Assembly (NCBI GenBank): GCA_016187745.1
Contig: JACPJC010000005.1
Coordinates: forward strand, 118,659-182,658
DNA: 64,000 bases
Origin: Candidatus Iainarchaeum sp.
Lineage (GTDB): Archaea; Iainarchaeota; Iainarchaeia; Iainarchaeales; JAXPJC01
Reading direction: 5' to 3'
Made by a program: the position numbers and the translations under genes. This document shows positions 1-64,000 of this stretch, piece by piece (the stretch's first letter is position 1; every line of letters begins with the position of its first letter). The notes below the pieces were generated by a model that was not told the DNA's origin, ran no database searches, and saw only the letters and a list, made by a program, of their open reading frames with translations.

Positions 1-412
1 GCTCTCTGATTCTGATAACTGCCATTGCCTTTTCAAAATCCCTTCTGTTGAACGTAACAATCGCATTGCATTTTAGCCTGAGAGCAATTGCCAAATGTTT
101 TGCATCTGAAGAATGAATGCCAATGGCCATAAACTTCCTGACTTCTGGGAAATCCTGATTCGTAAATTCAGCTTGCTCAGTCTTTATATTAATTGATTTA
201 AAATAGCCAAGGGCATCCTCCTTTTTCATATTGAGTTTTTTTTGAACTTCTGAGAAGAACAAATCAGAAACCACAACAATTGCCCCATATTTTCTGACAT
301 AATCAAAGAATGCAGAAGATTCGCTGAATAAGGATCTGAAATTACCATTAATCTCTTCCCGCAGCAGAGATATTAGAACATTGGAATCAAGGTAAAACCT
401 TTCGGCAGGCAT
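1..412 (-). CDS. PIN-domain (VapC-like) nuclease, 3' end runs off the window
   Basis: Not in the ORF track. Manual translation from ATG at 412: MPAERFYLDSNVLISLLREE...SDLFFSEV...IHSSDAKHLAIALRLKCNAIVTFNRRDFEK, showing the PIN acidic motifs (LDSN, E, DAxH, TxNxxDF). Confidence 0.85.
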   Translation of the reverse strand, partial: MPAERFYLDSNVLISLLREEINGNFRSLFSESSAFFDYVRKYGAIVVVSDLFFSEVQKKLNMKKEDALGYFKSINIKTEQAEFTNQDFPEVRKFMAIGIHSSDAKHLAIALRLKCNAIVTFNRRDFEKAMAVIRIRE

Positions 413-568
413 ATTAATTATCAACTACAACACTCTTTTAATATATTCGTTTTTCAACGAAGTAGTAGCCCATTCGCCCATCGCCAAGGGGCACTTCGCC
501 AAAAGCCTTAAAAAATGCCCCAAAAAGCCCCCTCGGGCGCCCCCGGCTTTAAAAGCCTTTCCCACTGA

Positions 569-585
569 CCGAAACCTATTTAAAT
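569..585 (+). promoter_or_regulatory. BRE + TATA box candidate for the S-layer gene
   Basis: CCGAAACCTATTTAAAT about 110 nt upstream of ATG 697; a second TATA-like TTTTATATAAAA at about 596-607; SD-like GAGGTGA at 686-692. Confidence 0.55.
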
Positions 586-696
586 GAGTCCCAGATTTTA
601 TATAAAAGCCGTAATAGATAACTGTCTTCAATTATTTTTTCTATTGCATTGTTATTGGCGGTTATCTATTTTTGGCTAGATTTGTGAGGTGAATTA

Positions 697-3594
697 ATGA
701 AAGGACTAAATGTAAAGAAGCTGGCCGCTGTTGCAGCAGGCGCTGCATTAGTGGGAAGCGCTTTACTGCCTATCGTAACTGCAGCTGCCTCTGATTTGAC
801 GAAGACAGATATCTATTCAGACGGCACACCAGCAGTCAATGTGGTTGTTGGTGCAAGCGCAGCTGTAAGCGACGTAGTATGGGCAGGAAACATCGCAGCA
901 GCAGTAGCTAGAAACGCGGTAACAACTACCGACACAACAGGAACTCCCAGCGCTGGGACATGCTCAGGCACATGGGAAGCTCCATCAGACCTCAAGGCAA
1001 AGCTCGTTGTTGGCGGCACAACCACAATAACAGGCGGAGCAAGAGAGCTGATAACTGCATTAGTGAATAACAAGGTAAACACAGCGGAGTACCAGGAATC
1101 AGTAGGAAATGCCTACTTCACAAGCTTCAAGAACGGAAGCTTAACCGCCAAAAAGGGCACAGACACAAACAGCATAACAGAAACAGAAACTATTGGTGTG
1201 AAGATAGATGCAAGCTGGGACACAACACACACAGATGTTAAGGACCTTGTAGCAGTAATAAACAACGGCGACCTTAACTATGTGGCTGACTTCGGTTCAG
1301 GCGTAGTGCCATGCGCATACACTGACACAGGATCAGCGGACTATGTGCCAATAAACTTCCTCGGCAAGCCATACGTCATTGACTCAGTAAATTCCGACTG
1401 CACACAGGTCGAATTAGTAACAAACACTGCTGAGACAATAATGGCTGTCGGCGACACAGTTGATGTAACCGGCAGAACCGCAGGAACCGCATACAAGTTC
1501 AAGTTAATGGGCGGTTCAACAAAGAGCGACGGCACATACCAGGCACAGATTGAATTGCAGGATGCAAACGGGAATAAATTGCAGAGCCAGCAATTCACTG
1601 CAAGCACAACCTCGGATGTTACATTCTATGACGGTGTAGGCGCAAACCTCATCGAAACAAGGGTAACACTGAAGTCAATCGCAAAGCAGTCTGTTGCCAG
1701 CAGCGATGTCTGGAGCTTCACCTTATTGGTAGGCTCTGACAGAATAACCGTCAAAAACGGACAGAGATTCCCATACGATCCAAACAACACTTCAGGAACA
1801 TATCCCTGGACAGGCACAATAACCTTGGGCAGCTCAAGCACAATGGTTGCAAAGCTTATTGTGAAGAACCAGGCAAAAGTCTGGGATGCAACAAACCCGC
1901 TCTACTCAAGCACATATTCCTTGAAGAGCACGGGAAACAGCAAAGCAATAATCCTGGAAGGAAGCGGTTTGGACACTCTTGGAGAAGTAGAATTCAAGGG
2001 ATACTATGACTCAGGAGTGCAGAAAACAACCATTAAGTTCCAGCCATCAGGGGCTGATGTGACAGGCCAAGCAACAGCATATGGTAACCTGGACTACTAC
2101 GATGCATCATCTGTGCATCACATGATACCATACGCAATGAAGTTGTCTTCAGTCGGCTACGGAAGCGGAACATTCGTTTTCGAAGGCCAGACATACAACT
2201 TCAGAGCAGGCATTACACCGGCTCCCGGAACAGCAGAAAGTTCACTCTCCTCAGGAGATGGAAACTTCTGGTTCAAGACCGGCTCAACTATCGGCTCAGG
2301 CACATCACAGAACGGGTCTGACAGCAACTACACACTAGATGGCAACACAGGAAACAACGAGTGGGGAAATCCAGGGGACATTGATGCGAATGTTGGCATA
2401 CAGCCAGCAGGCGTTTCTGGCCTGAAATCCCTGTACACAGGAACATACAGCCCTGTTCTAACATTGACAGGACGAAACAGCAAGACCTATAACTATGCCT
2501 TGAAAGCAACAGCATCAGGATTGTGGCTTGTCTTGACAGGCTACTACGACAGCAACAATGCAGCGCCATACACAGGAAAGATAGATGACTTGCAGTGGAA
2601 TGCAGGAACTATCTGGCTGTTGGGAACAGACTACGACGACATAAACGGCATTGCAACAAGGGCATCAGACACAAACCTCTATCAGTCAATAGTGAATTCC
2701 ACAACCAAATTGCAGAACTCAGACACACTGCAGGGCAGGTCACCGGGGTCAGTATTGCCATACTACGCGCCAGACACTGTTGAATTCGGAGCAAATCCGG
2801 GTGCAACAACAGGCATCTTCAAGACAGCAGTCTTCAAGATAAAGCCAATAGCGGTAGGCACGACAATGCCAGACTACAGCTCTGATGCGCAGAGAGGCCC
2901 AACAATTTATGTGGACACAGCAGACCACAAGATTGTTGACACAGCAAACATCAACAAGACCAACTACACAGGAAAGCTCACAGCAATAGACTACAACTCA
3001 GACATTGCGGGCACAAGGGACTACAACATCAATAACCTGAGCGAATACACAGGCTCTAGCTCAACCTACACACAAGGGTTTGATGCAAACGGCGTATTGT
3101 ACAAGCTTGCAAGCCGCGAGCTCACAGTGACAATACCGAATGCAGCTATGAAAGCCTATGTTGTTGTGAAGAGCAACGATGTAAAGTCCTCAGTAACCGG
3201 AGAAACCCTTGAAATTGCAAAGGGCGAATCCAAGACAACCACAGGCGGAACAAAGATAGATGTAACTGACCTGACCTACACAGCAGGCTCATGCGGCGCC
3301 GCAACAGGCGACATCACATGCAGCGCTGTTACAAGCAGCACTGTAGCAAGCGGCTACGGCAACTTGGTTGTAACAGACTCAAGCGCAGGAACAGGCAGGC
3401 ACATCATTGTTGGCGGATGGAAAGTCAACAAGCTGGCAAAAGACCTGGACTTGGAGGCAGAGCTGACAGCAGCAGGCGACAAGGTTGTTGATGTAACAGC
3501 CGATGGCGATGTTGTTGTTGCAGGATACACAGCCTCAGACACAGGCAACGCAGCAAAGGAATTGATTGCCGCACTGGACGCAGGTCTTGCGTAA
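697..3594 (+). CDS. S-layer protein (S_layer_N / S_layer_C type)
   Basis: Signal peptide MKGLNVKKLAAVAAGAALVG; N-terminal VVVGASAAVSDVVWAGNIAAA; C-terminal IIVGGWKVNKLA...VVVAGYTASDT; Thr/Gly/Ser-rich with many N-x-S/T sequons; strong ACA/GCA/AAC codon bias typical of a highly expressed gene. Confidence 0.9.
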   Translation: MKGLNVKKLAAVAAGAALVGSALLPIVTAAASDLTKTDIYSDGTPAVNVVVGASAAVSDVVWAGNIAAAVARNAVTTTDTTGTPSAGTCSGTWEAPSDLKAKLVVGGTTTITGGARELITALVNNKVNTAEYQESVGNAYFTSFKNGSLTAKKGTDTNSITETETIGVKIDASWDTTHTDVKDLVAVINNGDLNYVADFGSGVVPCAYTDTGSADYVPINFLGKPYVIDSVNSDCTQVELVTNTAETIMAVGDTVDVTGRTAGTAYKFKLMGGSTKSDGTYQAQIELQDANGNKLQSQQFTASTTSDVTFYDGVGANLIETRVTLKSIAKQSVASSDVWSFTLLVGSDRITVKNGQRFPYDPNNTSGTYPWTGTITLGSSSTMVAKLIVKNQAKVWDATNPLYSSTYSLKSTGNSKAIILEGSGLDTLGEVEFKGYYDSGVQKTTIKFQPSGADVTGQATAYGNLDYYDASSVHHMIPYAMKLSSVGYGSGTFVFEGQTYNFRAGITPAPGTAESSLSSGDGNFWFKTGSTIGSGTSQNGSDSNYTLDGNTGNNEWGNPGDIDANVGIQPAGVSGLKSLYTGTYSPVLTLTGRNSKTYNYALKATASGLWLVLTGYYDSNNAAPYTGKIDDLQWNAGTIWLLGTDYDDINGIATRASDTNLYQSIVNSTTKLQNSDTLQGRSPGSVLPYYAPDTVEFGANPGATTGIFKTAVFKIKPIAVGTTMPDYSSDAQRGPTIYVDTADHKIVDTANINKTNYTGKLTAIDYNSDIAGTRDYNINNLSEYTGSSSTYTQGFDANGVLYKLASRELTVTIPNAAMKAYVVVKSNDVKSSVTGETLEIAKGESKTTTGGTKIDVTDLTYTAGSCGAATGDITCSAVTSSTVASGYGNLVVTDSSAGTGRHIIVGGWKVNKLAKDLDLEAELTAAGDKVVDVTADGDVVVAGYTASDTGNAAKELIAALDAGLA

Positions 3595-3601
3595 GTAGCA
3601 C

Positions 3602-3678
3602 AAAAAAACGGGCTTCAAAACCCGTTCTTTTTTTCTTTTTCTTTTATTTTCATTAAACCCAGCCGCAAGGCTTTTTAT
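3602..3678 (+). terminator. Terminator of the S-layer gene
   Basis: Hairpin AACGGG(3607-3612)/CCCGTT(3621-3626) followed by a long T-tract; second hairpin AGCC-GCAA-GGCT (3661-3672) followed by TTTT. Confidence 0.7.
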
Positions 3679-3698
3679 TGGTTTTGATTGTAATCTGA

Positions 3699-4343
3699 AT
3701 GAGAGCCATGGAGCAATCAGAAATTTCAAAGCCGAAAAACAGGGCATTTCCAATTGCAATAATTGTTGCAATCCTGATAGCGCTGTTTTCAATTGCCATT
3801 TTCCTGCTTTTCTATTCCGGCCCCTACAAATACGGCCTTGAGCAGGAGGGCATTGAATTTTTCTCGAATTCCGCGGAGCCGGCGCAGATGCTGAAATCCC
3901 TGGGCTCAAGAAACTCCTTCATAATTTCCCCGGAATTTGAGGAGAAGGGGAGCGCGCTCCCATTTATGACAAGCGCACTTACAACATTTACAGGAATCCT
4001 TGTCGCAAATAAAAAGGAGGCAATTACCCTGCTGAGGATAATTGATGCTTCCGGGGAGCTGCGCTACTGCTCAACAAATGATGGCAACAGGAACATTGCA
4101 AGGAACATAACTTCCGGGGAATGCGACAGCATGCTTTCAGGAAATCGCAGCGTAAAAATCCTCATAGAAAGCGCAAACCCCCTGCTCCCAAAACCAAGGG
4201 TAATTCTGGATGAGGATAAAATTACAATAGAGCCAAAGGGGCTTAGCGGCATGCAAAGGCTTTCCCTTCTTGTGCTGAAGGCCATGTATGCGAATTCCGA
4301 GGACATAATAAGGCAGATAAATGAGCGCCTCGGAGGGGCTTAG
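3699..4343 (+). CDS. Hypothetical protein with a single N-terminal membrane anchor
   Basis: 214-aa ORF with one hydrophobic helix (IAIIVAILIALFSIAIFLLFY); stop 2 nt before the next gene. Confidence 0.75.
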   Translation: MRAMEQSEISKPKNRAFPIAIIVAILIALFSIAIFLLFYSGPYKYGLEQEGIEFFSNSAEPAQMLKSLGSRNSFIISPEFEEKGSALPFMTSALTTFTGILVANKKEAITLLRIIDASGELRYCSTNDGNRNIARNITSGECDSMLSGNRSVKILIESANPLLPKPRVILDEDKITIEPKGLSGMQRLSLLVLKAMYANSEDIIRQINERLGGA

Positions 4344-4345
4344 CC

Positions 4346-5350
4346 ATGGTTTCATATCTCAAGCAATCCCTGCTGAGCATTATTGCCATTGCCGCAGTAT
4401 TCGGATTGGTAGTAGGCCTAACCAACGCAGGGGCTGTTTTGAGTGTTATTGACCTGAAATTCTTCATATTGGCTTGCATTTTCTACATTATTTCCATAGG
4501 AATATGGCTTATTTCGTGGGCCTTCCTCATTAAAAAGCGCTCAAAGATACCCTACACAAAGCTGCTTGGCGTAGGGATAGCCGCGCTTTACGGCGCCCTA
4601 ACCCCTGTGCAATTGGGGGCTGAAGCGCTTAGGAGCATAAGGCTCAAGGACTATTTTGCTGTTTCATATTCTGATTCGGTTTCCGCAAGCATGATTGCAA
4701 AGGGCATAAAGTTCTCAATACTTGCGATTGTTTTTGTGGTTGTGTTTTTCCTCTATCTCCTTAACACAAAGTTGGGGCTTCTCCTTACTGCGGGATTGTT
4801 TTCCGGCTTTGTCATTATTGTAATTGCGGCCTGCCTTTTCCTGATGCCATTGCAGAAAGGAATAGGCATGCGCATATCGAATTTCTTTTCGCGCATTTCA
4901 AAAACCTTCAGGCAGTTCGCCGCGCTGGGGAAGTTCTTTGCGGATTACTGCAATTACCTCCAGAAAATCAGGCCAAAATCATTTGCTGTTGTGTTTGCGC
5001 TTTCTTTTTTCTCCCTGTTTTTTGAATTCCTTGCCCTGCAGTTTTCCTTCATGTCCCTCGGGATTTACCTCCAGCTGCAGGCGGTTATTGTATTGATGAT
5101 TTTTGTTTCAATCCTGGAAAGGACGCCAATACTTCCAAGGGGGATAGGCATTGTGGAAATATTCAGCTATGCATACCTCTCAGTGCACAGCCTTGTAAGC
5201 CCCTATATTACGCTTACTGCTGCTCAGATAGGCGCCGTTCTTATTGTCTATGACATTGCAAGGCTTGTTGTTCCAACAATTGTGGGGATTGCAATGAGCT
5301 TCATCCTTTATGCGATGCACAGGAACGGGAAATTACACAAGGCCAAATAG
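4346..5350 (+). CDS. Flippase-like integral membrane protein (UPF0104 / lysylphosphatidylglycerol synthase TM family)
   Basis: Multi-TM protein with LTPVQLGAEALR and TPILPRGIGIVE motifs typical of the family. Confidence 0.8.
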   Translation: MVSYLKQSLLSIIAIAAVFGLVVGLTNAGAVLSVIDLKFFILACIFYIISIGIWLISWAFLIKKRSKIPYTKLLGVGIAALYGALTPVQLGAEALRSIRLKDYFAVSYSDSVSASMIAKGIKFSILAIVFVVVFFLYLLNTKLGLLLTAGLFSGFVIIVIAACLFLMPLQKGIGMRISNFFSRISKTFRQFAALGKFFADYCNYLQKIRPKSFAVVFALSFFSLFFEFLALQFSFMSLGIYLQLQAVIVLMIFVSILERTPILPRGIGIVEIFSYAYLSVHSLVSPYITLTAAQIGAVLIVYDIARLVVPTIVGIAMSFILYAMHRNGKLHKAK

Positions 5351-6304
5351 CAGGAGCCAGAATGCCGCATTTAGCGCAACAATTGCCCATATTATTGCAA
5401 CCAATTCCCATTCGCGCATCGGGCCGAAAATCCTTATCAGCATCTTCGCAAAATCATACTGCACTTTCCCTTTCGCATATTCGGGAATTGCGATTTTCCC
5501 GTTTTCAAGGACCCTGTAGGGCAATTGCCTCATCTGCCCCGGATCGCGCGCTTTCGAGAGAATTAATTTCAGAACAACGAATTCAAACATGTGCGGCAAA
5601 AAGAAAAGCAATGAAAATGCCATCAGCCCAATTTTCCCGTTCAGGATGAAAATTCCCGCAATTGCGCTTCCGATAATAAGCGTTCCTGAATTCCCCTCAA
5701 ATACCTTCGCAGGGTATTTGTTCCATGCAAGGAAGCCTAGGATTGCCGCAATCAGGACCGCATTAAGCCAAACGCCCCCAGGGCCTTCCTTTGCAACCAT
5801 CAGCGCTGAAGCAGCAACAATTATTGCCGCGCTTCCCCCCTGCCAGCCGTTCAATCCCGCAAAGGTATTCTGGAATGATGCGATTCCCGCAATGTAAAGC
5901 GCAGCAAGCACAATCCACAAAACCCCAAAATTCCAGAAATAAATTCCCGAAAACGCCAGGCAGACAACTGCGATTGCAACTGCCCTTTTCCTCCATGAAA
6001 GCGCCTTCTTGAGGAACTTGTGCTTCGTGTCATCAATTATGCCTATTGCGGCGAAAGCGCTCAGCAGCAATCCCCATGCGATGTAATTGAAATTTCCTGA
6101 GCCGAAAAACAGGAAAGCGATTGCAAACCATATTGCAGGGAGCATTGCAATCCCGCCCCCCTCGGAAAGCAATACTCTTCCCTTTTTCGCCCAGTCCAGG
6201 CCCACAAGCCCGCGCGCTTTGGCAAATTTGATCCAGAGCGCCTCGCATATTGCAGTAATTAAAAAAACAGCGATTGCAAGGATAGCAATTTCAAATGCGC
6301 CCAT
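5333..6304 (-). CDS. Glycosyltransferase family 4, AglH/GPT-like UDP-GlcNAc:polyprenyl-phosphate GlcNAc-1-P transferase
   Basis: GLD..K, EGGGIA, IGIIDD, NTFAGLNG, WNKYPAKVFEGNSG motifs; multi-TM. Confidence 0.85.
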   Translation of the reverse strand: MGAFEIAILAIAVFLITAICEALWIKFAKARGLVGLDWAKKGRVLLSEGGGIAMLPAIWFAIAFLFFGSGNFNYIAWGLLLSAFAAIGIIDDTKHKFLKKALSWRKRAVAIAVVCLAFSGIYFWNFGVLWIVLAALYIAGIASFQNTFAGLNGWQGGSAAIIVAASALMVAKEGPGGVWLNAVLIAAILGFLAWNKYPAKVFEGNSGTLIIGSAIAGIFILNGKIGLMAFSLLFFLPHMFEFVVLKLILSKARDPGQMRQLPYRVLENGKIAIPEYAKGKVQYDFAKMLIRIFGPMREWELVAIIWAIVALNAAFWLLLFGLV

Positions 6305-6306
6305 AC

Positions 6307-7593
6307 TTATTTATTTTCCTGAACATCTTTTAATTGCTCGGGTTTCATCAACTCGCGCAGCACAGTTGTTGCGTAATTCCCCTTTTCCAGTGTGAATGAG
6401 ATTTTCGCCTTGAGCGCGCCCTCGAAATACTCATCATATGCAATTTCCTCAAGCTTCAAATCCTGCGGAAACAGCAGAATTGTTTTCCTCGCGCCCTTTG
6501 AGCTTATTTGCGGAAATGCCTTTATGTAGAAGTCTTCCGGCTTTATTCCTTCCTTGCCAAGCACTTCCCTCTCAATTTCCCCGACTTTCCCCTCAGAGAA
6601 TTTTGATTCAAACCCGAAAAGCTGCGCGGTTGCAATTCCATCCTCAAGCACGTCCCCCTCTGCCGCCTGCAATCCCAATCCACTTTCAATCCGCTTATTT
6701 ATGATTTGATTGAATAGATAGCTCTGATACGCATGCGTGAACATGTATGTAAGGGACTTCGGCAGGCGCGAAAAGGCCCCGACAAAATCCTTGGGGTATT
6801 TGCACAAATGATGGATTATTATCCTCTCATAGCGGTATTTCGGGGGGAACTCATTTATTGCCCTTGAAAAGTCCTTCGTATCCGCGAGATTCTTCCTCGC
6901 ATTTTTAATGTCTTCCTCTTCCCTTTCATCAATTGCCGTCAGGTAGAGCATTACTGCATTTTCAGTATTTCCCATTATGAATTCCTTCCCCACGAGATGC
7001 GTAATTCCGCGGATTCCCCCGAAGCGCTGCTCCCCGAAATAATTCGCAATTCCCCCTTTAATTTCCCCAAAGCACGCATTAATGCGCCTCTCCAGTTCCT
7101 CCTTTTCAAGCTGCAGATTGCGCACCATTATTGTGAATTTATTCCCGATCAAATCCCCGATTTCAACCCTCTTATCGCTCCACTCCGCCTCCCTCAGGTC
7201 AATATAGCGCGAATCAAAAGCCTTCAGCAGCTCAACATCAGCCTTCCATATTGAAATGCGCTGGCAGGTTATTGCGCGCTTGTCCTTCATTCCCGCAAAC
7301 CCAATCCTTTTCCTGCTCGTGTGCAGCGCCCTTGCAATTCTTCTCAGCGCATTTGCGGTATCAACATTGAATTTTTCCATCTTCACTATCAGCTGATTCT
7401 CCTTAGCCCTCTCATCCGCAAGAGGCGCCGGCCATTTCTTCTCAAGCGTTTTTTTCTCCGAATCAGTAAAAACCATGGCTTCGCAAATTTCATTTCCGGG
7501 CGCAACTTCCTCCACAATGAAATCCGCAATGCGTTTCCTCAGAACGCCGCCAATTCCCGGAGCGGAAGTCGAATAATGGTTTATTGCGCTCAA
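6307..7593 (-). CDS. truD: tRNA pseudouridine(13) synthase TruD
   Basis: DFIVEE, GFAGMKDKRAITCQ, NYFGEQRFG, HAYQSYLFN, KGNYATTVLRE. Confidence 0.95.
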   Translation of the reverse strand: MSAINHYSTSAPGIGGVLRKRIADFIVEEVAPGNEICEAMVFTDSEKKTLEKKWPAPLADERAKENQLIVKMEKFNVDTANALRRIARALHTSRKRIGFAGMKDKRAITCQRISIWKADVELLKAFDSRYIDLREAEWSDKRVEIGDLIGNKFTIMVRNLQLEKEELERRINACFGEIKGGIANYFGEQRFGGIRGITHLVGKEFIMGNTENAVMLYLTAIDEREEEDIKNARKNLADTKDFSRAINEFPPKYRYERIIIHHLCKYPKDFVGAFSRLPKSLTYMFTHAYQSYLFNQIINKRIESGLGLQAAEGDVLEDGIATAQLFGFESKFSEGKVGEIEREVLGKEGIKPEDFYIKAFPQISSKGARKTILLFPQDLKLEEIAYDEYFEGALKAKISFTLEKGNYATTVLRELMKPEQLKDVQENK

Positions 7594-7597
7594 AGGA

Positions 7598-7870
7598 TCA
7601 CTTTTTTATTATTTTAGCAATCATACTAATTCTGGGGTTACCTTCATCATCAATAACTTTTCGGGCATAATAATTAACCCCTGTTCCAATAGCATAACCC
7701 AAAAATACTTCATCATTTGTTCCAAGAATTGTGCTTCTTTTGCGTGCAAGGGACAGCAGAATTGATTTTGGAACACCCTCTCCATACAAAAGATCCTCAG
7801 GATTAAGTTTTTTATATAACTTTCCGCCAATTTTTACACGCCTAGATCTTGGTGGCTTGTTTCCCGGCAT
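7598..7870 (-). CDS. Small basic orphan protein
   Basis: 90-aa ORF that exactly fills the aRF1-truD gap on the same strand; AT-richer than its neighbours; N-terminus MPGNKPPRSRRVK. Confidence 0.65.
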   Translation of the reverse strand: MPGNKPPRSRRVKIGGKLYKKLNPEDLLYGEGVPKSILLSLARKRSTILGTNDEVFLGYAIGTGVNYYARKVIDDEGNPRISMIAKIIKK

Positions 7871-7875
7871 ATTCC

Positions 7876-9123
7876 CTACCTATATCTCAATATTGCTCCG
7901 AGCCCGCCGAAGGTTTTGTAGAACTGCTCCCCTTCCGCGGTTTCTGTTGAAATTAATTTCATTTCCGCATCAATCTTGTGCACCTTTTCCAGCAGCCAGT
8001 CTGCATAATCCACTTCCTCCATTATTTCAGCCTCGGCATTGCATTTTGTGCATTTTGGGATTCCCCCCAAACCGAAGCGGTTTTTCACAAGGATTTCCTC
8101 GTTATTATTGCAGTGCCCGCAGAGCAGCCTGTAAACAACCCAGTCTATCGCCTCAGAAACCAGAAGGGTTTTTACCTTTCCCTCAGCAAGCGCAGTTTCC
8201 ACTTCCTTCTGCCCGTAGGTCGCAAGCGCGCCCTTCACAACCTCCTGAAGGAAACTGTTAACAGCAAGCCTTTCCTTCATTACCTCTGTGCTTTTCAGTA
8301 TTTCCTCGCTTTTCTGGAACAATTCCCTTATTCCGGACTCATCAGTGTAGGAAGTGTCAAGTGTTCCTAGCACCATCCCCTTAAGCCTGTAATCAAGCAG
8401 GTCCTGCTCAAGAAAATAATTTTTTGTGGCGCCAGGCCCCCCGATAATTATGCCCTTCATTTTATTCCCGTATACAAGATAGATTGCGCCCATTTTTTCC
8501 GCAATGCGCTTGAAGAAGTCGTGCGTTGCCTCTTCCCTCAATCTCTCATACCTGTGCGCCGAAAATCCCCCTGCCTTTACCTTTCCCGGAACCGCGGAAG
8601 TTATTCTTCCCAGAACCTCGTATTTCTTGCCCACAAGCGCAGCAAATGTCGCCTCCCTCTTGTCAAGGGTTGCCAATCCATAAATCTCCGAGGGCGCAGC
8701 CATTTCCTCAAGCGGATCCAGATGGAACTGCGAATCGCACCAGTACAATTTTACTTTCAGCCTCCTCAGCGGCCTTACAGTAAAGAGGGTTATGTCGCTC
8801 CTTCCCTCCTGCTCGGAAATATTCCCGCAAAAAACTACCAACCCCCTCTCAGGCAGCTGGAAATTTATCCTTTTGAGGAAATTTGATATTTTCCTGAGCG
8901 CGCCCTGCACATTCTTGCGCGTTGTGGGGCTCTTTATGTTGGAGCTCTGCGAAGTTTCCTCGGTAAGCTGCCCCATAACCAGGCTTCTGTCAACATCCGG
9001 GGGCAAATAAAGTGAAATCAGCTCAGTCCCCTTTCCCTTGAAGGCCTTGAGCATCTTTAGTTTTTTCTTGAATACTGCTGCTTCAGCCTCGTCAATCTTC
9101 TCCAGTTCCTTCATGTTCATCAT
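7876..9123 (-). CDS. prf1: Peptide chain release factor aRF1 (GGQ replaced by GGF)
   Basis: GKGTELISLY, NIKS, YWCDSQF, GGPG, C-terminal CxxC...CxxC insert, FGGLGAILRY; catalytic loop reads KAGGFSAHRY. Confidence 0.95.
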   Translation of the reverse strand: MMNMKELEKIDEAEAAVFKKKLKMLKAFKGKGTELISLYLPPDVDRSLVMGQLTEETSQSSNIKSPTTRKNVQGALRKISNFLKRINFQLPERGLVVFCGNISEQEGRSDITLFTVRPLRRLKVKLYWCDSQFHLDPLEEMAAPSEIYGLATLDKREATFAALVGKKYEVLGRITSAVPGKVKAGGFSAHRYERLREEATHDFFKRIAEKMGAIYLVYGNKMKGIIIGGPGATKNYFLEQDLLDYRLKGMVLGTLDTSYTDESGIRELFQKSEEILKSTEVMKERLAVNSFLQEVVKGALATYGQKEVETALAEGKVKTLLVSEAIDWVVYRLLCGHCNNNEEILVKNRFGLGGIPKCTKCNAEAEIMEEVDYADWLLEKVHKIDAEMKLISTETAEGEQFYKTFGGLGAILRYR

Positions 9124-9213
9124 TACTTCTTCTTGATTTTTATAGTTTGGGTTTAGGTTATCTTTTTATATTACCTTTCCCATTAATTATCAGCAAAACA
9201 AAAGGCTGCAAAA

Positions 9214-9996
9214 ATGTTTGAGATGTTCCAGAATTACAATGAGCCGGCGCAACAGCAGCAGGGCGCAGGCTCCTCAAATCAGACCTTTGTGCTTTCAATT
9301 AGCGGCTCCTCAATTGTGCCTGACAGGATAAATACCGCGCTGATTGGGAAAATATGCAATTCCATAAATAACCTTTATAGCGAAGGTTATAAATTCGCTT
9401 TGTCTGTTGGGGGAGGCAGAACCTGCAGGGATTATGCCAGCGCCGTAAAGGCGCTTGGCTCAAACCGCTTTCTTCAGGATTTGATAGGGATTGAAATTAC
9501 GCGCGCAAACGCAATGCTGGTAATAAACGCCCTTGACAGGGCGTTTCCGGTTGTTTTAAGCGATTTGCTCCGCGCGCGCGAGATAATTGATGCTGGGAAA
9601 ATCCCGGTTTATGGGGGCATCATCCCGGGCTACACAACAGATGCGGTTGCTGCAGTTCTGGCGGAACATTTGAATGCGACATTCATAAACATCACAAATG
9701 TTGATGGAATTTACAACTTGGACCCGCGCATAAGCCGAAGCGCAAAATTAATTCCGAAAATGTCCCACGAAAAATTGCTGGCAGTAATTATGCGCTCCGC
9801 AGGGGAAAGCGCGGAGCCCTCGCAGCATGTTGTTTTGGACATCCCCTGCGCGCTCCTCCTCAAGCGCAGCAAAATCCGCACTTTTGTCCTGAATGCCGAG
9901 GATACTGCAAACCTTGAGGCAGCAGTGCGCGGGCAGGAATTCAAGGGCACTGTTGTGGAAAGCACAGAAGAAAACGAAGTTCCAGAGGAGCTTTAG
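9214..9996 (+). CDS. pyrH: Uridylate kinase (archaeal)
   Basis: ISGS, VGGGRTCRDY, PGYTTDAVAA, TNVDGIY..DP. Confidence 0.9.
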   Translation: MFEMFQNYNEPAQQQQGAGSSNQTFVLSISGSSIVPDRINTALIGKICNSINNLYSEGYKFALSVGGGRTCRDYASAVKALGSNRFLQDLIGIEITRANAMLVINALDRAFPVVLSDLLRAREIIDAGKIPVYGGIIPGYTTDAVAAVLAEHLNATFINITNVDGIYNLDPRISRSAKLIPKMSHEKLLAVIMRSAGESAEPSQHVVLDIPCALLLKRSKIRTFVLNAEDTANLEAAVRGQEFKGTVVESTEENEVPEEL

Positions 9997-9999
9997 CGC

Positions 10000-10491
10000 A
10001 TGAAACACGTTAGCACAGTTGAATTGCTAGTAGCACCTTATTTTGAAAACGAAGTCCCTCCGCAGAATAAAATAAACAGCTGGATATACTCTGCAAAATC
10101 ACTTCCAAATGACGGGGTATTTGTTGTAGTTGCGCAAGCAAGAAACCTTAAGAAAACAAAAGAATTAGTTGATGCTTCTCTAAGACCGTCTTTGGGGGCT
10201 AGATGCATTCTAATAAGCCATTTAAGAATGCAAACACTTCCAAAGCTATTAGCAAAGTTGGATTTTAGCATTGATGAAAAAACCAAATGGTATGATTTTG
10301 GTATGCATAAAAAGGCTTGCCCGCCTTCTTTAGCAAAACACATAATAGAGAAAGTTTTTGGGCTTAATGTAAAATCCCAACATATCAAGAGCAAGTCAAC
10401 AGTGCCAGAACAATATATAACTGATTCACTTCCGGGGTTAAAGATGACTAGATATTTAAGAAAGGTCAACAGGCTGCGTAAGTTGCTCTAA
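10000..10491 (+). CDS. Basic orphan protein
   Basis: 163-aa ORF starting 3 nt after the pyrH stop and filling the gap to dph2; AT-rich, atypical codon usage. Confidence 0.6.
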   Translation: MKHVSTVELLVAPYFENEVPPQNKINSWIYSAKSLPNDGVFVVVAQARNLKKTKELVDASLRPSLGARCILISHLRMQTLPKLLAKLDFSIDEKTKWYDFGMHKKACPPSLAKHIIEKVFGLNVKSQHIKSKSTVPEQYITDSLPGLKMTRYLRKVNRLRKLL

Positions 10492-10506
10492 TTATGCCTT
10501 TACCAT

Positions 10507-11517
10507 TCATTGCAATTCCTCGAATTTGTAATTCTCCAGGCTTCTCTTCCCGAAGACTACTTCCAGCTCATTCGGGGTTATTATCGGGATTTTGAACAAT
10601 ATTGAATCATCAAGCGCAATTCTCGGGCATGCGGTGCAGACAAGCGCATCAAGCTGCATCCCGAGCAGATATTCCATCTTTACCAAATCTCCGGCAATTA
10701 AATACGCCTTTTTCCCTTCTTTTTCAATTTCCCCCTTAATTTCAAGCGCCCTGCGCATGTTCAGCTGCCCCCGCTTTGTGCTTGCAATAATCCCGAATAT
10801 TTTCGCGTCTTTTGCAAGCGCAACCGCGGCATATCTCTTTCTCAAAAACATACTGCGCTGCTGCCGGAGCTCCTCAACCCTTTCCGCAAGCGGATTTGCA
10901 ATAAGCACCGGCTTGCTGATGCTGAAGGAAATTCCGAGCGGATGGAAAAGCCCATCGCCGACAAATACAATCGCATCGGCATCTTTAATTGCAGAATTAA
11001 CGGCAGAGTAATTGCATCCCAGCACCTGCCCCGCAAGCGCAACCCTTTTTCCCCCAACTCCAATTTCAGCCCTTATCCCCTTCTTTCCCAGAATTTTTTT
11101 AATTCCATTTAATTTTTCCGCATACTGCGCAGTTGCGCACAATGCAATCTTTTTGTAGGAAAGCTCATTCAATTTTGCAATAATTTTATTTGCCAATTCA
11201 TTTTCATCAAACTCATAACTAAGCGGAGCATAAATTACTGGCAGTTCAGAAATTAGCATTTTAGTGTGCCCGAAATGCACAAGCAAATCAGCGCCCAGCT
11301 GCCTCGCGCGCGCATCAGCCAAATCGCAAGCGCCAAAACAAGGATCAGAAAAAATAACAGCCTCCGCTCCGCTTGCCTTCTCAATTTGCTCAGCAATCTC
11401 AAGCGCGCGGGTTTTCAATCCCTCAGGGACCTGAACCGCAATCAATTTGGGCTTCTGCTTGAGCGCCTTAATCTGCCTTATTGCGCTTTGCACGCCTTTC
11501 TCAATTTCAAGCCGCAT
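10507..11517 (-). CDS. dph2: Diphthamide biosynthesis enzyme Dph2
   Basis: QVPEGLK, PCFGACDL, HFGH, QVLGCN, TACPRIALDD (three Fe-S Cys); start moved to ATG 11517. Confidence 0.93.
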   Translation of the reverse strand: MRLEIEKGVQSAIRQIKALKQKPKLIAVQVPEGLKTRALEIAEQIEKASGAEAVIFSDPCFGACDLADARARQLGADLLVHFGHTKMLISELPVIYAPLSYEFDENELANKIIAKLNELSYKKIALCATAQYAEKLNGIKKILGKKGIRAEIGVGGKRVALAGQVLGCNYSAVNSAIKDADAIVFVGDGLFHPLGISFSISKPVLIANPLAERVEELRQQRSMFLRKRYAAVALAKDAKIFGIIASTKRGQLNMRRALEIKGEIEKEGKKAYLIAGDLVKMEYLLGMQLDALVCTACPRIALDDSILFKIPIITPNELEVVFGKRSLENYKFEELQ

Positions 11518-11551
11518 GAAATAATTGCGCAGACAAAGGAATAAAAAGGAA

Positions 11552-13927
11552 TTATCCCTGCTCCGCAAGCTGCCTGCGCTCTTCCGCTATGACCTTCCTT
11601 ATGGCTTCAACGGCATCAATGTTCGCGGAAACGGAATCAATTCCAAACACAACCAATCTTTTCACCATCTCGGGATTGCTTCCCGCCTGCCCGCAGATGC
11701 TTGTTTCAACCCCTGCCTTCCTGCAGCGCTCAATAACGTGCTTTGCCTCCATAAGGATTGCAGGGTGCAGCTCGCTGAACCATCTCTGTATGCGCTCGTT
11801 GTTCCTGTCAATTCCAAGTGTCAATTGGGTTAAATCGTTTGTGCCGAAGCTTATGAATTCCGCCCCCGCTTCAATCAATTCATCAATCACCCAAACGCTT
11901 GCAGGGGTTTCAATCATTACGCCAAATTGCAGTTCCTTTTCCCCGGGCTTCAGCCCAATCCCCTTTGCAATTTCCTTTGCGCGCCTGAATTCCTCTGCAC
12001 TCTGCACAAACGGCAGCATTATTCCAATGTTCCAGAAGCCCTCTTCGCGCAGCTCCTTAATTGCCCGGAATTGCGCCCTCAGCAGTTCAGGCTCGTCCAA
12101 ATCTCTGCGAATTCCATGCCATCCTAACATAGGATTGTCCTCATGCGGCTCGTTCTCCCCGCCCTTCAGATTCCTGAATTCATCAGTCCTCGCATCAAAT
12201 GTCCTGTACCACACAGGCTTGTTCTTGAAGTGAACTGCAACTCCGCGTATCCCGTTTTTCACAATGTCCTTGAGCTCCGCGCCCTTGCCATTGCGCAGGA
12301 ATTCCGCGGGATGGGTGCCTGATGCGGTTATCATGTGCTCCGCTCTCAATAATCCAACTCCATCGGCGCCTGTAGCAGAAGCGCGCTCCGCAGCTTCCGG
12401 AAGCGCAACATTCACTTTTACAAGTATCCTGTGCCCCGCAATTTCTTTCGGGGTCTTTTCAACGGCAACAATTTCGTGCATCTCTTCCTTTAATTCCTCA
12501 ACCTCTTCCTCAATTTCAGCAAGGCTTGTTTCTGCTTTTGCTTCCGCCCTTTTCACTTCCATTGAAACCTCAATTTTCCCCTCGTAAATTTTTCCCGAAT
12601 ATCCGTCAACAGTTGCAAGCATCCCGTCCTGCAGCTTTTCTGTTGCGTTTTCTGTTCCCACAATGCAGGGAATCCCCAATTCGCGTGAAACAATTGCTGC
12701 ATGGCACGTAAGGCCCCCCTCATCTGTAACTATTGCAGCCGCCTTTCTCATTGTAGGAACCCAATCCGGGGAGGTCATCCTTGTAACAAGTATTTCCCCC
12801 TTCTCCAGCTTTGCAACATCCGAAACGGAAGGAATTATTTTTATTCTTCCAATTGCAATTCCGGGAGATGCGCCAAGCCCTGAAGCGACCGCATTCCCCT
12901 GTGCAATCTCCTTTTCAATCCTCTCCTCCTCAGATTTTTCCTCTTTTGTTTCGGTTTTGAGCGTTGTGATTGCGCGGCTCTGAACAACATACAGGGCATT
13001 GTTCTCGATTGCAAATTCAATATCCTGCGGGAAGTTGTAATGGTTCTCAATCTGCTTGCCTATTTTTGCGATTTCAATAACCTGCTTGTCAGTTAATTTT
13101 TGTTTGCTTTGATTCTTTTTGGGAAGCTCTTCCTGTTTTGTGCCTCTGCTTGCCCTTGTAATCATCCAGGTCTGCTCATTTGCAATCCTTTCAATGATTT
13201 TCAGTTTCCCCTTGTCCACAACATAATGGTCCGGGGTAACCGCCCCTGAAACAATCGTTTCCCCCAGTCCAAAAACCGCCTCAATTATTATCTTGCTCCT
13301 GTCGCCCATGGGCTCGGCAGTGAACATTACCCCCGAAACATCGGAATTTACCATCTTCTGCACAACAACCGCAATTCCCACCTTCTCAATTGCAAAATTA
13401 TTTTTGCGCCTGTAATAAATCGCGCGCGCGGTAAATAGCGATGCCCAGCATCTTTTGACCGCATCAACAAGCGCCTCCCCGCCCCTGATATTCAAGTAGG
13501 TTTCCTGCTGGCCCGCAAATGAGGCAGTGGGAAGGTCCTCGGCAGTTGCGCTGCTCCTGACAGCAACGCACGCCTCCTCAGAGCTTGTAAGCCATGCAAC
13601 CTGCCTTTCCCCGAGGGCGCGGTATGCTTTTTTTATTTCAATCTCAAGTTCCCCGCTCATCCTCGCGCTTGCTATTAAATTCCTTAATTCCTCTGCGCTC
13701 TTTTGCAATTGCCCGATGTTTTCCACATCAATGGAATTCTCCTTTACGATAACATCATCCTCAATTTCGGTTTCCTTCAGAAAATTGAAATACGCCTGCG
13801 CAGTTATCACAAAACCCGGGGGAATCGGAAAATTGGCATTTGTCATTTCCCCGAGATTGGCGCCTTTTCCCCCGACAAGCGGAACATCGCCGGCATGGAT
13901 TTCCCTGAACCACAAAATATTTTTCAT
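11552..13927 (-). CDS. ppsA: Phosphoenolpyruvate synthase
   Basis: VGGKGANLGEM, VAVRSSATAEDLP.ASFAGQQETY, GGLTCHAAIVSRELG, SFGTNDLTQ, ICGQAGS. Confidence 0.96.
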   Translation of the reverse strand: MKNILWFREIHAGDVPLVGGKGANLGEMTNANFPIPPGFVITAQAYFNFLKETEIEDDVIVKENSIDVENIGQLQKSAEELRNLIASARMSGELEIEIKKAYRALGERQVAWLTSSEEACVAVRSSATAEDLPTASFAGQQETYLNIRGGEALVDAVKRCWASLFTARAIYYRRKNNFAIEKVGIAVVVQKMVNSDVSGVMFTAEPMGDRSKIIIEAVFGLGETIVSGAVTPDHYVVDKGKLKIIERIANEQTWMITRASRGTKQEELPKKNQSKQKLTDKQVIEIAKIGKQIENHYNFPQDIEFAIENNALYVVQSRAITTLKTETKEEKSEEERIEKEIAQGNAVASGLGASPGIAIGRIKIIPSVSDVAKLEKGEILVTRMTSPDWVPTMRKAAAIVTDEGGLTCHAAIVSRELGIPCIVGTENATEKLQDGMLATVDGYSGKIYEGKIEVSMEVKRAEAKAETSLAEIEEEVEELKEEMHEIVAVEKTPKEIAGHRILVKVNVALPEAAERASATGADGVGLLRAEHMITASGTHPAEFLRNGKGAELKDIVKNGIRGVAVHFKNKPVWYRTFDARTDEFRNLKGGENEPHEDNPMLGWHGIRRDLDEPELLRAQFRAIKELREEGFWNIGIMLPFVQSAEEFRRAKEIAKGIGLKPGEKELQFGVMIETPASVWVIDELIEAGAEFISFGTNDLTQLTLGIDRNNERIQRWFSELHPAILMEAKHVIERCRKAGVETSICGQAGSNPEMVKRLVVFGIDSVSANIDAVEAIRKVIAEERRQLAEQG

Positions 13928-13977
13928 ATAACCAGAAATAGAATGGGCGAGGTTATATAAATTACATTACGTTTATT

Positions 13978-14706
13978 TTATTTCTTCTCTTTCTTGCCCT
14001 TTTCGGCGCCCTTTCCCTTTCCTGCGCCCTCATCCTTTCCGCCCTTCGCGCCCTCAGCTTCCTTTCCCGCTTCAGCGCCCTTTTCTCCGGCCTTTCCTGT
14101 TTCCGCTGCAGCTTCCGCTGTTGGCGCAGCAACCTCAACAACTTCTTCCCTCACATGCTTGGGGAGAGTTCCAATGCTCTCAACATCCTCTCCAACCTCA
14201 ATATGCACATCGCACGGCAGCCTTGCCTTTGCCCTCGCAAGCCCTTTTTTCGCAAGCTCCACAAATTCCTTGTCGACAAGGACGCAGATTATTACCTGCC
14301 CGGGCCTTACCCTTGCGGCGCGGCCGATAACCCTTCCGAACGCATGGGACATTCCTTTTTGTATACGGTCCGCATGGGCGCCCTGCGCCTGCTTGTTCTC
14401 CCTCAATAAGTGGAATGGGAAGTTCATTATGCGCATGAAGTAAAGGTCCTTCCCAATTTTATTTATCAAATAGCGGTTAATTATCATGCGCACGCTTTCC
14501 AGCGCATTATCGCGGATTTGCGAATGGTTGCCGACAATAAGCTTCAGTATGCGGTTGTATTTCTTTAATGGATTGCCCATGTTGAACTGCCTTATCTTGG
14601 TGCCCGGGGAAGTGCTTATGTAATTTCTTTTCGGGACAGTTATGGCTATCCTTGTGTATGCCCTGTCGTTCTTTTCACGATAACAGTGTCCAGGTCTCAA
14701 TCCCAT
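13978..14706 (-). CDS. rpl10e: 50S ribosomal protein L10e (uL16) with low-complexity C-terminal extension
   Basis: MGLRPGHCYR, QIRDNALES.R, LRENKQ...ADRIQKGMSHAFG; about 60-aa A/E/G/K-rich tail. Confidence 0.95.
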   Translation of the reverse strand: MGLRPGHCYREKNDRAYTRIAITVPKRNYISTSPGTKIRQFNMGNPLKKYNRILKLIVGNHSQIRDNALESVRMIINRYLINKIGKDLYFMRIMNFPFHLLRENKQAQGAHADRIQKGMSHAFGRVIGRAARVRPGQVIICVLVDKEFVELAKKGLARAKARLPCDVHIEVGEDVESIGTLPKHVREEVVEVAAPTAEAAAETGKAGEKGAEAGKEAEGAKGGKDEGAGKGKGAEKGKKEKK

Positions 14707-14842
14707 TTTTATCAACTCAGAATTTACAGCGAATTAAAATAGGAAAAATAAGCGCATGAATGCCCTTATCAACCCCAGGTTATCCTAGTAGAATTTGTTA
14801 ATAAAAGCATTTAAATTCCTTTTCTTTTCTAATTCTTATGCC

Positions 14843-15079
14843 ATGGCGAAAGTGACTGTTTATTCCACCCCCACCTGCCCATACTGCCACATGGCAAAGG
14901 CCTTCCTGAAGGAGCAAAAGGTGCAGTTTGCGGATTATGATGTTTCAGAGGATGAGGGCAGGGCGCGCGAGATGATTGAAAAATCAGGCCAGCAGGGCGT
15001 TCCGGTAATTGACATTGACGGGGAAATTGTAGTGGGGTTTGACAAGCCAAGAATCAAGGAATTATTGGGGATAAAATAG
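14843..15079 (+). CDS. Glutaredoxin-like protein (NrdH/YruB type)
   Basis: VYSTPTCPYC, SGQQGVPVI, GFD; start ATG 14843. Confidence 0.92.
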   Translation: MAKVTVYSTPTCPYCHMAKAFLKEQKVQFADYDVSEDEGRAREMIEKSGQQGVPVIDIDGEIVVGFDKPRIKELLGIK

Positions 15080-15128
15080 GCGCTAAATTTATATACTTCC
15101 AAGGACTGATTCTATTAAGGTCTTATTT

Positions 15129-15530
15129 ATGGTGCACAGAAAACCAGAAGCGCGAAGACAATTCTTCAAGAGAAATCTTAATAAGAAAGGAGGAACAGAG
15201 CGGATTGCCGCCTCTATTGCAGACAGGCTTGAGGCTATGCATTACAAAAGAGGAATCGCCCTGAAATGGCTTCATTCACTTGGCCTTAAAAAATTAAACT
15301 GTGAAAAAATTCTTGATATGAGGCACCAGGCAGGGGTTGTTCTGCCCACCATAGAGAAGTTGATTGCCCTAGGAAATGTCCCAAAGCTCAGAGAGTCTCT
15401 GAGGGCGCGCATAGAAGAATGCAAGGATGAATTGAAATCAAGCCACAGCGAAAGAAGGAAAGACTTAACGGCCGAGATAGCAATCCTCAACAGGCTTCTC
15501 ACAATGCTCTCCACCGGGCGCGGAGGATAG
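15129..15530 (+). CDS. Basic orphan protein
   Basis: 133-aa ORF with its own TATA (TTTATATA 15088-15095); N-terminus MVHRKPEARRQFFKR. Confidence 0.7.
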   Translation: MVHRKPEARRQFFKRNLNKKGGTERIAASIADRLEAMHYKRGIALKWLHSLGLKKLNCEKILDMRHQAGVVLPTIEKLIALGNVPKLRESLRARIEECKDELKSSHSERRKDLTAEIAILNRLLTMLSTGRGG

Positions 15531-15552
15531 AGCACCAAAACAGCTGCCTGCT

Positions 15553-15574
15553 TGTTTTTGACTTTGCAAAAACA
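15553..15574. terminator. Hairpin between convergent genes
   Basis: TGTTTTTG-actttg-CAAAAACA, 8-bp stem. Confidence 0.4.
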
Positions 15575-15605
15575 GAATAAATGAACTGCTGAAACTGAAG
15601 TAATA

Positions 15606-17993
15606 CTATTTCAATTTCACTTCAATTTTATTCCCATAGCCTATTTTCTTCGCATTGTGCATTTCCTTCAGGTCCAGCTCCAGCGCCTTCAGGCCTTTCG
15701 GGATTGCAATTTCCGCAATCTCATCGCGCAGCCCCATTCCAGCATCCTTCTTCGCCTTCCACACACAGCCGTTCAGCTCAATCAGCTCATTTGAATTTAT
15801 TCCAGTTTTTCCCTTTTCCTTCTGCGCTTTTGGGAAGTCCATAAAATGCACATCCTTCCCATACAGGTCCATGTATAATTTATAGGTTATGAAGGGAATT
15901 ACCGGCGCCCAGAGGAGCAAAATTGTTTCAAGGCATTTGTAGAGGGTTTGTATTGCGCCATTCTGCTCGGAAGCGCCGAACTGCTTCCTGTCATTGTATG
16001 CGCGGTTCTTTGCAATTTCCAGATACTGCGAGGCGAATATTTCCCACAAAAAATTCTTTATGCGCGCGCTTGCGCTGTGGAAATCATAATTCTCATAGCG
16101 CTCCCTGCAGTAATCGCCCAATTCATTCAGCTCATTCAGAATCCACAAATCAACTTCCCTCAATTCGGCTTTTCCTCCCGGCTTGGGGAACTGCGAAATG
16201 AACTTCGCAATATTCCAGAGCTTTATAAGGGTCTTGTTCTCCCCCGCAATCCTCTCGGACGAGCATCTGAAATCCGTTTTTGTCAGATTTCCCTCAACGC
16301 TTGCCCAGAGCCTGAAGGGCTCAGCGCCGAACTTGTCAAGGACTTCCTTCGGATTTATCACATTTCCCTTTGATTTGCTCATTTTATGGCCTTTCTCATC
16401 CACAATATGGTAATTAATCCACGCGTCCCTGAAAATCCCCTTTCCGGTTAGCAAAAAGCATTTAAGGAGAGTATAGTAAAGCCATGTGCGTATTATTTCC
16501 TTCCCCTGCGGGCGCAAAGTGCAGGGAGCATTTTCCCTGAAAAAGTTTTCATCCCTCGCATATTTCAGAATATATAGCGGGCTGTTTGAGGAGTCAAACC
16601 ACGTGTCAAAGACCCTTTCCTCCCCTGCAAATTCAGCGTTTCCGCATTTCGGGCATTTTTTTATCGGCGCATTTTCCTTCCACGGCCTGTAATATTTCCC
16701 CTTCGGTGGCACAACGGTATAATTGCACTTTTTGCAATACCACAAAGGCACCTCAGTTGCGTAATAGCGCCTCCTGCTTATTGGCCAGTCAATTGCAAGC
16801 GAGTCGATCCAGTCGAGCAGTATCTGCCTTGAGCTCTCATCAAAAAATCTTGTGGAATCAGCAATTTTCTTCATGTCCTCCCTGAACTCAAGCTGCTTGA
16901 GGTAGTACTCTTCCATTGCAATGAATTCAATGTCGTGCTTGCTCCTTTCGCAAGTGGGGGTTCTGTGCGTTACCTGTTTCCTTGCAACAAGCAATCCGCG
17001 CTGCTCCAATTCCTCAACCATTTTCCCCCGCGCCTCCTTTACTTTAAGCCCCTTCAGGAAGCCCGCATTTTCATTCATTGTTCCATCTCTCTCAATTGCA
17101 ATTACCGGCTGCAGATTCATTTCCCTGAAAAACCTTATGTCCGATAAATCTCCCGCAGAGCACATCATTGCAAGGCCTGTTCCCTTTTCAATTTCCGCGA
17201 GCGGATGCGCCCTTATTGGAATTTCCTTCTCAAATATCGGGGAAATTGCGGTTTTCCCGTTCAGGTGCCTATACCTTTCATCCTTGGGATTGAATATTAC
17301 CATTCCGCACGTGCACACAAGCTCGGGGCGCGTTGTACCGATGATTATTTTTTCCCCTGTTTCCTTTACCCTGAATGCAAGGTCATTGAAGTTTGTGGGT
17401 TTCTCAACATACTCGATTTCAGCATCAGCAATTGTCGTCTGGCAGCCCGGGCAGAAGTTGTTTATGCGCGCATCCTTGTAAATCAACCCCTTGTTCCACA
17501 GGTCAATGAAGGTTTCCTGCGTAAGCTGCCTGTAGTCCGCGCTGTCAGTCAAATACATTCCCCCGATTTCCCTGCTCTCCTCCCAGGAGCTGAACCCAAT
17601 CCCGAGGCGCAGGAAGGAATCAATTGATTCGGCAGAGCTTTCCGCAAGCAGCTTTTCGCACAATTTCAAAAACTCCTCGCGCTTAACGTCATTCAGCCTC
17701 ACATTGAAGCGCTGCTCAACAGCCATTTCTATGGGCAATCCGTTCCTATCTAATCCCAAGGGAAAGAGCACTTTTTTCCCAATCATGCGGTTGAAACGCG
17801 CGAAAAAATCCATCAGCACATAAGTGGTTGCCTGCCCTATATGGACCGGCGTATTCACATAAGGAGGGGGCGTATCAATTGCGAAAATCCCCTTTTTTTT
17901 GTCGTCCTTGAATCTGTATGCCCCGCTTTTCTGCCATGCCTCATAAAGCGGCTTCTCAAGCGCCCTGTCCCAGCTTTTCTCAGTAATTGCCAT
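15606..17993 (-). CDS. valS: Valyl-tRNA synthetase
   Basis: IDTPPPY, HIGQ, GLPIE, TTRPEL, DWPISRRR, DTWFDSS, KMSKS; start ATG 17993. Confidence 0.95.
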   Translation of the reverse strand: MAITEKSWDRALEKPLYEAWQKSGAYRFKDDKKKGIFAIDTPPPYVNTPVHIGQATTYVLMDFFARFNRMIGKKVLFPLGLDRNGLPIEMAVEQRFNVRLNDVKREEFLKLCEKLLAESSAESIDSFLRLGIGFSSWEESREIGGMYLTDSADYRQLTQETFIDLWNKGLIYKDARINNFCPGCQTTIADAEIEYVEKPTNFNDLAFRVKETGEKIIIGTTRPELVCTCGMVIFNPKDERYRHLNGKTAISPIFEKEIPIRAHPLAEIEKGTGLAMMCSAGDLSDIRFFREMNLQPVIAIERDGTMNENAGFLKGLKVKEARGKMVEELEQRGLLVARKQVTHRTPTCERSKHDIEFIAMEEYYLKQLEFREDMKKIADSTRFFDESSRQILLDWIDSLAIDWPISRRRYYATEVPLWYCKKCNYTVVPPKGKYYRPWKENAPIKKCPKCGNAEFAGEERVFDTWFDSSNSPLYILKYARDENFFRENAPCTLRPQGKEIIRTWLYYTLLKCFLLTGKGIFRDAWINYHIVDEKGHKMSKSKGNVINPKEVLDKFGAEPFRLWASVEGNLTKTDFRCSSERIAGENKTLIKLWNIAKFISQFPKPGGKAELREVDLWILNELNELGDYCRERYENYDFHSASARIKNFLWEIFASQYLEIAKNRAYNDRKQFGASEQNGAIQTLYKCLETILLLWAPVIPFITYKLYMDLYGKDVHFMDFPKAQKEKGKTGINSNELIELNGCVWKAKKDAGMGLRDEIAEIAIPKGLKALELDLKEMHNAKKIGYGNKIEVKLK

Positions 17994-18049
17994 GCTCTCG
18001 ATAATAAATAAAAGAATCAGCATTTTTTAAATGTAATGAATTTGCATGG

Positions 18050-18250
18050 TCATTTTACTTTTTTCTCAAGCCCCTGGATGAGCTTTGAGAAGGTTGTTAT
18101 GTGCTTGTGCGTGTCAACAAGCACCTTTGCAAGCTTTTCCACGGCCTCCTTGTCCTTCAGTATGAAAACAAAATCCTCATAGTAAGCTTCCGCATTCACC
18201 TCTAAGTCAAGGTTGGATTTCAGCATTTTCAGCAGTTCTTCCTTGTCCAT
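18050..18250 (-). CDS. Small half-ferritin/rubrerythrin-like helical hairpin protein
   Basis: 66 aa: LE...AYY...KDKE...L..DTHKH pattern; SD-like GGGGTG upstream. Confidence 0.65.
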   Translation of the reverse strand: MDKEELLKMLKSNLDLEVNAEAYYEDFVFILKDKEAVEKLAKVLVDTHKHITTFSKLIQGLEKKVK

Positions 18251-18254
18251 GCAA

Positions 18255-18458
18255 TTACACCCCTTCAAACCCGCCGTATTTCTCCCAGAGCTTCTCGACT
18301 ATCTTCTCATGCTCCGCCTCGTCCTTTGCTATTGCAAGAAGCGCAGCCTTTATTTTCCTGTCCTTCACAAGCTTTGCCTGCTCAATGTATGTTTCCTTCA
18401 TTGTCTTTTCAATGCTTATTCCCGAAGCGAGCAGACTCACAACAGTCTTGTCAGCCAT
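18255..18458 (-). CDS. Small half-ferritin/rubrerythrin-like helical hairpin protein
   Basis: 67 aa from ATG 18458: ISIE...TY...KDRKIKAALLAIAKDEAEH (E...ExxH). Confidence 0.75.
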   Translation of the reverse strand: MADKTVVSLLASGISIEKTMKETYIEQAKLVKDRKIKAALLAIAKDEAEHEKIVEKLWEKYGGFEGV

Positions 18459-18512
18459 GTTTCCCAACAGCAAATAGCAAGCAACGAAGTGTTTAAAAAA
18501 GTGATTTAATAA

Positions 18513-18631
18513 AGCTGGGGGCGAGATTTGAACTCGCGATCTTCGGGTTTCAGTTTCTTTTCCCAAGGCTTTTCTTTTTTGAAGAAAAGGCTTGTCTGCA
18601 GCCCGATGCATAGCCGCTCTGCCACCCCAGC
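18513..18631 (-). tRNA. tRNA-Cys(GCA) with a 47-nt intron at 37/38 (18549-18595)
   Basis: Acceptor GCTGGGG/CCCCAGC, U73, anticodon stem TCGGG/CCCGA with CT-GCA-G, T arm GCGAG-TTCAAAT-CTCGC. Confidence 0.9.
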
Positions 18632-18733
18632 AATCAGAAACTACGTTTCCGATACCTTCCTCTGTTTGAGGCAGATGATATATAAAATTAGCCCTGCAAT
18701 CTATTTAAAATATTGTTTTGCCACAGTTGTGTT

Positions 18734-19618
18734 ATGTGCGCTGAAAAAATTCTGCTTGTGAAAACCGCAAGCGAAATTTCCCTTAAATCCGAGCACGTTA
18801 TGCGCTTCTTCATGCGCAAGCTTGCTGAGAACATAAAGACCGCGCTGAAGAACAGCGGCGCGGAATGCGGGAGAATCGTAATGGGAAGGGGCAGGCTTTT
18901 CATTTCCGCGGATGCCACAAACCTCCAGAAAATCCCGCAATTGCTCCCCAGGATATTCGGGTTGCATGCATTTGCGCCTGCAGAGATTTATGAGGGTGCT
19001 GAAATGGAAAACATCAAAAGCGCGGTTGTGGAATATGCAAAACCCCTTCTCAATAATTCCTCCTCCTTTGCGCTTCGCGTTTCCCGCTCAGGGCAGCACA
19101 AGTTCAGCTCGCACGATGTTGCAGTGCAGTGCGGCGCGGCAATCCAGGCAGCGCTTCCAAACCTGAAGGTTGATTTGAAAAACCCCGAAAAGGAGATTTT
19201 CATTGAAATAATAAATAAAAAATTTTATTTATATGATGCGGAGCAGGCATGCGCCGGCGGGCTTCCTTTGGGAGTGGAAGGTGCGGTTGCTGCGCTTTTT
19301 TCCGGAAATGAAAATGACGCGCTTGCCGCATGGCTTGTCATGAAGCGCGGCTGCAGGGTCTTTCCGATTGCGGAAAAGGAAAGCGCAAAAATAAAAGGCG
19401 CGGTAAATTCCCTAATCCCGTGGAACAGCCTCAGGGAATTCAGAATCAGCAGGGAAAATGAATTAAAGGGATTGATTGCGGAGCACAATCTGCGGGCTGT
19501 TGTTTCAGCTGATGAAAATCCCAAAGAGGCTTCAATTGCCGAACTTCCAATATTATACCCCCTTGCGTTTTTCCCGGAGCAGATGAAAAAGGAACTGGAA
19601 AAAAGGGTTGGTGCATAA
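18734..19618 (+). CDS. thiI: ThiI-like THUMP-domain protein with degenerate PP-loop
   Basis: EISLKS, THUMP region (FALRVSRSGQHKFSS..VDLKNP), GGLPLGVEG, MKRGC; SGGIDS replaced by SGNEND. Confidence 0.75.
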   Translation: MCAEKILLVKTASEISLKSEHVMRFFMRKLAENIKTALKNSGAECGRIVMGRGRLFISADATNLQKIPQLLPRIFGLHAFAPAEIYEGAEMENIKSAVVEYAKPLLNNSSSFALRVSRSGQHKFSSHDVAVQCGAAIQAALPNLKVDLKNPEKEIFIEIINKKFYLYDAEQACAGGLPLGVEGAVAALFSGNENDALAAWLVMKRGCRVFPIAEKESAKIKGAVNSLIPWNSLREFRISRENELKGLIAEHNLRAVVSADENPKEASIAELPILYPLAFFPEQMKKELEKRVGA

Positions 19619-20278
19619 ATGGCAATAAAGGCAGTAATATTCGATATGGATGACACGCTCCTGCGCACATACAAAATCGCGTATGGCACATACATGCTCA
19701 CTGCAAAGGCGCTCGGCCTGAAGAAAGTGCCGATGAAAAAATTCCTGAAGCACTGGGGCATGCCCTATGATGAGCTTATCAGGGGCACATGGAGAAATGC
19801 GCCAATTGAAGAATTCTCGAGAATTCATGGTGAATTTGCAAGAAAGCGCTCATATCCCCTGATAAAAGGCGTCAATGAAATGCTTGCAGAATTGAAGCGC
19901 AGAAAAATGTTCCTTGCGATAATGAGCTCAAAGCACACAAAGGCGATCCCCCTGCGCGCAAGGCAGGCGGGCCTGAAGCTGGACTATTTCAGGGAACTGA
20001 TAGGCCTGGAATCCGCGCCGTTCCACAAGCCGGATGGAAGGGTTTTCAGGAAGCTCATTGCTGAACTGAAAGGCAGAAAAATAAAAAAATCTGAAACTCT
20101 CTATGTGGGCGACGGCCTGATGGATTATGGCGCTGCAAAGAATGCGCATTTGCAGTTTGCTGCCGTGCTTACGGGCTTCAGGAAAAGGAAGGATTTCCTG
20201 CGCGCGGGATTAAAAGACGAGTGCATACTAAAATCAGTTATTGAAGTGCCAAAGTTCATTGAAAGCCAAAGCAATTAA
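19619..20278 (+). CDS. HAD-superfamily phosphatase
   Basis: IFDMDDTL, KPD, YVGDGLMD. Confidence 0.9.
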   Translation: MAIKAVIFDMDDTLLRTYKIAYGTYMLTAKALGLKKVPMKKFLKHWGMPYDELIRGTWRNAPIEEFSRIHGEFARKRSYPLIKGVNEMLAELKRRKMFLAIMSSKHTKAIPLRARQAGLKLDYFRELIGLESAPFHKPDGRVFRKLIAELKGRKIKKSETLYVGDGLMDYGAAKNAHLQFAAVLTGFRKRKDFLRAGLKDECILKSVIEVPKFIESQSN

Positions 20279-20315
20279 AAAGTGATTTGCGCAAATTTGG
20301 TATGTTGGTGGTAAA

Positions 20316-20903
20316 TTGGGAAAAATAATAGGTACACGTTACAAACCGGACGCAAACGGAAAGATGACAGCGGTTGGAGTTATATGGGGCGGAAAAAGGG
20401 GAAAAAGAACCGGAAAAAAACGCCATATGGGCTTTACTGACCTGGATAAGCTAAGGAGATTCAGGTGCCCGCAATATGCTCCGCTGCTTGCTGAAATGAG
20501 GAGGCATGGGCCGCTTAAAGGGAATGTTGTTGGAGCCGGAACAAACATAACGAAACTTCTGAGATATTTCAGGATAAAAGAGAAAGGCCTTGGTGTTGTG
20601 CATGACCTGCGCAATACAGGTGAAGTAATACGGTTTATGGAAACAATCGGAAAAGGGAAAGACGGCGCATATGACCATGTTGTCTTAGCTGAGGCTTTGG
20701 ATGGCCCGCGCATTAATCATGAGGAGATACAGAAGGGGCTGGGCCTGGCTGCCAATTTGTGCAAGAAAAGCGGAACCGTATGGATTTTCAACTTTGGCAA
20801 GGGAATAACTGACGGTCAAATAGCCGCGGCTGGCCTAAAAAGCATTGCAAAAGCGCATGATGGCCAACGTCTAATATATGGTCTGCAAAGGCTGGTCAAA
20901 TGA
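20316..20903 (+). CDS. Basic orphan protein, possibly a diverged class I SAM methyltransferase fold
   Basis: VVGAGT, YDHVVLAEALD and LCKKSGTVWI resemble MTase motifs; TTG start with GGTGGT SD; ATGA overlap with mre11. Confidence 0.55.
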   Translation: MGKIIGTRYKPDANGKMTAVGVIWGGKRGKRTGKKRHMGFTDLDKLRRFRCPQYAPLLAEMRRHGPLKGNVVGAGTNITKLLRYFRIKEKGLGVVHDLRNTGEVIRFMETIGKGKDGAYDHVVLAEALDGPRINHEEIQKGLGLAANLCKKSGTVWIFNFGKGITDGQIAAAGLKSIAKAHDGQRLIYGLQRLVK

Positions 20904-22150
20904 AGCTTGCAATAATTTCGGACACGCATCTCGGCTTTGGATACGGAAGCGAAAGGGAGCAGGAGAGCTTTGGGAATGCGCAGCAGGCATTTGAATTGGC
21001 AATAAGCGGCAGCGCGGATGCAATCCTCTTTGCCGGGGACTTCTTTGATTCTGATATTCCCTCGCAGGAAACCTGGCACAGGACATTTGAGCTGCTTAAA
21101 TGCCTGCAGAATTCAGAATCGCGAATAAGTGAAATAAAAATACTTGATAGGGAAGGGAATGCGAGGGCTGCAAGGCAGAAGGGGCTTCCGATAATTGCAA
21201 TCCACGGAACTCATGAATTCAGGGGGAAGGACTACAAGAATGCGCTTGAGGTTCTGGAAAGCGCGGGCTTCATTATCCATATTCACGCTTCAAAAGCGAT
21301 TATTGAAACTGATGGGGAGAAAATTGCAGTCCAGGGGCTTGGGGGAGTTCCTGAAAAAAAGGCTCTGGATGCGCTCAGGGCATGGGCTCCAGAACCGGAA
21401 AAAAACGCGCACAATATCCTGTTATTCCACCAGTCCCTCAAGGAATACCTCCCTTTCGCAGCTGATGATGAGATGTCAGTAACGCTTTCCCTTGATGACC
21501 TTCCAAAGGGCTTTGATCTGGTTGTTGATGGGCATTTCCACCTTAAGAATGAAACTACACTTGCAAACGGCGCAAAATTCGCCATTCCCGGCTCGACAAT
21601 AATTACGCAGATGAAGGATCTGGAATCAAAAAACCCAAAAGGAATTTACATTTATGATACGAGAACAAGGGCGCTGAATTTTTTGCAGATTCAAAAACAG
21701 CGCAAATTGTTTTATGAAAAGCTGAATTTCAAGGACGCAAGCGCAGAGGAAGTTCTGGGGAAAGTTGAAGAAAAAATAAATTCATATGTGAATTCGCAGC
21801 AGGAGCTTGCTCCGCTCATAAGGATAAAAATTTCCGGCTCCTTGAAGCAGGGGCTTGAGGCAAGCGACCTTTCTTTCAGGGCAATTATTGAAAAATTCAG
21901 GGGAAAGGCGCTCCTTTCAATCGATGACGGGCTTTCCGCTGCTGCATTCCGGATGAGGATAGACGAATTGCGCGCGCTGCAGCAGAAGCGCGCATCTGTT
22001 GCAGAGCTCGGGCTTGAAATCCTTGAGCGCAATCTTGCGCAGACTGATTTCAATGGCGCATTTGACCCGCGCGAGCTCATAGAGCTGCTTTCGGACAAGA
22101 AGCGCGAGCAGGAGGCGCTTGCGTTGCTTTTGGGCAAGCGCATGAAATAA
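20900..22150 (+). CDS. mre11: Mre11/SbcD-family DNA repair nuclease
   Basis: ISDTHLG, AGDFFD, IHGTHE, LLFHQ, DGHFH, PGS. Confidence 0.88.
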   Translation: MKLAIISDTHLGFGYGSEREQESFGNAQQAFELAISGSADAILFAGDFFDSDIPSQETWHRTFELLKCLQNSESRISEIKILDREGNARAARQKGLPIIAIHGTHEFRGKDYKNALEVLESAGFIIHIHASKAIIETDGEKIAVQGLGGVPEKKALDALRAWAPEPEKNAHNILLFHQSLKEYLPFAADDEMSVTLSLDDLPKGFDLVVDGHFHLKNETTLANGAKFAIPGSTIITQMKDLESKNPKGIYIYDTRTRALNFLQIQKQRKLFYEKLNFKDASAEEVLGKVEEKINSYVNSQQELAPLIRIKISGSLKQGLEASDLSFRAIIEKFRGKALLSIDDGLSAAAFRMRIDELRALQQKRASVAELGLEILERNLAQTDFNGAFDPRELIELLSDKKREQEALALLLGKRMK

Positions 22151-22152
22151 AT

Positions 22153-23529
22153 TTATTTCTTTTTATGGTAATCAATCAGCGCCTTCAGCGCCTTGACAGC
22201 ATTTTCCGGATATGAGAAATTAACAACCCCTTCCCTTTCCAGCGCGCGCTTGTGCACCTCTGAGTATGCCCCGCCCACGGAAATTACAACAAGCGGCTTT
22301 GCCCTCCTGTTGCTCAATTCCGCAATAATGTCAATCACATCCGAATTAAGCGTTGGGACCTGATACAAAAGAATCAGGATTACAATATCAACATTCTTGT
22401 CCCGCATTGCGGCTTCTGCAGCAGCCTTATAGCGCTCCATTGTAGCATCGCCGGTCAAATCAAGCGGGTTTCCCAGGACGGCATAGCTTGGGAAGATTTT
22501 GCGCAGGAATTTTTTATTTTTTTCCTCCATCTCCGCAAGCCGCAATCCTTCTTTTATTGCCGCATCAGCGGTTATTACCCCATATCCCCCGCCGTCGGTT
22601 ATTATCTGAACTCGGTTTCCTTTCGGTTTTGCGACTTTTGATAATACTCTTGCAAAATCAAAGGACTCAAGCAGATTTTCCGCCCTTATTATTCCAGCCT
22701 GCCTGAAAACAGCATTGTAAACATCCGCGCTTCCCGCAAGCGAGCCCGTGTGGGATTTAACCGCCTGCATTCCCTCAGCTGTAATCCCTCCCTTAAGCAC
22801 AATTATCGGCTTCTTCCTCGCGAATTTTTTTGCGCTTTGCATGAATTTTTTGCCATTTTTAACCCCCTCAATATACATCACAATCACATTGGTGTTTTTG
22901 TCCTGCGCCAAGTATTCAAGCAGGTCGCTCTCATCAATATCCATTGCATTCCCGTAGGAAACGAATTTGCTTATCCCAATCTCCTGCATTGATGCCCAGT
23001 CAAGCACAGCGCTCCCAAGCGCCCCGGACTGGCTTATGAACGAGATTTCCCCCTTCTCAGGCCTTTTCAATCTGTACTCAGGCAAAAACAAGGTATCAAC
23101 ACTATTCTCTGTATTCAGTATTCCCAGGCAATTCGGCCCTATTACGCGCATTTTTTTGTATCTGCGCTTTATTTTTGAAATTTTCTCCGCAAGTTTTGTA
23201 TTTCCGATTTCCCCGAAGCCCGCGCTCACAATTATAACCGCCTCAATTCCCTTTGCCCCACACTCCTCCAATTCCTTCGGGACTTCCTCCGCGTGAACCG
23301 CAATTACCGCAAGGTCCAAATCAGAATTTATCTGTTTTAGTGATTTATAGCATTTAAGATTCAGCACATATTCTGCGTGGGGATTTATGGGAAATAACTC
23401 GCCCTTGAATTTTCCGTTCACAAGGTTGTGCAATATTGCATGCCCTACTTTTTCAGGGTCGCGCGAAGCGCCTATTATTGCAATGCTCTTCGGGTAGAAG
23501 AAATAATCAAGCGCCCTCATTTTTCCCAT
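22153..23529 (-). CDS. acdA: Acetate--CoA ligase (ADP-forming), alpha subunit
   Basis: PKSIAIIGAS, IGPNCLG, SQSGALG, KSHTGSLAG (phospho-His), NPLDLTGDA. Confidence 0.92.
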   Translation of the reverse strand: MGKMRALDYFFYPKSIAIIGASRDPEKVGHAILHNLVNGKFKGELFPINPHAEYVLNLKCYKSLKQINSDLDLAVIAVHAEEVPKELEECGAKGIEAVIIVSAGFGEIGNTKLAEKISKIKRRYKKMRVIGPNCLGILNTENSVDTLFLPEYRLKRPEKGEISFISQSGALGSAVLDWASMQEIGISKFVSYGNAMDIDESDLLEYLAQDKNTNVIVMYIEGVKNGKKFMQSAKKFARKKPIIVLKGGITAEGMQAVKSHTGSLAGSADVYNAVFRQAGIIRAENLLESFDFARVLSKVAKPKGNRVQIITDGGGYGVITADAAIKEGLRLAEMEEKNKKFLRKIFPSYAVLGNPLDLTGDATMERYKAAAEAAMRDKNVDIVILILLYQVPTLNSDVIDIIAELSNRRAKPLVVISVGGAYSEVHKRALEREGVVNFSYPENAVKALKALIDYHKKK

Positions 23530-24107
23530 TTCAATCCAATCTCCAGCGCCCTTGCATTGTTTTCATAATCCTTCGGAAATGTTTCCTTCAGCGCGGCAAG
23601 CAATGATTTCCTGCTTATTGGAAGCATTTTGTTTGAAAGTGCAATCCCAAGCATCGCAATATTCCCATAAACAGGGTTTCCAAGGCTTTTTTCGCAGATA
23701 TCCGAGGCATCAGCCATGATTAATTTTTTTGCAAAAGGCTTAAGCATTTTCCCAATCCCTTTCATTTCAGGATATTCCTGCTTATTAAGCCTTGCATATA
23801 TGGGCACAATGGGAAACGCATCAACAACGAAATTGGTTCTTTTCCTTTCCGCAAAATAGCACGCGCGCAGCGCCTCCGCGGGCTCCAGCCCGATAATAAG
23901 ATCCGCCTTTGCTCTTGGTATTGTTGGGCTGTGCACATAATTTCCGAATCTCAGATGTATTGGAACGGAGCCTCCCCTCTGCGCGAGCCCGTGCAGCTGC
24001 GTTCCCCTTACCTCAAATCCCTCAAGGTTTGCTGCCCTTGCAAGCACAACGCTTGCGCTCAGTACGCCTTCGCCCCCCACGCCAATAAACAGGACATTGT
24101 GAATCAT
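23517..24107 (-). CDS. iorB: Indolepyruvate:ferredoxin oxidoreductase, beta subunit
   Basis: GVGGEGVL, HGLAQRGGSV..HLRFG, EPAEALR. Confidence 0.92.
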   Translation of the reverse strand: MIHNVLFIGVGGEGVLSASVVLARAANLEGFEVRGTQLHGLAQRGGSVPIHLRFGNYVHSPTIPRAKADLIIGLEPAEALRACYFAERKRTNFVVDAFPIVPIYARLNKQEYPEMKGIGKMLKPFAKKLIMADASDICEKSLGNPVYGNIAMLGIALSNKMLPISRKSLLAALKETFPKDYENNARALEIGLKWEK

Positions 24108-25939
24108 TTTTTTGCCTCAAGTGAAATTGCATTTACCGGGCAGACCTGCGGGCAGACGCCGCAGCCCCAGCACAATTCCCTTTCAATCCATATGTAATTC
24201 TTTTTCCTTATTATTGCGGGGCACGCATACTTGTCCGAGCATATTCTGCACTTTATGCATTTTTCCTGGTCAATGGAATATTTCGCAAAGCCCTTCCCCT
24301 TCCTGTGCAATTGCCTTTTCAGGAGCAGCCTGCATATTCCGCGCGATATTACAACAACCGCCTCTTTTTGCTCTGAAGCCTGCTTAAATGCTTCCTGCAT
24401 GTCCTTCTGGCTGTATGAGTTTGCGATTTTTATGTTTGAAATTCCCAGCGCTTTCACAACATCCTCAATTTGTATTGTTTTTGCCCCCTCCCCCAATGCA
24501 TTAATTCCCGAATTTGCGCACGGCTGCTGGCCGGTCATTGCTGTTATGGAATTGTCCAAAATCACAACAACAGGGTTTGATTTATTGTAGGACAAATTTG
24601 CAATTGCTGGCATTCCCGCATGGAAGAAAGTAGAATCTCCGATAAAGCTCACAACCCTCTGGTTGCTTACTTTTTTGATTCCGTGCGCAATTCCTGTTCC
24701 GGAGCCCATGCTCAGCACAAAATCATCAGTGAAATATGGCTCATAAACCCCCAGCGTATAGCAGCCAATATCTCCCGCCCAAATTGCAGAGTTTCCAAAC
24801 ACCTTCTGCGCAGCGTAGAAAGTGCTCCTATGCGGGCATCCCTGGCAGAGCACAGGCCTTCTTATTGGAATCTTCAATTTTCCGAGCAGCGCATCGTGCT
24901 TTTTGAAATCCTGCCTTTTAATTCCGGCAAGCGGGGCAATCTTCTCAGCAACCAGTTCCGCGGAAAACTCCCCATATCTCGGGAAAAGCGATTTTCCATA
25001 AATCTTTATTTTCTCGTCAAACAGCACCTGATTCACAAACTGCTCTATTACCGGCTCAAGCTCCTCAACAACAATTATTTTCTTCAGCCCTTTTGCGAAT
25101 TTTTTTATGAATTCAGGCGCAATTGGGTTGCTCAGGTTCAATTTCGCGATTTTAACATTCTTCAGGCCCATTTCCTTCACATACTCGTAGCATATTCCGC
25201 TTGTTATGATCCCCGTTTTCCCATTTCCCTCAATCTTGTTTATTTTTGAGTATTCCCTTTCAATTCCCGCAAGCTTCTCCAGCACTTTCCCATGCAGCTT
25301 CTGCAGCGCAGGCGCGATATTGTAATAGCGCCCGTAATCCTTCCTGAATTCCCCGGAAGTTATTCCTTTTTTTATTTTTCCCAATTTTACAGTCCCCACT
25401 GCATGGCTTGTGCGCGTTGTTGTCCTTATTATTACGGGAATTTCATATTTTTTTGAAATTTCAAATGCGATTTTTGCAAAGTCCCTGCACTCCTGCGCAT
25501 TGCTCGGCTCCAGTACTGGAATATTCCCAAGCCTCGCATGCAGTCTCGTGTCCTGCTCGCTCTGCGCGCTGCTCAGCCCTCCGGGGTCATCGGCAACTAC
25601 AATCACAAGCGCGCCCCTGACTCCGGTATAAACAACAGGAAAAACGGAATCCGATGCAACATTGAAGCCGAAGTGCTTCATTGAAGTAATTGAATTTACC
25701 CCGCAGAATGAAGCGCCAACGCATGCCTCGAACGCAAGCTTTTCATTTGTGCTCCACTCAAAGTAAATTCCCAGTTTTTTTGCAAAATCAGCAAGCGACA
25801 TCCCCACTTCGGTGCTTGGCGTTCCGGGATATGCCGCGGAGAACCCCAGCCCGGACTCAAGCGCCCCGCGCACTATTGCCTCGTTTCCAAGCAATACAAC
25901 CTTCTTTCCGGAAGCGCCCAAAATATCTGGATTTGCCAT
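24104..25939 (-). CDS. iorA: Indolepyruvate:ferredoxin oxidoreductase, alpha subunit
   Basis: LLGNEAIVRGA, YPGTPSTE, LCQGCPHR, GDIGCY, IGDSTFFH, TAMTGQQP, C-terminal 2x[4Fe-4S]. Confidence 0.95.
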   Translation of the reverse strand: MANPDILGASGKKVVLLGNEAIVRGALESGLGFSAAYPGTPSTEVGMSLADFAKKLGIYFEWSTNEKLAFEACVGASFCGVNSITSMKHFGFNVASDSVFPVVYTGVRGALVIVVADDPGGLSSAQSEQDTRLHARLGNIPVLEPSNAQECRDFAKIAFEISKKYEIPVIIRTTTRTSHAVGTVKLGKIKKGITSGEFRKDYGRYYNIAPALQKLHGKVLEKLAGIEREYSKINKIEGNGKTGIITSGICYEYVKEMGLKNVKIAKLNLSNPIAPEFIKKFAKGLKKIIVVEELEPVIEQFVNQVLFDEKIKIYGKSLFPRYGEFSAELVAEKIAPLAGIKRQDFKKHDALLGKLKIPIRRPVLCQGCPHRSTFYAAQKVFGNSAIWAGDIGCYTLGVYEPYFTDDFVLSMGSGTGIAHGIKKVSNQRVVSFIGDSTFFHAGMPAIANLSYNKSNPVVVILDNSITAMTGQQPCANSGINALGEGAKTIQIEDVVKALGISNIKIANSYSQKDMQEAFKQASEQKEAVVVISRGICRLLLKRQLHRKGKGFAKYSIDQEKCIKCRICSDKYACPAIIRKKNYIWIERELCWGCGVCPQVCPVNAISLEAKK

Positions 25940-26020
25940 GCCATTATAGAAGTAGATTGGAGTATTAATAATTTTTGCTTTTCTGCCCTAATCGGATTGC
26001 TTAACAAAAACAGAAAAAAG

Positions 26021-26176
26021 TCAGGCAGCCGTCCAATAGCCAAGAAACAGTTTTATATCCATGAATATCTCGTGGCATTTAGGGCATTTGAATTCCGAGC
26101 ATTCGCTTCCATCGAAATGGTCCTTCGTAACCTTCTTCAGCACAAGTTTGGCGCTGCTGCAGGTCGGGCATTTCAT
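26021..26176 (-). CDS. Small zinc-ribbon protein (51 aa)
   Basis: Below the ORF-track cutoff: MKCPTCSSAKLVLKKVTKDHFDGSECSEFKCPKCHEIFMDIKLFLGYWTAA; two CPxC motifs; AAGGAG SD upstream. Confidence 0.75.
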   Translation of the reverse strand: MKCPTCSSAKLVLKKVTKDHFDGSECSEFKCPKCHEIFMDIKLFLGYWTAA

Positions 26177-26200
26177 TTCTGATGCTCCTTTTATTTGATT

Positions 26201-26971
26201 TTACCTCTTAACTGCCTTAATTAAACTTTTTGCCAGCATTTCATTGCTTTCCCTAAATTTTGAAAACTCATTTTTGAAAACCTTTTGGGTGTTTGCAAAT
26301 CCTTCTGAAATTTCCTTTTTTAATCCGGTCTGTGTATTGGCAAACCCTTTGGAAATCTCCCCTGAAACCTCAGACAGCTTATCAGACAAAACATCTTTTG
26401 TTTCTTCCAATTTCCCAGAAACTCCATCCATTTTTCCCCCGAGAGCATCCTTGGTTTCAGACAGCTTATCAGATAATGCATCCTTGGTTTCAGATAACTT
26501 ATCAGCCAGAGCATCTTTTGTTTCGGATAACCCGTTAGACATCTTGTCATATTTCTTATCCAATCTATCAAAGCTCTGCCTTGTTTCATCCTTGAATTCA
26601 GACATTACCAAAATTCCAATTTCAAGCCTTTCCAAATTAGCCTTTTCAAATGGTGTTGCCGCTTCCATGCCATAATCAATTTCAAATATTTTGAATTCTA
26701 TTGGGGCATTAATATAATTTTTATTTCCCTCAGGATATGCTTCAATTTTATCCACACTGGTGCTGAACAGGCCATTTCCTGGTTTTAGGTTGATGCTTTT
26801 CTCAAATCCCTCCAATTGCTTTTTGGCGCCTTCGCAGAAGATTTCAACAGTTCCATCATTAAGGTTTCTTACCAGACCCCTTATTCCAAGGCTTCTTGCT
26901 GCCTGCTTGACCAATGCCCTATAACCAACTCCCTGTATATTGCCTCTGACAATAAGCCGTTCTCTTGTCAT
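26201..26971 (-). CDS. acyP: Acylphosphatase domain fused to a repetitive coiled-coil tail
   Basis: IQGVGYR and VRNL.DGTVE catalytic motifs; tail of KLSETKDAL(A/S)D repeats. Confidence 0.85.
   Translation of the reverse strand: MTRERLIVRGNIQGVGYRALVKQAARSLGIRGLVRNLNDGTVEIFCEGAKKQLEGFEKSINLKPGNGLFSTSVDKIEAYPEGNKNYINAPIEFKIFEIDYGMEAATPFEKANLERLEIGILVMSEFKDETRQSFDRLDKKYDKMSNGLSETKDALADKLSETKDALSDKLSETKDALGGKMDGVSGKLEETKDVLSDKLSEVSGEISKGFANTQTGLKKEISEGFANTQKVFKNEFSKFRESNEMLAKSLIKAVKR
26285..26531. repeat. Coding tandem repeats (33-bp units plus a 45-bp duplication)
   Basis: GCATCCTTGGTTTCAGACAGCTTATCAGATAAT-like units at 26445-26477, 26478-26510, partial 26511-26531 and about 26372-26404; EISxGFANTQ duplicated with a 15-aa period. 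Confidence 0.85.
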
Positions 26972-27056
26972 GTAACCAACACAGCATATAGTGTGCAGAA
27001 GGTATTTTAAAACTATCCGTCAAATAACGATATTATCCAAATAGCGCTTTTCCGGC

Positions 27057-28244
27057 TTAAACCATCTTTATTCCGGTCATCTGCGAAACTTCCCAGCTCA
27101 GGCTTCTTACATCTTCCCTGCGCAATTCATGCGCGCCCTTCCTTCCGCATGCAGCGGCGCAGATTTTAATTTCCTCAGTGCAACTTTTCAAGTAATTTGA
27201 AATTTTTTCCTCTGCGCCCTGCATGAATTTTTTCCTTAATTCTGGCTTTTGCGTTGCTATTCCCACAGGGCAAACATCCTTGTAGCATAGCCTGCAGTTT
27301 GTGCAGCCCATTGCAATCATCAGCGGAAAAGCAACAAAAACAGCATCGGCGCCAAGCGCTAAACACTTTGCCATGTCGCCCCCAGTATTCAGGCCTCCCC
27401 CAACAACCAAATCCTGCTTTGCCTTTAATTTATCAAGTGTTTTGCGCGCCTCAACAACAGTTGTAAGGAGCGGGGAGCCAAATTCCTCAAGCATCACTTC
27501 CGGCGCAGCGCCTGTGGCGCCCATCATGGAGTCAACTGCAATCACATCAGGATTTGCCTTCACTGCAAGTTTTACATCTGCAGCAACATCCCCCGCGCCC
27601 AATTTCAATATTACCGGCTTTCCGTTTGTAATTTTCTTCAGCCATTGAATTTTCTTGCGCAAATCCCCAATGCTGTTTATGTCAGGGTGCTTTGGCGGGG
27701 AATGCACATCCTCCCCGAATTTTATATGGCGCAGTTTCACAATTTCTTCAGTCAATTTTTCCTTCGGCAGCAATCCGCCCATTCCCGGCTTTGCGCCCTG
27801 GCCGATTTTCATTTCAATCGCATCCGCGCTCTTCAGATACTTCTCATCAACCCCGAAGCGCGCAGTGGAATACTGCGCAATAAGAATTTCCGCTTCCTTC
27901 CTTTCCTCAGGGAGCATTCCGCCCTCCCCCGTGTTTGCGCAAGTGCCTACGATTGAGGATGCCCTTGCAAGCGCAATCTTCGCCTCTTTGCTCATCGCGC
28001 CGAAGCTCATAGCGGCAATCATTATGGGGATTTTCAATTTGAGGGGATGCCTGCTGCTCTTTCCAATAATTGTTTCAGAATCAATCTTCTCCCTGTAATA
28101 ATCGTGCGGTGTTTTTGCAAGCTGCGCGGGCACAAAAACCAGCTCATTAAGGCTTAATTTATCGGCCTTGCTGGTTTTGCGCGTGCTCATGAGCGGAGCT
28201 TCAGCGCTTGAAGCGCGCTTCCTAATGTCCTCAATCCAGCCCAT
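27057..28244 (-). CDS. Stand-alone FMN-binding glutamate synthase domain protein
   Basis: AMSFGAMS, NTGEGG, IEMKIGQGAKPG.GGLLP, GCTNCRLCYKDVCPVGIATQ; no amidotransferase domain. Confidence 0.9.
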   Translation of the reverse strand: MGWIEDIRKRASSAEAPLMSTRKTSKADKLSLNELVFVPAQLAKTPHDYYREKIDSETIIGKSSRHPLKLKIPIMIAAMSFGAMSKEAKIALARASSIVGTCANTGEGGMLPEERKEAEILIAQYSTARFGVDEKYLKSADAIEMKIGQGAKPGMGGLLPKEKLTEEIVKLRHIKFGEDVHSPPKHPDINSIGDLRKKIQWLKKITNGKPVILKLGAGDVAADVKLAVKANPDVIAVDSMMGATGAAPEVMLEEFGSPLLTTVVEARKTLDKLKAKQDLVVGGGLNTGGDMAKCLALGADAVFVAFPLMIAMGCTNCRLCYKDVCPVGIATQKPELRKKFMQGAEEKISNYLKSCTEEIKICAAACGRKGAHELRREDVRSLSWEVSQMTGIKMV

Positions 28245-28437
28245 TTTCTCAGAATTATAATAGAAATACCTTATTTTTAAAGTTAAGGTTTGTAATTATG
28301 CCAACACATGGCATTTACTGAAGTTTTGCCATAAATAAAATTTGGGCACAATCCTGCAGGGATTTTTCTCTTAAGCGCTGCTATACCCTCTGAACACCGC
28401 CTATAGGCGAGCGCGGGGGAGAGAAATATAACATTCC

Positions 28438-29085
28438 CTAGATATTAAAATTGGTTAAATTAATTTGAGAATAAGAATCCACAACTAAATCCGCATCTTT
28501 CAATTTATCCCTCTCATAAGTAGTAGTTAAAGCAATACATCTCATCCCTGCTCTTTTAGCAGCCTCAATTCCGTACGGTGAATCTTCTATTACTAAGCAA
28601 TATTTAGGTTGTGAGCTTAACATTTTTGCGGAATACAGAAATATTTCAGGGTTAGGTTTTGAAACATATCCTACATCGGCTATAGAAAATACATTTCCAT
28701 TAAATAATTTTGATAATCCCAATCTTTGATCAGTAATTTCCAAAAGGTCTTTGCTCATAGAAGTTGCAATGCAAGTTTTATATTTTCCTGCAATTTTCTT
28801 ATAGAATTCTTCAAATCCGGATATAAAGCTTAATTGATTTCTGAACAGTTCCCTTACTATTTCTATACGCTCTTTTGCCAACTCTTCAGAATCGCCTTTA
28901 AAACCATATTCTCTTTGCAGTATCTTGACGCCTTCTGGTAAAGACTTCCCCGTAAGTAGATGCTTGATTCTACTTCTATCATAAACGAATCCTCTGCGTC
29001 TTAGAAATTCTTCTTGCCCCCTGTCCCAAATAATTTCACTATCTACTACAATACCTTCCGCGTCAAAGATTATAGTATCGATCAT
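28438..29085 (-). CDS. HAD-superfamily phosphatase (CbbY/beta-PGM-like)
   Basis: IFDAEGIVVDSE, KPNPEIF, VIEDSPYGIEAAKRAGM; markedly AT-rich. Confidence 0.88.
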   Translation of the reverse strand: MIDTIIFDAEGIVVDSEIIWDRGQEEFLRRRGFVYDRSRIKHLLTGKSLPEGVKILQREYGFKGDSEELAKERIEIVRELFRNQLSFISGFEEFYKKIAGKYKTCIATSMSKDLLEITDQRLGLSKLFNGNVFSIADVGYVSKPNPEIFLYSAKMLSSQPKYCLVIEDSPYGIEAAKRAGMRCIALTTTYERDKLKDADLVVDSYSQINLTNFNI

Positions 29086-29105
29086 CTATGAAAATCCCTT
29101 ATTAA

Positions 29106-31715
29106 TTATGGCAGGAAAATTTCCTTCTTTATTTTTTCCGGGAGGTATTTCTTTGCAACAAAGTCAAGACTCTTGTTCGCAAGCGCCTGCTGCTCTATCC
29201 TGATTTTCTCATCAATCGCCTTTTTTAGTTCCTCTTGCCAGGGCTTGTTCTTGAACCAGTCGTAATTCTGCATCTCCTTTGCGCGCTTCACGTCCCCTTC
29301 CTTCATTTTTTCCGTAACATTCTGCAGCCCGTAATCCTTCACATCCTCAAGCGTCATTCCGACATATTTCGCATCAGGGCACGCAAGGAATTCAGAATGC
29401 GCCGCAAGCGCCATCGAGCCCTGCTTTATTACTGAATAGATATACCATCCGAACGGGTCCCCATCAGTGTTGTGCACGCAGATAAAATTTGAAAAGAACC
29501 TGTGCGTATCAGCCATCTCTATATCATACACATACTGGTCTGTCGGCTCCACGCGCTCTATTTCCTTTATCCTTGCAAGCGTTGTCTTGCTGCTGGCAAA
29601 ATCATTCAGAATTTGCAGGTTGCCATTCAGGTTTCTGCCCTCAAGCAGCGCCCTAAGCTTCTTCTTGGAAATTCTTGGCCACTGGAATGTTGCCGGCGGC
29701 AGCCTCCTTTCGAGCTCGCCCCTGAACTCGTTCCTGAAATCCTCCCTGAACCTCTCAACAAATTCCCTCGGCAGGCTGTCAAATTTAGGCGTTTTGATAT
29801 AATCATTTGCAATATGCTGCAATGCCTGCGGATTAAGCTCTGAAACAACCTCCCCGAGCTTCAGCAAAGCCTCCTTGTTTGCAATGCTCACAAGATAGGG
29901 CTTGTGCTTTGCGGCAACCTTTGCTATCTGCACCCCTGAGGCAGTTGTCATTTCAACCTCGTGCTCATCATAATCTTCCTTTGGATACTGGATTGTTGCA
30001 TTTGCGCCAATCTGCGCAGAAAGCAGAACCAGGTCATAGGCAAGCCCCTTGCTTACTGTTTTTGCCCAGAGCTCTACTGAGGATTTTTCCTTCTTGAAAT
30101 CCACTCTTCCGTCGCCCCTGAAATAGCCCCTGAAAAACTCTTTTTTCGCATCTGCGGGAACGTTAAAAATTACGTATGGCACTCTTTTATTTGCCGCCCC
30201 GCTTGAGGCAAGCCTTTTGAATATTGCAGAAAGAATTGTATTATGCGCAACAACCTGTATTTCTGTGGAATGCGGGGAATGCTCTTTTGCATCATTTCCG
30301 AATATTGCCGCAAGCGCCTGCTTGACATCATTTATGTAATTTTTTTCACTGCTGTTGAAGCTGAAACACACATTGTGCTCATCCAGATGCCCTTCTGCGG
30401 CATAATACCCAAGAAGCCTGCAGAAATCAGGCAGCATATTCCCTTCCACAAATCTTGGCATTGAGCCCTTCCTGTTCCTTTTGTTGATTATTGCAGATTC
30501 TGTTATCTCCGCATTCGGGCAGCCAAGCGCAAATTCCGCAAGGTCAATTCTCCCAAGGCTCTCATTGTTCGGAACATCAAGGCTTACAACCGCAAAATCA
30601 TTTTCCCTGTCAATTTCCAGGGGGGTTTTTTCAGCAAACTCGTGCTTCTTTGAATCATAGACAATAAGGCTGTGTGACCTTGTGGCCTTTACGCTATAGC
30701 CCAGATCTGTTTTAACCTCATAAAGGTCTTCAACTATCGGATGCCTTATGACCTGGTTGATCTTCCCAAAACTTGTTTTCCTGTTGTCAAAGCACATTGA
30801 TTTTGCATCAATATCCGCGCGCTCATTCTCAATAATCCCATTTACCTTCAGCAGTTTCCTGCCATCCATAAGGTCCTTCAGTCTGAAATTCTTGATAAGG
30901 CCGTTTTCCTCTATAACAACAGTTTCATCGCCATCAACGCTGAATACTATTGTAGGCAGCTTCTCCTCAGTATGCAATCTGTGGATCAGGCGCCTAGTTC
31001 CCCGCGCAGCCTGCCCCCCCGTAGAAACAAGAATTGCCTTGTTATCCTGCGCAAAATGCTCCTCAACAAGCCTCTCATACATCGCCTCAGTTTCAATTAC
31101 AAGGACATATTTCGCCTTCACATCAACAATTTCAATTTCCTCGGGCTCAAGCCTTGACATTACGCTCCATCCGCCCCTTCCAAGTTTTGCGCAGTTGAAT
31201 GTGTCATTGTTGTGCATTTTATCGCGCAGCGTAATGTCCCCATAGAGCGTTCCCTTGGGGTTAGCATGCAAATTCAATTTCTCCCTTATTGAGTCAACAG
31301 CATGCTCAATGTCCACAATGCAGCTGTCGCTCTCCCCCTGCTCCTCGAAAGTGTTTTCCTTTGTATTTCCAAGGGTATGCTTCAGTTCGTAATAAATTTC
31401 ACGTATGCTTGCCGTCTTGTTCTCCCTCACATAATCATGGCATTTCCCTGTTACCATCATCGTCTGCATGAATTTTCTCGCATGGCCTATGTTGAGGAAA
31501 TTGCGCGTTGTTTTTTTCTCCCCGAGTATTATTACCCCTTTTTTCTCATCAAAGGCGACATTTCCCCTTCCCCTCTGCATTGTGACAAATTCGGGATCGC
31601 GCCCCTTGTTTATGTCTGTTACAACCCCGCTTGCAATCTCAACAAGCCTCTTTTTTATTGCCTCAGGGCTTTCCTTTTCCTTTGAGCTATGTGCGCCTTT
31701 CCTTTCCTCAGACAT
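29106..31715 (-). CDS. top6A: DNA topoisomerase VI subunit A, intein-containing
   Basis: SIREIYY (catalytic Tyr), VIETEAMY, TDGDPFGWYI, IEQQAL; start ATG 31715; 378 aa after intein removal. Confidence 0.95.
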   Translation of the reverse strand: MSEERKGAHSSKEKESPEAIKKRLVEIASGVVTDINKGRDPEFVTMQRGRGNVAFDEKKGVIILGEKKTTRNFLNIGHARKFMQTMMVTGKCHDYVRENKTASIREIYYELKHTLGNTKENTFEEQGESDSCIVDIEHAVDSIREKLNLHANPKGTLYGDITLRDKMHNNDTFNCAKLGRGGWSVMSRLEPEEIEIVDVKAKYVLVIETEAMYERLVEEHFAQDNKAILVSTGGQAARGTRRLIHRLHTEEKLPTIVFSVDGDETVVIEENGLIKNFRLKDLMDGRKLLKVNGIIENERADIDAKSMCFDNRKTSFGKINQVIRHPIVEDLYEVKTDLGYSVKATRSHSLIVYDSKKHEFAEKTPLEIDRENDFAVVSLDVPNNESLGRIDLAEFALGCPNAEITESAIINKRNRKGSMPRFVEGNMLPDFCRLLGYYAAEGHLDEHNVCFSFNSSEKNYINDVKQALAAIFGNDAKEHSPHSTEIQVVAHNTILSAIFKRLASSGAANKRVPYVIFNVPADAKKEFFRGYFRGDGRVDFKKEKSSVELWAKTVSKGLAYDLVLLSAQIGANATIQYPKEDYDEHEVEMTTASGVQIAKVAAKHKPYLVSIANKEALLKLGEVVSELNPQALQHIANDYIKTPKFDSLPREFVERFREDFRNEFRGELERRLPPATFQWPRISKKKLRALLEGRNLNGNLQILNDFASSKTTLARIKEIERVEPTDQYVYDIEMADTHRFFSNFICVHNTDGDPFGWYIYSVIKQGSMALAAHSEFLACPDAKYVGMTLEDVKDYGLQNVTEKMKEGDVKRAKEMQNYDWFKNKPWQEELKKAIDEKIRIEQQALANKSLDFVAKKYLPEKIKKEIFLP
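29469..30941 (-). mobile_element. Intein with LAGLIDADG homing endonuclease (491 aa)
   Basis: Begins SVDGDETV (block A); ATRSHSL (block B TxxH); LLGYYAAEGH and FFRGYFRGDG (LAGLIDADG); YVYDIEM (block F); ends CVHN before extein Thr; removal restores IVF-TDGDPFGW. Confidence 0.95.
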
Positions 31716-31716
31716 T

Positions 31717-33498
31717 TTATTCACCTTCGACCTCGCTTTCATTCTCAACTTCCTCAATCTGCAGGGCCTCAGTATCTTCCTTCGCCTCTTCGGCCTCCTG
31801 CTTCTCAATTATCTTAAGCTTCTCGGTAACCAGCTTCTCAAGCTTTTCCCTCAGTTTCTTCTCATCCTCTTTTGTGATGTTGTGGAGCGCAGCAGCAATT
31901 TCAGGGATGTACTTGTAGAAGGTTTCCCTCCTCATTTTTTTCTCATAATCCCTCTGCTTGTTGGTTATGTAGCGCGCGGTTTTCCTTCCAGTATCCATCA
32001 GCGCAAGCCTTATTTCCTCAATTATTTCCTCTTCCTCCGCAATCGCCTGCTTTCCCGCGGAAGTGTAGGGCACATGCACGGAAATCAAATTCACAAACAC
32101 AGTAAGCGGAACATTCTCAAGGTCCTTAACTCCATATCTCTTCCATTCAATTGTCTGGACTGCCTTCGTTATTGCGCATCCTCCGGAATCAAACAGCAGC
32201 GGCGCGCGGTTCGCAAAGCGCATTATTTCAACGCTTCTTGTCTGCTGCCCCTCGCCTGTTCCATTCTGGTTTGCCCTCCCCGCCTCCCCCCCGTATGCGA
32301 TTCCGACTTCCACCTGGAAGGGAAATCCCTCGGCATAAACCTGCGGCCTGCGCGTTATAACGCTCAAAAATTCCGGCTTAACAATGCTCAGCAGGCTCTT
32401 CCTTATCCTGTCCTCCCCAATGGGGCGCAAGCCCTCGGTGCTCGGCGCAAGGAATGTTATCGCCTTTATCGCATTTATTATTTCCTCCGCTTCCCCCCAC
32501 ACAAGCTTTTTCGGGTCCTTGTTGAGGTCAAAATGTATCTTGTTTGCAACTTCCTCAAGCGCCTTGTCCCCGAACCTCTCAAACTCGCTTTTCAGGAAGC
32601 TTGAGATTTTCCTCGCTTCTGTGTATTTTGAAAGGCTCAGCAGCTCATCAACAGTTGCCCCCTTCGGATGCGGCTTTATTTCCTTCGGCCTTTCCGGAAG
32701 CTCTGAAACAGTGCGCTTGAATATTATTTTTTTGCCCGTGGGGTCCTTGAAGGAGATTTTCGCGTGGGGGTTTGCGACCGCAGTCCTGCGCAGATACTCA
32801 TAGGCGTTCTGCTCCGCCTGCCTGTAAAGCACTCCCTTGAATTCAGCCCTTACCGCAGTTCCCTTGAAATCCTTCTGCAGCATTTCAATATTGCTCAATT
32901 TCGGCTGGTTTGTTTTTGTGTCAATTGCAACATCAACAGCAAAGGGCTTTCCTTTCCCAGAGCCTGTAATTACCTTCACGGGCTTCCCGGTTGTCATCTG
33001 CGAAAATACCGTGCAGCCTGCCGCCCCAATGCCCTGCTGCCCGCGCATCTGCATGAGCCTGTGGAATTTGGTTCCCGCAAGCAGCTGCCCGAATGCCTTT
33101 CCAACGCTTTCCTGCGTGAGCCCCGGGCCATTGTCAACAACAGTAACTTCGTAATGCTCCGGCCCAAGCTCCGTAAGCGTCATATCAATATCCGGGAGAA
33201 TTCCTGACTCCTCGCACGCATCCAATGAATTTGTTACGTACTCGTGGATGATTGTAGTTAAGCACCTGATTTTTCCCACAAGGCCGAGCATCTGCCTGTT
33301 TTTCTTGAAAAATTCCGCAACGCTGTGCTCCTTGAATTCCTTTTCCAGCTCTTCAGCGGTAAGCGGCTTTATGGGCTTTGAAGTTTCCTCTTCCTCCTCT
33401 TCGGAAGCCAGGGGCGCCTTTGCGGATTTCTTCGCGGGCTGCGCCTTCGGAATTTCCTCCGCGGCAACCGCCTTCTTCCCCTCCTTTTTCTCCGCCAT
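31717..33498 (-). CDS. top6B: DNA topoisomerase VI subunit B
   Basis: SVAEFF.KN, EYVTNSLDACE, DNGPG, GTKFH...RGQQGIG, RFANRAPLL, VPYTSAGK. Confidence 0.96.
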   Translation of the reverse strand: MAEKKEGKKAVAAEEIPKAQPAKKSAKAPLASEEEEEETSKPIKPLTAEELEKEFKEHSVAEFFKKNRQMLGLVGKIRCLTTIIHEYVTNSLDACEESGILPDIDMTLTELGPEHYEVTVVDNGPGLTQESVGKAFGQLLAGTKFHRLMQMRGQQGIGAAGCTVFSQMTTGKPVKVITGSGKGKPFAVDVAIDTKTNQPKLSNIEMLQKDFKGTAVRAEFKGVLYRQAEQNAYEYLRRTAVANPHAKISFKDPTGKKIIFKRTVSELPERPKEIKPHPKGATVDELLSLSKYTEARKISSFLKSEFERFGDKALEEVANKIHFDLNKDPKKLVWGEAEEIINAIKAITFLAPSTEGLRPIGEDRIRKSLLSIVKPEFLSVITRRPQVYAEGFPFQVEVGIAYGGEAGRANQNGTGEGQQTRSVEIMRFANRAPLLFDSGGCAITKAVQTIEWKRYGVKDLENVPLTVFVNLISVHVPYTSAGKQAIAEEEEIIEEIRLALMDTGRKTARYITNKQRDYEKKMRRETFYKYIPEIAAALHNITKEDEKKLREKLEKLVTEKLKIIEKQEAEEAKEDTEALQIEEVENESEVEGE

Positions 33499-33513
33499 TA
33501 AATTCACACCATC

Positions 33514-34050
33514 TTAAAGCTCAAATTTCCTGTTTCCCTCAAATCTCGTGCGCCTCTCCAGAAAATCATAAACCGTCTTGTGCTCCGCGCCCTTTATCAG
33601 CATTTCAATTGCCTCATGCGCAATTTCCGCATCCTCCGCGCCCCCTATTATTGAAACTGTCTTTCCATATGCCGAAATTTCAGTTCCCGTAAGCTCCTCA
33701 ATCGCCTCCCTTGCCTTTCCCTGGGAGCCGATAATCCTTGATTTTCTCTGCGAGATAGCCTTTTCGGATTTTCCCACAAACTCGCTTATGTCAATCACAT
33801 CCAGGATATAATCATCGTGCATCAGCTGCATCGCCCTTTCCGGCGAAAAGCCCCTTGCAACAGCCTTTATTATTGAAGCTGCCTTCAACCCAAGCAATGC
33901 CTCCTTTGAGGAAATTTCCACTTCCCCGCTTGAGCTTTCAATGCTTATCCTGCTTTTTGTCTTCTGCTGAATTTTTCTTTTCGCGCTTCCGTTTTTTCCA
34001 ATAAGCACTGCAATCCTGTCCTTTGGAACCCTGACGAACTCGCTGTACAT
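33514..34050 (-). CDS. KH-domain RNA-processing protein (Dim2/Pno1-like)
   Basis: RIAVLIGKNG, ARGFSPE, RIIGSQG, GAEHKTVY; canonical position upstream of top6B. Confidence 0.92.
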   Translation of the reverse strand: MYSEFVRVPKDRIAVLIGKNGSAKRKIQQKTKSRISIESSSGEVEISSKEALLGLKAASIIKAVARGFSPERAMQLMHDDYILDVIDISEFVGKSEKAISQRKSRIIGSQGKAREAIEELTGTEISAYGKTVSIIGGAEDAEIAHEAIEMLIKGAEHKTVYDFLERRTRFEGNRKFEL

Positions 34051-34123
34051 GCTCTTAGTTCTCTCTAGAATCCAGGCTTTTCTATTATGGTTAATATAAT
34101 AATATTATAGTATATAAAGGTTT

Positions 34124-34906
34124 TTATTTGCTTCCCTGCAATTTCTGCTTCCATGCCCTTACATCATCAATCAATTCATCCGCGCTTTTTTTAACCCCGA
34201 CCCTTGTGAAGTAATTCGCAATATTGCGCATGTCGCGCATGAAGAATTCCTCAGCCTTAGGATGGCTTGTAAGGACCGCCTGCCCGATATCTATGAGCAC
34301 AATCTCAGGGGCATTTTCCTTTTCCGCATTAACGAGAATATTGTATTCCGAAAGGTCGGCAAAGACCAGCTCCGCCTTATAGAGCAGTTTTGCGATATTT
34401 TCCGCAAGCGCCTCATATGCCCATGAATAATCGCCCATTTTTGTCTCGCGCAGGGTGCTTGAAGCATCCCCGTTTTTCCCTATGAATTCCATTGCAAGCA
34501 CATTCTCATAATATCCATAGGGCATTGGAACTCTAGCTCCTACAGAATTTGCAAGCCTCAGGTTCGCGAACTCCTTTTTTGTCCATGCATGCACAATATT
34601 GCGCTTTTCGTTCTTCACATTCTTGAAGCGCGGGTCCCCCTTCAGATAGTCCATCATGTGCCGAAATCCGCTTGTTTCTATTTTGTAAATCTTGACTGCC
34701 TTGTAGTTCCCGGAAGCATCAACCGCGCGGAAAACAACGGCTTCCTTCCCCGAGCTTATGGGGAATTCCAGCACACTGAAAATGCCCTTTTTCGCAAGCG
34801 CATGCACAGCGAGGATTGTGCTTTCATCAAACACCTTCCCGAAAACCTTGCGCAGCTTCTCGTCCCTTATGTAATTCTTCAGCGTTTCTTCAGCCTGCCC
34901 GTGCAT
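34124..34906 (-). CDS. rio1: RIO1-family Ser/Thr kinase
   Basis: SSGKEAVVF, AVKIY, GDPRF, KEFANL, ADLSEYNIL, IDIGQAV. Confidence 0.93.
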   Translation of the reverse strand: MHGQAEETLKNYIRDEKLRKVFGKVFDESTILAVHALAKKGIFSVLEFPISSGKEAVVFRAVDASGNYKAVKIYKIETSGFRHMMDYLKGDPRFKNVKNEKRNIVHAWTKKEFANLRLANSVGARVPMPYGYYENVLAMEFIGKNGDASSTLRETKMGDYSWAYEALAENIAKLLYKAELVFADLSEYNILVNAEKENAPEIVLIDIGQAVLTSHPKAEEFFMRDMRNIANYFTRVGVKKSADELIDDVRAWKQKLQGSK

Positions 34907-34973
34907 GTTTAGAATTAGCATCAATTGTAAGATAAATGTTTTGGGGATGGATGGCACAATGTTTTAAAAGAAG

Positions 34974-34985
34974 TTGTATATACAA
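34974..34985. promoter_or_regulatory. Palindromic operator candidate for the RHH protein
   Basis: Perfect 12-bp palindrome TTGTATATACAA between TATA-like TTTTAAAA (about 34962-34969) and ATG 34995. Confidence 0.55.
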
Positions 34986-34994
34986 TTGATGTAT

Positions 34995-35261
34995 ATGAAT
35001 GCAATGGTCAATATCCGCATAGGGCAGAAGCTTCTCAGGGAGATAGATTCCGCTGTGAGGAATTCCACTTACGAGAGCAGGACCGAATTCATAAGGGAAG
35101 CTTTGCGCAAAATGCTTGATGAGCATAAGAAAAAAAGGATGATAAAAAGTTTGCGCAGCAGGCTTGGCGAAGGCAAGCGCCTTGGCATAAAAGAGCCAAC
35201 CCCTGAAGAATTTGAAAGGATCAGGGAAGAAGTTTGGGAAGAGCTCCATGGAAAGCATTAG
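34995..35261 (+). CDS. Ribbon-helix-helix (CopG/NikR-type) protein, putative antitoxin
   Basis: VNIRI..KLLREID.......ESRTEFIREALR. Confidence 0.85.
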   Translation: MNAMVNIRIGQKLLREIDSAVRNSTYESRTEFIREALRKMLDEHKKKRMIKSLRSRLGEGKRLGIKEPTPEEFERIREEVWEELHGKH

Positions 35262-35262
35262 C

Positions 35263-35682
35263 TCATAACTCTTCTGGCTTGCGTACTTCAGCAATATCCC
35301 CTATTGCATAATAGTGATTGTCCCTGGAAATAAGCAAGGCCTTATTATCCCTTGCCAGAACCGCAAACAGCGCATCGTTTCTTGGAATATTCCGTTCCCC
35401 TGATAATTTCTCAGCCTCAATGGCCTGATTTTCTGATGCTTTAATGAATTGAATTTTTTTAGTTGCAATAAGTTCTTTGAATATTATTTCATTCAATTCA
35501 TTTTCTTTTTTATTCAGGATTCTTTTCAGTTCGGTTATTACATCGTCTGATGTAAGAATGTAAAATTCGCAGCTGATGCTTCTTTTAATCAATTGAAATG
35601 CAAATTCTCCCAACGGCACCACATGATTGCTTCTGTCCAGATAGTAGTCTGCAAATATATTTGTATCAACAAATAGTTTCAT
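35263..35682 (-). CDS. PIN-domain (VapC-like) nuclease
   Basis: MKLFVDTNIF, ITEL, NDALFA, ISRDNHY; start ATG 35682. Confidence 0.9.
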   Translation of the reverse strand: MKLFVDTNIFADYYLDRSNHVVPLGEFAFQLIKRSISCEFYILTSDDVITELKRILNKKENELNEIIFKELIATKKIQFIKASENQAIEAEKLSGERNIPRNDALFAVLARDNKALLISRDNHYYAIGDIAEVRKPEEL

Positions 35683-35713
35683 AATAAAGTTCTGTTCAGG
35701 GCATTTATAGCGG

Positions 35714-35737
35714 TTTCGGGACCATTTCGCCGCTGAA
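35714..35737 (-). promoter_or_regulatory. Extended promoter element shared with mcm
   Basis: TTCAGCGGCGAAATGGTCCCGAAA; 20/24 identical to 44671-44694; both end 31 nt before an ATG and precede a TATA box. Confidence 0.6.
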
Positions 35738-35802
35738 CGCGCAGCGGAGCAATGAAAAACAAAAAATTGCGCTCTCACAATTGCTATTGTGTTATGTAGC
35801 AG

Positions 35803-36501
35803 TTATATGAGCTTTGAGAGATTTTTCACTGCCTCATCAATAAGCATTTTTCCCTTTCTGCGCGATGCCTTTGTAGAATCGCCAAAAACCCCCGAAGGAT
35901 TTGCCTTCCTGAATTCAAGCGCGCTCCCCTTTTTTGGGTAATTAGGAAATGACCTGACAAGCCTGTTTTTCCTTACGCTTGCAGGAGCGAGCTCCATCAT
36001 CTCGGAAGTTTCGCACTCGCCAGCGTGCGAATCCCCGGGCGTTTCAATGACCCTTTCTCTCGCATTTTTTTCAAGCGCACTTGCTCCTATATAGCTCGCA
36101 TTAATTCCCCTTTTCCTGAGTTTTTTTACTGCCTGCTCCGCCGCCTTGCTGTGCTTTCTCCCATCATGCCCGCTGAAAACAAACATTTTCCTGAAGCCTG
36201 TGAAGTGCAGCGATTCGCACATTTCAACAATCACGCGCTTAAGCGTTTCTGCAGAAACAGAAACCGTTCCAGGATAGGCGTAAGTTTTCCTTCCCATTCC
36301 AATTATAATCGGCGGCAATAAAAAGAAGCTTTTCTTTACTCTTTTTGCAATCTCATATGCGCGCAGGTAATCAACAGAAACCGGCAAGTGATGGCCATGC
36401 TCCTCAAGCAAACTCAATGGAATTACAACTGTCCTTGTTCTCTTCTGTGCGGATTCAATTTCCTTCCAGCTCATCTGCTCGAACAAAAACGGCCCTGCCA
36501 T
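35803..36501 (-). CDS. Creatininase-family amidohydrolase
   Basis: EEHGHHLP..VD, YPGTVS, SGHDG, HAGECETS. Confidence 0.9.
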   Translation of the reverse strand: MAGPFLFEQMSWKEIESAQKRTRTVVIPLSLLEEHGHHLPVSVDYLRAYEIAKRVKKSFFLLPPIIIGMGRKTYAYPGTVSVSAETLKRVIVEMCESLHFTGFRKMFVFSGHDGRKHSKAAEQAVKKLRKRGINASYIGASALEKNARERVIETPGDSHAGECETSEMMELAPASVRKNRLVRSFPNYPKKGSALEFRKANPSGVFGDSTKASRRKGKMLIDEAVKNLSKLI

Positions 36502-36505
36502 AATC

Positions 36506-36844
36506 TCACAGCGGCAGACTGTTCAGCAGTCCCCTCTTCTTTAAGTGCTCAACCTGCACTCCCACATAGCGCCATATTATGTCGCACTTAATTGGCTGGA
36601 AATCCCACAATTTAACAAGAACCAAATCCCCCTCTCTCATCCATACGCGTTTTCTCATTCTTCCCGGAATCCTTGCAAGCCTTTCCTTCCCGTCCTCGCA
36701 TGCAACTCTGATTTTGTCAACCCCAAGCAGCTGCATGACAACAGCAAACTGCTCCAGCTCATTCTTCCTTGGGAACCTTATCCTTCCGATAAGCTCCTCA
36801 GGGCTCTGCTCCACATATTTTTTTCTGTCAGGTATGTTTTTCAC
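36506..36844 (-). CDS. eif1a: Translation initiation factor aIF-1A
   Basis: ACEDGKERLARIPGRMRKRVWMREGD.V.V..WDFQ..KCDIIWRY. Confidence 0.95.
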   Translation of the reverse strand: MKNIPDRKKYVEQSPEELIGRIRFPRKNELEQFAVVMQLLGVDKIRVACEDGKERLARIPGRMRKRVWMREGDLVLVKLWDFQPIKCDIIWRYVGVQVEHLKKRGLLNSLPL

Positions 36845-36870
36845 CAGGCATTAAATTTTTTCAAACAAAA

Positions 36871-37176
36871 TCATATCTTAATTATCTGCACATGCGGGAT
36901 TCCGCATATTTTTATTATGTCATTTCCGCTTATAATACCTTCCCTAAGAGCAACGCCCACGGCCTTCTTTCCCACAAGGTTTATGTTTGCATTTTCCTTC
37001 AGCGCTTTTGCAAGTTCCTTCCCGTCAGTTTTCCTGTTGCCATAAAATTCCTCATCAACCCTGAATGCAATTTCCCCCTGCTTCAGCATTTTTCCCGCGA
37101 GCTCCCTGTCGCAGCAGGCAAACACAGAATCCTTCCCGATAATGTGCAGTTTTGAATAAATGCTTCCACCTTGCAA
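36871..37176 (-). CDS. DUF424-family protein
   Basis: FACCDRELAG, VDEEFY, NINLVG..AV, ICGIPHVQI; start uncertain (TTG 37176 chosen). Confidence 0.85.
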   Translation of the reverse strand: MQGGSIYSKLHIIGKDSVFACCDRELAGKMLKQGEIAFRVDEEFYGNRKTDGKELAKALKENANINLVGKKAVGVALREGIISGNDIIKICGIPHVQIIKI

Positions 37177-37181
37177 TCCGG

Positions 37182-37595
37182 TTAAAGCCTCTTCACAGGG
37201 CTTGATGCGCCGCACGCCTCGCATTTCAGCAGCTTAACGCCGTGCTCATCCGCAATTTTTGTATCGGGGCGCGAGCACTCATGGCACAGAACATACATCC
37301 TGATGTAATTCGTGAAAATGTCATTTACCTGCTTGCTTGTGAATTTTCCGTTCAGCACAAGCCTGTCCTCCTGCGTTGTTGCTTGGGTGCCTATCTCCTT
37401 TGTGATGTATTTCAGCATGTGCTCGGGCTCCCTCCTTATTGTTTTGAGTATGCTCCCGAAATTCTTCACGTTTGTTTTCTGCCCCTGTATGAAAGAATCA
37501 GCAACAGGCATCTCAAACCTCTCCTTTGTCAGCGCCTCCTTCGGAAGCGCGCTGTAGGCTCGCTCCAGCAGTTTTTCGTATTCGCCCTGTTCCAT
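37182..37595 (-). CDS. eif2b: Translation initiation factor aIF-2 beta
   Basis: YEKLLERAY, RFEMP, YVLCHECSRPDT, KCEACGA. Confidence 0.95.
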   Translation of the reverse strand: MEQGEYEKLLERAYSALPKEALTKERFEMPVADSFIQGQKTNVKNFGSILKTIRREPEHMLKYITKEIGTQATTQEDRLVLNGKFTSKQVNDIFTNYIRMYVLCHECSRPDTKIADEHGVKLLKCEACGASSPVKRL

Positions 37596-37726
37596 AATAA
37601 TCAGCATAATAATTCACTACAGAAATGTATATAAACCTGCCAAACAGGCTTCTAACAATATTCGGCAATAATCGTAAAAATAGAAATGTTTAAATACTGC
37701 TTGCATACAAGTATTTATGTGAGAAA

Positions 37727-38428
37727 TTGGAAACAGTAAGAATCCTTGTTTTTGGAAATGTGCAGGGTGTTGGCTTCCGCGCCTATGTAAAGCAAATAGC
37801 CAGAAATATGCAAATAATTGGCTTTGCGCGCAATTTGGATGACGGTTCTGTGGAAATTTATGCGCAGGCTGCAAAGCCAATAATTTCCACTTTTATAAAA
37901 AGAATAACAATCCGTGGCAATTCTTCAGACCCATTATCACTACATGTTGCAAAAACAGCAACTGCCTTTGAGCACAGCAAGGATTTCAAAAAACCCTGCA
38001 GAAAATTAAAAGCATTTGAAATAGACTATGGAAAGAAGCTCAAGGCAGAAGCCAAAGAGACTATAGAAAAGGCAGAGATTGCAACATTGATGATGCATTC
38101 ACTGAAATCAGAAAACAACAAAAATTTCAAAAAACTTGGCTCAAAAATCAATAAAAATTTCAAAACACTCGGAGGCAAAACAGACTCTCTCAGAAAAGAA
38201 ACCTCACAGAATTTCAAAAACCTTAGCTCAAAAACAGACAATCTGACAAAGGTTGCAGCAGAAAGTTTTGATAAATTAGACAATAAATATGGTTCTGTTT
38301 CTTCAACTTTAAATAGCATAGACAATAAGCTTGGCAGCATAAATGGCTGCATAAAAAGCATGAGTGGCGGGATAAAGCAAAACAACAAGCTGCTCTCAAA
38401 GATTGCAAACCGCTTTACTGTTGTTTAG
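37727..38428 (+). CDS. acyP: Acylphosphatase domain fused to a coiled-coil tail (paralog of 26201-26971)
   Basis: VQGVGFR, ARNLDDGSVE, FEIDYG...EKAEIA; NFKxL repeats; SFDKLDNKY. Confidence 0.85.
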   Translation: METVRILVFGNVQGVGFRAYVKQIARNMQIIGFARNLDDGSVEIYAQAAKPIISTFIKRITIRGNSSDPLSLHVAKTATAFEHSKDFKKPCRKLKAFEIDYGKKLKAEAKETIEKAEIATLMMHSLKSENNKNFKKLGSKINKNFKTLGGKTDSLRKETSQNFKNLSSKTDNLTKVAAESFDKLDNKYGSVSSTLNSIDNKLGSINGCIKSMSGGIKQNNKLLSKIANRFTVV

Positions 38429-39306
38429 AATCCCGCAAACTTCGCGACCGAATAGAGCACAAGCATTATTACCACCTGCAGTGGCAGCGCGGGGAGCGCC
38501 TTCCCCACGTGCTTGGACGAATAATCAACAGTTATTATCAGCCCCACAATCGAGCCCAGCAGGATAGCAAGCGCGGGCACCAAGTACAGGGGAAACGCAA
38601 GCGCGCTTGCATTCATTGCAGAGCTCGCAAACATCAATGGAATTACCATGTCGCCTGTGCCAAGCTCAAACATGTGCGCGGGCACCTTCACCAATTTCCC
38701 CCTTTTCCTTCCGCTTGGCGCTTCCGCAATCAATTCCCCGCGGGCGGGCATTGCAAACGTAAACGCAAGGTTCATTTTCGTTATTGATTTTGCCATAACC
38801 ACCATGTGCTTTGTCTTGAAAACCGCAATCAAATCATAAACCGCAAGCAGGGCGATGAAAACCATTACCGGCAGAACGCCCAAAGAAACCCCGATTACCG
38901 CGCCCGCGCCGCTTACCGCCAGAATGCTTGCAACATTCCTCAGCATAATATGCTGCGCGTAAATTATGCGCAGTAAAACAATGATGAAAGCAAGGGCAAA
39001 CGCGATTATTTCGGGCATGAAAACCGAAAACACGATTGTTGAAGTGGCAAACACAGCAATCAGCTCAAGCAGCTTCATCACCCAGTAAAGCGGCTTGCGC
39101 TTCATGAAAAGGATCATGAGCAGAAGCGCCCCTGTAAAAACAAGAATATAAATAAACAGGCCCGCGGCATTTGCAATATCCTCGGGATTTTCCGTAACTA
39201 TCGGAACGCTTATATGCATCCCGATAAGATTTACAGCAACGGCAATCCCGAGCGCCTGCACTATCAGAAAAAGCCCGATTAGCTGAAGCAATAGCCCCTT
39301 GTTCAT
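38425..39306 (-). CDS. Presenilin-family intramembrane aspartyl protease (PSH)
   Basis: AVYDLIAV, LGTGD, PALP; multi-TM. Confidence 0.92.
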   Translation of the reverse strand: MNKGLLLQLIGLFLIVQALGIAVAVNLIGMHISVPIVTENPEDIANAAGLFIYILVFTGALLLMILFMKRKPLYWVMKLLELIAVFATSTIVFSVFMPEIIAFALAFIIVLLRIIYAQHIMLRNVASILAVSGAGAVIGVSLGVLPVMVFIALLAVYDLIAVFKTKHMVVMAKSITKMNLAFTFAMPARGELIAEAPSGRKRGKLVKVPAHMFELGTGDMVIPLMFASSAMNASALAFPLYLVPALAILLGSIVGLIITVDYSSKHVGKALPALPLQVVIMLVLYSVAKFAGF

Positions 39307-39353
39307 AAGGCAATAATTAGATGGAATTAGAATTTAAGGGTTTGGGTCTGCAT

Positions 39354-39893
39354 TTAGGCATAGCCGCGCCTTGCGCCAAAATACTTTACTGCGCCATATG
39401 CGATTATGTATGCGGTAAATGCATAAAATACAGCCCAATCATTGGTCAATAAAGAATAGATAAAAGTTGGCAGGGGATAGTACATCATTGCATACTCAAA
39501 CAGAAAGCGAAACAAGCCATTCCTTACTTTCAGCACATCTCCGGTATAATCCTTAATTGCTCCGCATATAAGAAAAATCAGCCAAAACGCAAAAAAGATT
39601 ATTGGCTGAAATTTGGCAAAGAAAAGAAAACCGATTATTATGATTGTTGCTGCAGCCTGGTGATTCAAATAATCAAGCCTGTTGCGGACAATGAAGGCAA
39701 TGTTCATTGCAAGAACTATATTTGCAATAGCATTATGGCTAATAATCAGCAAAGCGCCAAAAAGACCCCACAAAATTCCAAAGAGAAGCGCACTTCCCCT
39801 GAACCATTTTAGCTTGTGCTCGTTAAGCAAATCAGCAAATTTCATTGTTGTGCCATATAAAACGGCACAGACAAGAAGCAACAACAAAGTCAT
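39354..39893 (-). CDS. Hypothetical integral membrane protein
   Basis: About six hydrophobic segments; MKFADLLNEH and RLDYLNH motifs; directly downstream of the radical SAM gene. Confidence 0.75.
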   Translation of the reverse strand: MTLLLLLVCAVLYGTTMKFADLLNEHKLKWFRGSALLFGILWGLFGALLIISHNAIANIVLAMNIAFIVRNRLDYLNHQAAATIIIIGFLFFAKFQPIIFFAFWLIFLICGAIKDYTGDVLKVRNGLFRFLFEYAMMYYPLPTFIYSLLTNDWAVFYAFTAYIIAYGAVKYFGARRGYA

Positions 39894-39938
39894 GTGATTA
39901 TCACCTATTTATTCTTTGATTATCTCTCTGAGAAGACT

Positions 39939-41420
39939 CTAAAAGCCACCTTCTATTACCGCGCTCAGAATATTAATTTTTGGCAGCTCTTTTCCGAATC
40001 TTTCCAAATATCTTTTTTTGTAAATTTCGGCAATTTTCTTCAGACCTTTCTGATAAAAATTGTAGATTTCCTTTCCTGAAAGGTAATTAAGTTCATATTG
40101 TGGGAAATTCTCACCCCTATATAATTCCCAATTCTTATGCAATATTTTTATTCCAAATTCCTTTGCATTGTCATACATCTGTGCCCCCGGAAATGGAACG
40201 ACAATCCTATATTCAACAAAATCAACCAGGCCACTTTCCAACAAAGAACACATTTCATTAATTGTAAGTTCCGCAGTTTCTTTTGTTTCCCCTGGCAGAC
40301 CAACTAAGAAATAGCAATGAGCATTAATTCCATATTTCTTTGTCAGTTTGCATATCTCCCTAACCTTTTTGTATCTCAAGCCCTTTCTGTTAAGATTAAG
40401 AATTTCCTGAGAAGCGCTTTCCACTCCATACTGGATTTCAGTGCATTTTTTGGATTCAGCAACCTTTTTGATTATTTCTTCGTCAGTGCTTTCAAGCCTG
40501 ACTTGATAGCCAACAACAATGTCAAGCCTGAGTTTGTTGATTTTATTAATTGCATTCAACGCCCTTTCCTTATCAAAGAAAAAATTTTCATCCCCAAAAT
40601 ATATGTATTTTGTTTTAAAATTTTTATGAAGGTATTTGATTTCATTGATTGCTTCAGCAATAGGCCTTTCTGCAAAGCCTTTGTTGTGAATTGTATCAGC
40701 GCAAAATACGCAACTTCCATTCCTTCTGCAACCAAGCGAAGTGAATATCCTTGCGGCAGGCAATGTTTTTACATTAAGTAGTTCATTTGCAGGATGAGGG
40801 TAATCTGAAAAGCCCGTCATTGCAGGTTCCTTTGCTATGACTTTACTTCCCTTCCTGTAACAAATGCCAGGGATATAATTTATGGAATGTTTGTTTTCCA
40901 GCGCCTCTGCCAGCATTGCTATTGGAAGCTCGCCCTTTCCCTTAACAACAAAGTCAAATGCCGACAGCAAATCTTCCAAGTCTTTTCCGCCTGCGCCGCT
41001 GGCATGAGGCCCGCCAAGGATTGTTACAATTTTAGGGTTAATGCTCTTGGCTAATTTTGCATAACTCTTTGCAACCGGGATTGCACAAGTATGGGCGCTA
41101 AAGCAAATCATTTGCGGATTTTCTTTTTTGCTCAACTCCAGCAACTTTTTGTAGAATAATTTTTCCCTTTCTTGAATTGGCACATTTTCGGGCTTTGGCG
41201 CCAAATAGAAAACTTTATGCCCTTTTTTCTCCAATACGCTTGCTATAGAAAGCAGGCCAACATTCTGGTTCTCGGCATTGCCAAGTTCAATTAATTCCTT
41301 TTTTGACAAGTTTGAGTAGGTAAGTTTGGTTTTCAGCGCATAATGCCACTTCCAATAATTCTTTTCAACTGCAGTCTGCTTCACGGCAGGAGCCGGCGTT
41401 GAAACTAATAATATCTTCAT
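39939..41420 (-). CDS. B12-binding radical SAM protein (CX5CX2C variant)
   Basis: GLLSIASVL, ILGGPHAS, GKGE, SLGCRRNGSCVFC, FGDENF, YGVES, LVGLPGET, PFPG. Confidence 0.9.
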   Translation of the reverse strand: MKILLVSTPAPAVKQTAVEKNYWKWHYALKTKLTYSNLSKKELIELGNAENQNVGLLSIASVLEKKGHKVFYLAPKPENVPIQEREKLFYKKLLELSKKENPQMICFSAHTCAIPVAKSYAKLAKSINPKIVTILGGPHASGAGGKDLEDLLSAFDFVVKGKGELPIAMLAEALENKHSINYIPGICYRKGSKVIAKEPAMTGFSDYPHPANELLNVKTLPAARIFTSLGCRRNGSCVFCADTIHNKGFAERPIAEAINEIKYLHKNFKTKYIYFGDENFFFDKERALNAINKINKLRLDIVVGYQVRLESTDEEIIKKVAESKKCTEIQYGVESASQEILNLNRKGLRYKKVREICKLTKKYGINAHCYFLVGLPGETKETAELTINEMCSLLESGLVDFVEYRIVVPFPGAQMYDNAKEFGIKILHKNWELYRGENFPQYELNYLSGKEIYNFYQKGLKKIAEIYKKRYLERFGKELPKINILSAVIEGGF

Positions 41421-41424
41421 ATAT

Positions 41425-41483
41425 AAATAGTGAGTTCGCTGATTTAAATAGTAATAATGAGAGATTTTTTTGAAAATAGTAAT
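41425..41483. promoter_or_regulatory. Repeated AAATAGT(AAT) boxes in the divergent promoter
   Basis: Copies at 41425-41431, 41446-41455 and 41474-41483; AT-rich background lowers significance. Confidence 0.4.
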
Positions 41484-41515
41484 CTTTTTAATTATTTCTA
41501 CTAATTATTCAAATA

Positions 41516-42490
41516 ATGGCTCTTGACAAAAAGGACAGGGAAATTCTCTTCGCGCTTGATTTAAATGCGAGAATTCCACTCAAAAAGCTTGCAAAGAAAG
41601 TTAGGCTCTCTGCGCAAACTGCAAAATACAGAATAGAACAGCTTGAAAAAAATGGCGTGATAAAGGGCTATGTAACACTTTTTGATGCAGCAAAGCTCGG
41701 CTATGAATATTTCAGGCTCTACTTAAGATTTGAAGGGTTCTCACAGAATGATGAAAATGCATTTTTTGCATATCTTAACAGGCACCAAAATGTTGTCTGG
41801 TTTGTCAATACAATCGGTAGATATGATGCGGAAGTCCTGTTTGTAGCGCGCAACTTCATTCATTTCAACCAGATTCTCAAGAAAATATACGATGAATTTC
41901 CAAACAAGTTCTTCAGCGTTGTTCCTTCAGTTTCAATTGCAACCTATCATCACACCAGGGCATATCTCATAAATGCAAAAAGCGATTTCCTTCCGAGCTA
42001 TGGTGGCGAACCAGAAAAGGCAAACGTTGATGAGGCAGATGCTAAAATAATCCATCAGCTAAATCAAAATGGCAGAATCAGCAATTCAGAATTGGGCAAA
42101 ACAATAAATCTGAATTATAAGACCGTTCAGAACAGGATTAAGGCTCTTGGGGAAAAAGGCATAATCAAGGCATACAGGACATGGCTTGATTTCTCAAAGC
42201 TTGGCTCAATTTACTATAAAATCCTTATAAAGTTAAAGCATTTTTCGCTTGAAGATGAATTGAAAATACTTGAATTCTGCAAGCAGAACCAGAATATTGT
42301 TTATTTTATAACCTGCATCTGGCCTTGGGATATTGAATTGGAAATGGAAGTGGAATCAGAGCAAAAATTCCTTGAAATAATAAAAAGTTTCAGGCAGCTT
42401 ATGGGCAGCAACATATTGGATTATGAAACCCTTACAGTTACAAAAGAGCACAAAATGAATTACTGCCCTTTTTCTGAAGAAATCCTATAG
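41516..42490 (+). CDS. Tandem (duplicated) Lrp/AsnC-family transcriptional regulator
   Basis: Two HTH+RAM modules: LDKKDREIL..L..NAR and VDEADAKII..L.QNGR. Confidence 0.9.
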   Translation: MALDKKDREILFALDLNARIPLKKLAKKVRLSAQTAKYRIEQLEKNGVIKGYVTLFDAAKLGYEYFRLYLRFEGFSQNDENAFFAYLNRHQNVVWFVNTIGRYDAEVLFVARNFIHFNQILKKIYDEFPNKFFSVVPSVSIATYHHTRAYLINAKSDFLPSYGGEPEKANVDEADAKIIHQLNQNGRISNSELGKTINLNYKTVQNRIKALGEKGIIKAYRTWLDFSKLGSIYYKILIKLKHFSLEDELKILEFCKQNQNIVYFITCIWPWDIELEMEVESEQKFLEIIKSFRQLMGSNILDYETLTVTKEHKMNYCPFSEEIL

Positions 42491-42500
42491 TGTGCTGATG

Positions 42501-44639
42501 CTATTTCTCAACCGGCTTCACAAACCCATGCTTCGGCATGTACAAATCGCCCTTCTTTTCCAGCTTGTTTATGAAATCCATTGCCTTTTCCCTGTCTATT
42601 CCTTCGGATTTCATTTCCTCAAACACCAAATCAAGTGGCACCATGTCAAGCTCAATTGATTTTTCCTTCACTAAGTTAAGGATTTTCCTCATGTGGTCAA
42701 CCTGGGATTTCGGAATGCCCGCAGTTATAAGGTCAATGTCAATCCTTCCGGTTTCTTTATCAGTAACTACTTTCTCAAGCGAAGAGCGCAGCAGCCTTAT
42801 TGCCCTTTCAGTATCCTCAAGCTCCACTTCATTGCTTAGCCTTACCCTTGCGCTTGCCTCGCTCAATCTCACCAATCCTTCCAGCTGCCTGTGCGTTGCC
42901 GCATAGCTACCCTGAATCTTTCCCTGCTCCCTCAGATTGACATAGAAATCCGAAATGCTCTTCATTGCCTCATCGGTCATTATGGGGAACAGCCTCTGCC
43001 TTGCGTATGAAACATATTTCCTGAAAAATTCCTGTGAAACAGCAGGCGTGATCTCCTTCTCAATTTCAGTGGGCTCGCGCGCCTTCTTCTTTTCCTCCCC
43101 CGCGTACTGGAGCATCATCTCCCCTGCCTGGTGCGTTTTCAATATGTGTGAAGCAATCGCCTCATCCCTTTTCCTGTCCAAAACATCAGTTATAAGGAAA
43201 AACAAGTCAAATCTTGAAATCAGGCTTGCGGGCAGGTCAATCTGCTCCATGAAATTCTGGTAGGGGTCAAAGCGCGTGTATTTAGGATTTGCGGCAGCAA
43301 GCACGCTTGTTTCGGACTTGAAGCGCGTTACTATTCCTGCCTTTGCAACGGAAATCATCCCCTGCTCCATTGCCTCATGCATTGCCCCCCTGTCCTCCTC
43401 ATCCATTTTCTCAAACTCATCAACCATTATTGTCCCGCCGTTTGCCAATACCAATGCCCCTGCCTTGAGAACCCATCCCCCTTCCCCATACTCGTCGGTT
43501 TTTACCGCGGTAGCGGTAAGCCCGGCTCCAGTGCTTGTTTTTCCCGCGATGTAAATTGATTTCGGCGCAATCCTATGGACTGTCTGCAGCAGCTTGCTTT
43601 TTGCCAGCCCGGGCTCCCCCACAAGCAGGACATGTATGTTGCCCCTTGTGTCCATGTTTCCCGGAAGGAGTTTTTTTACTCCGCCAAACAGCTGCAGGAC
43701 AATTGCCTCCTTTATCGTCTCATGGCCATAGATTGTTGGCGCAATGCTCTGTATCAGCATATCATACACTTTAGGGTTTTTCGAAAGCTTCCTTATCTCC
43801 TTTTCCTCTTCCTTGGAAATTTCAACATCCTGGAACTCCCTCTGGGTCTGCTGCACATGGGTCGCATCAATGTATCTCCCATACACAGGGCCCTTGAATT
43901 TAAGCGGATGCAGCCTCACAACTCCTGTAATGCACACCCTGTCCCCGGGAAGCGCAATGTTTACAATGTCCTCGCTCAGATGAATGTCAACATTTGTCGC
44001 CTGTTCCGATCCTTTAAGCAGTTCAAGCGGCTCCTGAATCATGAGCCTCTGGGAATCAATGAATTTGCTTTGATCGGTCTGCAGCAAAAAATCGCGGTGC
44101 CGGCACTCGCACATGCTCGGCTGCTTTATTGAATTCCCTTCCTGCGCAATTTTATAGGTATTTCCGCAGCGCCTGCACTGCCATGCGGCAAGCTTCAGCT
44201 TTGGAAGAACATCAGTCATTTCCTTTACAAGGCCCTCAACGGCAATCATTTTTCCCAAATGTATTGCGCCAATGTCGCGCAGAAGCGGCATCTGCTCCTT
44301 CGGAAGGTTAAATATCCTCACTTTAGGCGCGAATTCCGCTATGCCTAGCGCAGGAACGTCAATATTCTTTATTGCAAGCTCCGCCGCCTCAATCAGATGG
44401 TCGGGATTCGCAAGCAGCTCCTCCGATAACTGATAGTCATAGTGCGCAAGGTCCGCATAATCCACTTCCAAACTTTTCTGCTGTGGATAATTTTCAACAA
44501 GCTTCTCAATATGCTTTTTATAATTAGCCTTCAAAAACGCCTCAAACTTTCCCACAAACGGGTTTTCCTCGGTCATCTCCTTTTTGCCGAAGTCCAGCTC
44601 AATTTCCTCTTCTTCCGCCTTATCCATGTTGCGAGCCAT
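42501..44639 (-). CDS. mcm: Replicative helicase MCM
   Basis: Zn finger CRRC..CEC, GEPGLAKS, VDEFEKM, AAANP, SRFD, RQLEGLVRLSEA; no intein. Confidence 0.97.
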   Translation of the reverse strand: MARNMDKAEEEEIELDFGKKEMTEENPFVGKFEAFLKANYKKHIEKLVENYPQQKSLEVDYADLAHYDYQLSEELLANPDHLIEAAELAIKNIDVPALGIAEFAPKVRIFNLPKEQMPLLRDIGAIHLGKMIAVEGLVKEMTDVLPKLKLAAWQCRRCGNTYKIAQEGNSIKQPSMCECRHRDFLLQTDQSKFIDSQRLMIQEPLELLKGSEQATNVDIHLSEDIVNIALPGDRVCITGVVRLHPLKFKGPVYGRYIDATHVQQTQREFQDVEISKEEEKEIRKLSKNPKVYDMLIQSIAPTIYGHETIKEAIVLQLFGGVKKLLPGNMDTRGNIHVLLVGEPGLAKSKLLQTVHRIAPKSIYIAGKTSTGAGLTATAVKTDEYGEGGWVLKAGALVLANGGTIMVDEFEKMDEEDRGAMHEAMEQGMISVAKAGIVTRFKSETSVLAAANPKYTRFDPYQNFMEQIDLPASLISRFDLFFLITDVLDRKRDEAIASHILKTHQAGEMMLQYAGEEKKKAREPTEIEKEITPAVSQEFFRKYVSYARQRLFPIMTDEAMKSISDFYVNLREQGKIQGSYAATHRQLEGLVRLSEASARVRLSNEVELEDTERAIRLLRSSLEKVVTDKETGRIDIDLITAGIPKSQVDHMRKILNLVKEKSIELDMVPLDLVFEEMKSEGIDREKAMDFINKLEKKGDLYMPKHGFVKPVEK

Positions 44640-44670
44640 ATTAATTTCTCCGTTTGGCGCTTTTAAATGC

Positions 44671-44694
44671 TTTCGGGACCAAATTGCCGGTGAA
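44671..44694 (-). promoter_or_regulatory. Extended promoter element (with BRE) of mcm
   Basis: TTCACCGGCAATTTGGTCCCGAAA followed by GCA-TTTAAAAG; matches 35714-35737. Confidence 0.6.
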
Positions 44695-45009
44695 ACCGAA
44701 CCGCGGGAAACTGCGTTTCCCCCAGTTTGAGGTTCCTCCTGACCCCTTCCTTATTCAAGCCACTGATGGCTGAGGCGTTTTTCCTGAAAAACTCCTAACT
44801 CCTGAAAATTCCCTCACCAAGGCATAATTTGTGTATTGGAAATAGCGTATTGGGATATGAACTGGAAAAAACCAACAATGCTATTACTATAACGCGCCTT
44901 CTTATTATTCATTTTGAGTTCGGGTTCCAAACTGCGCAAGCACTTGAAAAATTCAGAAAGCAAAGCGCCGTTATGTAGGGTTTTTAATATAAATTATCCA
45001 TAAATCTGC

Positions 45010-46497
45010 TTGGTGGTCAAATTCAAAGGCAAATTTTACATAACAACGGCAATTGATTACCCGAATAGCGCCCCGCACCTCGGCCAGGCATATGAGAAAA
45101 TATGCGCTGACGCGATTGCAAGATGGCACAGGCTGCAGGGCGAGGAAGTTTTTTTTCTCACAGGGACTGATGAGCACGGCCTGAAGATTCAGCGCGCAGC
45201 GGAAGCCGCAAAGCAGAGCCCGAAGGAATTTGTTGATACCCAAGCCCTGCATTTCAGGGAGCTCTGCGAGAAACTCAATATTTCCAACGACAGGTTCATC
45301 CGCACTACTGATTCTGAGCACATAAAAGTCTCGCAGGAAATTTTCAGGAAGGTTTTTGATTCCGGGGACATTTACAAGGGGTTTTACGAAGGCCTTTACT
45401 GCGCCTCGTGCGAAAATTACATTACCGAAAAGGAACTGGTAAACGGAAAATGCCCCTATCACAATAAGGCCCCGGAGCTGCTGCGCGAGGAAAGCTATTT
45501 CTTCAGGCTGGGCAAATACCAGAATCAGATAATAAAGCACATTAAGGAAAATCCGGAATTCATCCAGCCTGAGGGAAAAAGAACGGAAATTTTAAACCGC
45601 CTAAAAGAGCCATTGAAGGATTTGAGCGTTTCGCGCTCAAGCTTCCGCTGGGGGATTCCCCTTCCGAATGACCACAAGCATGTTGTGTATGTCTGGTTCG
45701 ACGCGCTCCTGAATTACATTTCCGGAATTGACTATCCGAAGGAAAAATTCAAAAAATTCTGGCCCTGCGATTTGCACAACATAGGAAAGGACATATTATG
45801 GTTTCACGGCGTCATCTGGCCTGCAATCCTGCTCTCCGCAGGAATCGGGCTTCCAAAAAGGATTTTTGTCCACGGCTTCATAAACCTCGCTTCCGGCGAG
45901 AAAATGTCAAAGAGCCTCGGGAATGCCGTTGATCCGATTGCGCTTGCAGGCACTTACGGAGCTGACGCGCTGCGCTATTTCCTCCTGAGGGAAATTCCCT
46001 TCGGGCAGGACGGCATATTTTCAGAGGATCTTCTTAAGAAGCGCTATAACACCGAGCTTGCAAATGAATTGGGAAACCTGCTCCAGCGCACTCTTGTATT
46101 GATTGAGAAAAACTGCAGCAGCAAAATTCCCGAAGGGAAAACAGATGCAGAATTAGCAAAAAGGCTTAACCTAGAAAAAATAAAATCAAATATGGAGAAG
46201 CTTGAATTGCATTTTGCGCTCGCAGAAATTTTCTCATTCATTGCGCACTGCAATGCCTATGTGAATGAAAAGCAGCCCTGGAAACTGCAGGGCGAAGCGC
46301 TTAACAATGTCCTTTATTCGCTTGCGGATTCACTGCGCATTATTGCAATCCTGCTTGCGCCTTTCATTCCCAACACTTCAGAAAAAATCTCCTCGCAGCT
46401 GGGAGTGAGGCTGGGCAATATTGATGAATGCAAATTCAATCTGCTCAAATCAGGCGCAAAAACAAATAAAGCGGAAATCCTTTTCAGGAAAATCTGA
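45010..46497 (+). CDS. metG: Methionyl-tRNA synthetase (short form)
   Basis: YITTAIDYPN..PHLGQ, TGTDEHG, YVWFDAL, GKDI..FH, KMSKS; start may be GTG 45013. Confidence 0.96.
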   Translation: MVVKFKGKFYITTAIDYPNSAPHLGQAYEKICADAIARWHRLQGEEVFFLTGTDEHGLKIQRAAEAAKQSPKEFVDTQALHFRELCEKLNISNDRFIRTTDSEHIKVSQEIFRKVFDSGDIYKGFYEGLYCASCENYITEKELVNGKCPYHNKAPELLREESYFFRLGKYQNQIIKHIKENPEFIQPEGKRTEILNRLKEPLKDLSVSRSSFRWGIPLPNDHKHVVYVWFDALLNYISGIDYPKEKFKKFWPCDLHNIGKDILWFHGVIWPAILLSAGIGLPKRIFVHGFINLASGEKMSKSLGNAVDPIALAGTYGADALRYFLLREIPFGQDGIFSEDLLKKRYNTELANELGNLLQRTLVLIEKNCSSKIPEGKTDAELAKRLNLEKIKSNMEKLELHFALAEIFSFIAHCNAYVNEKQPWKLQGEALNNVLYSLADSLRIIAILLAPFIPNTSEKISSQLGVRLGNIDECKFNLLKSGAKTNKAEILFRKI

Positions 46498-46502
46498 TTG
46501 TT

Positions 46503-47192
46503 TTAGCCAAGCGCTGCAATGGTCAATGGGATTATTGCGGCGCCAATCATGACAGAAGCGACAACCTTCCAGTTGAAGCTCTTGTGCGCTTCCGGCAATA
46601 AATCGCTTGCGCCGATGTAGAGGAAGGTTCCAAGCGCAAACCCTATTAAATCATGGAAAAGCGCAATCGGCACAAAAAAGGCGATTGCAGTCCCGAGCGG
46701 AGTGAAAAACGCGTCAATTGCGACTGCCCCGAAAATTCCGCGCTTTTTGTAGCCTGAATTTTTCATTATTATTGTTGTTACCAATCCTCTTGGGACTTCA
46801 TGCACTATTACGGCAACAGCAATTACAATCCCCAGCGCGGGACTGACAGCATAGCCAATCCCTATTGCAATGCCATCAATCAGGCTTTCCGCGCCAATTC
46901 CTATGAGCGAAGTCCATCCTATTGTGTGCGAAACGCATTCCTTCTCGCCGCAGGCATGTATCAGAAAAATCTTTTCAATGAGGTAAATTGCAAAAAAGCC
47001 CAGGGCAACGGCAAATGCGCTTTCCCTTCCAATCTCGGGCAGCAATTCAAAAAACGCAACGCTCACCATCAGCCCCGAGGCAAATGCAAGCAGATAGCGC
47101 AGCTCAATCTTTTTGAAAGTTTTTGTGAATGGAAGAAACGCGCCGAAAATTGTTGCAATTGAAGTTAGCAGCGCATAAAAAATTGCCATCAT
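46503..47192 (-). CDS. ZIP-family metal transporter
   Basis: AFASG.M...FFELLPE, DGIAIG, HEVPRG, YIGASDLLPEAH. Confidence 0.92.
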   Translation of the reverse strand: MMAIFYALLTSIATIFGAFLPFTKTFKKIELRYLLAFASGLMVSVAFFELLPEIGRESAFAVALGFFAIYLIEKIFLIHACGEKECVSHTIGWTSLIGIGAESLIDGIAIGIGYAVSPALGIVIAVAVIVHEVPRGLVTTIIMKNSGYKKRGIFGAVAIDAFFTPLGTAIAFFVPIALFHDLIGFALGTFLYIGASDLLPEAHKSFNWKVVASVMIGAAIIPLTIAALG

Positions 47193-47213
47193 AATAAGTT
47201 CCTTTTTTCAAAC

Positions 47214-47735
47214 TTAATAAAACTTTGGATTGATGAATCTTGCAAGCGCGTAAATTACCCCCCTCTCAAATGCTGTAACCCTTGTAACAATATTGTTTGT
47301 CAGAATTCCCGAGGTGCCCTGCTTTTGTTTTATGTTGTGCTGCCCGACAAGCCTGTCCATCACGGGGCCAAGCTCCTTCCCATTTCTTATTTCGGATGCG
47401 ACTGCCTCGGGCAGCAGCAGTTTTCCGCTGCTTCCCATCCCAATTTTTCCACTTTTGTCAATTGCCACAACCCAGTCAGAAACAAACATCCCGTGCTTCA
47501 TATCAAGGGCGCAGCCCTCCAAGCCAATTCCAATATCCGCATCAGCCTTTTCCAGGGCCAATTTCGCCCTGCTCCTCGCGCCCTCAACCGCCTCATCATC
47601 GGACCTCGGCTGCTCGCTTGTGCCGTGCGCAACCTCCAGAGAAACAACTTCCGCATCAGGCCATATTTTCCTGGCAACATTTTCAACCGCAGCTATCTTC
47701 ACTGGGTTTTTTGAGCCCACAGCTATTTTTTTCAT
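47214..47735 (-). CDS. yjjX: Inosine/xanthosine triphosphatase
   Basis: VGSKNPVK, EQP, GA..RA, GLEG, ELGPVMD, GILT. Confidence 0.92.
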   Translation of the reverse strand: MKKIAVGSKNPVKIAAVENVARKIWPDAEVVSLEVAHGTSEQPRSDDEAVEGARSRAKLALEKADADIGIGLEGCALDMKHGMFVSDWVVAIDKSGKIGMGSSGKLLLPEAVASEIRNGKELGPVMDRLVGQHNIKQKQGTSGILTNNIVTRVTAFERGVIYALARFINPKFY

Positions 47736-47741
47736 GGCAAA

Positions 47742-48536
47742 TTAAATATGCACGAATGAATTTAATACCCTTACTGTAAGCCCCAGCCCTTTTTCATCAA
47801 TGTCTTTTTTGGGATTGTATTCCACAAAGTCGGCGGCTTTCACTTTTTTTGAATTCAGCAGCGCATCAAGCAATCCAAAGAATTCATTTTCATCCAAACC
47901 CTTTTCCTCGAGGTAGCCTGTTGCCGGCATTATGCCCGGATCAAAAACATCCGCATCAACTGAAATGTAAATGTGCCTTATTTCGGGATTTTTTGCAAAC
48001 TCTTCAATTTTGGAAACTGCATTTGCGATATTTTTCCTGATTTCCACTGCCCTTATCACATTTATTTTCTTCTCGCGCAGCCATTCCGCCTCCTGCTCCC
48101 ATATTTTGCGCAGGCCAACAAGCAGCAAATTCTGCCTTTTGAGAATTCCCTCCTCTACCAGCATGCGGTTCATGTCCTCATGGCTTACGGGCTTAAAAAC
48201 CTGCGTCGCATCCGCATGCGCATCAAAAACTACAAGTGCGGAGTTTTTCGCCCCGTACACTTCTGAAAACGCCCTGAACAACGCATAGGTAATTGAATGG
48301 TCCCCGCCGACAAAGACAGGCTTTTTGCCGAGCAGGCGCTTCGCATTTTTATAAATGCTTTCATCGGTTGCAATTATGTCATTCTCAAAAACCGGGATTT
48401 CCTCCGCGCTGAATTTGACTTTTTGTTTGCTCAGCCTATCTAGAATAATATCTGGCGCTTCCGCGCATCCTGCGTTTTTTCCCAAACTGCCCTGCTCGCT
48501 CGGAATTTTTACAATCAGCATTATAATCAATATCAT
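47742..48536 (-). CDS. Arginase/agmatinase-family ureohydrolase
   Basis: GGDHS, FDAHAD, SVDADVFDP, VEYNP; ATGA-coupled to aIF-5A. Confidence 0.9.
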   Translation of the reverse strand: MILIIMLIVKIPSEQGSLGKNAGCAEAPDIILDRLSKQKVKFSAEEIPVFENDIIATDESIYKNAKRLLGKKPVFVGGDHSITYALFRAFSEVYGAKNSALVVFDAHADATQVFKPVSHEDMNRMLVEEGILKRQNLLLVGLRKIWEQEAEWLREKKINVIRAVEIRKNIANAVSKIEEFAKNPEIRHIYISVDADVFDPGIMPATGYLEEKGLDENEFFGLLDALLNSKKVKAADFVEYNPKKDIDEKGLGLTVRVLNSFVHI

Positions 48537-48934
48537 TGCCCTGATTTCTTTCTCAGAATCCTTATGCTCGTGCCATACCTTATGAATTCAACCTCGTCCC
48601 CGTTTGCCAATCCCTCAATGTCCTTTGGCACAGGCATTGTTATCTGCTCATAGGTATTCAAATCCATTATCTGCATGCTCTCGCCCATTATTGCAATAAT
48701 CTGCGCATTGCTCCTTTCAACAATCGGAATCTCCCCGTCATCCGAAGTGGGCTTCAAAAGAGTGCGCTTCTGGTCATCAAACAATCCCATTGCAGTAATG
48801 CGCGCTTTCGCAGCGCCATGCTTCCCGGGCTTTGATTTTTCAAACTCCACAATCCTGCAGGGAAACCCGTCAATAAGCACGTAACTCCCCGGCTTCATCT
48901 GCCCGATTTTCCCAAAGCGCTTCTCTTCAACCAT
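48533..48934 (-). CDS. eif5a: Translation factor aIF-5A
   Basis: Hypusine motif SKPGKHGAAK; start ATG 48934 after GGTGG SD. Confidence 0.96.
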   Translation of the reverse strand: MVEEKRFGKIGQMKPGSYVLIDGFPCRIVEFEKSKPGKHGAAKARITAMGLFDDQKRTLLKPTSDDGEIPIVERSNAQIIAIMGESMQIMDLNTYEQITMPVPKDIEGLANGDEVEFIRYGTSIRILRKKSGQ

Positions 48935-49044
48935 TTTTCCACCAGACAAAATCCATAAAATACAAAGCAGTTTATATTTAAAAAGAATAATCAGGTTTTA
49001 AATCTTTGCTTCAATAATTATGTATAGGATTTTCGGGAAAGAGC

Positions 49045-49506
49045 ATGTTTGAGAAACTGAAGGCGAAACTGCGCAGGGGCGCGAAAAACGGGAAAAAGAA
49101 GAATCTTGCGGTATTTATTGACGGGCCGAACATTCTGCGCAAGGAACTGAACATCGACCTCAAGGACGTGAAGGACGTTCTTGGGAATTTCGGGGAAATA
49201 AAGATAGGGAAGGTTTTCCTCAACCAGTATGCGAGCAACAAGCTTGTGGAAGCTGTTGTGAACCAGGGCTTTGAGTCGGTAATTACTGTGGGAGACATAG
49301 ATGTTGCAATGGCAGCTGATGCGGTTGAAAGCCTGTTCAATCCGAGCATAAATGCAATCGCCTTTGTAACGCGCGATTCGGATTTTCTTCCGGCAGTGGT
49401 GAAGGCAAAGCGCTATGGCAAGGACACAATAGTAATTCTTGCGGAAGAGGCGAGCGCAACAGCGCTGAAAAACACAGCAGACCACGTAATATTTCTGGGG
49501 AAGTGA
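49045..49506 (+). CDS. NYN-domain protein (TIGR00288-like)
   Basis: FIDGPNILRKE, DIDVAMA, TRDSDF. Confidence 0.9.
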   Translation: MFEKLKAKLRRGAKNGKKKNLAVFIDGPNILRKELNIDLKDVKDVLGNFGEIKIGKVFLNQYASNKLVEAVVNQGFESVITVGDIDVAMAADAVESLFNPSINAIAFVTRDSDFLPAVVKAKRYGKDTIVILAEEASATALKNTADHVIFLGK

Positions 49507-49510
49507 AAAA

Positions 49511-50002
49511 ATGAACATCCCATCAGGGCAGATTCTGCATCAGGGCATTCCGCTTGCGCAGATAAATTTCAAGCGGGAGATGCTTGGGCTTATGGAAAAG
49601 AAGTTCTCAGGCTATGTTGCGCTTGCAGTTGATGAGTCTTTCGGAACCGAGGAATCGACAATACTCCTGCGCAACGGGAAAATGGTTGCCGCCTCCCACT
49701 CCTATCTGAACCACAACAGGGCGCTTTTCGGGAAGAGGGCGCTTGCCCATGCGCTAAACGCGGCAGCCTCAAAAAAGGGCGTAATGGATGTTGCAAAATT
49801 GAGCGATGCGGAAACCGAGCTTGCAATAAGCATAAATCCCGAGGCGCATGCGGGGAGTTACGGGGAAGAACTCATGATGAACCGCTATATTGCCTCTTTT
49901 TATTCCCTGGAGCTGTTTAAAAGGCTTTTTAAAGGGGAAGAGAAAACAACAAAGCACGCTATATTTAAAAAATTAGGCATAGATAATATAAAAATAGACT
50001 GA
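49511..50002 (+). CDS. DUF2226-like protein
   Basis: FSGYV...E..ILL.NG.MVAA pattern, C-terminal IFKKLGI; recognised from memory only. Confidence 0.6.
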   Translation: MNIPSGQILHQGIPLAQINFKREMLGLMEKKFSGYVALAVDESFGTEESTILLRNGKMVAASHSYLNHNRALFGKRALAHALNAAASKKGVMDVAKLSDAETELAISINPEAHAGSYGEELMMNRYIASFYSLELFKRLFKGEEKTTKHAIFKKLGIDNIKID

Positions 50003-50021
50003 TTGCAGTTCTGGTGAGCTT

Positions 50022-50477
50022 ATGGGAATTTCTGGCGCATTGAGAAGGTTTGCGGAAGTCGTTCTGGATATTGATTCAACAGAACTGTCAATAGAGCAGT
50101 GCCGCGCCCTGGAGGAATTCTCGGCAAAAATGAAGTTTGACACTGATACCTCAGACTTGAAAAAGCTCATGGGCGTGCTTAAGCGGAAGCATCTGGTTGA
50201 TTCCATCTGCGTTGCAAAGCTCAACGGCAGCGCAATCGCAAGCACAAACGGCAGCAGCGGGACGGAATGCATTTTGGGCACTTCCATGTTCAAGTACATA
50301 AATTCTGAGCTTCCAAAATCCGAAAGCGTTTTTGTAAAGGTTGACGGGAACTGGCTCATGATAATGCCCTATGATGCGAAAATGTACATCGTGAGGGCGC
50401 CAAGCAACCTCTCAACAATTGAGCTTAAGGCAATTGCAAAGGAGCTTGAAAGGGCCTTAAAAAGAAAAAAATCATGA
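50022..50477 (+). CDS. Hypothetical protein, possible roadblock/profilin-like fold
   Basis: VDSICVAKLNGSAIAST resembles roadblock/LC7 beta-hairpin; operonic position. Confidence 0.6.
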   Translation: MGISGALRRFAEVVLDIDSTELSIEQCRALEEFSAKMKFDTDTSDLKKLMGVLKRKHLVDSICVAKLNGSAIASTNGSSGTECILGTSMFKYINSELPKSESVFVKVDGNWLMIMPYDAKMYIVRAPSNLSTIELKAIAKELERALKRKKS

Positions 50478-50556
50478 ATAGGCTTATAATCCATTTACAA
50501 CAGAAATTTTACATTGCAGTTATGTTTGCTTTGTTTTTTGGAAATCGGGTGAAAGA

Positions 50557-51372
50557 TTGGGAAGGGTAATAACTCTTGTTTCGGGGAAGGGCGGGGTCGG
50601 AAAAACCTCAATCACCGCTAACTTGGGGATTGCGCTTGCAAAGCGCGGGATTTCAGTCCTCCTTATAGATGCGGATGTTGCAATGGCTAACCTGAGCCTG
50701 ATGCTCGGAATGCATTCAAATCCGATTTCCCTGCACGATGTGCTTTTGGGGGAAGCGGACGTTGAGGACGCGATTTATGACGGCCCCGCAGGGGTAAAAT
50801 TCATTCCTTCCGGACTGAGCCTTGAGGGCTACAGGAGGGTTGATTCAGAAAGGCTGCAGAGCATTGTGAATTCCCTGCAGAAGCAGTATGATTTCATCAT
50901 CCTGGACGCGCCCGCAGGAATTGAAAAGAATGTCGCAAGCGCGATTGCCGCAGCGGACGAGGCGCTTCTAGTTACAATGCCAAACACCCTTTCGCTTACT
51001 GATGCGATAAAAATAAAATTGCTCGCGGAAAGGCTTGATGTGAAGCCCCTGGGGATTGTGGTGAATTTCATAATGGGCGAGAAGGGCGAACTCCGCGATT
51101 ATGAGATTTCAAAGCTGCTTGACGAGCTTCCAATTTACGGGCTGGTTCCATACGATGATGAAATGCGCAGGTCCTTCATACAGAAGACCCCGCACCCTGT
51201 AGTTCTGCGCAGGCCCTCAAGCAAAAGCGCTGTTGCAATACAGAAAATTGCAGCAAAGCTTTCCGGAACGCCCATAAGCATAGGGACAAAAAAGCAGATT
51301 CCGGCCGAAGAGGCAAAAAAACAGGGGATTTTCGCAAGGATTATAGGTATGTTTAAAAAAGGAAAAGGTTAA
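50557..51372 (+). CDS. minD: Archaeal MinD-family ATPase
   Basis: SGKGGVGKT, IDADVAMANL, LHDVL.G, LDAPAG. Confidence 0.92.
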   Translation: MGRVITLVSGKGGVGKTSITANLGIALAKRGISVLLIDADVAMANLSLMLGMHSNPISLHDVLLGEADVEDAIYDGPAGVKFIPSGLSLEGYRRVDSERLQSIVNSLQKQYDFIILDAPAGIEKNVASAIAAADEALLVTMPNTLSLTDAIKIKLLAERLDVKPLGIVVNFIMGEKGELRDYEISKLLDELPIYGLVPYDDEMRRSFIQKTPHPVVLRRPSSKSAVAIQKIAAKLSGTPISIGTKKQIPAEEAKKQGIFARIIGMFKKGKG

Positions 51373-51392
51373 TTGTTAATAAGTGAGACAAA

Positions 51393-51623
51393 ATGGAACA
51401 GAAACCAAGCTCAAGGCCGTTTGATTTGCTCAACGATGCAATAAACAAGGAAGTGCTGATTGTGCTTAAGGGAGACGTTTCCATAAGGGGAACGCTCAAG
51501 GCATTTGATGCGCACATGAACATAGTGCTGGAGAACGCGGCAGAACTCCTCAACGGCGACCAGAAAACAAAATACGGCAAGCTGATTCTCAGGGGAGACA
51601 ACATCCTTCTCATTTCCCCGTAA
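51393..51623 (+). CDS. Sm-like (Lsm/SmAP) RNA-binding protein
   Basis: RPFDLL, G.LKAFDAHMNIVL, ILRGDNI. Confidence 0.95.
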   Translation: MEQKPSSRPFDLLNDAINKEVLIVLKGDVSIRGTLKAFDAHMNIVLENAAELLNGDQKTKYGKLILRGDNILLISP

Positions 51624-51649
51624 GTAAATTAATTAATTCTGCTGATGTT

Positions 51650-52222
51650 ATGACAAAAAAGAAAAAAGCCGGCTTTGATGAGCTATTCGGCAGAACAATA
51701 GGCAAGTTCCTTTCCGGAAAGGCAAGCCCGGAGAAGCTGCTTTCTGAAATTTTTGAGCACTCCCGCGCGCTCCTGTGGGCGCTTAAGATGGTATTTCTGC
51801 CGCTTGCAATTTTTTATTTTGTGCTGGGGCTGTTCCTGAACGAGTATGTCCTGGGAAGCATATTTGTTTCGCTGATTATTTTCCTTTACAGCAATTTTCT
51901 GCCGGACACTGATACGTTTATTTCGGCGGATTTCCTTAGGAATGCGGCCTCAAAGCCAATAAGGAAATTTGAAAAATACAAGATTCTCATAATCGCGCCT
52001 ATTTACATCTACTATGTGCTCTCGGAAAAGATAATCCCAACAAAATTCAGCGAAATAAAGCCCTTCCACAACCTGCGCTGCCTAATCGTCTGGAGCATTT
52101 TCCTCTTATTTATCGGAATTATACTCCATGCCTCTCTTTTCAAGGCATTTTTCATAATGCTGTTCGCGGCTTCAGGCTATTTTACGCATCTCTTCATTGA
52201 CGGCTATGCCGCGCACTGGTGA
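51650..52222 (+). CDS. Membrane protein, YdjM-like metal-dependent hydrolase
   Basis: LPDTD, FHNL and GYFTHLFID motifs among TM segments. Confidence 0.6.
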   Translation: MTKKKKAGFDELFGRTIGKFLSGKASPEKLLSEIFEHSRALLWALKMVFLPLAIFYFVLGLFLNEYVLGSIFVSLIIFLYSNFLPDTDTFISADFLRNAASKPIRKFEKYKILIIAPIYIYYVLSEKIIPTKFSEIKPFHNLRCLIVWSIFLLFIGIILHASLFKAFFIMLFAASGYFTHLFIDGYAAHW

Positions 52223-52224
52223 AT

Positions 52225-52566
52225 TTATGCAGGAATTGCCTGTGCTTCAGCTTCCGGCAGCGCATTTTTTTTAGCCAGAATCCAATCCAATTTAATCAGA
52301 TTCTTGACAAAGTGGTTGTTAATGTTGAGTTTATAATAATCAGATTTGCCAATATGTCTTGTTTTGTAGATTACCCCTGACTTAACAAGATTTGAGAAAA
52401 AAACCTTCAAGGAGTTATAGCTCACATTGCTCCCGCGCGCTATCCCGGTTATGGGAAAATCAAAAAAGTGATTATCTATGAGAAAATCCATGACCCTCAA
52501 CTGGGGCGTGTCCCCAAATTGCCCCAAAAACAATGACTTGTTTTCCTTGCACTTCACTTTACTCAA
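52225..52566 (-). CDS. Winged-helix DNA-binding protein
   Basis: FGDTPQLRVMDFL...ITGIARGSNVS...LVKSGVI..TR.IGKS.YY.LN. Confidence 0.75.
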   Translation of the reverse strand: MSKVKCKENKSLFLGQFGDTPQLRVMDFLIDNHFFDFPITGIARGSNVSYNSLKVFFSNLVKSGVIYKTRHIGKSDYYKLNINNHFVKNLIKLDWILAKKNALPEAEAQAIPA

Positions 52567-52609
52567 CTCCAGTTCACACTACTACTTATTAGTATCATAG
52601 ATATTATAA

Positions 52610-52651
52610 ATGTTTCCATTACATATCTTATTGTTTCAGTAATAGAAACAT
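52610..52651. promoter_or_regulatory. Inverted-repeat operator in a divergent promoter
   Basis: ATGTTTCCATTAC (52610-52622) vs GTAATAGAAACAT (52639-52651), 12/13 complementary; extra TGTTTC half-site at 52632. Confidence 0.6.
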
Positions 52652-52671
52652 ATATTGCGCGTCGTGATTCC

Positions 52672-52932
52672 ATGGCACCAGATTTGGAAAAAGCACAAAT
52701 CATGTTCAAACTGACAAGAAAAAACAACTGGGGAAACTGCTATGACAGGACGGAGCACTTCAAGAGGTTTGAAAACCTTGATGAAGCGATGAAAGAACTT
52801 TCAAAAATGCGCTGGCTGATCGTGCATAAAAAACAGAATTTTACGGGAATTTCCCTGAACACGGCTTACAAAAAAGAGATTATAGAATTTATTGAAATCA
52901 ACATGCCTCATCTCAAGGGCATAATTAAGTAA
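52672..52932 (+). CDS. Small hypothetical protein (winged-helix-like)
   Basis: 86-aa ORF: KL.RK..WG..Y...H...AMKEL....WLIVHKK......SLN....KEI. Confidence 0.7.
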   Translation: MAPDLEKAQIMFKLTRKNNWGNCYDRTEHFKRFENLDEAMKELSKMRWLIVHKKQNFTGISLNTAYKKEIIEFIEINMPHLKGIIK

Positions 52933-53070
52933 AGACCTCTTTCTGCACATTATACATAAAAATCAACATTTATAAGCTGCGGAAGCATAATACTATAGAG
53001 CCTTTTTTGTTAAGCTGGCAGTAAGTTATAATAGATGCTTAAGAGAGGCAAAATTCAGGGGTGAGAACTA

Positions 53071-54156
53071 ATGAAAAGCGTAATTGCTGACGCCTTGGAC
53101 AGCAAAAAATCAAGGCAATCTGTTGTGGATTCGAAACTGGAGGAGTTTGCTACTCCCAAAATAATTGCAATTGGTGTAGGGGGGGCCGGATGCAATGCCG
53201 TCAACAGGATGGCAACAATGGGGATTTCCGGAGCGCAATTGTGCGCGGTAAATACAGACAAGATGCACCTTTCAATAATAAGCGATGAAATAACAAAGGT
53301 CCTTATCGGGAAGGCAGTAACGCGCGGTTTGGGCGCAGGCGGATATCCTGAAATCGGGGCAAAAGCAGCAGAGGTCTCAAAGGACGCATTGGAAGAAGTC
53401 CTTAAGGACTGCGACATGGTTTTCATTTCAGCAGGAATGGGCGGAGGAACAGGAACAGGGGCAGCGCCGGTAATTGCGGAAATTGCGAAAAAGAACGGAG
53501 CAATAACAATTGCCGCTGTAACATATCCCTTCTCCCTTGAAAGGGCAAGGGTTGTAAAAGCAGAGGAAGGAATACAGAACCTCGCAAAAATCTGCGACAC
53601 TGTAATCGTATTGGACAACAACAGGCTTGTTGCGCTGGTTCCAAACCTGCCTATACAGGACGCCTTCAGGGTTGCTGATGAAGTAATCGCAAGGGCAATC
53701 CGCGGAATTACAGAGACAATAACGCAGCCTTCTCTCATAAACCTTGATTTTGCGGATGTCCGCTCAATCATGTCAGGAAAAGGCCTTAGCATGATAGCGG
53801 TAGGGGAAAGCAAGTCCGTGAACAAGGTTGATGAGGTTGTGAATGACACGCTGAACAATACCCTCCTTGATGTTGACATCACAGGGGCTTCAGGCGCGCT
53901 CATACACATTACCGGAGGCCCTGACATGACTTTGGGCGAAGCAAACTCCGTTGGGGAGCAGCTCAGCGAGAAAGCCGACTCAAAGGCAACAGTAATATGG
54001 GGCGCAAGGGTCGATCCCACATATGAGAACAGGCTGCAGGTAATTGCAATCTTCACAGGCGTGCATTCTCCCTATATAAGCGGGACAGGAAAGCAGGAAA
54101 ATTACAGCCAGCCCTACAATGCGAAAAAGCGCGACCTTGACCTGGGAATGATTTAA
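53071..54156 (+). CDS. ftsZ: Cell division protein FtsZ
   Basis: GVGGAGCN, RGLGAGG, GMGGGTGTG, INLDFADV; SD GGGGTGA. Confidence 0.97.
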   Translation: MKSVIADALDSKKSRQSVVDSKLEEFATPKIIAIGVGGAGCNAVNRMATMGISGAQLCAVNTDKMHLSIISDEITKVLIGKAVTRGLGAGGYPEIGAKAAEVSKDALEEVLKDCDMVFISAGMGGGTGTGAAPVIAEIAKKNGAITIAAVTYPFSLERARVVKAEEGIQNLAKICDTVIVLDNNRLVALVPNLPIQDAFRVADEVIARAIRGITETITQPSLINLDFADVRSIMSGKGLSMIAVGESKSVNKVDEVVNDTLNNTLLDVDITGASGALIHITGGPDMTLGEANSVGEQLSEKADSKATVIWGARVDPTYENRLQVIAIFTGVHSPYISGTGKQENYSQPYNAKKRDLDLGMI

Positions 54157-54220
54157 TTCTTTATTTTCTAATTCTTTTTATTTTATTTTTGTTTTTTTCT
54201 AATTCCATTTGCTTTTTATT
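54157..54220 (+). terminator. T-rich terminator of ftsZ
   Basis: Several oligo-T runs directly after the stop. Confidence 0.55.
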
Positions 54221-54244
54221 GATTTGCTCAAAGAATTTTATTAT

Positions 54245-54316
54245 GGGCTGGTAGGTCAATGGCAGACTGCCGCTTCGGCTGAGCGGAGGTTCTGGGTTCG
54301 ACTCCCAGCCAGTCCA
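54245..54316 (+). tRNA. tRNA-Ala(GGC) with atypical anticodon loop
   Basis: Acceptor GGGCTGG/CCAGTCC with G3:U70 and A73; D stem GGTC/GACT; anticodon stem CCGCT/AGCGG around TCGGCTG; T arm CTGGG-TTCGACT-CCCAG. Confidence 0.85.
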
Positions 54317-54320
54317 CCTG

Positions 54321-55124
54321 CTATTTCAATAAAATTTCCTTCAGTCCGGAAAAAATAGGCTCCCTTGAAGCAATAAGCCGTTTTCCAAAGGGCGTTTCTA
54401 TGTATTCTGCCTTGCAGCCCGCTTCCCGCATAATGATAATCCTTGCAGCCAGATCCTGCGGCTTTGCCCCCGCAAGGTCAACATATGCATCAATCGCGCC
54501 TGTTGCAATATAAATGCCCAAAGCACCGCTTGTTATTCTCACCCTGTAGCATTTTTTCATTATTTCGGAAAGCTCTTCGATCAGCCACTTTTTCTCCTTC
54601 GCCTGCTTTCCAATCAATCCCTGGATATCAACATCAACCATTGCTTTGCCAAGCTTGACAGGGGATTTAAGCAAAATCCGCTTTCCATTCAAATAAGCGC
54701 CAGTGCCCTTTGATGCGCAGAACAGTTGCTTTGAAACAGGATTGTATATAACCCCCAAAACAGGCTCATTTCTAAAAAGCAGGGCCGCATGGACATAAAA
54801 AAGGGGCGCATTAGCAACATAATATTTAGTCCCGTCTATTGGGTCAATGAGCCACTGGAAATCCGAAGAGGCATTGATGCGCCTGGTTTCTTCCCCATAA
54901 AAGCCGTGCTCAGGCCATTTTGAAAGGATTTTGTTTTTAAAAAAATTCTCTATTTCTATCTCAATTTTTGTAACAAGGTCCCTGCCCTCTTTATATTTTT
55001 TTATCTCAGCCTTACCCCACTTATCCCGGGCCATTTTGCCCGCCCGCCTGATTAACGGGGCAAGATAGCTGGCAGCATCCTCCAAAAATTCCTTTGAAAG
55101 CCCCCTGCCCTCTTTTTTGCTCAT
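54321..55124 (-). CDS. Inositol monophosphatase-family protein
   Basis: DLVT, YGEE, WLIDPIDGT, GVIYNP, GAYLNG. Confidence 0.92.
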   Translation of the reverse strand: MSKKEGRGLSKEFLEDAASYLAPLIRRAGKMARDKWGKAEIKKYKEGRDLVTKIEIEIENFFKNKILSKWPEHGFYGEETRRINASSDFQWLIDPIDGTKYYVANAPLFYVHAALLFRNEPVLGVIYNPVSKQLFCASKGTGAYLNGKRILLKSPVKLGKAMVDVDIQGLIGKQAKEKKWLIEELSEIMKKCYRVRITSGALGIYIATGAIDAYVDLAGAKPQDLAARIIIMREAGCKAEYIETPFGKRLIASREPIFSGLKEILLK

Positions 55125-55152
55125 ATTTGATTGTCCCTTTTATTTTCTTTAC

Positions 55153-56586
55153 CTATTTCAGCGATTCAAGGTTGACGCACAATTCATCCTTCCAGATCAT
55201 TTCAGGATAGCTTTCAAGCAGCTTCCTTACATATTCCTTGCGCTTTTTGTATGTTGCCTGGTCCTTTGCCTCGAATTTTATTGTAATGTAGGGCCCGTTC
55301 TGCGAATATCTGAAAATCATCATCCCATCCTCAAAGTCTGCGCGCGTGCCGTCATCCCCGGGAATTACGCTTGCATCCGTAATTTCCGCATTTGGGAAGT
55401 CCTGCTTGAACCTGATGGACAAATCCCTAATCACTTCAGTTTTTTTCTCATCAGGGCAGCCGATCTTGATTTCAGGCGAGGAAATGTATTTCGGGAAGCT
55501 TTCATACACCTGGCTCAGGGCAAGGTTTTTCTCGGAGAGATATTCAAGCACGCGCAAAACCGCATATATGCCGTCATCATGGCCGTAGGCATTGTCGGCA
55601 AAAAAGAAATGCCCCGAAAGCTCGCCACCAAAAGCCGCCTTTTCTCCCGCAATCTTCGCTTTGATGAAGGAATGCCCTGTGCGCCACATTATTGGGGTGC
55701 CGCCGTTTAATTTTATTGACTCCCTTACAATCTGCGAGCAGAGGGTGTTGTAGATAATTTTTGAGCCGGGAAAGCGCTCAAGAATCTCCTTTGCAAATAT
55801 TGCAACCAGAACATCATTCCATAATATATCGCCCTTCTCATCAACAACCCCCGTTCTGTCGCCATCCCCGTCAAAGGTAACCCCCAAATCAGCCTTTTCC
55901 TCCAAAACCGCCCTTGCAACCCTGTCAACAACCTTTTTTTCCGTGGGATCCGGGGTTCCGACAGGAAAACTGCCATCAACTTTCAAATTTTTTCCTATAA
56001 CCTCACAGCCCGCCCTCTTGAATATTTCGGGGGCATACATTCCTGTTGTGCCGCAGCTGCAATCAACAACCATTTTAAATTTCCTTTTAAGCGCAATCCT
56101 TTTCAGCACATCTGCACAGTAGTCCCCGGCAACATCCCTTTTTTCAAGCCCGCCAATCTCATCCGAAACAAAATAACTGTCATTCTCAATAATTTTTCTG
56201 ATTTCCTGGACCTCTTCGGGGCCTGTGGTTTGCGAATATCCGGTTGCCAATTTCATCCCATTGTAATTCGCAGGGTTGTGTGAAGCCGTAAGCATAACCC
56301 CGCCATTGGTCTGATAGAGATACTGGGCACAATACACCATCTGCGTCATTACCATGCCAATATCAATGACATTTATGCCTGCGGAGCGCATGCCCCTTAT
56401 CATTGCAGGATGATATTCCTTGGCGCTCAACCTGCAGTCATGGCCTGCAACAGCATGCCGGATTTTGCGCCTGCGCAAAAAAGTGCCATATGCCTTGCCA
56501 ATCGCTTCAATCTTTTCAGCGTCAAAATCCTTTCCCGCAACTCCGCGGATGTCATAGCCCCTGAAAACATAAGGATTGATTTCCAT
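55153..56586 (-). CDS. Phosphomannomutase/phosphoglucomutase
   Basis: FRGYDIRG, TASHNP, FDGDGDR, GELSGH. Confidence 0.95.
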   Translation of the reverse strand: MEINPYVFRGYDIRGVAGKDFDAEKIEAIGKAYGTFLRRRKIRHAVAGHDCRLSAKEYHPAMIRGMRSAGINVIDIGMVMTQMVYCAQYLYQTNGGVMLTASHNPANYNGMKLATGYSQTTGPEEVQEIRKIIENDSYFVSDEIGGLEKRDVAGDYCADVLKRIALKRKFKMVVDCSCGTTGMYAPEIFKRAGCEVIGKNLKVDGSFPVGTPDPTEKKVVDRVARAVLEEKADLGVTFDGDGDRTGVVDEKGDILWNDVLVAIFAKEILERFPGSKIIYNTLCSQIVRESIKLNGGTPIMWRTGHSFIKAKIAGEKAAFGGELSGHFFFADNAYGHDDGIYAVLRVLEYLSEKNLALSQVYESFPKYISSPEIKIGCPDEKKTEVIRDLSIRFKQDFPNAEITDASVIPGDDGTRADFEDGMMIFRYSQNGPYITIKFEAKDQATYKKRKEYVRKLLESYPEMIWKDELCVNLESLK

Positions 56587-56607
56587 TTTTAGCAGCTCCT
56601 TCTAATA

Positions 56608-57603
56608 TTATTCTGCCCCATTTATTAAACCAACCAATACCCTTGCAAGCTTCTCGGAATCATGCCTGAGCCAGTACATTTTTTCCCACAGGGGCTTTCT
56701 TTTCTCGCTTTTCTCCAAAAGGTCTGCAACAATCGGCTTTACGCCTGCGCGCTCAATTCCCTCTTTGGAAAATTTCACAAGGAATGCATTGTCCATCTCA
56801 TATTTTTTCATTGTTCTTCTTGGGGGCTTGCTGCCGTTTATGATCGCATAATCAAGCGCCCCCCTCCCCAAATACTTCAGTACTTCATTCACATGGTCGG
56901 CGGCATCAAAATCATCAGTCAGGCCTGGCTGCGTGACTATATTGCAAACATAAACTTTTTTTGCCCTGCTCTCCCTTACTGCCTTTGCAATTCCGCTTAC
57001 AAGAAAATTTGACAGCACGCTGGTGTGCAGGCTCCCCGGGCCAATAACTACAAGGTCCGCTTTTTTTATTGCATTAATCGCCCCAGGCGCAGCTTTCACA
57101 TTTTTCCTGTCAAGGAAGAGCTCAGCAATCCTCACCTTCCCAAAATTTCTTACATTCGGCTCGCCCTTAACAATTCTCCCATCAGCAAGCCTTGCGCATA
57201 TGTGCACATTCTGAAGTGTTGACGGTATAACCGCGCCCCTGATTGCAAGTATTTTGGCAGATTGCTCCAGCGCTTTGCTGAAGCTGCCTGTCATTTTTGT
57301 GAGCGCGGCAATGAAAAGATTCCCAAAGCTGTATCCTGCAAGCGTTTTTCCATCAGCAAACCTGTATTGGAACAGATCATAAAGCAAATGATCGGAATCA
57401 GCCAATGCAATCAAACAGTTTCTTACATCCCCCGGAGGGGCAATATTCAGCTCTTTCCTTAGCTTCCCTGAGCTTCTCCCCGCATCAGTAACATTTACTA
57501 TTGCGGTAAGGTTTTCAGTATATTTCTTCAGCCCGCGCAGTATGTTGGGAGTTCCTGTGCCCCCGCCTATGGCAACAATTTTCGGTCCGTTTCGCCCGCG
57601 CAT
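56608..57603 (-). CDS. yvcK: YvcK/GlmR-family (UPF0052) protein
   Basis: IGGGTG, DAGRSSG.LR, PPGDVRN, GPGSLHTS, RHD. Confidence 0.9.
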   Translation of the reverse strand: MRGRNGPKIVAIGGGTGTPNILRGLKKYTENLTAIVNVTDAGRSSGKLRKELNIAPPGDVRNCLIALADSDHLLYDLFQYRFADGKTLAGYSFGNLFIAALTKMTGSFSKALEQSAKILAIRGAVIPSTLQNVHICARLADGRIVKGEPNVRNFGKVRIAELFLDRKNVKAAPGAINAIKKADLVVIGPGSLHTSVLSNFLVSGIAKAVRESRAKKVYVCNIVTQPGLTDDFDAADHVNEVLKYLGRGALDYAIINGSKPPRRTMKKYEMDNAFLVKFSKEGIERAGVKPIVADLLEKSEKRKPLWEKMYWLRHDSEKLARVLVGLINGAE

Positions 57604-57759
57604 TCAAGCACCCAATAGCACAATAGCACTTATATGGCACATACCATTCTTAATTATTTCTGATTTTGATTTTTATTGTCCCTTTTGGTACATGGATAGA
57701 AGCGCCGAAATCCAAAGGCAGGTTTAAATATTCCAAAGCCATAAATTATTAAGAGAAAA

Positions 57760-58155
57760 ATGCCACATCAACTTACATTAAAGAGGGAAACAAAAAACCA
57801 GTATAAGCTGGCGCGGAAGGCAGGAGTGCCCGCCGCCAATTTAAAGCACACGCTGGGAATAGCAAGGGCAGAAAGCATTGCGCAAATTGATAGTCTCAAT
57901 ACTTTCCTTATGAGAAAGCATCCGACTACAGGCGCAATAACTTCCCTCATTGACTACAATCTAAACCCGCTGCTTAAGGAAAAAGAAAGACTTTTATCAC
58001 CCGAAGGAATAACCGGCCCTTTAGACAAACTCGAACTTGCCAAGATAAATATACATATTAAGGGATGGGAGTGGCTGAAAGCAAAGTGGCTGCCAAGAAA
58101 AAAAAATAAAAAAGATTTCTCTTATTCTGCTATTATGCCCCACCTGAAGAAGTGA
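57760..58155 (+). CDS. Basic orphan protein
   Basis: 131-aa ORF with its own TATA (TTTAAATA 57723-57730), next to the tRNA-Val 3' end. Confidence 0.65.
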   Translation: MPHQLTLKRETKNQYKLARKAGVPAANLKHTLGIARAESIAQIDSLNTFLMRKHPTTGAITSLIDYNLNPLLKEKERLLSPEGITGPLDKLELAKINIHIKGWEWLKAKWLPRKKNKKDFSYSAIMPHLKK

Positions 58156-58173
58156 TTATGGAAAATTATAAAG

Positions 58174-58289
58174 TGGGCCCGGCCGGATTCGAACCGACGA
58201 CCTTCTCCACGTCAAGGAGACGTCATTTGCAGAGAGTCCAGAGCAAACAATTTAACATCTGCAACTCTTAGCCGCTAGACGACGAGCCC
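58174..58289 (-). tRNA. tRNA-Val(GAC) with a 43-nt D-loop intron (58227-58269)
   Basis: Acceptor GGGCTCG/CGGGCCC, A73, anticodon arm TCTCC-TTGACGT-GGAGA, T arm GTCGG-TTCGAAT-CCGGC; intron bounded by a bulge-helix-bulge. Confidence 0.92.
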
Positions 58290-58343
58290 TTCCAATAAAG
58301 AACTTGTGCGGTTAAATTTTAAAATATGTGTTTGGCTTTCTCA

Positions 58344-59978
58344 TTACACGTTTTCCCCGTAATAGAGCACATTGTAATCCGCAGCAGTTCCATAAGTCCA
58401 GACATATTCAATGCGCGCGCCAGGGGCTGAGGAAACCCGCAGGCTTGGATAGGAATTCCCCAGATTATTTGAGGTTTTGTTCAGGTTGCCGTCCCAAATT
58501 CCCGAACTGTTGCGCTTCCTGTAGAATATGTCATAATTGTTGTTTGCGTTCCTGTCCACCCACACAACATATGCGTTGTTGCCCGAATCTGCCGCAATTG
58601 AGGGATACATGGAATAATTCAGCATGCTGCTCACATTAAAATCCGCGCCCCAGCCGGGAAAACCGCTGCAGTCATTCCCGGAAGGGCAGCTCTTGTATAA
58701 TATTTCAGTATTCCCCGGCTTCGGCTCGTCCTGCCATGCGATATGCACATTATTTCCCGAATCTGCAGCTATGGAAGGATACTGCGAGCCGCTTGAATTA
58801 TTGCTCACATCAACAGCCCCGCTCCACTTGCTTGCATTTGTGCAATCATATTTGCAGGTTTTATACCAAATATCCCATTGCCCATTATTATCGTGCCATG
58901 CAACATGCCTGTTCCCGTCTGCAGAAATTGCAATTGCCGGGTTGTTTGAATATGTGGCATTGTTGCTCAAATTCGCAGCGGCGCCCCAGTTCGCATAATT
59001 GCCGCAATTGCTTGCGCATCTTTTGTAATAAATCTCATTTTGGACGCCTGATTCGTACTCCTGCCAGACAACATTTGCATTGTTGTCAGAGTCCATGGAA
59101 ACAGATGGCAGAATGCTGGAATAATTGCCGGTCCTGCTTATGTTCAGGTCAGCGCTCCAATTGTCAATTGAAGTGCAGCTGCCGCTGCATTGCTTGTAAA
59201 AAATTTCCTGCTTCGGGATTCCAAAGGCAGTGTCATCATCCCACACAACATGTATTGTCCCATCTGAAGCAGCAGCAATTGCCGGAAATCTTGAAGCGCC
59301 TGAATTATCGCTCAGGTTTATTGTGGCGCTCCAGGAGCTTCCGTTATCTGCCGACTGCGTGAAATAAACATCAGGTTTTGTTCCATTCCCATCCTCATAA
59401 ACAAGATAAAGCGTTGCGCCATCCGCGCTTCTTGCGAGCTTGCGCGAATTGTTGTACATTGTCGCATCATAGAATTTTGAATTCAGGTAGAGAGTTCCCT
59501 GCTGCTGCGGCTGTGAAATGCCTATTACTGCAGCCCCGCTTCCTGTGCCGGTGCAGTTTGCTTTTTCACTATGCAGACCAAGCCTTCCCCTCTTGTATGC
59601 GATTGTTATGATGCCGTTATAACTCTGCCCTTCTGAAATGCCGGTATTGCTGCACGCAATATTGAAATCCGCGCCGGAATTTACCGCAGAGGCGCTTGCG
59701 GCGCATATGCTGCCCGCATTGAAATCCCCTGAAGCGCCTGCGCTGATGTCGGTTATTTTATATCCCGTGCCATTGCTGAGATAAAGGGCAAGATTGCCGT
59801 TTGCATCGAGCGCATGGTCCTCATAGGCGAGCTTTTCAAGCCCTGTGCATGTTCCCGCTGTTGGAATTTTTATTATTCCCATAAATATAAGCACGCCAAT
59901 TACCACTGCAATTACAACCAGGGCAAATCCATACGTGGTTAAATATTCAAGCGCAGCCTGCGCTTTTTTATTCAGCAT
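58344..59978 (-). CDS. Class III signal peptide (pilin-like) protein with C-terminal beta-propeller repeats
   Basis: MLNKKAQ|AALEYLTTYG plus hydrophobic helix; about seven repeats of NxS....S..PxIAxDSxxNxHVxWxD...EIxYK. Confidence 0.85.
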   Translation of the reverse strand: MLNKKAQAALEYLTTYGFALVVIAVVIGVLIFMGIIKIPTAGTCTGLEKLAYEDHALDANGNLALYLSNGTGYKITDISAGASGDFNAGSICAASASAVNSGADFNIACSNTGISEGQSYNGIITIAYKRGRLGLHSEKANCTGTGSGAAVIGISQPQQQGTLYLNSKFYDATMYNNSRKLARSADGATLYLVYEDGNGTKPDVYFTQSADNGSSWSATINLSDNSGASRFPAIAAASDGTIHVVWDDDTAFGIPKQEIFYKQCSGSCTSIDNWSADLNISRTGNYSSILPSVSMDSDNNANVVWQEYESGVQNEIYYKRCASNCGNYANWGAAANLSNNATYSNNPAIAISADGNRHVAWHDNNGQWDIWYKTCKYDCTNASKWSGAVDVSNNSSGSQYPSIAADSGNNVHIAWQDEPKPGNTEILYKSCPSGNDCSGFPGWGADFNVSSMLNYSMYPSIAADSGNNAYVVWVDRNANNNYDIFYRKRNSSGIWDGNLNKTSNNLGNSYPSLRVSSAPGARIEYVWTYGTAADYNVLYYGENV

Positions 59979-60011
59979 AAATCTAAGACAGCATTTGAGT
60001 ATTTATTTGTT

Positions 60012-61904
60012 TCAGCGCCAGTCCAGTTCCTGCCTCTTCTGCCTTATTGCCTGCAGCATTGCGCCCGCGGCCTTTTCAGGAGTTTCTGCGAGCAGAACCC
60101 TTGCCCCGGTAATTTTCTCCAAATCCTGCGTGAGGATTTTTGAAATCAGCTTTGAGCCGGTTACCTCAGGAATCGGATTCACGTGCAGCGTAATTCCCAG
60201 AGCCAAAAAGAAGGTTCCGATTGCAAGCGCCTTCTCGGTTGCATATTCGGGCGCGCTTCCCGCAATTGGCAGCTTATAAATCGGGATTTTTGTTTTTTCG
60301 GAAACCATTTCAAGAAGAGCGGAAATCCTGCTGTTGTCAACACAACTCCCGAAATGCAGGCACGCAGGCAAAGTGCTCAGCCCATTTGAATTTCCAATTG
60401 CTTTCAGCACATTCCTTAGTTTTGCCCCCGCATATTTCACAGAGCCCTCATTCATCAGTCCAGCCTGCGCAGCCGCATGCGCCCAGCACCCTGTGCCAAT
60501 TACAAGCACATTGTTTTTCAGAAGAATTTTTGTTAGTTCCTCGTGAAAATTACCTTTAACCTTCAGGTTCCTGCAGCCTGCAATTGCCGCAATCCCATAG
60601 ATATCCCCTGATTTTAATGCATCAACCAATGGCTTGAGGGGGTTAGCTGCATTTACTTTCGCAAGAGCATTTATTAATGATTCAACCCCGAATCCCGCAT
60701 ATAATTCATTTTTTTCCTTGGGAATGAACACCTTTGCGGGGTCGCGCTTTTTGTATGCCTCAATCGCCTCCATTACAATCTTCTTTGCGCTTTTGTTTGC
60801 AGAATGCACTGTAAAGGGAATGTGCTTTGCCCCCGGAATCTTAACAAAATCCATTGTCGTAATCAGCTTGGTGTGATAGCACTGCGCAACATCCTGAAGC
60901 GCGGGAAAAATGCACTGCATATCAACCGCGATCGCATCCGCGGCGCCCGTAACAATGGCAAGCTCCTGCTGGAGCATATGCCCTGCAACCGGTATCCCCT
61001 GCCTCTCAAGCGCCTCATGGCCAGAGCAGCACATTCCAACGACATTTATGCCCCTTGCCCCTGCCTTTTTTGCCTGCGCCTCCAGCTTCCTTGCGAATTC
61101 CACAACCTTGATGCCCAATAAAGGCACATGCCCATGCACAATTATATTAACCTTGCCTTCATCCAGCACCCCTAAATTGCATGTGCTTTTTGTTATTCTC
61201 GGGGAACCAAAAACAACATCCTGCAAATCAGAAGCCATTGCCAATCCCGAATAACCATCAGCAAGCGCAACCCTCAGCGCATCAATCATAATGTCCGCGG
61301 GATCAGCATCGCAGCCCATTGTTGTCTGGTTGAGCGCATGTGAGGTTTCAGCATCAGCATTCACTGGCAGAATATTGAGTTTTTTCCATTTTTCAATCCT
61401 TTCCTTTGTTGCATGAATGCGCAGCCAATTTAAATATTTCCCCTCGGGCTTCAAAAAAAGCCCCTGCTGCCTTCGGAAATCCCCGAGCGCCTCAAGCGCA
61501 ACCTCTTTTGCAATTTTTTTCGCGGGCTTGCTTGTTTTGATGCCCAATTTTCCCGCAAGATTTTTCAGTTTTGCAGCATCAGCAATTCCATAATCATGCG
61601 TTCTTCCTTCCGCTATTTCAAGCAGCGCAAGCGCAATTTCTTTCGCGTGGTCAGTATGCCCTGTTGTTCCTGCGGCAACGCTTCTCAGGAAATTGCGCGC
61701 AACAATCAAATCAGCGCCCGCACCGCAAATTCCTTTCTCTGCCTTTCCGGGAATAATTCTGCACGGCCCCTGAAAGCAGTTCTTGCAGCATGTTCCATTA
61801 AGCCCCCACAGACACTGGGGCTGCTGCTTCTCATAGCGCGCACTGACAAGCTCAATATTTTCCTTAGAGGCCTTTTCAAGAAGCGCCTTGTTCAGTTCGG
61901 GCAT
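60012..61904 (-). CDS. cooS: Anaerobic Ni,Fe carbon monoxide dehydrogenase catalytic subunit
   Basis: QPQC..G..GTCCKNCFQGPC..GICG (D/B clusters), GHTDH, VHGH, GMCCSG, DMQC, AGCRN, TGCW, GSCVDNSR, TEKA (C-cluster ligands and catalytic His/Lys). Confidence 0.93.
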   Translation of the reverse strand: MPELNKALLEKASKENIELVSARYEKQQPQCLWGLNGTCCKNCFQGPCRIIPGKAEKGICGAGADLIVARNFLRSVAAGTTGHTDHAKEIALALLEIAEGRTHDYGIADAAKLKNLAGKLGIKTSKPAKKIAKEVALEALGDFRRQQGLFLKPEGKYLNWLRIHATKERIEKWKKLNILPVNADAETSHALNQTTMGCDADPADIMIDALRVALADGYSGLAMASDLQDVVFGSPRITKSTCNLGVLDEGKVNIIVHGHVPLLGIKVVEFARKLEAQAKKAGARGINVVGMCCSGHEALERQGIPVAGHMLQQELAIVTGAADAIAVDMQCIFPALQDVAQCYHTKLITTMDFVKIPGAKHIPFTVHSANKSAKKIVMEAIEAYKKRDPAKVFIPKEKNELYAGFGVESLINALAKVNAANPLKPLVDALKSGDIYGIAAIAGCRNLKVKGNFHEELTKILLKNNVLVIGTGCWAHAAAQAGLMNEGSVKYAGAKLRNVLKAIGNSNGLSTLPACLHFGSCVDNSRISALLEMVSEKTKIPIYKLPIAGSAPEYATEKALAIGTFFLALGITLHVNPIPEVTGSKLISKILTQDLEKITGARVLLAETPEKAAGAMLQAIRQKRQELDWR

Positions 61905-61935
61905 TTTGCTCTATTGTGTATAATGCCCAACTTGT

Positions 61936-62664
61936 TTATAAGAATTGCTGAGCAATTAGCAGCAGGGCAATCAGCACCGGCTGGTGGATGAAGTAAATAA
62001 CCAGTGAATGCCTTCCGAGCCACTCAAATTTATTTGCGAATATTGGCTTTTGCATTTGTTTTATGCTTATTGCGCGCCCTGCGTTTTTGTAAAGCATGTT
62101 TCCCAAAAATATTCCTATCAATATAACCCCGAACCACGGGAGCAGGGGATAGTAATCAAATGTGTAAAATCCCCTGAACAAAAACCCGAGCCACACAAGC
62201 CAGGGGAAATTGAACACAAGCGCCTGCAAGTAAGCGCCGATTGCAATGAATGCAATTCCCAGCAGCGCATTTGCATATTTCAATTTTACAAACAGGATTG
62301 AAAGTATTATTGAAGCCCCAATAAGATGAAGCACGCCGAAAATTATTGTTCCCTGCGGCACAAAAATAAAGGTCATCAGCGTTATGAGCAGCCCCAGCCC
62401 GAAAATCCTCGCCCCGCGCTTCAGGAATTTCATTTTATAGCCAATTTTTTCAGCAACCGCATTATTGTGGCTTATCGTGAGGCATATCCCGACAAGTAGG
62501 AGAAATGAAATTGCGGTTATTTTCTGAAAGAGCCCCCAAAATCCGACGTAGAGCGGCTGCTGAATTATACCGAAATAATTCAAATCCCAGAGGAAATGGA
62601 AAACTATCATCATCACTACTGCAATTCCCCTGAGGAAATCCAATTCCCAGAACCTAATTTCCAT
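61936..62664 (-). CDS. DUF1624 / HGSNAT-like membrane acyltransferase
   Basis: RFWELDFLRGIA..MMIVFH, FGVLH.IG, DYYPLLPW, LGRHSL.IY.IHQP. Confidence 0.9.
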   Translation of the reverse strand: MEIRFWELDFLRGIAVVMMIVFHFLWDLNYFGIIQQPLYVGFWGLFQKITAISFLLLVGICLTISHNNAVAEKIGYKMKFLKRGARIFGLGLLITLMTFIFVPQGTIIFGVLHLIGASIILSILFVKLKYANALLGIAFIAIGAYLQALVFNFPWLVWLGFLFRGFYTFDYYPLLPWFGVILIGIFLGNMLYKNAGRAISIKQMQKPIFANKFEWLGRHSLVIYFIHQPVLIALLLIAQQFL

Positions 62665-62672
62665 AATTGAAA

Positions 62673-63113
62673 TTAATACTCAAGCCTGTTAACCCAGTTC
62701 GGCACTTTTGGATTTTGCGCAACATCATACTGCGGGGTGAAAGGCTTTATGTCAATTATTGGCGTTCCATCAATAACATCAAGCCCCTTTACCTTCAGCA
62801 CGTTTCCCTTGCGCCCGAGCAGTTTCACTGTGCTTATTCCTATCGGATTTGGCCTTCCCGGGCATCTGCATGCGAGAATTCCAACAAGCGGAACATCCTC
62901 CCTCCCCTGAGGATGATGCTTTATAACTTTGTGCTTTACTTTGTCCATCCAGTATATCACTATTATGTGCGAGTAATCTTCTATGCCGTCAAGCGCTTCA
63001 GTGAATTTTTTATCCATTGCAATTTCAGAAACCACATCGCGCCATCTGCCAAAGTGAGGCTGCTTTTCTGAATTCTTCACAAGTCCGATTGGCTTTATAC
63101 TTATGTTTGCCAT
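62673..63113 (-). CDS. tsaA: tRNA m6t6A37 methyltransferase TrmO (TsaA)-like protein
   Basis: PIG.V, SHIIVIYW, RPNPIG.S.V, GLD.IDGTPIIDIKP. Confidence 0.9.
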   Translation of the reverse strand: MANISIKPIGLVKNSEKQPHFGRWRDVVSEIAMDKKFTEALDGIEDYSHIIVIYWMDKVKHKVIKHHPQGREDVPLVGILACRCPGRPNPIGISTVKLLGRKGNVLKVKGLDVIDGTPIIDIKPFTPQYDVAQNPKVPNWVNRLEY

Positions 63114-63129
63114 ACAATATCCTCCTTAT

Positions 63130-64000
63130 TTATTTTATTTTTGCCCTGTAAGTGCGCATTAAAAGCGAATTCCCAACAACACTAATGCTGCTGAATGCCA
63201 TTGCAGCAGCGGCAATCACAGGATTCAGCAGAATCCCGAAAGGCGCATAAAGAATTCCTGCAGCAATGGGGATTCCCGCACTATTGTAAATGAATGCCCA
63301 GAACAAATTCTGCTTTATTTTCCTTATGGTGTATGCGCTCAAATCAATTGCTGTTACCACATCCCTCAAATCGTCCTTTATCAGCACAATATTGCCAGTT
63401 TCCATTGCAATGTCAGTCCCCGAGCCGATTGCAATTCCAATATCCGCCTGCGCCAATGCAGGCGCATCATTAATCCCATCGCCCACAAACGCAACAGTTT
63501 TCCCATGCTTCTGCAGTTTCTTCACTTCATCCGCCTTCTGCGCAGGAAGAACATTTGCAAGCACCACATCAATCCCGAGGGATTTTGCAATTGCTTTCCC
63601 CACTCTCTCATTGTCACCGGTTATTATTGCAACCTCCTTCCCCATTTCATGCAGCATCTTCACGGCCTCTTTTGAATATTCCTTGAGGGTGTCGGCAACG
63701 GCAATTATGCCAATCGCCTTCCCCTCATATGAAATGCGCATTGCGGTCTTGCCCTGATTTTCAATCTCGGCAATCTTATTTTCAAGATGCGCAAAGCTGA
63801 TTTTGTTTTTATCCATGAGCAATTTATTTCCCACAAGGATTTTCTGCTTGTATGTTGCCTTAACTCCCATTCCGGGAAGCGCCTCAAATTGCTTAGCCTC
63901 AGAAACGCGCAGTTTTTTCTGCTTCGCCTTTCTTACTATTGCCTCCCCGAGCGGATGCTCCGAGGCATATTCTGCAATGGCTGCAATTCTCAGCAGTTCA
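63130..64000 (-). CDS. copA: Copper-translocating P1B-type ATPase, 5' part outside the window
   Basis: Frame stays open to the window edge: SEHPLG, ITGDN, VGDGINDAPAL, NLFWAFIYN, MAFSS. Confidence 0.93.
   Translation of the reverse strand, partial: ELLRIAAIAEYASEHPLGEAIVRKAKQKKLRVSEAKQFEALPGMGVKATYKQKILVGNKLLMDKNKISFAHLENKIAEIENQGKTAMRISYEGKAIGIIAVADTLKEYSKEAVKMLHEMGKEVAIITGDNERVGKAIAKSLGIDVVLANVLPAQKADEVKKLQKHGKTVAFVGDGINDAPALAQADIGIAIGSGTDIAMETGNIVLIKDDLRDVVTAIDLSAYTIRKIKQNLFWAFIYNSAGIPIAAGILYAPFGILLNPVIAAAAMAFSSISVVGNSLLMRTYRAKIK

What the first reader, a model, noticed from the sequence alone, without database searches (positions are those of the whole stretch)
8563..8571. aRF1 with GGF instead of the near-universal GGQ catalytic motif
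Seen: codons GGG GGA TTT give KAGGFSAHRY (Phe187), while the GTx, NIKS and YxCxxxF stop-recognition motifs and the C-terminus are intact, so this looks like the true aRF1 and not a decayed paralog. CAR to TTT needs three substitutions, so a single base-call error is unlikely. Established: GGQ is essentially invariant in class I release factors and its Gln is methylated by PrmC/Mtq2; backbone NH catalysis lets some substitutions retain activity. Inference: a lineage with a natural, methylation-independent variant of termination chemistry.
Basis: partly seen in the sequence, partly recalled or inferred. Interest (0 to 1): 0.8.

Follow-up and report, generated by a model that had tools for sequence, protein, structure and literature searches.

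The report
Release factor lacking its universal glutamine
This small symbiotic archaeon's only protein-release factor carries phenylalanine where almost all known life has a catalytic glutamine, and the enzyme that normally methylates that glutamine has been deleted, so a supposedly invariant part of translation is replaceable in nature.

Summary
Window 7876-9123 (-) encodes a 415-aa aRF1 (TIGR03676, 455 bits) that reads GGF at residues 185-187. The GTx, NIKS and YxCxxxF motifs are intact.

- **Not an artefact.** Logan contigs of two runs carry the gene unchanged. All 11 motif-spanning members of its 90% cluster read GGF. A metagenome allele that differs at 118 of 1248 bases keeps TTT, with dN/dS 0.03.
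- **Only copy found.** It is the only aRF1 in a 91%-complete genome. The sole paralog is pelota-like.
- **Recurrent.** In its DPANN order, 133 of 136 scanned aRF1 loci read GGQ. The three exceptions fall in three families (GGF, GGF, GGW). The tree needs three changes, and an AU test rejects a single GGF clade (p 0.009). Ten Nanoarchaeia/Woesearchaeota genomes have aRF1 with GGFSQ or GGWSQ; the five checked hold no other copy.
- **Methyltransferase lost.** The Gln-N5 methyltransferase Mtq2 is found in 163 of 196 genomes of the order. Here it is missing from its conserved slot.
- **Ribosome context.** The order's 23S A-site pocket is unusual, although the catalytic nucleotides are intact.

Most likely this is an active, methylation-independent release factor whose aromatic side chain takes over the packing role of methyl-glutamine. 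Activity is untested. I found no published report.

The parts
7876..9123 (-). aRF1 gene, 415 aa; the only class I release factor found in the genome
   Evidence: ORF. Pfam eRF1_1/2/3. TIGR03676 455.3 bits against a cut-off of 234.7. Sole match over the cut-off in G000. dN/dS 0.03 against L095.
8563..8571 (-). Codons GGG GGA TTT = Gly185 Gly186 Phe187, in place of the GGQ catalytic tripeptide
   Evidence: Aligned to GGQ of PDB 4af1_A without a gap.
8563..8565 (-). Phe187 codon TTT (AAA on the + strand)
   Evidence: The same codon is in L095/L096. 133 of 136 genomes of the order read CAA or CAG here.
8929..8940 (-). NIKS stop-codon recognition motif (aa 62-65)
8725..8745 (-). YxCxxxF motif, YWCDSQF (aa 127-133)
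9016..9036 (-). GTx motif region, GKGTELI (aa 30-36)
8041..8121 (-). CxxC...CxxC insertion in the C domain (aa 335-361). The solved aRF1 4af1_A has only the second CxxC here.
6307..7593 (-). Downstream neighbour, 428 aa. A similar 418-aa ORF follows aRF1 in G031, which marks the locus as the orthologous one.
   Evidence: The similarity was read by eye from the two translations; no family search was run.

Best explanation
The gene is the organism's single, orthologous, functional aRF1, in which the glutamine of the GGQ catalytic loop has been replaced by phenylalanine. Shown: the replacement is real, it is fixed in a species complex, and it is kept under strong purifying selection. It is one of at least three independent Gln-to-aromatic replacements in this DPANN order (GGF twice, GGW once). 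The glutamine-N5 methyltransferase Mtq2 has been removed from its conserved genomic slot. Inferred mechanism: stop codons are read as usual through the NIKS, YxCxxxF and GTx motifs. The two glycines still let the loop reach the peptidyl transferase centre. Hydrolysis is promoted by the backbone amide of residue 187 and by the rRNA, as proposed for canonical factors. The aromatic ring supplies the van der Waals packing against A2451, C2452 and U2506 that N5-methyl-glutamine normally supplies, so no methylation is needed. The lineage's altered A-site pocket (positions 2448, 2453, 2499, 2500, 2503, 2504) may be what makes an aromatic residue acceptable or preferable; this last step is the least supported.
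For: Identity and uniqueness:
- TIGR03676 scores 455 bits, and all three eRF1 domains are present.
- The only other eRF1_2-domain frame in the genome is a 362-aa pelota-like frame.
- No bacterial RF-1 domain was found.

Reality:
- Contigs of X1 and X2 are identical to the window gene.
- 11 of 11 motif-spanning cluster members read GGF.
- L095/L096 keep TTT despite 118 differences in 1248 bases.

Selection:
- 102 synonymous against 15 non-synonymous differences give dN/dS 0.03.
- The GGW clade keeps Trp across members that are only 64-74% identical, and the second GGF clade keeps Phe across 74-93%.
- All 8 non-Gln representatives keep GTx, NIKS and YxCxxxF.

Recurrence:
- Among the best 120 homologues, 111 read GGQ, 4 GGF, 4 GGW and 1 has a deletion.
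- In the order, 133 of the 136 genomes with a pattern match read Gln. The exceptions are G000, G109 and G036, in three families.
- No further case was found in the 215 genomes of the phylum.
- The fewest changes on the tree is 3. The AU test rejects one GGF clade (p 0.00916, delta lnL 57).
- Only Phe and Trp are seen, although Phe needs three base changes and Trp two.

Methyltransferase:
- TIGR00537 is over its cut-off in 163 of 196 genomes of the order. G000's best match is 37 bits against a cut-off of 87.
- In six relatives (G052, G049, G032, G048, G040, G018) Mtq2 lies directly beside the DRG-GTPase gene, and in four of them (G052, G049, G032, G048) a Trx-like gene flanks it on the other side. 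In G000 those two genes are 250 bp apart, with no remnant (best tblastn E 0.85) and no copy elsewhere.
- In G109 the slot holds a PLD-like gene.

Mechanistic basis from papers (passages read):
- The Gln backbone amide catalyses hydrolysis (PMC6742477).
- The side chain has a packing role, and methylation adds contacts to U2506, A2451 and A2452 (PMC5799190; PMC4691834).

Ribosome:
- The catalytic nucleotides G2061, A2062, C2063, G2447, A2450, A2451, G2505, U2506, G2553, U2555, G2583-U2585 and A2602 are unchanged in G000 and G036.
Against: - No activity data exist for any GGF or GGW factor.
- Titles in reference lists (Frolova 1999, Mora 2003; seen only as references) state that GGQ is essential in vivo in model organisms. 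I could not read those papers, nor Shaw & Green 2007.
- The genome is 91% complete, and G109 and G036 are 72% and 68% complete, so a second factor or an Mtq2 in unassembled DNA cannot be strictly excluded.
- G109 keeps a divergent 362-aa HemK2/Mtq2-family protein (NPPF motif, 91-93 bits, just over the cut-off). By the tool's raw criterion only 2 of the 3 non-Gln genomes lack the family.
- Mtq2 is also missing from GGQ genomes: G001 (99% complete), G053 and G054. Loss of Mtq2 is therefore neither sufficient for the replacement nor specific to it.
- The order-wide rRNA changes also occur in GGQ genomes, and GGF-bearing Nanoarchaeia have the canonical A2503. The link to the ribosome is therefore only suggestive.
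- Only assembled contigs, not raw reads, could be laid on the site.
Confidence: 0.65

Rival explanations
1. Relaxed constraint. In these slow-growing, reduced symbionts the Gln side chain became dispensable, for example after loss of Mtq2. Phe or Trp are then near-neutral replacements with no specific role for the ring.
For: Mtq2 is lost repeatedly in the order, also in GGQ genomes (33 of 196 lack a match over the cut-off; G001's slot is replaced). Papers ascribe catalysis to the backbone amide, not the side chain. A scan of the aRF1 alignment found no column other than 187 where all three non-Gln clades share a residue that is rare in GGQ sequences.
Against: Every replacement seen in a full-length aRF1 is aromatic. 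There are three origins in this order, plus GGFSQ and GGWSQ in Nanoarchaeia. These need two or three base changes. None of the one-step neighbours (His, Leu, Arg, Lys, Glu, Pro) appears among 136 genomes, 147 database proteins or the 17 further cluster members. The residue is then kept across clades only 64-74% identical.
Confidence: 0.15
2. Recognition-only factor. GGF aRF1 reads stop codons and recruits the recycling machinery but does not hydrolyse peptidyl-tRNA. The ester bond is cut afterwards by another enzyme such as Pth2.
For: Pth2 is encoded (139 bits). Pelota shows that eRF1-fold proteins without the Gln work in ribosome splitting (PMC6514570 passages).
Against: Pth2 was found in all 4 archaeal control genomes, so its presence says nothing specific. 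The Gly-Gly pair and the loop length are strictly kept, unlike the loops of inactive relatives, which PMC6514570 describes as poorly conserved and variable in length. It would be a costly route for every protein made.
Confidence: 0.1
3. Origin through the intein. The replacement was created, or favoured, by the homing-endonuclease intein that targets exactly this codon boundary. The cause would be error-prone repair at the cut site, or selection for an allele the endonuclease cannot cut. This concerns origin and could hold together with the best explanation.
For: 9 of 40 relatives carry an insertion exactly between residues 187 and 188. The junctions read AGGQ|CLEPNTL and ...LVHN|SSQRF, and the G031 insert holds two LAGLIDADG-like motifs, judged by eye. 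The two or three changed bases lie directly 5' of the insertion point. Intein-bearing alleles are scattered through the tree near both the GGF and GGW clades.
Against: There is no direct evidence. Neighbouring codons in the non-Gln alleles look ordinary. I did not test whether relatives of the GGF Nanoarchaeia carry this intein. Resistance to homing is not known to be strongly selected (recalled).
Confidence: 0.2
4. Missed second factor or assembly artefact. A canonical GGQ aRF1 exists in unassembled DNA, or the codon is an error.
For: The genome is 91% complete, in 10 contigs. Only contigs, not raw reads, could be checked.
Against: The same codon appears in independent assemblies from several sources. 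Three separate non-Gln genomes of the order, and 5 of 5 checked Nanoarchaeia genomes, each show a single aRF1. A dN/dS of 0.03 is that of a gene in use. The locus has the same downstream neighbour as in G031.
Confidence: 0.04

Closest known systems
Canonical archaeal/eukaryotic class I release factor aRF1/eRF1 (TIGR03676; solved example 4af1_A)
   Same: Three-domain architecture, NIKS, YxCxxxF and GTx motifs, the Gly-Gly pair, loop length, single copy, and a full-length alignment to 4af1_A at E 7.6e-75.
   Different: Phe replaces the Gln that papers call universally conserved and methylated. Its methyltransferase Mtq2 is absent.
Short eRF1-fold paralogs with a GGxSQ loop (the aVLRF-1/acVLRF-1 type of Burroughs & Aravind, PMC6514570). 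Here: the 'GKHSKGGWSQKRF' proteins of Methanothrix, ANME-2 and others.
   Same: An aromatic residue directly follows Gly-Gly in a loop of the same fold.
   Different: Those proteins were called at 142-387 aa (some ORFs are cut at contig ends). They lack NIKS and YxCxxxF, and the two scanned score 42-67 bits on TIGR03676. They keep a Gln two residues later. The window protein is a full aRF1 with Ala at that later position. I assign these proteins to the aVLRF-1 type by motif only.
aRF1 of some Nanoarchaeia/Woesearchaeota with GGFSQ or GGWSQ
   Same: Full aRF1 (423-436 bits for the three scanned) with Phe or Trp in place of the GGQ Gln. It is the only aRF1 in 5 of 5 genomes checked.
   Different: A Gln sits two residues later. 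GGQ relatives of the same order already have it (GGQSQ), so it could stand in for the lost one. The window's clade has no such Gln (GGFSA). Those proteins are about 363 aa, with NIKD and YRCDQTF.
Pelota/Dom34
   Same: Same fold; lacks the catalytic Gln.
   Different: PMC6514570 describes a different N-terminal domain and a poorly conserved loop in Pelota. The window protein scores 61 bits on TIGR00111 against a cut-off of 177.65. The genome has its own pelota-like gene.
Engineered Gln substitutions in bacterial RF1/RF2 (Shaw & Green 2007, Santos 2013; known to me only through passages in PMC4691834 and PMC6742477)
   Same: They are the basis for the view that the backbone amide, not the side chain, is catalytic and that the side chain packs the water pocket.
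   Different: Those are laboratory mutants of an unrelated fold. This is a natural variant, fixed, recurrent and under selection.

Membership tests
aRF1/eRF1 class I release factor (TIGR03676) | Equivalog profile score over the curated cut-off | tested here: met
   455.3 bits against 234.7
aRF1/eRF1 class I release factor (TIGR03676) | Three domains: eRF1_1, eRF1_2, eRF1_3 | tested here: met
   51.1, 125.3 and 76.7 bits, all over their cut-offs
aRF1/eRF1 class I release factor (TIGR03676) | Stop-codon recognition motifs GTx, NIKS and YxCxxxF | tested here: met
GKGTELI, NIKS and YWCDSQF.
aRF1/eRF1 class I release factor (TIGR03676) | GGQ catalytic tripeptide | tested here: not met
   GGF. For this reason I file it as an orthologue by descent with a variant catalytic loop, not as a canonical member.
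aRF1/eRF1 class I release factor (TIGR03676) | Orthology: nested among the aRF1s of related genomes, single copy, same locus | tested here: met
   Sister to the GGQ protein P0003, support 99-100. One copy. Same downstream neighbour as in G031.
aRF1/eRF1 class I release factor (TIGR03676) | Stop-codon-dependent peptidyl-tRNA hydrolysis | not testable with these tools
   Needs a release assay
Pelota/Dom34 (TIGR00111) | Profile score over the cut-off | tested here: not met
   61.3 bits against 177.65
VLRF1-type paralogs (GGxSQ loop; NF041024 acVLRF1) | Profile score over the cut-off, and a Gln two residues after the position that follows Gly-Gly | tested here: not met
   21.2 bits against 125. 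The loop reads GGFSA.
Mtq2(-Trm112) methylation of the release factor | A HemK2/Mtq2 gene (TIGR00537) in the genome | tested here: not met
   Best match 37.2 bits against 87. The syntenic slot is empty.
Mtq2(-Trm112) methylation of the release factor | A Trm112 gene (PF03966) | tested here: inconclusive
   Best match 16 bits against 22, inside a 309-aa frame. The profile has only 40 positions and was over its cut-off in only 8 of the 14 control genomes.

The most novel reading that the evidence does not exclude
DPANN archaea have repeatedly evolved a glutamine-free, methylation-free way of releasing finished proteins. An aromatic side chain on the release factor plugs the ribosome's A-site pocket, and that pocket (23S positions 2453, 2499, 2500, 2503, 2504) co-evolves with the factor. 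The 'universal' GGQ would then be one solution among several, and the interface between factor and ribosome would be evolvable.
Probability: 0.35. Interest if true: 0.9.

Novelty: new variant of a known kind. Interest (0 to 1): 0.82.

Why it matters
GGQ is described in the papers I read as universally conserved in all class I release factors, and its methylation as conserved in all three domains. A natural, sole-copy release factor without the glutamine bears on three points.

- It is a natural test of the long-debated role of that side chain: backbone catalysis against side-chain coordination of the water.
- It shows that the methylation system can be dispensed with.
- It offers ready-made variants (GGF, GGW, GGFSQ, GGWSQ) for biochemistry, structure work and engineering of termination.

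The coincidence with changes in the A-site pocket suggests that factor and ribosome may co-evolve. It also matters for annotation and for surveys that use GGQ to decide whether a release-factor homologue is 'active'. One member of this cluster is already deposited simply as 'peptide chain release factor aRF-1'.

Tried and rejected
- **Papers not held.** Shaw & Green 2007, Seit-Nebi 2001 and Frolova 1999. What I say about them comes from passages in other papers or is recalled.
- **Supplements.** No supplements were opened. The clade lists of preprint 10.1101/2024.11.12.623245 may lie in supplementary data and could mention DPANN; its main text does not.
- **Prior reports.** Searches for a non-GGQ aRF1, or for an aRF1 intein, listed nothing relevant.
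- **Expression.** No RNA holder was listed for the gene. Only contigs, not raw reads, were available to lay. For X5 and X6, 178 difference rows were not shown, so I do not use those runs as proof for the codon.
- **Co-substitution scan.** Apart from 187, no aRF1 column has all three non-Gln clades sharing a residue that is rare in GGQ sequences.
- **tRNA scan.** It found 21 tRNAs without the intron option and no suppressor. It is not exhaustive.
- **Stop codons.** A crude count at the ends of long frames gave TAA 206, TGA 201 and TAG 108, so all three are in use.
- **23S rRNA comparison.** My first 23S motif searches and a blastn against E. coli found nothing in G000, because the lineage's PTC sequence differs. 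MAFFT alignment and Infernal solved this.
- **No 23S in some genomes.** None was found in G109, nor in 7 of the 14 Nanoarchaeia-group genomes. G312 and G316 aligned badly. In one search G312 read canonical at A2503/U2504, while G316's stretch is interrupted by an insert before 2499-2504.
- **Mtq2 synteny in G036.** It could not be tested, because its DRG gene is not assembled.
- **Mtq2 in GG[FW]SQ Nanoarchaeia.** The result is ambiguous. 2 of 10 genomes are marginally over the cut-off, and no GGQ baseline was taken.
- **Irrelevant paper.** In the TnaC/L-Trp paper the tryptophan binds far from the GGQ site.
- **Collection scan.** The scan required K at -4 and R[FY]xRL. It therefore misses most Iainarchaeota-type loops (RFEHL), including G036. 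Its count is a lower bound and not a survey.
- **Not done.** No structure prediction or complex prediction was run, because neither could discriminate Phe from Gln at the PTC.
Full report
**What is in the window**

Bases 8563-8571 read GGG GGA TTT on the minus strand. They are codons 185-187 of an ORF at 7876..9123 (-), 415 aa, whose loop is KVKAGGFSAHRYERL. The protein has the three eRF1 domains. It scores 455.3 bits on the aRF1 equivalog TIGR03676 (cut-off 234.7), 61 bits on pelota and 21 bits on acVLRF1. GKGTELI, NIKS and YWCDSQF are present. Against the solved aRF1 4af1_A (E 7.6e-75), Phe187 aligns with the Gln of GGQ without a gap.

**Is it real?**

- Logan contigs of runs X1 (depth 96) and X2 (depth 63) carry the gene with no difference. 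They come from the study that may be the source of the assembly, and they are contigs, not reads.
- The 90%-identity cluster around the protein has 13 members from NCBI, ENA, JGI and Logan. Eleven span the loop and all read GGF, while differing at up to 20 residues.
- Two JGI metagenome contigs (L095 and L096, identical to each other) differ from the window gene at 118 of 1248 bases and keep TTT. There are 102 synonymous and 15 non-synonymous differences, which gives dN/dS 0.03.
- Within the gene, Gln is always CAG (11 of 11) and Phe is TTC or TTT elsewhere, so the codon is decoded normally.

**Is it the only release factor?**

The genome (G000) has 963,943 bases in 10 contigs and is 91% complete. 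It holds one aRF1 and one 362-aa pelota-like frame, and nothing else with an eRF1_2 domain. It has no bacterial RF-1 domain. Pth2 is present, as in the four archaeal control genomes of that search.

**How common is it?**

- Among the best 120 database homologues, 111 read GGQ, 4 GGF and 4 GGW, and one (P0002) has a deletion of about 41 residues across the loop. Source names place these proteins in 'Candidatus Diapherotrites' or Iainarchaeum.
- A DNA-pattern scan of the order found a match in 136 of 196 genomes. At this codon 133 read CAA or CAG. The exceptions are G000 (TTT), G109 (TTC) and G036 (TGG), in three different families.
- The phylum (215 genomes) adds none. The five other matches of that scan lie outside the aRF1 gene or hold a stop.
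- Genomes without a pattern match include those whose aRF1 is split by an insertion (see the intein paragraph below).
- On a 150-row tree the non-Gln proteins form three separate, well-supported clades:
  - the query with P0001, sister to the GGQ protein P0003;
  - a second GGF clade (G109/P0041, P0018, P0033);
  - a GGW clade (G036/P0087, P0051, P0070, P0080, later also P0125).
- The fewest changes is three.
- On a 47-row IQ-TREE tree an AU test rejects holding all GGF rows together (p 0.00916, delta lnL 57). I named that group after seeing the first tree.
- The GGW clade spans 64-74% identity and the second GGF clade 74-93%. All members of their 90% clusters keep the residue. The replacements are therefore old and stable.
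- A profile of the seven GGF and GGW proteins found only one more (P0125) among its best 120.

**Beyond the order**

One scan of 185,579 species genomes used a strict loop pattern with any codon not starting with C at position 187. It returned 51 loci.

- 39 are short proteins of Methanothrix, ANME-2, other Methanosarcinales, one Aenigmatarchaeota and one Thermoplasmatota genome, with the loop GKH[ST]KGG[WF]SQ. They have no NIKS or YxCxxxF, and the two scanned score 42-67 bits on TIGR03676. By motif they fit the GGxSQ loop that Burroughs & Aravind describe for aVLRF-1. They are paralogs, not the window's kind.
- Ten are aRF1s of about 363 aa from Nanoarchaeia or Woesearchaeota MAGs, with GGFSQ or GGWSQ. 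The three scanned score 423-436 bits, with NIKD and YRCDQTF.
- One is the G109 contig, and one is a chance hit in a Blautia genome.
- In five of five such Nanoarchaeia-type genomes this is the only aRF1.
- In a sample of 121 genomes from the order of one of them, 18 match the pattern. Fourteen read GGQ, many as GGQSQ, and four read GGFSQ. The later Gln there therefore predates the loss of the first one.
- The window's clade has Ala at that later position. Only P0080 in the GGW clade has Gln there.
- The scan's pattern excludes most Iainarchaeota-type loops, so these numbers are lower bounds.

**The methyltransferase**

- TIGR00537 (HemK2/Mtq2) is over its cut-off in 163 of 196 genomes of the order. 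G000's best match is 37 bits, to an unrelated 306-aa frame.
- In six relatives from three families (G052, G049, G032, G048, G040, G018) the Mtq2 gene (about 200 aa, NPPY motif) lies directly beside the DRG-GTPase gene. In four of them (G052, G049, G032, G048) a Trx-like membrane-protein gene flanks it on the other side.
- In G000 those two genes (C8:19351-20538 and C8:20789-21871) are 250 bp apart. The gap has no Mtq2 remnant (best tblastn E 0.85), and the whole assembly has no match better than 9e-5, to other methyltransferases. This is a deletion, not an assembly gap.
- In G109 the slot holds a 193-aa PLD-like gene. That genome keeps, elsewhere, a divergent 362-aa family member with NPPF instead of NPPY, scoring 91-93 bits. 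Its best matches in relatives are their ordinary Mtq2, at 28-41% identity.
- G036 has no match (22.9 bits), but it is 68% complete and its DRG gene is not assembled.
- Results against a simple link: G001 (99% complete), G053 and G054 read GGQ and have no Mtq2, and G001's slot holds another gene.
- Trm112 was not found, but the test is weak.

**The ribosome**

- I aligned domain V of 23S rRNA from 25 genomes of the order with E. coli rrlH for numbering. I also compared G000 with the Rfam archaeal consensus.
- The catalytic nucleotides are unchanged everywhere, including G000 and G036.
- In all 25 genomes, G replaces A2448 and U, C or G replaces A2453. C replaces A2503 in all 24 that align there. 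Most have C for U2504, A for C2556 and C for A2600. These positions are upper-case, meaning conserved, in the Rfam consensus.
- Position 2452 is C or U, and U2452 goes with C2504.
- G000 alone has C for U2500 (1 of the 24 aligned there), together with C2453 and U2499. It also has the lowest model score (2304 bits against 2467-2677) and the shortest 23S (2849 nt).
- A 2024 preprint reports natural A2453C, U2500C and U2504C in Thermoprotei and Methanomethylicia. It notes that these changes are not tolerated singly in E. coli and that they confer resistance to linezolid, anisomycin or chloramphenicol (passages). G000 has that same triple. The preprint's main text does not mention DPANN, release factors or A2503.
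- That these drugs bind the A-site cleft between A2451 and C2452 is recalled.
- PMC5799190 places the methyl-Gln side chain against U2506, A2451 and A2452.
- The overlap is suggestive but not specific. The order-wide changes also occur in GGQ genomes. GGF-bearing Nanoarchaeia have A2503, while showing their own changes: U2500A with C2499G in G215 and G216, and U2504C in G218. Two GGQ genomes of that group (G299, G312) are canonical at 2500 and 2504, and G244 has U at 2452. The sample is far too small for a test.

**Reading**

The gene is an orthologous, selected, single-copy release factor with a conserved Gly-Gly loop of unchanged length. An inactive remnant or paralog is therefore unlikely.

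Papers place catalysis on the backbone amide of the Gln and give the side chain a packing role that methylation strengthens. An aromatic ring can pack without methylation.

That fits three observations. Only Phe and Trp are seen in several independent replacements, despite the two or three base changes needed. No one-step intermediates were found. Mtq2 is deleted.

I put about 0.65 on an active, methylation-independent factor with a specific role for the ring. I put 0.15 on a near-neutral replacement, 0.1 on a recognition-only factor and 0.04 on a missed second copy or error. The intein idea concerns origin and may hold alongside any of these.

**The intein**

Nine of 40 relatives have aRF1 split exactly between residues 187 and 188, in open frames of 571-928 aa. 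Forms of 545-574 aa carry the Pfam families PF14890, PF07591 or PF01079. The junctions read AGGQ|CLEPNTL and ...LVHN|SSQRF. The G031 insert shows two LAGLIDADG-like motifs by eye. The codon that changed is thus the one directly before a homing site that is in frequent use in this order.

**Novelty**

I found no report of a sole aRF1 without the Gln, nor of an intein in aRF1, in nine full-text searches. One member of the cluster is deposited simply as 'peptide chain release factor aRF-1'. I rate this a new variant of a known kind.

Noticed in passing
G000:C4:27111-29959 (-), outside the window; loci L062-L089: The 23S rRNA of the whole order departs from E. coli and from the Rfam archaeal consensus next to the peptidyl transferase centre: A2448G and A2453Y/G in all 25 genomes, A2503C in the 24 that align there, and U2504C, C2556A and A2600C in most. 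U2452 goes with C2504. G000 alone adds U2500C, giving the A2453C/U2500C/U2504C triple that a 2024 preprint reports for Thermoprotei. G000 also has the most divergent and shortest 23S of the 27 scored.
   Followed up: partly
Relatives G002, G008, G023, G024, G031, G032, G033, G035, G040; locus L032:1-2193; proteins P0047, P0093, P0095, P0118, P0140, P0141: An intein sits exactly between the Gln of GGQ and the following Ser of aRF1 in 9 of 40 relatives. Some copies are large, with LAGLIDADG-like motifs (judged by eye), and some are mini-inteins. One literature search found no report of an aRF1 intein.
   Followed up: partly
Loci L109, L118, L126, L135, L136, L138, L142, L143, L149, L156: Nanoarchaeia/Woesearchaeota MAGs have a 363-aa aRF1 with GGFSQ or GGWSQ, NIKD in place of NIKS, and YRCDQTF. 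It is the only aRF1 in 5 of 5 genomes checked.
   Followed up: partly
39 of the loci L108-L158: the Methanothrix, Methanotrichaceae, ANME-2, other Methanosarcinales, Aenigmatarchaeota and Thermoplasmatota records: These loci encode a family of short eRF1-fold proteins with the strictly conserved loop GKH[ST]KGG[WF]SQ[KRD]RF. They lack the stop-codon recognition motifs. By motif they fit the aVLRF-1 type.
   Followed up: partly
Protein P0002 (372 aa, 87% identical to the query): A close relative of the window's aRF1 lacks about 41 residues spanning the whole GGF loop. It is a single sequence from one source and may be an assembly or gene-call artefact.
   Followed up: no
G001:C1 around 403925-406237 (L093); also G053 and G054: Three GGQ genomes of one family (91-99% complete) also lack Mtq2. 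In G001 the slot holds an unrelated 350-aa gene. Loss of Mtq2 is therefore recurrent in the order.
   Followed up: partly
G216:C4:1-2058 (L176, L177): This genome holds a second, partial 23S fragment with a canonical, E. coli-like PTC sequence beside its divergent full-length copy. It is possibly contamination of the bin.
   Followed up: no
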